Shown one piece after another: positions 1 to 28,864 of a DNA stretch of 28,864 nucleotides; positions within the stretch are counted from its first letter, which is position 1; each line of letters begins with the position of its first letter. The position numbers were made by a program, and so were the translations under genes. Origin of the DNA: a virus. Its lineage: Duplodnaviria > Caudoviricetes. The notes beneath the pieces are model-generated. The model was not told the DNA's origin. It searched no databases and saw only the letters and a program-made list of their open reading frames with translations. The stretch lies in the IMG/VR virus record IMGVR_UViG_3300032260_000019, positions 1-28,864 of that record, one strand, 5' to 3'.

Positions 1-208
1 ACTCTTCCTGCATCGGTACGCTGCCGCATTGGTCGCACAGAAGCGCCCTCCCGTCTTCGGAAGCGACCAGGCCGCCTTGTCCCTGGAAGTGGCCGACCCA
101 TCCCCAGATTCCGCAATGTGCGCAGCGTCCGCGCTCCTTACTGAGTTCATCGACGCCGTCAACCTGTTTGTAGACAGTCGTGTTCGGTTTTCTGTTTGTG
201 TCAGTCAT
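1..208 (-). CDS. Small CxxC...CxxC protein, runs off the window edge
   Basis: Manual translation from ATG 208: MTDTNRKPNTTVYKQVDGVDELSKERGRCAHCGIWGW...LLCDQCGSVP; AAAGGA RBS-like motif upstream; not in the ORF track. Confidence 0.65.
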   Translation of the reverse strand, partial: MTDTNRKPNTTVYKQVDGVDELSKERGRCAHCGIWGWVGHFQGQGGLVASEDGRALLCDQCGSVPMQEE

Positions 209-256
209 CGTGGTTCCTTTGCGTTGGTCAGTCGTCTTGTTCAGCGCCCGTTGCTC

Positions 257-436
257 CTAGCGGCTGAGGCTGGCGCGGAAGAATAGGTAGGCTGCGTCGG
301 TGTCGATGTCGTTCGCGCGGCAGGCGTCGCGCAGCATGTCGACCGTGTCGTCGTCGCCGAGGCCCTGGGCGTTCGCGTCGTCGAGCGCTACTGCCAGGTA
401 TCCGATTTCTGCGGGGGTGATTTGCTGCGTCGTCAT
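257..436 (-). CDS. Hypothetical 59-aa acidic protein, leaderless
   Basis: Manual translation MTTQQITPAEIGYLAVALDDANAQGLGDDDTVDMLRDACRANDIDTDAAYLFFRASLSR*; ATG follows the -10 box of promoter P1 after 6 nt. Confidence 0.75.
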   Translation of the reverse strand: MTTQQITPAEIGYLAVALDDANAQGLGDDDTVDMLRDACRANDIDTDAAYLFFRASLSR

Positions 437-442
437 GAGTTC

Positions 443-471
443 AGACTACCTCCGGGCGCTTGGCCCGTCAA
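443..471 (-). promoter_or_regulatory. Leaderless sigma70-type promoter P1
   Basis: TTGACG(471-466)-17 bp-TAGTCT(448-443)-6 nt-ATG(436). Confidence 0.8.
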
Positions 472-501
472 CGAAAACGTTCGCCTTTTCGTTCTTTTCC
501 G
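472..501. promoter_or_regulatory. Operator-like imperfect palindrome at P1
   Basis: CGAAAACGTTCG-CCTTTT-CGTTCTTTTCCG, same 12-6-12 spacing and position as at P2-P4. Confidence 0.55.
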
Positions 502-505
502 ATAA

Positions 506-525
506 CCCCCCGGAATCTCGGGGGG
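506..525 (-). terminator. GC hairpin downstream of 549..839, possible terminator
   Basis: CCCCCCG-GAATCT-CGGGGGG, 7-bp stem; only a weak U-tract. Confidence 0.35.
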
Positions 526-548
526 GAGTGCGCCGGGGGGGGGCCGGC

Positions 549-839
549 CTACAGGCCCTTGGCCTGCAGGCCGCCTGCGAGTTCTTCGCTGGCGAGGCGG
601 TAGGCGGCCTCGGCAACCAGGTTGAATTGGGAGTAGCTCAGGTCGCAGAGGTCGCGCAGGGCGTCCATCTCGTCCGAGTACAGCTGGAAGTCGGATGCGT
701 TGGCATCGATCCAGTTCATGGTGTCGTCATAGGCCAGGCCGGCCAGGAGGGTGCGGAAGGTGGGGTCGAGAAGCGCCATCAGGCGCATGTCGGCGTTGTG
801 GGTGTCGGTGGCGGTGTTGGTGGTTGTCTGCGTCGTCAT
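549..839 (-). CDS. Hypothetical 96-aa protein, leaderless
   Basis: MTTQTTTN... ORF with normal composition, starts 6 nt after the -10 box of P2. Confidence 0.8.
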   Translation of the reverse strand: MTTQTTTNTATDTHNADMRLMALLDPTFRTLLAGLAYDDTMNWIDANASDFQLYSDEMDALRDLCDLSYSQFNLVAEAAYRLASEELAGGLQAKGL

Positions 840-845
840 GAATCC

Positions 846-874
846 AACCTACCTCGGCCCCCGGCCCTGGTCAA
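846..874 (-). promoter_or_regulatory. Leaderless promoter P2
   Basis: TTGACC(874-869)-17 bp-TAGGTT(851-846)-6 nt-ATG(839). Confidence 0.8.
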
Positions 875-904
875 CGCAAAAGAACGCAGATTCGCACTTA
901 TTCG
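875..904. promoter_or_regulatory. Operator-like imperfect palindrome at P2
   Basis: CGCAAAAGAACG-CAGATT-CGCACTTATTCG. Confidence 0.6.
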
Positions 905-925
905 ACAACTGGCCGGAATCGCTAT

Positions 926-953
926 CGGATCCGCGAGTGTTTCGGAACGACCA
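926..953 (+). repeat. Dispersed repeat copy A
   Basis: CGGATCCGCGAGTGTTTCGGAACGACCA; 17-bp core identical to 6031-6047; 25/28 match to the reverse complement of 6181-6208. Confidence 0.85.
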
Positions 954-1036
954 CAGGATCCCCGTTAGGATCATCGCTAACACGGTGCCCATGCCAGCGG
1001 GCTAGTGTATTTCGGGTGTTGGGCTACCACCAACCG

Positions 1037-1068
1037 CGAGATCTTAGAACGTAGGATCTAAGATCTTG
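1037..1068. repeat. Inverted repeat with 8-bp asymmetric spacer
   Basis: AGATCTTAGA(1039-1048)-ACGTAGGA-TCTAAGATCT(1057-1066), perfect 10-bp arms, 12 bp with one mismatch. Confidence 0.8.
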
Positions 1069-1074
1069 GGGCCG

Positions 1075-1275
1075 CTAGCACTCGACCAGGTATCCGTCGC
1101 GCAGCCAGCCGTGGGTGACAGGTTCGAACTTGTACAGGACGGACCCGCGGTCGATCTGAATCAGCCGGCGCGTCTTCAGGAGGTGTTCGCCGCACGAAAA
1201 CCGTTCGTAATTGCAGCCGATCCACATACGCCATTTTGCGCGAGAGTCGCACCACTCGCATTTTGCAGAGTTCAT
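1075..1275 (-). CDS. Hypothetical CxxC...CxxH protein (66 aa)
   Basis: Start MNSAKCEWCD overlaps the upstream stop (ATGA at 1275-1272). Confidence 0.7.
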   Translation of the reverse strand: MNSAKCEWCDSRAKWRMWIGCNYERFSCGEHLLKTRRLIQIDRGSVLYKFEPVTHGWLRDGYLVEC

Positions 1276-1520
1276 TGCGTCGCCGTTCGCCGTTCGAGGT
1301 CCTTCAGCATCTGGATGTGTTCTGCGAGACACTGCGGAACTGGCGCATTGCCCTTGGTCCACTGGTAGACCTGTTCTCGTTCATCGTCGGTCAGTTTTTC
1401 GATAGCGAATCGCGGCGCGTTTGCGACGGTCGTAAGGCTGAAGGCGTTCATCATGTTCGAGAACTCCTGCGACTGAACGAGTGCAGCGAGAGTGCCTTTG
1501 ATGCTTGCCATGGTTGTCAT
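1272..1520 (-). CDS. Hypothetical protein (82 aa)
   Basis: Start MTTMASIK in ATGA overlap with the stop of 1517..1723. Confidence 0.7.
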   Translation of the reverse strand: MTTMASIKGTLAALVQSQEFSNMMNAFSLTTVANAPRFAIEKLTDDEREQVYQWTKGNAPVPQCLAEHIQMLKDLERRTATQ

Positions 1521-1723
1521 TCTTTCGTTGTTGGGGTCATTCGTTCCCGAATTTGCTTCGGGGTGAGTTGTTGAAAGCCTAGCTTCCCACGCAGCCACAC
1601 GGTCCCGTCGTCGTTCAGCTTATGGACCGTCCACTTGCCGTGGTGTTTCATTTTCCACACGTCGCCGACCTGTATCTCTGGCTGCGCAGGAGGCGCAAAA
1701 TCAAACAGGCCGAGCTGGCTCAT
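1517..1723 (-). CDS. Hypothetical protein (68 aa)
   Basis: MSQLGLFDF N-terminus typical of small phage proteins; AGGAG immediately upstream; coupled to the next gene. Confidence 0.7.
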   Translation of the reverse strand: MSQLGLFDFAPPAQPEIQVGDVWKMKHHGKWTVHKLNDDGTVWLRGKLGFQQLTPKQIRERMTPTTKE

Positions 1724-1786
1724 CTCCTAAGTCCAGCGCGCGAAGGATGTCTAGCGTAACGTGTTCGTTTTGCAGCACCTCCCATG

Positions 1787-1987
1787 CTATGCGACATCGA
1801 CTTCCCAGTTGCAGATGTTGGTCAGGTCCATCCAGTCTTGTTTGGCAAGGTCGAGAACGGTCTGGAGCATGCTTTCGCTGTCGAGCTTTCTCTCTTCGAG
1901 AAGCGTTGCGAGGCCTTCGGCTTCGTCGTCTGGTAGCTCCAGCTCGATAGTTCCAGATGCAGTGATGTCAATCGTTAGCTTTTTCAA
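1787..1987 (-). CDS. Hypothetical acidic protein (66 aa)
   Basis: TTG start (KKLTIDITASG...) overlapping the upstream TGA; GAAGG RBS-like motif. Confidence 0.6.
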   Translation of the reverse strand: MKKLTIDITASGTIELELPDDEAEGLATLLEERKLDSESMLQTVLDLAKQDWMDLTNICNWEVDVA

Positions 1988-2262
1988 TTTGCCTTCACCT
2001 TCGTGCAATTTGCGCCGACCCATTTTGATGCCGGCTGAGTCAAAAGAGATTCTTCTCTGGCGAACATGCTCGCAGCATCCATTAGTGACAGCGCGTGCAG
2101 CTTGCACGATTTGACCGTTCTGCGGTCGGCGACAAGTTGGCCGTTCTTGATCAGCTCGTATCCAACGGGCTTGACCAGCTTCCCGTTGTAGACAGGTCGG
2201 ATCTCCCATGCGCCGCAGTGCGAGCGCGTCCCGCCGTCTTTGATTCGCGTCCACGAGATCAT
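1984..2262 (-). CDS. Hypothetical protein (92 aa)
   Basis: Start MISWTRIK in ATGA overlap; AAGGA RBS. Confidence 0.7.
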   Translation of the reverse strand: MISWTRIKDGGTRSHCGAWEIRPVYNGKLVKPVGYELIKNGQLVADRRTVKSCKLHALSLMDAASMFAREESLLTQPASKWVGANCTKVKAN

Positions 2263-2441
2263 GGCTTGCGTTCCTTCTTGATGCGGTTGCCGGTCAGCTC
2301 CATCTCGTACAGCTGTCCGGTCGCCCGGTGGCAGTCCGGGCATTCACCTGGGTCTTCGTCGATCAGGAACACGTAGTCTTCGCCGCAGTGATCGCATGGC
2401 CTCACGTCTTCGAGTTCTCCAGGTTCTTCGAGGTCTGTCAT
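2259..2441 (-). CDS. Small zinc-ribbon protein (60 aa)
   Basis: CDHC...CPDC. Confidence 0.65.
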   Translation of the reverse strand: MTDLEEPGELEDVRPCDHCGEDYVFLIDEDPGECPDCHRATGQLYEMELTGNRIKKERKP

Positions 2442-2682
2442 GGCGCCTGTCTGGGTTGCTGATTGTTAGTTCGAACATTCCGACGTTGAGAAGTACCGTT
2501 GATGGCCCGGCCTGCATGCCGATCTTCCATTGCCAGCCACCACCGAATCGCCCCATGAATGCATCTGGCCCCCTGTGCCGATAGGTAATGCGCCTGCCGG
2601 CGACAGTGAACTTTCTGTTTACGGCCCCGTCGCGTTCTGGGATGAGCGCGCGAGCCTTTCGCATCGCCGTCGCGATGATCAC
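2344..2682 (-). CDS. Hypothetical protein
   Basis: GTG start overlapping the lipoprotein stop; protein-like core GRFGGGWQWKIGMQAG; Arg-rich tail overlaps the next gene by 98 nt. Confidence 0.5.
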   Translation of the reverse strand: MIIATAMRKARALIPERDGAVNRKFTVAGRRITYRHRGPDAFMGRFGGGWQWKIGMQAGPSTVLLNVGMFELTISNPDRRHDRPRRTWRTRRREAMRSLRRRLRVPDRRRPR

Positions 2683-3218
2683 AGGCAGACTCCTATCTGA
2701 AGCGGGCCTTCGATGGTGACGCAGATCTCCCCAGCCGCGCATCGGTCCGGGTCGTTCTGTAGCGGCCAGGTCGCGTAGTCGCAGAGGCTGCGGCAGGTAG
2801 ACGCCGCGCCGATCGTCATGCATTGCAGCCCAGGCAGGCATTCGTTCAGCGAGCTACAGGTCTGGCCTTTGGCGAAGGCTCCGTGCTGGTAGCAGCCGAC
2901 TACGCTGGGGGACATGAGGCAGGCGCGGCCTTCTTCGCAGTCCTGTTCCAGCGGGTCGCAGGTGGTGATTTGGATCGCGTCTGGCGCTTCGGCGTCTGGC
3001 GCTGGAGGAGTGTTCGCGTCGGCAACCTCTGCGTCGGTAGCGGCCGCAGCGTCCGGCGTGATGATGCCCGCGTCGGTCTCGACGATTGAGATGGAGTCTT
3101 GCGATCCAGCATCGGCGCCGAGGGATATGCCAGTGTCTGGTCCGATGTCTTCCGGCCCCGATGCGGCGGACCCGCATGCGCAGAGGATTGCTGCCAGCAG
3201 TGTTCCGATGGTCTTCAT
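2679..3218 (-). CDS. Cys-rich lipoprotein, myxobacterial type
   Basis: Signal peptide with lipobox-like LCAC; D/A/P-rich linker; Cys-rich C-terminal domain CDPLEQDC...C...GC...TC...ECLPGLQC; AAGGA RBS. Confidence 0.8.
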   Translation of the reverse strand: MKTIGTLLAAILCACGSAASGPEDIGPDTGISLGADAGSQDSISIVETDAGIITPDAAAATDAEVADANTPPAPDAEAPDAIQITTCDPLEQDCEEGRACLMSPSVVGCYQHGAFAKGQTCSSLNECLPGLQCMTIGAASTCRSLCDYATWPLQNDPDRCAAGEICVTIEGPLQIGVCL

Positions 3219-3247
3219 GATGGTGGTCCTTTTGCTATCGGTGTCGT

Positions 3248-3907
3248 TTATTGTTCGGCCAAGATTTCTTTATGCCTTTTTTGCGTCATGTATTCATTCA
3301 TGGGGAGTGTGTCGAGACTGTTCATGATGAGAAACAGTGTCGCCCAGAGTTGGTAATCGCCATGGATGGCTGCGGACCATCGGCATTGGTTGTTCGCCTG
3401 GTACCCGAAGCACCAGTCTGGATCGAACCCTTCGAAGTAGACCGGTCTCAGGTCGTCACCGGTGTATTCCGGCTCTGGCGGAGGCTTGGTGATGAACAGG
3501 CGCGAAAGCGCGTCATCGCAGATCGCGTGTTGCGACAGCACAGAAATCTTCCAGCCATGGAAGTTGTTTCGCATAATAATGTTCAGGCCGATGTCTGGGC
3601 GCGCGAAGGCGTACACTGGAAGGCGTACACTCTTTGAAGTGTGCTCGCTTACTACGCGGGCAGACCTGGCCACCTCGTATGGCCCGTGCTCGCTGCTGAC
3701 CAGTTCCACCATCTCTCGCTGTTTGAACGGGATCGATCCGCCGTTATGCATGACCAACGGCGCGAGAACGTCGCGGACGAAATAGACCTGCTTCACTGCA
3801 GCGCCAGCGTAGATGTACTTGGGGGTTCCTTCTCCGTATTCCTTGCGCCATGAGAGGAACCACTCCATGAGGTCCGGTGCGGCCGCGATTGTTTCAGCGA
3901 GTTTCAT
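3248..3907 (-). CDS. Hypothetical phage protein (219 aa)
   Basis: Start MKLAETIA with AGGAGG RBS; globular composition. Confidence 0.8.
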   Translation of the reverse strand: MKLAETIAAAPDLMEWFLSWRKEYGEGTPKYIYAGAAVKQVYFVRDVLAPLVMHNGGSIPFKQREMVELVSSEHGPYEVARSARVVSEHTSKSVRLPVYAFARPDIGLNIIMRNNFHGWKISVLSQHAICDDALSRLFITKPPPEPEYTGDDLRPVYFEGFDPDWCFGYQANNQCRWSAAIHGDYQLWATLFLIMNSLDTLPMNEYMTQKRHKEILAEQ

Positions 3908-4379
3908 TGTTGCCTCCTGTTTGCGGTGATGGTGCGTCTGGCAGCAACCGATCTGCTGTGAGCTTGTACGCGATCGGTAACGGGATGTTCCACAGCTTCT
4001 GGTAGCCGCGGCAGAGGAGTGGAGTTTCGAGTTGTTCGATCTCACTCAGCACCCATCCGTGCGGACCGAAGAACCAGCGTTGCTGATCTTTGCCTATGAG
4101 TTTTGCGGCTTCGATGTCGCCGTGGACGAAGGCTCCGATGCGGCATGTTGCGACGATGGCGCCGCGTGCTTCGCTGAGATGTTGCGGTACCGGTCGGTCG
4201 CCGTCATGAAGAAGCGACTGCATCAGCGCGTCTGCCGGCTTGTCGAATCGCTGGCCAGCATGGATGGCGATTAGTTGGCCGATCATTCTGTCGTTCGGCT
4301 TCCAGGATCGGTTCTCTATTCGCTTGATCCCGGAGGCCACGAGGCCGGCCCATGGCTGATGCAGTGTCAGTGCGTACAT
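3894..4379 (-). CDS. ASCH-domain protein
   Basis: ALTLHQPWAGLVASGIKRIENRSW...IAIHAG...GAIV...GPHGWVL...RGYQKLW, the ASCH/PUA-like signature (GxKxxExR). Confidence 0.9.
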   Translation of the reverse strand: MYALTLHQPWAGLVASGIKRIENRSWKPNDRMIGQLIAIHAGQRFDKPADALMQSLLHDGDRPVPQHLSEARGAIVATCRIGAFVHGDIEAAKLIGKDQQRWFFGPHGWVLSEIEQLETPLLCRGYQKLWNIPLPIAYKLTADRLLPDAPSPQTGGNNETR

Positions 4380-4729
4380 CAGGTTCCCGCTTCCTGGTCG
4401 CGCGCGATCCACTTATTTTCAAACACGAGTTCGTGCCTGTGAAACATGAAGGCGACGCGGATAGACATTCGCTCGACCAGGTGCTGAAGGTTGCTTGGCG
4501 ATGCACGCACTGTTGCGAATTCGTCCTGCCATGCAAACAAGACGTCTGTGAGCGCGGTCAGCACGTTCTCGGGCATGTCGTAAAGCATCAGCCATCGGCC
4601 GTCGACGCGCTCGACCGGTGATGCTGAGAACGTCAGGAGGTCTGGGAGACTGTCTCGGCGGGTGTATTCCACCGAGATGCGGATGGGGTGCGCGTTCGCG
4701 CAGCCGATCGTTAGAATTTTTTCAGGCAT
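4379..4729 (-). CDS. Hypothetical protein (116 aa)
   Basis: ORF in operon; TGATG coupling with the ASCH gene. Confidence 0.7.
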   Translation of the reverse strand: MPEKILTIGCANAHPIRISVEYTRRDSLPDLLTFSASPVERVDGRWLMLYDMPENVLTALTDVLFAWQDEFATVRASPSNLQHLVERMSIRVAFMFHRHELVFENKWIARDQEAGT

Positions 4730-4746
4730 TGGATTGGTACCTGGGC

Positions 4747-5043
4747 CTACAGCGGAAAGACTTCGACGTCGAGAGTTATTGGGTTACCGGTTGAGAACTG
4801 AAGGAAGTACTTCAGCACGGTCTCGTCTGGGGAAATTGGTTTCGCGCGCCATTGGCGGAGGCTGCCAACTTCCAACGCGCCCTGTAGCATCTGCTGGACA
4901 GCGAGGTCGGTGGCAAGCATGCCTGTAACTCTGGCGCTAATCGTGTGGACCGATCCGGCGATATGCGCAAGGGTGCTGAGGTCTTTGGAGGACATCGCGT
5001 TCGGCGCGTCCGTCCTGGTCGATCTGACTGTTCGTGTTGTCAT
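4747..5043 (-). CDS. Hypothetical protein (98 aa)
   Basis: ATGA overlap with the upstream gene. Confidence 0.65.
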   Translation of the reverse strand: MTTRTVRSTRTDAPNAMSSKDLSTLAHIAGSVHTISARVTGMLATDLAVQQMLQGALEVGSLRQWRAKPISPDETVLKYFLQFSTGNPITLDVEVFPL

Positions 5044-5222
5044 TGGTCGTTCTCTTCGTCTGTGCCGGTTACGTCTAGGGCGCAGAGAGTCTGTGCGATG
5101 TTTCTGGCTCTCTCGACAATCATTCTCTCGTCGAGGTCTTTGCTGTCCCTGGTTACGAACACTCGGATACCGGCTGAGATCGTATTCACCAGGTCATCGT
5201 TCACGTTGACTCGGATCTGCAT
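5040..5222 (-). CDS. Hypothetical protein (60 aa)
   Basis: Tightly packed in the operon; AGGA upstream. Confidence 0.65.
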   Translation of the reverse strand: MQIRVNVNDDLVNTISAGIRVFVTRDSKDLDERMIVERARNIAQTLCALDVTGTDEENDQ

Positions 5223-5226
5223 GGTC

Positions 5227-5502
5227 CTATTTCACCCGCTGCCCGGTGCTTGAGGTTTCGGAATATTCTTCGTCGCTGTCGAAGCCCAGGTCGTCCGCGT
5301 CATGGACCGGGCAGAGATCGTCCGATACCGGCCCCAGCGCGCAGAGACATTCGTCCGGGACAAGCGGCGCCCGCTTGATGACTTCCAGCGTGCGGGTCAC
5401 CTCCCTTAGTGCGCCTGCCATCACCTCTCGGTTAGAGATTGCGCCAAGCGCGCTGCGGACTACGTCCATCTGTGATTCGGTCAGTTCGATTAGATATTTC
5501 AT
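5227..5502 (-). CDS. Hypothetical protein (91 aa) with CxC...CPVH motif
   Basis: Start MKYLIELT with GGAGG RBS; the longer ORF call to 5808 overlaps the real upstream gene. Confidence 0.7.
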   Translation of the reverse strand: MKYLIELTESQMDVVRSALGAISNREVMAGALREVTRTLEVIKRAPLVPDECLCALGPVSDDLCPVHDADDLGFDSDEEYSETSSTGQRVK

Positions 5503-5564
5503 GGCAGCCTCCGTGTGGTGAAGTCGCGCGCCTACCTTGCGGCCTGCGCGCGGTGGATTATTTG

Positions 5565-5801
5565 CTAGCTGTCCTCGCCTTTGAGGGATGCAAGGATGTC
5601 TTCGAGTTCGCTCGCGTAATGCTTCATGTCGCCGACGTATCCCCAGCTGCGTGAGTTGGCGGCCTGGCTTGCGCGATGGCCCTTGATTGCGGCGCCGACA
5701 TCCTTGAGGAGTTTCTCGACCCGGTCGGCCTCGCGGTTGTAGACCTCGGAGGCGCTCTTCGATTTGGGCTTGGTGGCTATGGCTGCTTTGCGCGTCGTCA
5801 T
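5565..5801 (-). CDS. Hypothetical helical protein (78 aa), leaderless
   Basis: MTTRKAA...SWGYVGDM; starts 6 nt after the -10 box of P3. Confidence 0.8.
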   Translation of the reverse strand: MTTRKAAIATKPKSKSASEVYNREADRVEKLLKDVGAAIKGHRASQAANSRSWGYVGDMKHYASELEDILASLKGEDS

Positions 5802-5807
5802 GAATCA

Positions 5808-5836
5808 ACCCTACCTCCGGGTCCCCGTACCGTCAA
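5808..5836 (-). promoter_or_regulatory. Leaderless promoter P3
   Basis: TTGACG(5836-5831)-17 bp-TAGGGT(5813-5808)-6 nt-ATG(5801). Confidence 0.8.
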
Positions 5837-5866
5837 CGGGAAAGTGCGAGAAATCGTACTTTACCG
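5837..5866. promoter_or_regulatory. Operator-like palindrome at P3
   Basis: CGGGAAAGTGCG-AGAAAT-CGTACTTTACCG. Confidence 0.7.
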
Positions 5867-6030
5867 CAAGCCCCCCGTATTGCCCCAGGATTCCCGCAGT
5901 GGCTCGGCCGGGCGAATATGCGCCCACGGCGCCCACGGCGGAACGGTGGGCGCCTGGTCCCGCCAGCGCCGGCCTGGCGGCGGCGGCCGCGGGGCCGCCA
6001 GTTTGCCCCAGGACATGGCGTGCAATACGG

Positions 6031-6047
6031 GTGTTTCGGAACGACCA
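6031..6047 (+). repeat. Dispersed repeat copy B
   Basis: GTGTTTCGGAACGACCA, identical to 937-953. Confidence 0.85.
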
Positions 6048-6070
6048 TTCGGACGTCTGCCGGGGGGGTT

Positions 6071-6099
6071 GACTTTCGGACTTACTAAACGCGAAAGTC
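6071..6099. repeat. Inverted repeat overlapping a TTGACT box
   Basis: GACTTTCG-N13-CGAAAGTC. Confidence 0.55.
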
Positions 6100-6180
6100 G
6101 TTGGCCGGTGGCAGACGGGGAGATCATCGTCGACTCGAAACGTGGCGCAGGATCACTTGTGAGTTTCTCTGTGCTGATGA

Positions 6181-6208
6181 TGGTCGTCCCGAAACACTCC
6201 TGGATCCG
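6181..6208 (-). repeat. Dispersed repeat copy C (inverted)
   Basis: Reverse complement CGGATCCAGGAGTGTTTCGGGACGACCA, 25/28 identical to copy A. Confidence 0.85.
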
Positions 6209-6408
6209 TCCCGATCCGCTTCGAATACGCGTGCTTGTGAGTCCGCGCCACCATGTTTTCCGGTATGCCGATGCCAGTCAGCGAAAAGAAGATCATGCAG
6301 CGTCCTGACAGCGCGTAAGCATTGGTCACAGCAGTAAGGTATAGATGCGTTTCGGCAATGCTAAAAACTATTGCGCATTAGGCGCATATCGAGAAAGCGA
6401 GATTGACA

Positions 6409-6993
6409 ATGAAGTCAGACAGGAAAGCAGGAAGCGGGGGAGAGGCTATCCACTTGTCGCCAGCGCCGGACGGGGCCACCTGTGAGATCCATGACTGGAA
6501 GGACGAGGGGCTCCCGGAACGAATCGTTCGGTTGGCGCGAGAGCGACACATCGCAGATAGCTCGGTGACTGTCTGCAAGGAGTGCATCGATCGCGCGAAG
6601 GGCGTCGCTGAAGCGCAGCGGTATCCAGAGGGGAAAATCAGCGCCGACGATGAAGGCCAGGTCCAGATAGGGATCGCAGCCGATCCAGGGAAGGGCATCG
6701 TCGTCGTTAGTTTCGAGAATCCGGTGACGTGGATCGGGGTACCTCCAGCCCAGGCGCGTGCGCTATCGATTGCGCTAGACATGAAGGCGAACGAGATCGA
6801 ACCGCCGATCATGCAGGGTACCGGCATGATGGTGAACGCGACGCGCGCCGATGGGGCGTCTGCCAGCGTGGAGATCGAGACCCTTGCGGACGAAGAGCTG
6901 AAGCAGTTCATCGCTGCGTTGACGCCAGACGAGCGTTCCGACTGGCTGTTCGGCGTCGTCCGCGCGGTCCGGGAAACGAGGCTGCTTCGATGA
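6409..6993 (+). CDS. Hypothetical protein (~194 aa)
   Basis: First gene of a plus-strand cluster; start may be TTG 6403 or ATG 6409; protein-like DDEGQVQIGIAADPGKGIVVVSF segment. Confidence 0.7.
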   Translation: MKSDRKAGSGGEAIHLSPAPDGATCEIHDWKDEGLPERIVRLARERHIADSSVTVCKECIDRAKGVAEAQRYPEGKISADDEGQVQIGIAADPGKGIVVVSFENPVTWIGVPPAQARALSIALDMKANEIEPPIMQGTGMMVNATRADGASASVEIETLADEELKQFIAALTPDERSDWLFGVVRAVRETRLLR

Positions 6994-7247
6994 TTGCGAT
7001 TGACGAGGACGGCAATGGGGGCGCCCGGTGTGCCGGGCAGTGCTATTGCTGTAGCGCCACAAACAACAAGACGGACGACGACGGGGATCCCATCGCAGAC
7101 GTTCGCGACATCATCTTCACGAACAAGAATGGTGTCGATCGTCGCCTGCCGCTATGCATTGAATGCAGGAGCGAGTTGCACGACGAGCTGACGCCAGACG
7201 ATGCGGGCGAAGCGGAATCGAACCGTGTAAAGGAGTTGGACTGGTGA
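6990..7247 (+). CDS. Zinc-binding hypothetical protein (85 aa)
   Basis: ATGA coupling; CYCC...LCIEC. Confidence 0.7.
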   Translation: MIAIDEDGNGGARCAGQCYCCSATNNKTDDDGDPIADVRDIIFTNKNGVDRRLPLCIECRSELHDELTPDDAGEAESNRVKELDW

Positions 7248-7609
7248 GCGATCAAGCGGCAGATGTCGGCGACGTGAATCACTGCAATAAGTGCGGGGAG
7301 GATCTTGGGGCGAGCTTCTATTCCGACGTTCCAGGGCACGGGGACTTGTGCAACGAATGCCACGTCGACGTCCATGGCACGAACCATGCCGAAGATCTAG
7401 GCGAGTTCCCCGGTGACGTGCGGGCGCGGAAGATCACGTCGCTTGACCGCGCAGCGATGGTCATTGACGGCGCACGCACCAGGCTAGTGAAGTGCATGGA
7501 CCGCAAGCGCAAGGTCGGCATGGCGATGGCCGACGAGCTGGAGGAGATTGCGGGCGTGGTGTCCAGGCTACAGGACGCTATCGAATACCTCTCCAGCTAC
7601 GATGGCTGA
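7244..7609 (+). CDS. Zinc-finger plus coiled-coil protein (121 aa)
   Basis: GTGA coupling, AAGGAG RBS; CNKC...LCNEC. Confidence 0.7.
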   Translation: MSDQAADVGDVNHCNKCGEDLGASFYSDVPGHGDLCNECHVDVHGTNHAEDLGEFPGDVRARKITSLDRAAMVIDGARTRLVKCMDRKRKVGMAMADELEEIAGVVSRLQDAIEYLSSYDG

Positions 7610-8093
7610 CCCAGTCGACAAGTGTGCTTGCGGACATGAACGCGGATGGCACGTCCGTGGAGAACACGAGTGTCATTGCGGGTCGTGCGACTGCGACCAA
7701 TACGCTTCCCCGCTGCCTGTAGCCAGGTCGGTACCGCGCAACGGGGAAGTGTTCTTCCCGCTACTAGACACAACTTGCTCTGGCCCTGGTTCGGCAATTG
7801 TTCCTGTCGATGTCTTGCCAGCGCCAGCGCCAGTGACGGTTCATCAGCGCGCTGAGAGCTACCCACGTTCGCGGCTCATCGCAAGGACGGCGGAGTTCGG
7901 CCGGCCGACGTGTCAGCGCTGCGGGATCGACGTTGACGTTGTTGCGACGGAACGAAGCATTGAGACGGGGTCAACACTCATCCACGTTGAGTGTCATGGC
8001 GCGCGCGACGTCGTTAATCTTACGGACGATGACGTGGACGCAGCCGTCAATCTGAGAGATGTCATCTCAGATCTTTGGGCATTCACCGACTAG
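7602..8093 (+). CDS. Cys/His-rich hypothetical protein (163 aa)
   Basis: MADPVDKCACGH...H...CHCGSCDC and CQRC...CHG. Confidence 0.65.
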   Translation: MADPVDKCACGHERGWHVRGEHECHCGSCDCDQYASPLPVARSVPRNGEVFFPLLDTTCSGPGSAIVPVDVLPAPAPVTVHQRAESYPRSRLIARTAEFGRPTCQRCGIDVDVVATERSIETGSTLIHVECHGARDVVNLTDDDVDAAVNLRDVISDLWAFTD

Positions 8094-8289
8094 CCTGGTG
8101 CGTCTTTTCCAGGTCGGTGAAGTACCTGCCCATGGAGAATGCGTCTTCTAGGCTTAGCTTGATCGTCTTCCGGTCGTTGCTGCCTCGGTCACCCTCGATG
8201 ATTACGAGGGTGACGTGTGGAGCGCCTGCATAGTGGACCGCATGCAACGACCGGTGCGGGCCAAGGGTGTACTTACGCCCGGTCATCAT
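8083..8289 (-). CDS. Hypothetical protein (68 aa)
   Basis: Last ORF of a minus-strand operon, converging on the plus-strand cluster. Confidence 0.55.
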   Translation of the reverse strand: MMTGRKYTLGPHRSLHAVHYAGAPHVTLVIIEGDRGSNDRKTIKLSLEDAFSMGRYFTDLEKTHQASR

Positions 8290-8298
8290 GACGGCGCC

Positions 8299-8589
8299 TT
8301 AAACGGGGTCGTGGCCCTGAAAGAAGAATGTCGGGTCTGTCCCGGCGACGGTTTCCGTGACCTTGATGAGCTTCACGCAGTGCGGAAGGTCGGTCGCGGC
8401 CGGGCCGCTACGAACGATTGCATCAGTGGTCACGGTTGCGGCGATTGTGATCCACGTCGTTCCGTCATTCGATACCAGCACGTTGTAGCTGCCGGATGCC
8501 CCTGGGTGGACGACAAGCGACTTGTGTGTGAAGCGCTCGATATCAAGCTCGGTGTTGATTGCGAGTGAGTGGTTGACGTTGTCTGACAT
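8299..8589 (-). CDS. Hypothetical beta-rich protein (96 aa)
   Basis: AAGGAG RBS; S/T/V-rich, YNVLVSNDGTTW. Confidence 0.7.
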   Translation of the reverse strand: MSDNVNHSLAINTELDIERFTHKSLVVHPGASGSYNVLVSNDGTTWITIAATVTTDAIVRSGPAATDLPHCVKLIKVTETVAGTDPTFFFQGHDPV

Positions 8590-8619
8590 TTGGCTGATCT
8601 CCTTGGGTAGCGATCGAGC

Positions 8620-8946
8620 TTACAGCATGCGAAACGCGGTGCGGGACGTTTCCTCTGCGTCGCCAACGCCTCGGTTTGCGCTGAACTCTGTTAGCATCTT
8701 CTTGGCTGTTCGCTGGCCATGCTCGACGGCCCACTCGCGCTTGCGCAGTGCGCAAGCGTCGACGTGGACTTCGCCATCGTTGACCCATGCGATGTGGAAT
8801 CCGTCGTCTTCGCTGATCACCGTCACATACCCGGTGTTTGCCGCGTTGGTGATCGGGGCTTCCCGGAGGCGATGGTTCGCACACGTCACGTCTTCCGGTC
8901 GGTCGACGTAGACGATCTGATCTTCTGTGAATTCCTGGGAGTTCAT
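8620..8946 (-). CDS. Hypothetical protein (108 aa)
   Basis: Start MNSQEFTE in ATGA overlap with the upstream stop; AAAGG RBS. Confidence 0.65.
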   Translation of the reverse strand: MNSQEFTEDQIVYVDRPEDVTCANHRLREAPITNAANTGYVTVISEDDGFHIAWVNDGEVHVDACALRKREWAVEHGQRTAKKMLTEFSANRGVGDAEETSRTAFRML

Positions 8947-9500
8947 CGGCAGTACCTTTCGTTCAGCGCCGCAGCGTGCTTGTCGAGAGATCGGGGGAAC
9001 GGGTCGTTCGGTGATTGCACCTCCCTGGTGATCCCTGTTGCGGTATGCGACAGGCCAAGCCCGTGGGATATAGCATGAGTGTTCACCGCGTATTGCATCG
9101 AGTAGCTGGAGTTCATTGAGATCGCAGGTTCGTAGAGTCGGATCTCCACGTAATTGACGCGGTCGCCAGTCTTTGACGCGAAGGTCTTCTCCCAGGCGGT
9201 GCCGCGCTCGGGGTCGTTCACGGATGCGTCGATGATTCGGATGTCGCACGGGCACGGCTTGCTGAGAACCAGGACCGCGCACCCAGCGGCACGGTTCCAT
9301 AGGTCGACCGCCGCAGCGCAATCGTCGTGGCCACTCTCGCAGGAGACCTTCAGCGGCAGCCTGTCGCGATCCCACCGAACGGCAGCTTCGCCTTCAGCCC
9401 AGACTGGAATCCCTGGCTGGACCGCGTACTGATTCCAGAGCATTGCCCCGGTGATTGCTATTACCCCCAGTACCAGAACAATGATGGTTGACCTGTTCAT
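8943..9500 (-). CDS. Membrane-anchored matrixin/M10-like zincin lacking the catalytic Glu
   Basis: N-terminal hydrophobic helix; AAVDLWN helix; HAISHGLGLSH where HExxHxxGxxH is expected. Confidence 0.7.
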   Translation of the reverse strand: MNRSTIIVLVLGVIAITGAMLWNQYAVQPGIPVWAEGEAAVRWDRDRLPLKVSCESGHDDCAAAVDLWNRAAGCAVLVLSKPCPCDIRIIDASVNDPERGTAWEKTFASKTGDRVNYVEIRLYEPAISMNSSYSMQYAVNTHAISHGLGLSHTATGITREVQSPNDPFPRSLDKHAAALNERYCR

Positions 9501-9530
9501 TGCCTGAAAATACCAGGGGGGTCTGTCTGT

Positions 9531-9743
9531 CTACCTGATGAAGGTGGACAGGATGTGGGTGAGGCTGCCAACCTCTCTGGCGGACAGGCGGACGCTGATC
9601 TCGCGTCCGCCGTCACCCACGAACATCAGGACGACACACCTGTTCGCGACTGTCCGCGGAGGTTCGATCCTGATGTGGTCGACGTCGCCGCCCGCTTCGC
9701 CGAGGCAAAGCGTGATGCCGTAGTCGTCAACCAGGCTCCCCAT
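9531..9743 (-). CDS. Hypothetical protein (70 aa)
   Basis: ORF fills the gap in the minus-strand operon. Confidence 0.5.
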   Translation of the reverse strand: MGSLVDDYGITLCLGEAGGDVDHIRIEPPRTVANRCVVLMFVGDGGREISVRLSAREVGSLTHILSTFIR

Positions 9744-9790
9744 ACAGACAGTTTGTCATCACTTGCCTCCGGCGACCAGTGCGAGGCGTG

Positions 9791-10543
9791 TTACGACGGC
9801 GTTACTGGCTGGTTGCTGGCGTTACAGAGTTCTTCTAACTCAATGATGCGCAGGTACTTTTCAAGTCGTATGTTTTCGCCGGCCAGATTTCTGGCCGGAA
9901 TAGATAGAAGCATCTGGCCTTCGTCGATGATGGCGTATTCGAACCCCTGCGAGTCCATGCGCGCCAGCGCCATGCCGTAGACGGTCTGGTTCGACGGCGT
10001 GATTGCTCGGTACTTGTAGTCGAACTGCTCTGCGATGCTTTCGATCTGATCTTCCGGCGAGAGGATGTCTCCGGCATCGTCTGTAGCGTCCGTCGGCAGG
10101 AGGAAGAGGAGGCAGCTGTCGCTCAGCGCTGTCATCGAATCGATCGCGTCTGGCGTCTCGTTTTTTTGCGCGTCCGTTTCGGTTGAGGTGTCGACACAGT
10201 CAAGCGTATCGCGCCAATGGTTCGCCTCGTGCTCGTCAAAGCTTTGCATCGATCCACGTCCGTCGACCTTCGTTATAAACATTGGTCCGCGTATCGTGTG
10301 CCCGCCAGGTATCACAAAGTTTACTGGCATCGGTTCGGTGCGGTTCCATTTGGGATGCGAGTTGACTGAGAGTGCTGCGTCTTCGTTGCAGACGATTTCG
10401 ATCCTGCTTCCGCCTTCTCCACCGACCGTGATTGTTTGGCAGTGCCCCTCCACGATCGCCTGCCACGCATCGATATCATCCTCCACGTTCGCGATGTATG
10501 CCGGGGCCCCGACCTTCTTCACTACCGCTTTGATCACGTTCAT
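9791..10543 (-). CDS. DUF3846-like domain protein (250 aa)
   Basis: GGAGG RBS; WQAIVEGH...IVCNEDA...PVN...IRGPMFI resembles the LQ..VGG.IE...CNEEG...N pattern (recognised from memory). Confidence 0.65.
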   Translation of the reverse strand: MNVIKAVVKKVGAPAYIANVEDDIDAWQAIVEGHCQTITVGGEGGSRIEIVCNEDAALSVNSHPKWNRTEPMPVNFVIPGGHTIRGPMFITKVDGRGSMQSFDEHEANHWRDTLDCVDTSTETDAQKNETPDAIDSMTALSDSCLLFLLPTDATDDAGDILSPEDQIESIAEQFDYKYRAITPSNQTVYGMALARMDSQGFEYAIIDEGQMLLSIPARNLAGENIRLEKYLRIIELEELCNASNQPVTPS

Positions 10544-10751
10544 CGTTGTTGCCTCCGCTGATGGTTTGAATTCGCTGGCAGTTTGGGCACTGCCAGCCGC
10601 TCGCAGACATTTGCCAGCCCTGGTGTTTCGCATAGGCTTCGGCCTCATATTTTTTCAGCAAGTCGCCTTCGACGAACAGTGCTGATTGCCTGGGGCAGGT
10701 GCGGCATAGCAGAACCCATGCGCGCACCATCTTTCCGTTGCCTGCCGTCAT
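10476..10751 (-). CDS. Zinc-finger protein (91 aa)
   Basis: ATGA coupling; CRTC...GW...WQCPNC. Confidence 0.6.
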   Translation of the reverse strand: MTAGNGKMVRAWVLLCRTCPRQSALFVEGDLLKKYEAEAYAKHQGWQMSASGWQCPNCQRIQTISGGNNDERDQSGSEEGRGPGIHRERGG

Positions 10752-11092
10752 GCCACTTTGGCTTCTTCACTTCCGTCGCTTACTAGAACTCCGCCGCGCA
10801 GATATGCGATGTACATCCTGTCTCCGTGGATGGCTGAGATTATTCTTCCTCCGAGGACTTTGCACTGGGATGTTTTGAGTGCCTTGAGTACGCGAGTGAT
10901 CATCCCTTTGTTGCATTCGCTGTCGTCGACTTCATATCCGCGTTGCCGGCTGGCCTCGATGCGATGCGCAGGGTTGTAGGAATGTTTTCCGGCGCAGCCG
11001 CAGCAGCACCGGTCGGGCTTGCCTGAGTATACGCTTTGCACGTCGCCGTTCGTGAGTGCTGCGATTGTTTTCGTTGTTGCGGTCATCGTCAT
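10748..11092 (-). CDS. Hypothetical protein with CCCGCAG motif (114 aa)
   Basis: GGAGG RBS; VYSGKPDRCCCGCAGKH. Confidence 0.75.
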   Translation of the reverse strand: MTMTATTKTIAALTNGDVQSVYSGKPDRCCCGCAGKHSYNPAHRIEASRQRGYEVDDSECNKGMITRVLKALKTSQCKVLGGRIISAIHGDRMYIAYLRGGVLVSDGSEEAKVA

Positions 11093-11100
11093 TGCCTCCG

Positions 11101-11544
11101 TTAGTAGCTAGCGCAGACCGGGCCGATTCCGGTCTCGATGGATTGCGGTACGGTGAGTGCGCGGCCGCAGCGGCCGCAGCGGCCTTCGTGCCAGATTTCT
11201 ACATTGGTGGGGAGTTCGCCGTTGGCGATGCGCTTCCAGCACCAGGCGAATGCCCGCGCGCTGGGGGCGTCTTCGCCGAAGGGGCTGCGCCTTCCGTGGC
11301 GGTAGTTGGTCTCTTCGAAGATCGTCCCAAGGAATGTGTAATCGTCCGGGGCCGAAAGGACTGACACAAAGTGCAGGACCTTCATTTCTTCCGCATTGTT
11401 GGATGGTACGAATTCGCCCTTGGTGACGCGGTAGGTGAAGCGCGTGCCTGTCACTTTTGAGACCAGGGTTATCGTAGCCTTGCCTGCCAGGACAAATGCC
11501 TTCGCCTGGTCTCCGCTTTCTAGTCGGTGCCTGTTCTTCGCCAT
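11101..11544 (-). CDS. DUF6011-like zinc-finger protein, leaderless
   Basis: C-terminal CGRCGRALTVPQSIETGIGPVCA; starts 6 nt after the -10 box of P4. Confidence 0.8.
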   Translation of the reverse strand: MAKNRHRLESGDQAKAFVLAGKATITLVSKVTGTRFTYRVTKGEFVPSNNAEEMKVLHFVSVLSAPDDYTFLGTIFEETNYRHGRRSPFGEDAPSARAFAWCWKRIANGELPTNVEIWHEGRCGRCGRALTVPQSIETGIGPVCASY

Positions 11545-11550
11545 GAATCC

Positions 11551-11579
11551 AATCTACCTCCGGCCGGCCCGGCCGTCAA
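11551..11579 (-). promoter_or_regulatory. Leaderless promoter P4
   Basis: TTGACG(11579-11574)-17 bp-TAGATT(11556-11551)-6 nt-ATG(11544). Confidence 0.8.
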
Positions 11580-11609
11580 CGGGAAAGTGCGCAAAATCGT
11601 ACTTTCCCG
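11580..11609. promoter_or_regulatory. Operator-like palindrome at P4
   Basis: CGGGAAAGTGCG-CAAAAT-CGTACTTTCCCG, 11/12 symmetric. Confidence 0.75.
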
Positions 11610-11733
11610 GCAAGCCCGGTGTGTGCCCGTATTTCGGCCGGTGGCGCCTGGCCCTCCCCGTGGCTGGGGGCGGCGGCCGCGGCCGCCCACGGCCGGAGTG
11701 CGGCGCGACAGCCGGGCGTGTTACCTTGACTTG

Positions 11734-11958
11734 GTGGACGGAGATCGGACGGCGACGGAGCACCCGCTCGACGGGTGCAGGGGCGAGATGCTCAAGCGAG
11801 CCCGTGCAGCCGAAGATCCCGACCAGGGAACGACGGCGCGCGAAGCCCTTGTGGCCCTGCTCGAAGGTGAGCAGGGGATATGCGCCCGTGATTCAATCAG
11901 GATTGCACACGCATGGCTGAACAACAGGCAGACTCCGACCGGGTATCGTGCGAAGTAG
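11734..11958 (+). CDS. Hypothetical protein (74 aa), possibly leaderless
   Basis: GTG 6 nt after an extended -10-like TGnTACCTT (11719-11727); no good -35. Confidence 0.4.
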   Translation: MDGDRTATEHPLDGCRGEMLKRARAAEDPDQGTTAREALVALLEGEQGICARDSIRIAHAWLNNRQTPTGYRAK

Positions 11959-12185
11959 TCGATCGCGAAGTAGTCGATCGCAGATCGTGTTGCCCGCGGT
12001 TTGATGGAATTCAGATGTTTGCCGCCACGAAGGCGCGCGAGCGGGAAAAGCTGGGGGAGACGATCTCAGCGTGGATGGCGAAGAATCGGCATCTAGTCCC
12101 TGTCGATCGGACCGTTACCCAGTCATCTGACAATGAATTTCATTGCGTGACCGTCACCCTGTTCTGGCGCAAAGGGGTCATCTAG
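11913..12185 (+). CDS. Small conserved hypothetical protein, Myxococcota-like
   Basis: FAATKAREREKLGETISAW...QSSDNEFHCVTVTLFW resembles a small myxobacterial family (from memory); start uncertain. Confidence 0.7.
   Translation: MAEQQADSDRVSCEVVDREVVDRRSCCPRFDGIQMFAATKAREREKLGETISAWMAKNRHLVPVDRTVTQSSDNEFHCVTVTLFWRKGVI
11951..11980 (+). repeat. 15-bp tandem duplication
   Basis: CGAAGTAGTCGATCG x2. Confidence 0.9.
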
Positions 12186-12230
12186 TCGCGTGACCTATGG
12201 CCTCGTTTCGAGACAGGCTTAAGGCGCGAA

Positions 12231-12304
12231 GAGCCGCGGGAACGGAATCGCCATCAGCTGCAGCCGTTTCCGGCCGGGGGGACAGCGCTCCGAACCCGCG
12301 GCTC
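12231..12304 (-). other. Long imperfect hairpin with GAAA tetraloop, 3' of the recombinase
   Basis: GAGCCGCGGG/CCCGCGGCTC outer stem, CGGA/TCCG, CGCTGTC/GATGGCG (G-U pairs on the minus strand), GGCCG-GAAA-CGGCT. Confidence 0.6.
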
Positions 12305-12313
12305 GATCCGAAT

Positions 12314-12928
12314 CTAGCACGGGAGGGTTCGGACGGCGGAGAAGATATCGTCGTCGCTGGGCCCGGCGTAGATAGTCGTGGTGTTGAGATTCTTGTGTCG
12401 GGCGACGCGCTGGGTGAGCCGGATGTCCCCGGTGGCCCGGTAGACGTTGGTCAGGGCGGTGTGCCGCAGCTGGTGGAACGTGAAGCGTCGGTCGAGGCCA
12501 GCGCGGTCCTGCCAGTTGCAGAAGGTGCGGCGGACTTGTCTGGTGCAGAGTCGGCCACCAAGCCGGCTGACGAACAGGGGGGAGTCGACGTCGAGCCCCT
12601 CGCCGTTGCGTCGCTTCCAGGACATGAACCGCTTCATCTTGAAGACGAGGCTGTCAGGGAGGAAGACGGTCTGGGGGGCGGGGCGACCGCCACACCGTTT
12701 GAAGACGCGCAGCTCGATGCGTCTACGGACGCGCCCGGTGCCGTCGAAGAAATCGCCGACGTTCAGGGCGACGATCTCCATCTCACGCAGCCCGGTGCCG
12801 AGGGCGAGGGCGAACAGGACGTGGTCGCGGAATCCGCGGACATGCTCGCCTGTGACGCGGAGAAGCCGGGCTTGCTCGGCGACGGTCATGGTGGTGGGGG
12901 GACGTCGAATCCCGTCGATGTAGCTCAT
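12314..12928 (-). CDS. Tyrosine recombinase, catalytic domain only (204 aa)
   Basis: [14 protein letters not shown] (VFKR), HQLRH, H (ARH), Y (TTTIY); AGGAGG RBS 6 nt upstream of ATG 12928. Confidence 0.93.
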
Positions 12929-13009
12929 GATTTGCCTCCTGGGTCCACGTTCGCGTTGGAAGGGGACGGAAGTCAACGCGAGATCTGGCAACTTAAAGAA
13001 AGCCCGCTG

Positions 13010-14473
13010 GTGACTACCCCGGCTGGGGTAACGCGCACACCGCTAGTTGTTGTCAAGCGTGACGAGAATGACTTCGCTGACTGGCTGTCGACGGAGACAG
13101 GGTTCCTTCTGGGGCTTGCGCAGTTTGGAGACGAAGACCTCAGCCTGGAGCCTTACCAGATCGCGTTCATGCGATGTAAGTCAGACTATCGATGCGTTGA
13201 GAAGTCGCGCCAGGTCGGATACAGCTTGCTGTTTGCGTGCGAGGCGATTGCGCGCACGCACCTGCGGGAAACGCACAACAGTATTTTCGTCTCGTACAAC
13301 CTCGCAGATTCGAAAGAGAAGATTGCGTACGCGGCACAGCTACACGAAGAGCTTCCTCTCGAATACCAGAAGAAGAAGGTCGTTGATTCGAAGACAGAGC
13401 TTGGCTTCAGGTCGAATAGTTCGAACAAGCGCGTAAGCCGAATCATTTCGAACCCGTCCCGTGCGCCGCGCGGAAAGAAGGGGGATATCTACCTCGACGA
13501 GCTTGCTCACTACGCGAACGATCGCGAAGTGTACAAGGGGTCTACCGCACTGATTCTTCGCGCCAAAGGGCAGCTGACAGTGTGCTCTTCTCCGCTGGGT
13601 CGACGCGGCCAGTTCTGGGAGATAGCCAGGCAAGAGATCAGCAAGTTTGGATCCTACTGGCGCCAAGCAGTTCCGTGGTGGCTGTGTAGCTTCTTCTGCA
13701 CGAACGTTCCGCTTGCAGCAATTGAGGCACCGAAGCTATCGACCAAGGAACGCGTTCAAAAGTTCGGCAAGAAAGGAATCCTTTCTCAGTTCGAATCGCT
13801 TTCGATGGAAGATTTTCAGCAGGAGTTCGAAGTTCTCTACGTCGATGAGTCGATGTCGTTCTTTCCGTACGAACTGATCTTGGGATGCACGAACGACGAA
13901 CACGAGACCGTCGATGACTTCACGAAAGTGCCAACGGTCAATCGACTGGTTGCCGGATTCGACGTTGGTCGCAAGAAGGACTTCTCCGAGCTTTCGATCT
14001 TTGAACAGCTCGACGACGGTCGGCATGTCTCACGCCTGTTCATGCGATTCGACAAGGTCCCGTTCCGAGTCCAGAAGAACACGCTACAAAGGATGATGAA
14101 CCTGCTTCCGGTTGCACGACTGTCGATCGACCAGAACGGTCTCGGGATGCAGATGGCGGAGGATCTTGCAGAGGACTATCCGCAGGTTGAGCCGTGCGTG
14201 CTGTCGGGGCCAAGCAAGGAACTGTGGCTTACCGATTTCAAGATCCTGCTACAGCAGCAGAAGCTGGTATTGCCGCGCAACCGCGAGTTGATTTCTCAGA
14301 TTCATAGCATCCGAAAACGCATCACCCCAGCCGGCCGGCCGATCTTCGAAACCAACGACACTTCGAGTGGCGAGGGGCATGCTGATAGGCTCTGGTCGTG
14401 CGTCCTTGCGTGTAAGAAGGAGCGCATGGCTCCTGCGCAGGCCGCGCAGGTCGAGGTGAGGATCCTCGGCTAG
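13010..14473 (+). CDS. terL: Terminase large subunit (frame is open upstream to ATG 12197)
   Basis: LEPYQ adenine-binding motif, EKSRQVGYS Walker A variant, IYLDE Walker B, CSSPLG, nuclease [10 protein letters not shown] and HADRLWS; GTG 13010 chosen as start but uncertain. Confidence 0.9.
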
Positions 14474-14505
14474 GTGTCAGCCGACTGGACTAGGATGGCC
14501 GAACG

Positions 14506-14772
14506 ATGATTATCCCGGTGAAGGTCTACGAGGTTGGCAGGGCTACGCCAAGCGAGAAGCCGAGGTTCGTGCGCGACTTCAAGATCGTCGCGCCCAGCAT
14601 AGATGCGTGTCGCAGGCTAGTGAAGGACAAGATCACGGGCGAAGGGTACGCGGTGCGTGCGCTGTCTGTATCGCCTGACCCGAAACCAGTCGGGTCCATC
14701 CTGGTCTACGTGTGGACAAAGGACGTTTCAGCGTTACGGCGTGCCCCGTCGCGACGACGTCACCGGAGGTAA
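14506..14772 (+). CDS. Hypothetical basic protein (88 aa)
   Basis: ORF between terL and portal; its 3' end supplies the GGAGG RBS of the portal. Confidence 0.7.
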   Translation: MIIPVKVYEVGRATPSEKPRFVRDFKIVAPSIDACRRLVKDKITGEGYAVRALSVSPDPKPVGSILVYVWTKDVSALRRAPSRRRHRR

Positions 14773-14775
14773 TCA

Positions 14776-16731
14776 GTGTCCGAACGGCAGATAACGACAG
14801 ATCCAAACGAGCCGCGCAATATCCGGGAAGACCTGGAGAGCATGAAGCCGGTCATCAAGGCACACATCATCTCGCAAGATCGTGTGCAGGCAACGAACGT
14901 TGTTTCCACGGACGAGGAGAGGGCGTTCGCGTCCGCTGGCGCACTGGAGCCTCCATTCGATCCGCAGACGTTGTGCGTGCTGTTCGGGCACAGCAATAGT
15001 CTGCGCCAGAACATCGACGCGTACGAGGTCAACATTGACGGATTCGGGCATCGGTTCGAACCGGTGATCAACCTGGACAGTGACGACGCGAACGAGCAGA
15101 TTCGCGACGCATTATTTCTCGACAGGATTAGCGATCTGGAAACAGACGACGCCGACGATGATGCGATGGACTCGCTTGCAGAGCAGTACATGCCAAGCGA
15201 TTCAGACGTTGAGAAACGCAAGAAGTCTCTGGTCGCACAGATTCGTTTGGAGAAGGCAAAGCTGCAGAACTTTTTTGATTTCTGCTGCATGAACGTGTCG
15301 TTCGTGAAGCTGCGAAAGCAGACCAGGCAGGACATCGAGGTGACTGGCAACGGGTACTGGGAGGTGTTGCGCAATGGACGTGACGAGGTCGCGCAATTCA
15401 CCTACATGCCTGCGTTCTCGATGCGCCTCGTTCCATTGGACCCGGATGCAATACCTGTGAAGCAGAAGGTCCGTGTCTCTCCATTCACGTTCAAAACGAT
15501 GGAGATGCGCAGACGCTTTCGGCGTTACGTTCAGGTGTTCCAGGACGACGTCATCTTCTTCAAGGAGTTCGGGGACCCGCGCGTCATCTCAAAAAAGGAC
15601 GGCCGGGTCATCACAGAGGAAGAGAAGGATGACTTCGATGCGCAGACAGAGGCGGGCGCCGACGGTCCGGCGACTGAGGTCTGGCACTGGTTCCTGCACA
15701 ACCCAGAGTCTGCGTACGGAACGCCGCGCTGGATGGGGAACCTTCTATCTGTTCTCGGATCGCGCCAGTCCGAAGAGGTCAACTTTCTGTACTTCGACAA
15801 TAAGGGGGTTCCGCCCCTCGCGCTGTTGATCTCGGGGGGGAAGCTCTCGACGCAGTCCGTGGACCGCGTCAGCGACTTCATCGAGAACAACATCAAGGGC
15901 AGGAAGAACTTTCACTCGATCATGGTCATCGAGGCAGAGGCAGCGTCGTCGAAGGCGACAGCCGACAGCGCTGGGAAGATCAGGATCGACCTCAAGCCGC
16001 TGACAGCCGCACAGCACAACGACGCGCTGTTCCAGAAATACGACGAGCGAAACATTGACAAAGTCGGGATGGCGTTCCGGCTGCCTCGAATGCTTCGTGG
16101 CGACATCCGAGACTTCAATCGTTCCACGGCGGATGCTGCGCTGGCGTTCGCGGAGATGCAGGTGTTCCAGCCGGAACGCCAGGACTTTGACTTTTCAGTG
16201 AACCGGCAGCTGCTACTGAACGAGATGGGCATCAGGTTCTGGCGGTTTGTCTCGAACGCCCCGGTGACGCGCGACCCAGAGGTCGTCGCCAAGATGATCA
16301 AGGACCTAATGAACGCAAATGCGTTCACCGCGATCGACGTGCGCCCGCTCCTGGAAGAGGTGTTCAATCGCGAGTTCCGCACCCTCCAGGCGGACTGGGC
16401 CAAGCAGCCTGTCCCGCTGACGCTTGCCGGCATCCCGCTAGATGGGGATGCAGGCAAGGGGGACATGACCGGCGGGGACCTTGCCGGCGCAGGCCGGCGG
16501 GCCCCGAGCCAGGACTCCAGCAGGATGGATGGTCCGTTCCGCGGCCGCCGCCGCCGCCGCAAGAGTGAGATCGACGAAATCCTAGAGGACCTGTCACTGG
16601 ACGAGCAGGTGACATTCATGCTGAAGCTCAGGGAGAGGCTGGAAAAGGCTGAAGTGGCCCGCGCCGAGGAAGAACACCTGGCCGCCCGCACCGACGCTGC
16701 GGCGCTGGCAGCAAAAAGCAAAGATGTGTGA
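14776..16731 (+). CDS. Portal protein, PBSX-like
   Basis: DIEVTGNGYWEVLRN, YGTPRW, NFLYFDNKGVP, AFRLPRMLRG, FNRSTA; position after terL. Confidence 0.9.
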   Translation: MSERQITTDPNEPRNIREDLESMKPVIKAHIISQDRVQATNVVSTDEERAFASAGALEPPFDPQTLCVLFGHSNSLRQNIDAYEVNIDGFGHRFEPVINLDSDDANEQIRDALFLDRISDLETDDADDDAMDSLAEQYMPSDSDVEKRKKSLVAQIRLEKAKLQNFFDFCCMNVSFVKLRKQTRQDIEVTGNGYWEVLRNGRDEVAQFTYMPAFSMRLVPLDPDAIPVKQKVRVSPFTFKTMEMRRRFRRYVQVFQDDVIFFKEFGDPRVISKKDGRVITEEEKDDFDAQTEAGADGPATEVWHWFLHNPESAYGTPRWMGNLLSVLGSRQSEEVNFLYFDNKGVPPLALLISGGKLSTQSVDRVSDFIENNIKGRKNFHSIMVIEAEAASSKATADSAGKIRIDLKPLTAAQHNDALFQKYDERNIDKVGMAFRLPRMLRGDIRDFNRSTADAALAFAEMQVFQPERQDFDFSVNRQLLLNEMGIRFWRFVSNAPVTRDPEVVAKMIKDLMNANAFTAIDVRPLLEEVFNREFRTLQADWAKQPVPLTLAGIPLDGDAGKGDMTGGDLAGAGRRAPSQDSSRMDGPFRGRRRRRKSEIDEILEDLSLDEQVTFMLKLRERLEKAEVARAEEEHLAARTDAAALAAKSKDV

Positions 16732-17773
16732 TTTCCGCGCAGGCATTGCCGCGGCGAACGTGGTCCTTCGGGACTGGTACATGATCGACGTTCGGAAGGC
16801 GCTGAACCCGCTGAACCAGAAGGACTACCTGGTGATCGAGCGCCGCCTGGCCAAGGCGCTGAACATCTCAGGGGTCGCAGAGGAACAGGCAATCATTGAG
16901 GCCACCAGCAATATGGCCGGTCTTGACTGGGGAAACATGTCTGAAGCTGCCCGGGAGCGCACGCTGGATGCGGCCCGCAGGACGGTCGCTGCGTCTGGGG
17001 CGAAGGTGCTTCCGCGGTCGCGCGGAGTTCTCGACGTCGAGGGTGAGCGCATTATCGGTGAGACCAGGAAGGCGACGAAGAAGAGGTATCGGCTGGACAT
17101 CGAGACGTCGACCACGGACTTTGACAAGCAGATCGGCAATCACATCGTGTCGAGCCAGGCCAACTTCTCGACCACCGAGTTCGGCGTTCGGGTGGACGCC
17201 TTCGCCGACGAGTCTCGCCGCATCGTCGAGAGAGGCCTGGAGCTGGGGGAGGGCAGGATCGACATAGGCCAACGCCTGCACGACCAGGCCCGCGTCAATG
17301 GCATCGCCCGCAAGCGCGGGTATTGGGACGTGGTCGCTGGGTCGTTCGCGAACCGGGGCAGGACGTTTGCGCAGCTGTCCTCCTACCAGGACGCCGACAT
17401 CACTCGCTACGTCATCGACGCCGTCATGGATGAGGCGACCACGGACATCTGCAGATTCCTGCACGGGCAGACGTTTACGGTCGGCTCTGGAATCGCTAAG
17501 TTCAACGAAGTCGATACCCTAGAACAGCCTGAAGCCATGAAGGACGTCACCCCGTGGGTCCGAACAACGACGGTCGACGGCCAGCTGGAGATGTCCTACA
17601 AGACTGGCGGGGAGACGTTCTCGGTTGGGCGTGTGCTAGAGTCCGCAGTGGGGAAGCCCGATGAGTCTGGACGGTTTGGAAATACTCTCTCTGGTGACCA
17701 GCTGGCTCAGCGAGGCATCAGCTTTCCGCCGTTCCACGGATTCTGCCGATCCAGCGTCGTACCTGACATCTAG
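16724..17773 (+). CDS. Head morphogenesis protein, MuF/SPP1 gp7-like
   Basis: AVMDEATTDICRFLHG and PPFHGFCRS motifs; follows the portal. Confidence 0.88.
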   Translation: MCDFRAGIAAANVVLRDWYMIDVRKALNPLNQKDYLVIERRLAKALNISGVAEEQAIIEATSNMAGLDWGNMSEAARERTLDAARRTVAASGAKVLPRSRGVLDVEGERIIGETRKATKKRYRLDIETSTTDFDKQIGNHIVSSQANFSTTEFGVRVDAFADESRRIVERGLELGEGRIDIGQRLHDQARVNGIARKRGYWDVVAGSFANRGRTFAQLSSYQDADITRYVIDAVMDEATTDICRFLHGQTFTVGSGIAKFNEVDTLEQPEAMKDVTPWVRTTTVDGQLEMSYKTGGETFSVGRVLESAVGKPDESGRFGNTLSGDQLAQRGISFPPFHGFCRSSVVPDI

Positions 17774-17782
17774 TATTGGCTG

Positions 17783-18130
17783 ATGCAACCCGGAAGACTC
17801 ATTGCCCCAGCCGTCAGGACGCCGAAGCCGTTCCTAGATCTTGTGCAGGGCGACACAAAGGTGTTGAATCAGGTTGTAAATGGCTTTCGCAAGACCATCG
17901 CCAGAAGCTTTGCGCCAGGCGCGTTCCCGGTGCGCGGGCAGCCTTCGGTCGCGGAGGTCAAACGGCGTTTCGAGATCTGCGAAAAAATCACGCGCACGCT
18001 GCGCAATGATCATCAGTGGGGATGGTCGAGGATTCTTGGCAGGCTGCAAGAATACCTCGGCTGCGAAATTAGCGGAAAATCATGGGAGCCCGACAGGCGG
18101 TCTGTTTGGATTCCTGAAGACGGTCAATAA
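17783..18130 (+). CDS. Hypothetical protein (115 aa)
   Basis: In-operon ORF. Confidence 0.7.
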   Translation: MQPGRLIAPAVRTPKPFLDLVQGDTKVLNQVVNGFRKTIARSFAPGAFPVRGQPSVAEVKRRFEICEKITRTLRNDHQWGWSRILGRLQEYLGCEISGKSWEPDRRSVWIPEDGQ

Positions 18131-18145
18131 AACAGGAGAAAGACC

Positions 18146-18874
18146 ATGGAGACCCAACAGGTATTCGAGAAACTGACTGACGCCTGCCGGCGCGTTCTGA
18201 AGAGCCAGGGATCTCCTGCCTCGATCGAGACGCGTACGATGACCCTCGACCAGTTCGCAGAGTATGCGATGGACGAGATCAATAAAGCCGACGGCGAGAA
18301 GTCCTCTCCGCGCGCAGCCCTGGCTCGCATCCAGCACCTGCACAGCACGATCGCGGTGGCGAAGTCTGCGTTCACGTCTGCCGAGCTGGAGTCTTTCGAC
18401 ATTCCGGTATTCAAGGCCGGTGCGTCCATCTCGATGTCCGATGTCGAGACCCGGTTCGAGGGCCTGGAGAAGCAGGTGAGCGCGCTCGTCGGCTCCCTCG
18501 GCAAGGGCAAGGCCGACGAAGAGGACGAGAAGGCCAAGGCCAAGGGCAAGGCCGACGACGAGGACGAGACCGAGAAGGCCAAGGCCAAGGCCAAGGGCAA
18601 GGCCGACGACGAGGACGAGACCGAGAAGGCCAAGGCCGAAGAGGAAGAGGACGACAAGAAGAATCCGTTCAAGGGCAAGGCCGGCGACGAGGACGAGGAC
18701 GAGGACGAGAAGGCCAAGAAGGCCAAAGAGGAAGAGGACGAGAAGGCCAAGGCCAAGGGAAAGGCCGACGACAAGGACGAGACCGAGAAGGCCGCATGGC
18801 CGCAGGATCTCGCGAAGTGCGGCAACGTCAAGCGCGACGCTGACCTGTACGACTGGGGCCGAGACCCGGAGTAG
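18146..18874 (+). CDS. K/A/D/E-repeat scaffold-like or internal head protein (242 aa)
   Basis: AGGAG RBS; repeated KGKADDEDETEKAKA; C-terminal AWPQDL. Confidence 0.8.
   Translation: METQQVFEKLTDACRRVLKSQGSPASIETRTMTLDQFAEYAMDEINKADGEKSSPRAALARIQHLHSTIAVAKSAFTSAELESFDIPVFKAGASISMSDVETRFEGLEKQVSALVGSLGKGKADEEDEKAKAKGKADDEDETEKAKAKAKGKADDEDETEKAKAEEEEDDKKNPFKGKAGDEDEDEDEKAKKAKEEEDEKAKAKGKADDKDETEKAAWPQDLAKCGNVKRDADLYDWGRDPE
18500..18793 (+). repeat. Intragenic imperfect tandem repeats
   Basis: Units such as GGCAAGGCCGACGACGAGGACGAGACCGAGAAGGCCAAGGCCAAG; coding strand almost T-free. Confidence 0.9.
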
Positions 18875-18900
18875 CCGGACCGGCCACGAACACAACCCGA

Positions 18901-21900
18901 GTGAGCTTCTTCGAAATGTCACAAAAGCCCGACAGTATGACCGAGGTCGAGAAGACCGTATGGGGTTCTCCTGCGGGTAAAAAGCGGCTTTCGAAGAAGC
19001 TCGCTGCGATGATTCCGTCTGGATACACGACTTATGTCGAGCCATTCGCTGGTAGCGCGGCAGTCTTCTTCGCGCTTGAACAGGTCGATACCGAGGTCCT
19101 GAACGATATGGACCCGGAGATCGCATTCGCCTTCAAGGCGATCGCGACACTGTCCGATGCCGAGATGAAGTCTCTTGGCAAGAAGTCATGGACGGGGAAC
19201 AAAGAGACATACAAGAAGCTGTACACGCAGTGGAGGTCGGGCAAGAGCCTCGGCAAGGTCGACCGCCTGCACAGGTTTTTGTACCTGTCCCATTTCTCGT
19301 TTGGGAAGCTACGCAGCGGCAGCTTCAACGGCAACGCCGACGGCATCGTCGCGCAAACGCCTGGCAAGGTGGACCGCGCCCGCGAGCGCCTTAGCGGCGT
19401 CAAGGTGCACAGCGAGGACTACCGCAAGGTCTGCAGCAAGTACGACGGAACGAAGACGTTCTTCTTTCTCGATCCTCCGTATGTTGGTTCGGATGCGCTG
19501 AACAGGACGTCGCGAGAAGGCGGCGGAACAAATACTGGCGAGAAGTCGTTCAACGAAGAAGATTTCTATAAGTTCCTGAAGGGCCTCAAGGGCAAGTTCC
19601 TGATCACATACGGCGTGACCGGCAAGACAGATTGGCCCGGATTTCACGTCTCAAGGATTACGAGCCCCAGGTCGATCGCGTCCATGCCTGGCGTCAAGGG
19701 GCCAAAGACCCTGACGCACCTACTGATCTCGAACTACAAGATCAGCAAGGCTGACATCGCCAAGGCGGTCGGAGACGACTGGACGATCGAACCGGTCGTG
19801 AAGGGGTTCCCAGGCGGAGAGGCCAGCGCCGGCCTGCACATGCACGCGCTCGACCGAGAGGCCCGTAGCACAAAGCTGGACGGCACGCACTCGCACACGT
19901 TCGTGTCACTGGACGGCAAGGCTGTAGTCACCGAGGAGGACGGGCAGCACTTACACGGGATCAGCTGCTACGACGGCGGCGCCACACACATCACTCACGA
20001 CGGTGAGCACATTCACCACCTGAAGTTGCCAGGCGGAGTGACGTTGCGGACCGAGGTCGGTGGGTACCACGGACATGATGTCCATACTGAGACGACGGGA
20101 TTCGATGGGACACACGTCCACAAGCTGGTTCTTCCAGACGGATCTATCGTTGAAAGTCTGGACGCCGACGGGGAGTGGCGTCGCGCCGGGAAGCCAGTAT
20201 TGGCAGCCGGAACGCCGGCAGCCAGTTCGATCGCGACATCGAAGCAGGCCGGACTTGCCGGGGCCCTACGCAACTTCACGCTGCGTGCCCCGTTCCTGGT
20301 TCTGTCCGATGGCGACCTGTACGTGCGCACTGATGGAATCAAGAAGGCCGTCGAGGCTGCGATAGCAGACATGCTTCCGGCGGACGTCGCTGCGACTGTT
20401 CGAGTGATAGAAGGGGAGCCCCCGTCGCATTACGTCGAGGCCGCAGACCTGAGTGTTCAGGTTCGCGAAAAGATGGTCGCCAAGCATGCGGTCGACAAGG
20501 CTGCCGGCGACGCGCCAGAGATGCCAGACGTCCTGACGTGGGATGCGGTCTGGTCCGGGCGAATGCCTCCAGATGGCGAGTCGGGGCTGCCGGCGTTCCT
20601 GGAGAAGCAGGTCCCTGGACGCTTCCGCTACTGGAAGGCTGAAGGAGATCGCGCCTGCGAGGTTCGAGACGCGCTGATGGATAGCGCGCCTGACATCAGG
20701 ATGGTCAACGGCCAGCCGACGCTTGTCACCGTGCAGATGTCGGTGTTCAGCCCATCCGCCGGGGAAGAGGCGCTGGCCAAGCGCGCAGACTTCGTTCACC
20801 AGGTTGCGCGCATCATGAAGGACACCCAGCAAGGTGTTCTGTGGACGCTGAACGAGTTCCCGAACGCAAAGCTTGAAGACGGCCAGGTGCTGGTGATTGC
20901 GGCCGACGTCGCAGACCTCTGGTCATCCAGCGGAGAGTCGATGGATTCTCTGGTGCGCAAGGTTGCCGACCTGAAGCACGGGTGGATCCTCCCCCTACGC
21001 GATTCCGTTGGCGCGCGCGCCGCGCTATCCAGGGTCGGAACCACGTTCCTGATTCGCAAGTCTGCGACCATGGGATGGGTGTTCGGGACGAACGTGGATG
21101 TGGCCAAGGCGCAGGTTGAGATCGTCGAGCTACCGTCAATCGGTGATACACGACGAGAGTTCACGCTGTCGCGCCAGGTGTGGAAGTCCGGGAAGCAATC
21201 GGTCTGGCATTTGATGATTGACAGGCCTGAAGAAGGTCTGGAGGCATGGGTCCTTCAGGGCGACCCGGTCGAGAAGGGGTGCGTCGGGATCCAGAAGGAC
21301 GTCGCCGAAAAGGCGATGCTCGACTTCCAGGGCGATATCGACGACGGCGAGATATGGATCGAGGACCGCGGGACCGTCTCTGTTACGGATCGATGCGACG
21401 GCGTGTGCAAGCTGCGCATTGACGGCACGAAGCTGCGCGGGGATTTTGTTCTGACCGGTCGCGGCACAGGGTCGATCTGGAAGCTGGAACATGCTTCCAG
21501 GCCAGCGGCCGCTGGCGAAGCAGGTCTTCAGGAAGTGACCAAGAGCTACGACGTCTCGAAGCTTGTGATTGCCGAAAAGGCCAAGGACGAACGGTTCGTT
21601 TACGGCATCGTCCTGGAGCCAGAGACCGTCGATTCCCAGGGGGACATCTACTCTGAGGAATCCGTCCGGGTCGCTGCGCACAAGTTCATGGCTGAGTTCC
21701 AGAACATCGGGATCCAGCACTCCGAACTTGCCAAGCAGGTCGATATCCTTGAATCGTTTCTGGCACCTACATCGTTCTCCGAGGGTGGCAAGGACGTCAA
21801 AAAAGGGACGTGGCTACTGGCGGTTCGGGTCAAGTCTGCAACCCTATGGGCTGACATCAAGGCCGGGAAGTTCACCGGGTTCTCCATTGGCGGAACAGCA

Positions 21901-21924
21901 ATGCGCCGCCCGGAGAAGTCGTAA
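18901..21924 (+). CDS. Multidomain fusion: Dam/D12-class N6-adenine methyltransferase, HxH repeats, unknown domain(s), degenerate LigD phosphoesterase-like domain, XkdF-like prohead protease
   Basis: GSPAGKK, YVEPFAGSAAV (motif I), LND, FFFLDPPY (motif IV); six GxHxH; DFQGDI...DRGT...KLRGDFVL; VYGIVLEPETVDSQGD...QH...KKGTW...IKAGKFTGFSIGG; alternative ATGs at 18916 and 18937. Confidence 0.88.
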   Translation: MSFFEMSQKPDSMTEVEKTVWGSPAGKKRLSKKLAAMIPSGYTTYVEPFAGSAAVFFALEQVDTEVLNDMDPEIAFAFKAIATLSDAEMKSLGKKSWTGNKETYKKLYTQWRSGKSLGKVDRLHRFLYLSHFSFGKLRSGSFNGNADGIVAQTPGKVDRARERLSGVKVHSEDYRKVCSKYDGTKTFFFLDPPYVGSDALNRTSREGGGTNTGEKSFNEEDFYKFLKGLKGKFLITYGVTGKTDWPGFHVSRITSPRSIASMPGVKGPKTLTHLLISNYKISKADIAKAVGDDWTIEPVVKGFPGGEASAGLHMHALDREARSTKLDGTHSHTFVSLDGKAVVTEEDGQHLHGISCYDGGATHITHDGEHIHHLKLPGGVTLRTEVGGYHGHDVHTETTGFDGTHVHKLVLPDGSIVESLDADGEWRRAGKPVLAAGTPAASSIATSKQAGLAGALRNFTLRAPFLVLSDGDLYVRTDGIKKAVEAAIADMLPADVAATVRVIEGEPPSHYVEAADLSVQVREKMVAKHAVDKAAGDAPEMPDVLTWDAVWSGRMPPDGESGLPAFLEKQVPGRFRYWKAEGDRACEVRDALMDSAPDIRMVNGQPTLVTVQMSVFSPSAGEEALAKRADFVHQVARIMKDTQQGVLWTLNEFPNAKLEDGQVLVIAADVADLWSSSGESMDSLVRKVADLKHGWILPLRDSVGARAALSRVGTTFLIRKSATMGWVFGTNVDVAKAQVEIVELPSIGDTRREFTLSRQVWKSGKQSVWHLMIDRPEEGLEAWVLQGDPVEKGCVGIQKDVAEKAMLDFQGDIDDGEIWIEDRGTVSVTDRCDGVCKLRIDGTKLRGDFVLTGRGTGSIWKLEHASRPAAAGEAGLQEVTKSYDVSKLVIAEKAKDERFVYGIVLEPETVDSQGDIYSEESVRVAAHKFMAEFQNIGIQHSELAKQVDILESFLAPTSFSEGGKDVKKGTWLLAVRVKSATLWADIKAGKFTGFSIGGTAMRRPEKS

Positions 21925-21975
21925 CCTTACTGTTTGACAGGGGTTGCTGCTAGCATCCAGACTACGAGTTAAGGC

Positions 21976-22656
21976 ATGGGGAAACTTACGAAAGACAATG
22001 GCGAACCGACTCATCGACTGACAGATATCGTCGTTGAGGAGGTTTCGATCGTTGATCGTCCAGCGAACCAACGCCCGTTCCTCGTGGTGAAGCGCGCCGA
22101 GCCAGAGGCCGGCGGAACCATCGTGATGAACGCAGATGGAGAACTGGTCGTTGGTGAAGGCAAGGTTTCCAAGTCTATCCAGGACCGCATCGACGAGCTT
22201 GGAACTGGTGAGACGGACGCCGCGACGCCGACAAAGAAGGCCGGCGCGAAGATGTCCAAAGAGCGCATGGATCAGCTTGAGCAAGCAATCCTCTCGCTCG
22301 TAGCATTGAAGGATTCGTTGACCCCGGAGACGGGACCAACGGCAGGGTCCGCACACGCGAGGAAGACGGGCGACGACGGTGCGACTACTAAGCTGCTGGC
22401 CGACGTGACCAAGAGACTGGACTCGATGGTTGGATCGATTGACGAGCTTTGCACGGCCATGAAAAGCCAAGAGAAGCGGATCAATTCGGTGCGTACCAAA
22501 GTGGCCAAACGAAGCGAGCCTGTGTGCTCGAATCGTATCGAGGTCGAAAAGGGAAAACGGCCCCAGGCAGAACCAACGACGGCGTGGCCGATGGATCTCA
22601 ATCGAGAAGAGACGCCGGTTAATACGCCACAGCACAGGTCGTTTTTCGACGACTAG
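21976..22656 (+). CDS. Scaffold-like protein with N-terminal protease fragment
   Basis: N-terminal LTDIVVEEVSIVDRPANQRPFLVVK; coiled coil; C-terminal AWPMDL; directly upstream of the capsid gene. Confidence 0.8.
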   Translation: MGKLTKDNGEPTHRLTDIVVEEVSIVDRPANQRPFLVVKRAEPEAGGTIVMNADGELVVGEGKVSKSIQDRIDELGTGETDAATPTKKAGAKMSKERMDQLEQAILSLVALKDSLTPETGPTAGSAHARKTGDDGATTKLLADVTKRLDSMVGSIDELCTAMKSQEKRINSVRTKVAKRSEPVCSNRIEVEKGKRPQAEPTTAWPMDLNREETPVNTPQHRSFFDD

Positions 22657-22672
22657 CATGTAGGGAGGAGTC

Positions 22673-23623
22673 ATGTCGCAACTCGCAAAGGTCACGAACA
22701 ATCGGTCGCTGCTCGCGAAAGCCGATCTGTCGCTGGCAGATCTGACCACCGACGGTGGCCTTCTCGCGCCAGCGCAGAGCAAGAAGTTCATGCGTATTCT
22801 CATCAATGAGAGCACGATCATGAACCAGGCCACTGTGGTTCCGATGAAGAGCCACAAACAGGAGATCAACAAGATCCGTTTCTCGGGTCGAGTTCTTCGC
22901 GCTGGCCAGGAAGCCACCGCGTTGGTGGCCGGCGAACGCGCCAAGCCGGATCTCTCCCAGACCGAACTGGATGCGCAGCTGTTCAAGGCTGAAGTCCGGC
23001 TCGACAACGAGGTACTGGAAGACAGCATCGAGGGCGGGACGCTTCGCCAGACCATCATGACGTTGATGGGAGAAGCCATCAGCCGAGACATGGACGAGAT
23101 CATCATCCAGGGTGACACCACGTCCGCGGATACATTCCTCGCGAAGTTCGACGGGATCCTGAAGCAGGCCACGTCGAATGTCGTCAACCATGGCGGCGCG
23201 CGGACCAACAAGACCCTCTGGAAGAACATGCTGAAGGCGATGCCCAGCGAGTTCCTCCGTGCCAAGAAGGCCATGCGGTTCTACACCAGCAACGACAGCG
23301 AGCTGGACTACCGCGACTTCATCGCGGATCGTGGAACCGTTCTCGGCGACAAGTTCCTGGAGCAGGACGCGCCGATCAACTACAGCGGCATTCCGATCTT
23401 GGATGTCCCGCTGTTCCCAGAGACGCTTGGCTCTGGAGACAAAACCAACGCAGTGTTGGTCGATCCGAAGAACATCAACGTCGGAATCTGGCGGAACATC
23501 CGCATCGAGACCGACAAGCTGGTGTCCGAAGGCGTCCTGATCATCGTCGCTACCATGCGCTTCGACATGAAGTTCGCGGAAGAGACCGCGGTGGTCAAGG
23601 GCACAGAGATCCTCGTCAGCTAG
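22673..23623 (+). CDS. Major capsid protein, HK97 fold
   Basis: GGAGGAG RBS; [33 protein letters not shown]; 316 aa; position. Confidence 0.9.
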
Positions 23624-23669
23624 TCGCTGGCAGGTCACAACCTCAAACGGACGCATCTAGGAGGACATC

Positions 23670-23999
23670 ATGAGTCTCGCAACTGCAGCAACGCTGGATA
23701 CCGAGGTCGGCCGAGAAGGCGGCCCGGTCATCGCAGCACGCATCTCGTTCCTTGGCGACGATGCATATCCGACCGGTGGGTCGGTGGACTTCAGCGACTT
23801 CGTCGCTGTTGCCCTCGGCATCAACGCCACTCAGCTGGATATCCTGGGCGTCTTCGCTCAGAACCTTTCCGACCACGAGCTACTGTACGACCGCGCGAAC
23901 GACAAGCTGATCGTTCGTGTCGCCAGTACGGCGGCCGAGGTCGCGAACACCACCGACCTGTCGGGAACTACGTTCGAAGCCCTCGTCATCGCGCAGTAG
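23670..23999 (+). CDS. Probable head decoration/structural protein (109 aa)
   Basis: GAGGA RBS; YPTGG...AEVANTTDLS; follows the capsid gene. Confidence 0.65.
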   Translation: MSLATAATLDTEVGREGGPVIAARISFLGDDAYPTGGSVDFSDFVAVALGINATQLDILGVFAQNLSDHELLYDRANDKLIVRVASTAAEVANTTDLSGTTFEALVIAQ

Positions 24000-24020
24000 C
24001 GCGAAGAAGGACCCACTACG

Positions 24021-24251
24021 ATGGCATCCATCACCACACAGTTCGGTACCGGCGGAGCGAACCTCGCACCGCAGGACGCGCAGGGTGCGCCATCGCTGGC
24101 GACAGCCCTTCGTGACATTGCAGCCGATCTCGCCGTGCTTCACGCGGCGATCGTCGGTATCACCGCAAAGCTCGATGCAGACGCTGGCGTCACCGACACT
24201 GACTACGCATCGACCCTCGATCCAATTGCACTGGTTACTGTCCAGGGCTGA
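24021..24251 (+). CDS. Small structural protein with coiled coil (76 aa)
   Basis: AAGGA RBS; LTAKLD-like ITAKLDADAGVTDTDY. Confidence 0.65.
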   Translation: MASITTQFGTGGANLAPQDAQGAPSLATALRDIAADLAVLHAAIVGITAKLDADAGVTDTDYASTLDPIALVTVQG

Positions 24252-24291
24252 CGGCGACGGCTCCCCATAGGGGACAAGGAAGGACGACGAC

Positions 24292-24828
24292 ATGAGCAGA
24301 TTTGTGAGGTTGAGGCCGTTCGATCGACGCAGGGGTCACCTCCTGCGTCGGTACATCTTCCGTTCGCAGAAGTTCGTTGCGGGGAATTGGTACGAGGTCC
24401 AGGACGGAATGGGCGACGAGCTGTCGACTGTACTGTCTCGCGACGGCGACGACGAATCTCCTCTGGCATTCGACGTGTTCGATACCAAGGAAGAGGCGCT
24501 GGCATTCGTCCACGCAGAGCGCAAGGCCAAGGCCAAGGCGACTGCCGAATCCCCCGAACTCGTCGGTGTCATGACCTCGTCTGATCTTGATGAAGATGCG
24601 GCGACGAAAGCGGCCATGGCAAAACGCGCTGAAGATAACCTTCAGCGTGCGAAGGCCAAGCGGGCCGAAGAGCGTGAGAAGTCTGACCGCCAAAACAAGC
24701 GTGCCCGCGACAAGAAGAAGGTCGAAGCGTCTGGAGGGGGAAGCCCAGCTGACGCGAAAACTGTTCCAGACCCCGAGGCCCCACAGGCATCTGAATCTGG
24801 CAGCGGAAAAGACCCCTTCGAGGATTAA
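24292..24828 (+). CDS. Hypothetical head-associated protein (178 aa)
   Basis: AAGGA RBS; globular N-terminus, charged low-complexity C-terminus. Confidence 0.75.
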   Translation: MSRFVRLRPFDRRRGHLLRRYIFRSQKFVAGNWYEVQDGMGDELSTVLSRDGDDESPLAFDVFDTKEEALAFVHAERKAKAKATAESPELVGVMTSSDLDEDAATKAAMAKRAEDNLQRAKAKRAEEREKSDRQNKRARDKKKVEASGGGSPADAKTVPDPEAPQASESGSGKDPFED

Positions 24829-24837
24829 GCTTGGGCC

Positions 24838-25923
24838 ATGACGGCTCTCGCTGAAGGACAAGCCAGCAGCTGCACACTTCCGGTGTTGCAGCTGTTTGCC
24901 GTCGACCCCGACAACGACGGATTCATCAGCGACATCGACAGCGGCACCTACCGCATCCTTGACGCTGACGGAACAGAGATCGTCGGGGCGACGGCGTTCG
25001 ATACGGACGACTGCCCGTCGGGAGACCGTCTGGGCGTCGGCCGTTATGTAATTCCACTCACGGTTCCTGCAACCCCAAAACTGGGGACATGGACGGTCGA
25101 GCTTGCGTACAAGCACACCGCAGCTGGAACCGATAGGACGCAGACGCTGACGTTTGAGGTCCTCGGCAGCGTCGCCGACCCGATGGCCCGCACCTACACG
25201 ACGGTGTCCGCAATGCGCGATGCTGGTGTAAGCGCTGCGTCCATCAAGGCCGGGCCCCTGCGCGACCTGATTGTTCTGGCGTCCGCTTACGTCGAGCACT
25301 ACACCGGGCGGTTTTTTGTTCCTGTCCCGAAGACGATCCTGGCTGACGGGAACGGTGCCCGCGGCATCCAGCTGAACGAGGCGATCGTCGCAATGGGGCA
25401 GGTTCGAATCCTGCTGTCTTCGATCACTCCGTCGGATAGCGCGATCGACCCAGCGTCGATCCGTGTCTACAACCGGCACCTGCTACAGGGGCTGACCGAC
25501 CCGGACGACCGTGACAATCCAAGGGTTGAGTTCTTCTTCCATGAGAACTCCGCCACCGCGCTGGTATCGGCATCAACTCCGCTGCACTCGTTCCACTGGA
25601 TGCGCGGCCGGCAGAACATCTCGTTCGAGGGAGTGTTCGGGTACACAGATCCTGACGGGACTCCGCTGGGCAAGACCCCGACGCTGATCGAGCATGCCAC
25701 GAAGCTGCTGGTGATGCGCAACGCGCCGGGGCTGACGGATGCAGACGCACGACAGGACGCGCAGAACGCCTGGCGCCTGACCGAGTTGCGCACTCGTGAC
25801 CAAACCGTCAAGTACGGATTCGACGCGAACAGTCCGCGCATCGTCGGCTCGCTAACTGGCGACCCAGAGATCGACAGCATCCTGGCGCGCTACGCTAGGC
25901 CGATCCAGATCGGGTCTGCGTGA
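24838..25923 (+). CDS. Head-tail adaptor-like protein with N-terminal Ig-like extension
   Basis: YTTVSAMR...ASAYVEHYTGRFF...GRQNI...GY...IEHATKLLV; N-terminal GRYVIP...LGTWTV beta domain. Confidence 0.7.
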   Translation: MTALAEGQASSCTLPVLQLFAVDPDNDGFISDIDSGTYRILDADGTEIVGATAFDTDDCPSGDRLGVGRYVIPLTVPATPKLGTWTVELAYKHTAAGTDRTQTLTFEVLGSVADPMARTYTTVSAMRDAGVSAASIKAGPLRDLIVLASAYVEHYTGRFFVPVPKTILADGNGARGIQLNEAIVAMGQVRILLSSITPSDSAIDPASIRVYNRHLLQGLTDPDDRDNPRVEFFFHENSATALVSASTPLHSFHWMRGRQNISFEGVFGYTDPDGTPLGKTPTLIEHATKLLVMRNAPGLTDADARQDAQNAWRLTELRTRDQTVKYGFDANSPRIVGSLTGDPEIDSILARYARPIQIGSA

Positions 25924-25924
25924 C

Positions 25925-26452
25925 ATGCCACGCGGCCGATTGATCTTCCCATTTATCGTCGAGCTTGAGCAGCTGGACACGGAGGCGATGTCGCACGACC
26001 CTGACGGGGACGGCGACAAGACGTCTGGGTACGACAGCGTGTTCCGCGAGCCAATCAGCGTCACCGAAGATTCCGACGACATAGTCGGCAAGGCGTATCG
26101 CGTCGATCGCTGCACGCGTGTCCGCTGCCAGATTGAAGACCAGGAGTTCGAGGCAATCCGACAGGTCCTCGGCGGGACATCGCCGGACAGCGCAATCACT
26201 CTGGTGTTCCACTTCAAGGACCTGGAGGCGGCCAACCTCGTCGACGACAACGGCCGGGCCACGGTCCGCGTGAACGATCGCCTCGCGAAAATTTACGACC
26301 GCAACGAACAGCTGATCGAGACAATCAGAAACCCCCCAGGCCTGTTCGTGACCAGCGCGACGTCTGCGGGCTTCGGTCTCGGCAAGCATCGGAACCTGCT
26401 GATCGTGAAATTCGGCGAGCGCGAGCAGGGCATCCAGTCGCCTGGCCGATAA
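25925..26452 (+). CDS. Probable head closure/stopper protein (175 aa)
   Basis: Position after the adaptor; GYDSVFREP; beta-rich. Confidence 0.55.
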   Translation: MPRGRLIFPFIVELEQLDTEAMSHDPDGDGDKTSGYDSVFREPISVTEDSDDIVGKAYRVDRCTRVRCQIEDQEFEAIRQVLGGTSPDSAITLVFHFKDLEAANLVDDNGRATVRVNDRLAKIYDRNEQLIETIRNPPGLFVTSATSAGFGLGKHRNLLIVKFGEREQGIQSPGR

Positions 26453-26459
26453 CGGCAAG

Positions 26460-26491
26460 CGGAAACGGACGCACCTGCGCGTCCGTTTCCG
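26460..26491. terminator. Hairpin between convergent genes, probable bidirectional terminator
   Basis: CGGAAACGGACGC-ACCTGC-GCGTCCGTTTCCG, perfect 13-bp stem. Confidence 0.7.
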
Positions 26492-26498
26492 GCGATAG

Positions 26499-28607
26499 TT
26501 AGAACGGTGGTTTGTTCTCGTCGGGCATGGCCCGGACCCGATCCCAGTAGCGCTTCGTGAGCGTGCGCGCCGCATCCCATTGGGCGTCGGTCAGGCCCCC
26601 GGCAGCTGCCTCGGCGAGCCGATCCCCCAGGGGGGCGTCGTCGGGTAGGAAGTTCCCAGCCAGCTTGCGGAGCGCGGCGGCGGCCCACTCCTCGGCGGGA
26701 TGGATCGGCCCCCGGCGGTTGGCAGCCTTCACCGGCGCACAGGGCGGCGCAGGCCGTCCGTTCTTGGCCTGGCGGCGGCCGGCGGCCGCGGTAGATTCCG
26801 TGGCCCCCTGCAGGGCTGTGGCGGCCTCGGACAGGATGGCTACGACGTCTGGGAGCTTCTCGCCAGGCTTTATCCGACTGGCGTGGATTGACTCGTTGGT
26901 GAGTTGCTGCTTGCCGGCCAGGGTGGCGCTGACCATCTGGTCGAGCTTGTGGTCGGCGACCAGGCGGGTCACCTGAACGCCGCGGTCCTGGCCGATACGG
27001 CAGCAGCGATCCTCGGCTTGCGCGTTCAGGTCCGGGACCCAGGCCAGGTCGACGAACAGCATCTGGCTGGCCTTGGTCAGGGTGAGGGCGGTACCCATTG
27101 CCTGGATTGTTCCGCCGATTCCCTTCAGCGTACCGGCCTGGAACGCGTTCTCGATCCTGGTGCGTTCAGTGGCCGCAGTGTCCCCGGTGATTACAGCCCA
27201 GCCATCGCGGTGGGCAAGCGCGTCGATGGGCGCACGATGGGCGCTGAATACGACCAGCGGCTCGTCGATCTCTTCATGCTCAGCAGCAATCTGCAGCATG
27301 GCTGGAATCTTCGCGGTGGCTAGCGCCAGGCGCGCGGCGGACATCTCCTCGAATGCCGGGCCTCGCTGGCTGAAGAATGCAGCCTCGTTTACCGCATGGT
27401 CGAGGTCAATGCCTGCGGCTTCCAGCGCGGCCAGGGCTGCCTTGCAGAGCTTCTTTGTCGCGCCGTCGAGGCTATCGACCGTCATCTCCCGGTATGTTTT
27501 TGTGGGCAGGTCGGGCAGGACATCGCGCCGTTCGCGCCGGAGGCAGACGCGCTTTAGGAAGTCCGAAGCTGCCGGCGCTGGGTGCGTGCCCCATTCGATT
27601 CCGAAGCGGCCTTCCTTTCCGTTGAACAGGATCCTGAACCGGTCCCAGTCGCCAAAGGCTTCGCGCGCGATGTCGGCAGCCATCATGAGGGCCCAGAGTT
27701 CTGGCGGGCGGTTCAGCAGCGGGGACCCTGTGAGTAGCCAGGTCCTCCCGCCAGCCTCGCGAACCGTTGCAGCCATCGCGCGGTAGCGCTTGGTCCGCTG
27801 CGCCTTGTTGTTTTTCAGTGCGTGCGCCTCGTCGGCAATCATGATCGTTCCTGCCGGCGGGTCCGTTGGCTTGTCCTTCGGCAGGATGTCGTAGTTGGTG
27901 ATCACGATCTCGCCAGGCTTCGGCCAGCGAAAGCTTTGCCTCCCCTTCAGGATGTCGGTCGTGAACTCGGGGCGCCACTTGGCAGCCTCGCGTGCCCAAA
28001 CTCCCTTGGCGATTGCCGGCGCGACGACCAGGACGGGGGCGTTGGAGTCCAGCGCAGTCAGGGCCTGGACCGTTTTCCCGAGCCCCATCTCGTCGTCGAG
28101 GATTGCGCCAATACGATGGGACAGCCAGTTGACGCCGTCGACCTGGAACGGGTACAGCGCCTTCCCGTCTTCGGCCAGGGCGGTCTGGATTTTGCCGATC
28201 CTGTCCGCGGTGGTCGCGGCGGTCGCTGTCGCCTTGCGGGCTTGCGCTGCCATGGCGTCGGCTACATCGTCGGCTACCGATACCGCGAAGCCCAGACTCT
28301 TCAGCTCTTTGATTAGCTTGGGGATGGCCATGAAGGAGATCCGATTCCCCTCCCGCGCGCGGTCATAGCTGGCGCCAACGTCGGCGCAGGCTGTCCGGTA
28401 GTCGCCGAAGCGTTCGCGTCCGAGGAAGCCCTCCGGCCTGACAAACGGGAAGTCGTTCTCGATTACGACCCGAATGACCGGGACGGGCTCCTCGTTGCAG
28501 TCGTCGCAGAAGGTGGTCCAGCACCCACCTTCGTTCTGGACGTGTCCCTCCTCTGGGTCGACGCCGATTCCGCAGGTATTGCAGCGGCCCCTGTAGGTGT
28601 TACGCAT
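26499..28607 (-). CDS. SNF2-family (SMARCAL1/HARP-like) helicase/translocase, 702 aa
   Basis: LYPFQ, DDEMGLGKT, ADEAH, LLTGSP, QAEDRCCRIGQ; N-terminal CNTC...CDDC; GAGGAG RBS before MRNTYRG. Confidence 0.92.
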   Translation of the reverse strand: MRNTYRGRCNTCGIGVDPEEGHVQNEGGCWTTFCDDCNEEPVPVIRVVIENDFPFVRPEGFLGRERFGDYRTACADVGASYDRAREGNRISFMAIPKLIKELKSLGFAVSVADDVADAMAAQARKATATAATTADRIGKIQTALAEDGKALYPFQVDGVNWLSHRIGAILDDEMGLGKTVQALTALDSNAPVLVVAPAIAKGVWAREAAKWRPEFTTDILKGRQSFRWPKPGEIVITNYDILPKDKPTDPPAGTIMIADEAHALKNNKAQRTKRYRAMAATVREAGGRTWLLTGSPLLNRPPELWALMMAADIAREAFGDWDRFRILFNGKEGRFGIEWGTHPAPAASDFLKRVCLRRERRDVLPDLPTKTYREMTVDSLDGATKKLCKAALAALEAAGIDLDHAVNEAAFFSQRGPAFEEMSAARLALATAKIPAMLQIAAEHEEIDEPLVVFSAHRAPIDALAHRDGWAVITGDTAATERTRIENAFQAGTLKGIGGTIQAMGTALTLTKASQMLFVDLAWVPDLNAQAEDRCCRIGQDRGVQVTRLVADHKLDQMVSATLAGKQQLTNESIHASRIKPGEKLPDVVAILSEAATALQGATESTAAAGRRQAKNGRPAPPCAPVKAANRRGPIHPAEEWAAAALRKLAGNFLPDDAPLGDRLAEAAAGGLTDAQWDAARTLTKRYWDRVRAMPDENKPPF

Positions 28608-28833
28608 GGCTGAACTCCTCGTCGATGGCTTTGATTTCGTTCTCGAATGCCTGCGCCTCGACCATGCTGATGACTCGCTGCCCATGCCCGTCGCCGATAT
28701 CGACATAGCGGTATCCGCATTGCCGGCGGAGCATGATGCCGCGGGAGTCAGTCGGCTCGGAAGACATGGTCGTTCCGCTGCCGTGGTAGAAGGTCCAGGT
28801 GGTGCCGTTCGGGGTTTCGTTTTGCGTCGTCAT
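28600..28833 (-). CDS. Hypothetical protein (77 aa)
   Basis: MTTQN start like the leaderless genes; overlaps the helicase start. Confidence 0.7.
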   Translation of the reverse strand: MTTQNETPNGTTWTFYHGSGTTMSSEPTDSRGIMLRRQCGYRYVDIGDGHGQRVISMVEAQAFENEIKAIDEEFSHA

Positions 28834-28864
28834 GATGAGTCCTAGAAGCCTGCGTTTGCTTTGT

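Follow-up and report, generated by a model that had tools for sequence, protein, structure and literature searches.

In phage P1, the loxP site of the Cre recombinase lies near the packaging genes, and integration is not carried out by Cre. In Brevibacillus phage Emery (KC595516), gene 1, beside the terminase, encodes a tyrosine recombinase that the relevant part of its description calls an integrase (PMC4909266). Noncontiguous operons, in which an opposite-strand gene lies between co-directed genes, are described for the S. aureus men operon and for four cases in phage 80alpha; the passages devoted to them report that late transcription silences the antisense gene (PMC11034616). For eta of satellite phage P4, translation prevents termination and the late transcript reads through, according to the section on that system (PMC10111431), and the functionality of antisense frames is treated as an open question in the corresponding part of PMC7457138.

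The stretch of DNA analysed here (the window, 28.9 kb) carries leftward small genes up to position 11544 and then a rightward head cluster encoding TerL, portal, head morphogenesis, methyltransferase-protease and capsid proteins. Both the recombinase ORF and the 758-aa frame ending as TerL, within which the first-pass annotation had placed it, are present (Table 1). On comparative sequence evidence, the locus is probably a conserved antisense recombinase gene in a packaging cluster, spanned by a stop-free frame that likely acts as a bridge for ribosomes; in the window, translation of TerL likely starts at ATG 12197, giving the protein an N-terminal extension of 283 residues that is probably unstructured.

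Table 1. Features at and around the recombinase-terL overlap in the window.
Feature	Position	Strand	Basis or remark
56-aa ORF without assigned function	11788..11958	+	counterpart in the same place in L001
56-aa ORF without assigned function, directly upstream of the long frame	12015..12185	+	
Long frame of 758 aa, with TerL joined to a 283-codon antisense bridge	12197..14473	+	inferred terL gene
39 codons before the recombinase stop	12197..12313	+	short predicted helix at start, M-x-S-F-x-x-L type
Tyrosine recombinase, 204 aa, catalytic domain only	12314..12928	-	PF00589, six catalytic residues intact, AlphaFold model
Spacer from recombinase ATG to TerL body; no stop in the TerL frame over its 39 codons	12929..13045	+	
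Recombinase ribosome-binding site AGGAGG	12935..12940	-	sequence; -10.3 kcal/mol
TerL body (Terminase_6N + 6C)	13046..14473	+	family matches
Portal, start of the head cluster after terL	14776..16731	+	PF04860, phrog_12

Elsewhere in the window, an element made up of TTGAC, 18 nt, GGAGG and ATG precedes four leftward genes (415-490, 826-910, 5788-5880 and 11531-11620, minus strand), with a 12-6-12 palindrome upstream of two of its copies; it likely represents a phage early promoter and ribosome-binding-site family with an operator. The palindrome at 11580-11609 was considered as a recombination site and rejected, since it recurs at 5838-5865 as part of this element. An exact 15-bp tandem duplication (11950-11979) crosses the stop of ORF 11788-11958. 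Downstream, a 242-aa ORF with a lysine/alanine/acidic low-complexity repeat (18146-18874) stands just before the methyltransferase-protease gene, a 1007-aa ORF (18901-21924) combining an N6-adenine DNA methyltransferase (PF02086) with a C-terminal XkdF-type head protease (PF14550). An SNF2-type helicase is encoded on the opposite strand (26499-28706, minus), right after the head-tail connector genes. No Rfam match was found within 11000-15000.

The recombinase consists of a catalytic domain, with a PF00589 match spanning residues 14-189, and its residues R48, K77, H152, R155, H178 and Y187 are invariant among 52 aligned relatives. Its AGGAGG lies 6 nt upstream of ATG 12928 (anti-SD duplex, -10.3 kcal/mol). 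These observations confirm the earlier description of a complete R-K-HxxR-H-Y recombinase with its own ribosome-binding site. The AlphaFold model (pLDDT 90) is a bare catalytic domain, whose best Foldseek matches are the catalytic domains of XerA, XerH, integron integrase and Cre (TM ~0.7 over the query, identity at most 25%); the R-K-H-R-H/W-Y set and the catalytic-domain fold identify it as a tyrosine recombinase (PF00589). It resembles FimB and FimE (NF007370 and NF007371) in its size of ~200 aa, its restriction to the catalytic domain and its full catalytic set, but it scores 33 and 26.6 bits against their cut-offs of 222 and 221, and its position, next to terL, is fixed. Lacking a core-binding domain, it matches only the C-terminal part of the XerC, XerD and XerA models (56-80 bits versus 220-335). 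With P1 Cre and with XerA/XerC/XerD it shares the catalytic fold, one candidate palindrome per genome near the packaging genes and a separate integrating enzyme, whereas it differs from them in the missing core-binding domain, in identity (at most 25%) and in that its site and activity are putative. Emery, which has the closest cultured TerL (33.6% identity), likewise carries a tyrosine recombinase two genes upstream of the terminase, but that protein is 290 aa long, 21% identical and encoded on the terminase strand with no overlap. Passages of PMC5861418 and PMC8138268 offered no family of such size in which to place it.

Read on the opposite strand, the recombinase stop TAG becomes codon 40 (CTA) of the long frame, which confirms the codon-to-codon register proposed for the two frames; the antisense overlap is complete, at 615 bp or 205 codons. 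Matches to the TerL family begin at residue 283 of the long frame. Within the window alone, the openness of the frame exceeds chance only moderately: given its own codon usage, the probability of no antisense stop is 0.084 for the recombinase itself, 0.37 for one flank and 0.26 for the other, and the capsid gene and ORF 21976 likewise have no in-register antisense stop. It is the comparative data on relatives that make the nesting non-random.

Relatives of the recombinase number at least 220; the 120 matches listed are 50-80% identical, and nearly all are ~204 aa long. A single-protein query of viral contigs gave no match, and an alignment-based search retrieved 27 viral loci, 10 of which were too distant to pass a filter of 40% identity. 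From the same search came 134 genome and 322 metagenome stretches, with the best 80 of each taken, and 164 distinct loci were left after identical or partial genes had been dropped, the contig of the window (L110) included. Record titles of the retrieved loci are mostly Myxococcota, and two loci (L066 and L070) are prophages of cultured myxobacteria. Searches of plasmids and GenBank phages returned distant recombinases only (at most 33% identity).

The link to the packaging operon that the first-pass annotation had inferred extends across the family. terL stands head-to-head with the recombinase in 131 of the 164 distinct loci, within 200 nt in 121 and farther away in 10. The remaining 33 comprise 16 with less than 1.5 kb upstream and 17 with more, one of the latter (L041) having a TerL match that begins at residue 34. 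When the search began from TerL, 42 of 401 GTDB genomes had a match, and the recombinase was present in 28 of the 30 loci returned; the other two have at most 215 nt of DNA upstream. Viral TerL relatives are accompanied by the recombinase in five of five cases at 55% identity or above and in none of five at 34-49%, and among loci with enough flanking DNA no family TerL (at least 55% identity) was found without it. As a separate observation, TerL matches in L236-L243 and similar loci of large myxobacterial genomes are broken into a part covering residues 2-265 and a second part covering the remainder, which suggests that the gene is split, or carries an insertion, around residue 265.

On the packaging strand, most of 94 loci have a conserved gene 300-800 nt ahead of the recombinase. 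It is called terS-like because of where it lies, a weak helix-turn-helix signal and a single atlas neighbour (score 0.93) in which Terminase_5 is frequent, a lead rather than proof. The order terS-like (+), recombinase (-), terL (+) recurs in 89 loci of the coupled or fused types defined below. The clade of the window has no adjacent terS: none was found in the window, and in genome G005 terS lies 22 kb upstream.

Two arrangements of the recombinase and terL account for most loci. In the coupled type (87 loci), to which the prophages at L066 and L070 belong, TerL starts at a codon of its own that is preceded by a ribosome-binding site (median -9.0 kcal/mol). Spacers between the recombinase ATG and TerL come in 18 lengths, each a multiple of three. 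The antisense frame of these loci stops at -5 to +4 of the TerL start in 84 of the 87, at +1 (67), +4 (12), -2 (4) or -5 (1), and elsewhere in three; with an ATG-ACN start, the +1 stop is automatic once the frame is set. An earlier stop in the spacer occurs in none of the 87 loci in the bridge frame, versus 25 and 11 in the other two frames. The fused register comprises 32 loci, 31 of which, that of the window included, are open through the whole recombinase; the openness in homologues that had been proposed as a check is thus observed. In these 31, as in the window, Pro-Leu replaces the Met-Thr-Leu or Met-Leu that precedes the TerL body in coupled relatives. Shine-Dalgarno pairing at that position has a median of -2.35 kcal/mol, like coding controls, and eight of the spacers have no ATG, GTG or TTG, the other 23 having SD-less ones only. 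The exception, L047, is in the fused-type register but has a TerL start of its own; a further two loci, in the third frame, fall outside both types. The fused state is kept across 10 spacer lengths.

At the upstream end, the stop of the terS-like gene has an ATG or GTG within -25 to +10 in 55 of 68 loci of the coupled type (median SD energy -8.2 kcal/mol) and in 17 of 21 of the fused type (-8.6 kcal/mol). Between the terS-like gene and the recombinase, the bridge frame contains a stop in 7 of 82 loci, versus 67 and 70 for the other frames. In most relatives the antisense frame is retained as an ORF of its own, with coupling to both terS and terL. FastTree phylogenies place the fused loci in two clades of the TerL tree and in one group of the recombinase tree, where they are mixed with loci that have other DNA between the recombinase and terL (separated loci).

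Codons that would create antisense stops (TCA, CTA and TTA) are strongly depleted in the recombinase. Taking as expectation the codon usage of each locus's own terL, with at least 300 aligned TerL residues, 6 are seen versus 54.5 expected in 76 coupled-type loci and 0 versus 12.9 in 21 fused-type loci, counts that are non-independent events because the loci share ancestry. Thinning to one locus per 80% cluster leaves 6 versus 28.7 (27 loci), and to one per 70% cluster 5 versus 14.6 (11 loci). The same statistic applied to terL itself gives 67 versus 70.4, and the other NNA codons CCA and GCA are not depleted in the coupled-type loci. The antisense stops occur in L099, L002 and L056, with four of the six in L099. 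Taken alone, the 84 of 87 open genes would be weak evidence, since GC3 is ~0.91 and most single loci expect fewer than one antisense stop.

Ten loci are separated. Five of them carry 1, 1, 1, 5 and 2 stops, 10 in all versus 9.6 expected; two of these stop-bearing loci have TATAAT ~45-55 nt ahead of terL, and two, L179 and L181, are near-identical. The other five have no stops, with only 1.5 expected; three of them carry an inserted forward ORF, coupled in turn to terL, which the frame either runs into or passes ribosomes to. Four further separated loci (L221, L236, L239 and L240), counted irrespective of orientation, also have no stops. The spacers of L060, L155 and L167 hold an inserted forward, cysteine-rich HNH-like ORF, with the coupling chain to terL kept, and L221 carries a tandem pair of recombinase-like ORFs upstream of terL (L221:214-1555).

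These data bear on the possibility that the long frame is a shadow ORF, a by-product of GC-rich, in-register codons, with TerL starting divergently at GTG 13010 or at TTG 12932 or 12956. The rarity of antisense stops at high GC3 and the two other window genes without them fit such an account, as do the missing SD at ATG 12197 and the 508-550 aa assigned by gene callers to the nearest TerL relatives, P0122, P0123 and P0125. Against these stand stop counts 5-10-fold below the expectation of each locus, openness that is frame-specific in the non-coding flanks, a GTG 13010 that is neither conserved nor preceded by an SD, and the eight fused-type spacers that have no canonical start at all. We regard a shadow ORF as improbable.

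For the TerL start in the window, the first-pass annotation had left open either a true nested pair or a start near GTG 13010, divergent from the recombinase. The first option is upheld by the 31 of 32 open loci of the fused register; the second is not. The three start codons of the spacer, TTG 12932, TTG 12956 and GTG 13010, all lack a ribosome-binding site. GTG 13010, 81 bp from the recombinase ATG, has an SD energy of only -1.0 kcal/mol, and P0122, the nearest relative, has no start-type residue at its position; it is probably not the TerL start. The recombinase promoter must sit on the minus strand of the same spacer.

ATG 12197 has no ribosome-binding site (+0.6 kcal/mol) and lies 11 nt past the stop of ORF 12015..12185, so that ribosomes would have to reach it by coupling across this gap. 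In L001, which together with the window makes up the two loci of this clade compared at the DNA level, a GTG lies 16 nt past the stop of the equivalent ORF (65% identical), and ORF 12015..12185 likely donates ribosomes to ATG 12197. Among nine long relatives aligned, the called start of seven lies past the recombinase stop by 30-50 codons, and in six of the seven a comparable short motif is present; the N-terminal helix motif M-x-S-F-x-x-L is common to most long forms of the clade. Of the 120 TerL relatives listed, 12 besides that of the window are called at 720-765 aa. Judged from these comparisons, a TerL start at ATG 12197 is somewhat favoured.

The antisense frame seems to matter as translation rather than as protein sequence. 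Four-fold third positions of the recombinase are first positions in the bridge, and divergence at these sites equals that of terL in every distance bin (0.23 versus 0.24 and 0.35 versus 0.34 in the closest), a comparison of 150 sampled, non-independent pairs per type in which the distant bins are near saturation. Because bridge residues are conserved no more than the recombinase forces, the frame is likely a ribosome bridge and not a folded domain. An alternative is that the extension is a functional TerL domain, or in coupled phages a separate protein, for example one replacing or binding TerS. The helix motif shared by the clade and the persistence of the fused state over 10 spacer lengths speak for it, but no added constraint is seen at recombinase-silent sites that alter the antisense residue, the part upstream of the recombinase varies from ~40 to more than 300 codons (with DNA motifs conserved there), and close relatives L004, L179 and L181 have a TerL with a short N-terminus of its own. 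The shift towards C-ending codons, which could have indicated selection on antisense peptide composition, is equally strong in the separated loci (10 of 10), and that explanation was rejected. With no Pfam, PHROG or atlas match in residues 1-283, a functional domain seems unlikely. The AlphaFold model of the fusion (13 rows, mean pLDDT 43) is poor in the ATPase domain too and hence does not speak for an unfolded extension. An intein with an antisense homing endonuclease was also considered and discarded, as residues 1-283 have no Pfam match, Hint/splicing domains included, and the extension is N-terminal, not an internal insertion.

Turning to the role of the recombinase, analogy with P1 Cre suggests that the enzyme, made from a promoter of its own, might act at a single site in each genome to resolve dimers or to circularise DNA on entry; we put this forward tentatively. 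The best candidate for its site is a 14-6-14 bp palindrome with a variable spacer, located just after terS, which scores at least 16 in 85 of 92 coupled or fused loci holding terS under a matrix built from the same loci. It has the shape of a tyrosine recombinase core site, occurs once per record in G007 and G008, and accompanies the recombinase in some copies that lack terS and terL. It is absent from the window, and in G005 it stays with terS and not with the recombinase, so it may instead be a TerS site. A G-run motif on the terS side of the recombinase presumably resembles cos regions. Contig ends within 600 nt are not enriched on that side (25 versus 22 of 164 loci) and lend no support to a genome terminus there.

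The first-pass annotation had favoured an invertase or resolvase, and its invertase half is not supported. A FimB/FimE-like enzyme inverting DNA in or close to the packaging genes would suit the size and domain content of the protein, and one 28-bp inverted pair, 310 bp apart, is found in G005. The orientation of recombinase and terL is nevertheless identical in all 131 loci having both, the FimB/FimE-type models score 27-33 bits, far below cut-offs of 221, and neither the window nor the G001 prophage contains long inverted repeats; in G005, what lies between the paired repeats is an AT-rich gap with repeats, resembling an origin. The window, the G001 prophage and G005 yielded no invertible segment, and inversion seems unlikely. 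The gap itself (L200:19400-19900; G005 39.4-39.9 kb) is AT-rich and origin-like, with short repeats and the inverted pair ~310 bp apart. Contigs of one DNA run, possibly the one from which the window derives, showed no inversion or excision, their single joint, 11573-11609, being the repeated promoter element.

Comparably unlikely is that the recombinase excises itself or the terS-terL segment to turn on late genes, or shuffles cargo cassettes beside its promoter. In its favour are copies without TerL that retain palindrome, recombinase and promoter but switch partner immediately past the upstream box of the promoter (L053, L055, L166 and L177; L128 and L129), and the RHS fragments that some carry. 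Yet no family TerL (at least 55% identity) is without the recombinase where enough DNA was available, the window has no flanking direct repeats, and such breakpoints can reflect selection keeping the promoter; with coupling at both ends, excision would also be unnecessary. The terL-less copies comprise L053, L055, L166, L177, L128, L129, L097, L101 and L106. Several of them keep the palindrome, an intact recombinase and the promoter; similarity between close pairs ends right past the upstream box of the promoter, where unrelated cargo begins. In L053 and L106 there are RHS-repeat fragments and, downstream of them, a small gene.

A phage integrase is the least probable role, very improbable indeed and already disfavoured at first pass: although the recombinase is the sole tyrosine recombinase, with no serine recombinase, in the 100-kb G005 (85% complete), and Emery gene 1 beside the terminase was named an integrase in the relevant part of PMC4909266, it lies in mid-prophage in G001, a serine recombinase lies 12-24 kb away in each of the five terL-linked prophages of G001-G004, and it is thus not found as the only integrating enzyme at an element end beside att. 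A 45-bp direct repeat and a second tyrosine recombinase near the G001 prophage were rejected as parts of this system; they belong to a separate tRNA-Asn island.

We propose that late transcripts would run from terS through the bridge to terL, that translation of the bridge would keep the message covered against premature termination, and that the bridge would hand ribosomes on to terL. Because such a transcript would be antisense to the recombinase message, expression of packaging genes and of the recombinase may exclude each other. The likeness to noncontiguous operons lies in the opposite-strand gene between co-directed genes, found here in 89 loci; the difference is that the antisense stretch there is described as transcribed, whereas here, as known from sequence, it is spanned by a selected open frame that is coupled at both ends or fused. 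With P4 eta/kil the locus shares a frame with upstream-coupling geometry (55 of 68 and 17 of 21 relatives; an 11-nt gap in the window), but eta covers a same-strand promoter, terminator and RNA, whereas this frame covers a whole conserved enzyme gene on the opposite strand and is coupled or fused to terL. Compared with either a noncontiguous operon or a read-through frame, the locus stands out because its frame extends over an entire enzyme gene and, in the lineage of the window, is joined to an essential protein. Searches of full-text, largely open-access literature found no description of the arrangement.

A fuller version of the proposal is more doubtful than its parts: TerL would truly be translated through the 205 overprinted codons, the recombinase would be active, and the two would form a switch in which early circularisation or resolution at the palindrome beside the packaging origin gives way to late bridge transcription, shutting the recombinase off as concatemers are needed.

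When long antisense overlaps turn up in GC-rich genomes, they are generally set aside as shadow ORFs. Here, a complete overlap of 615 bp, with internal controls, in more than 100 genomes and in coupled, fused and relaxed states, points to selection for translation without selection for sequence. On this reading, TerL would be mis-started by gene callers throughout the family, and the minimal tyrosine recombinases encoded at such loci form a widespread family with a link to DNA packaging.
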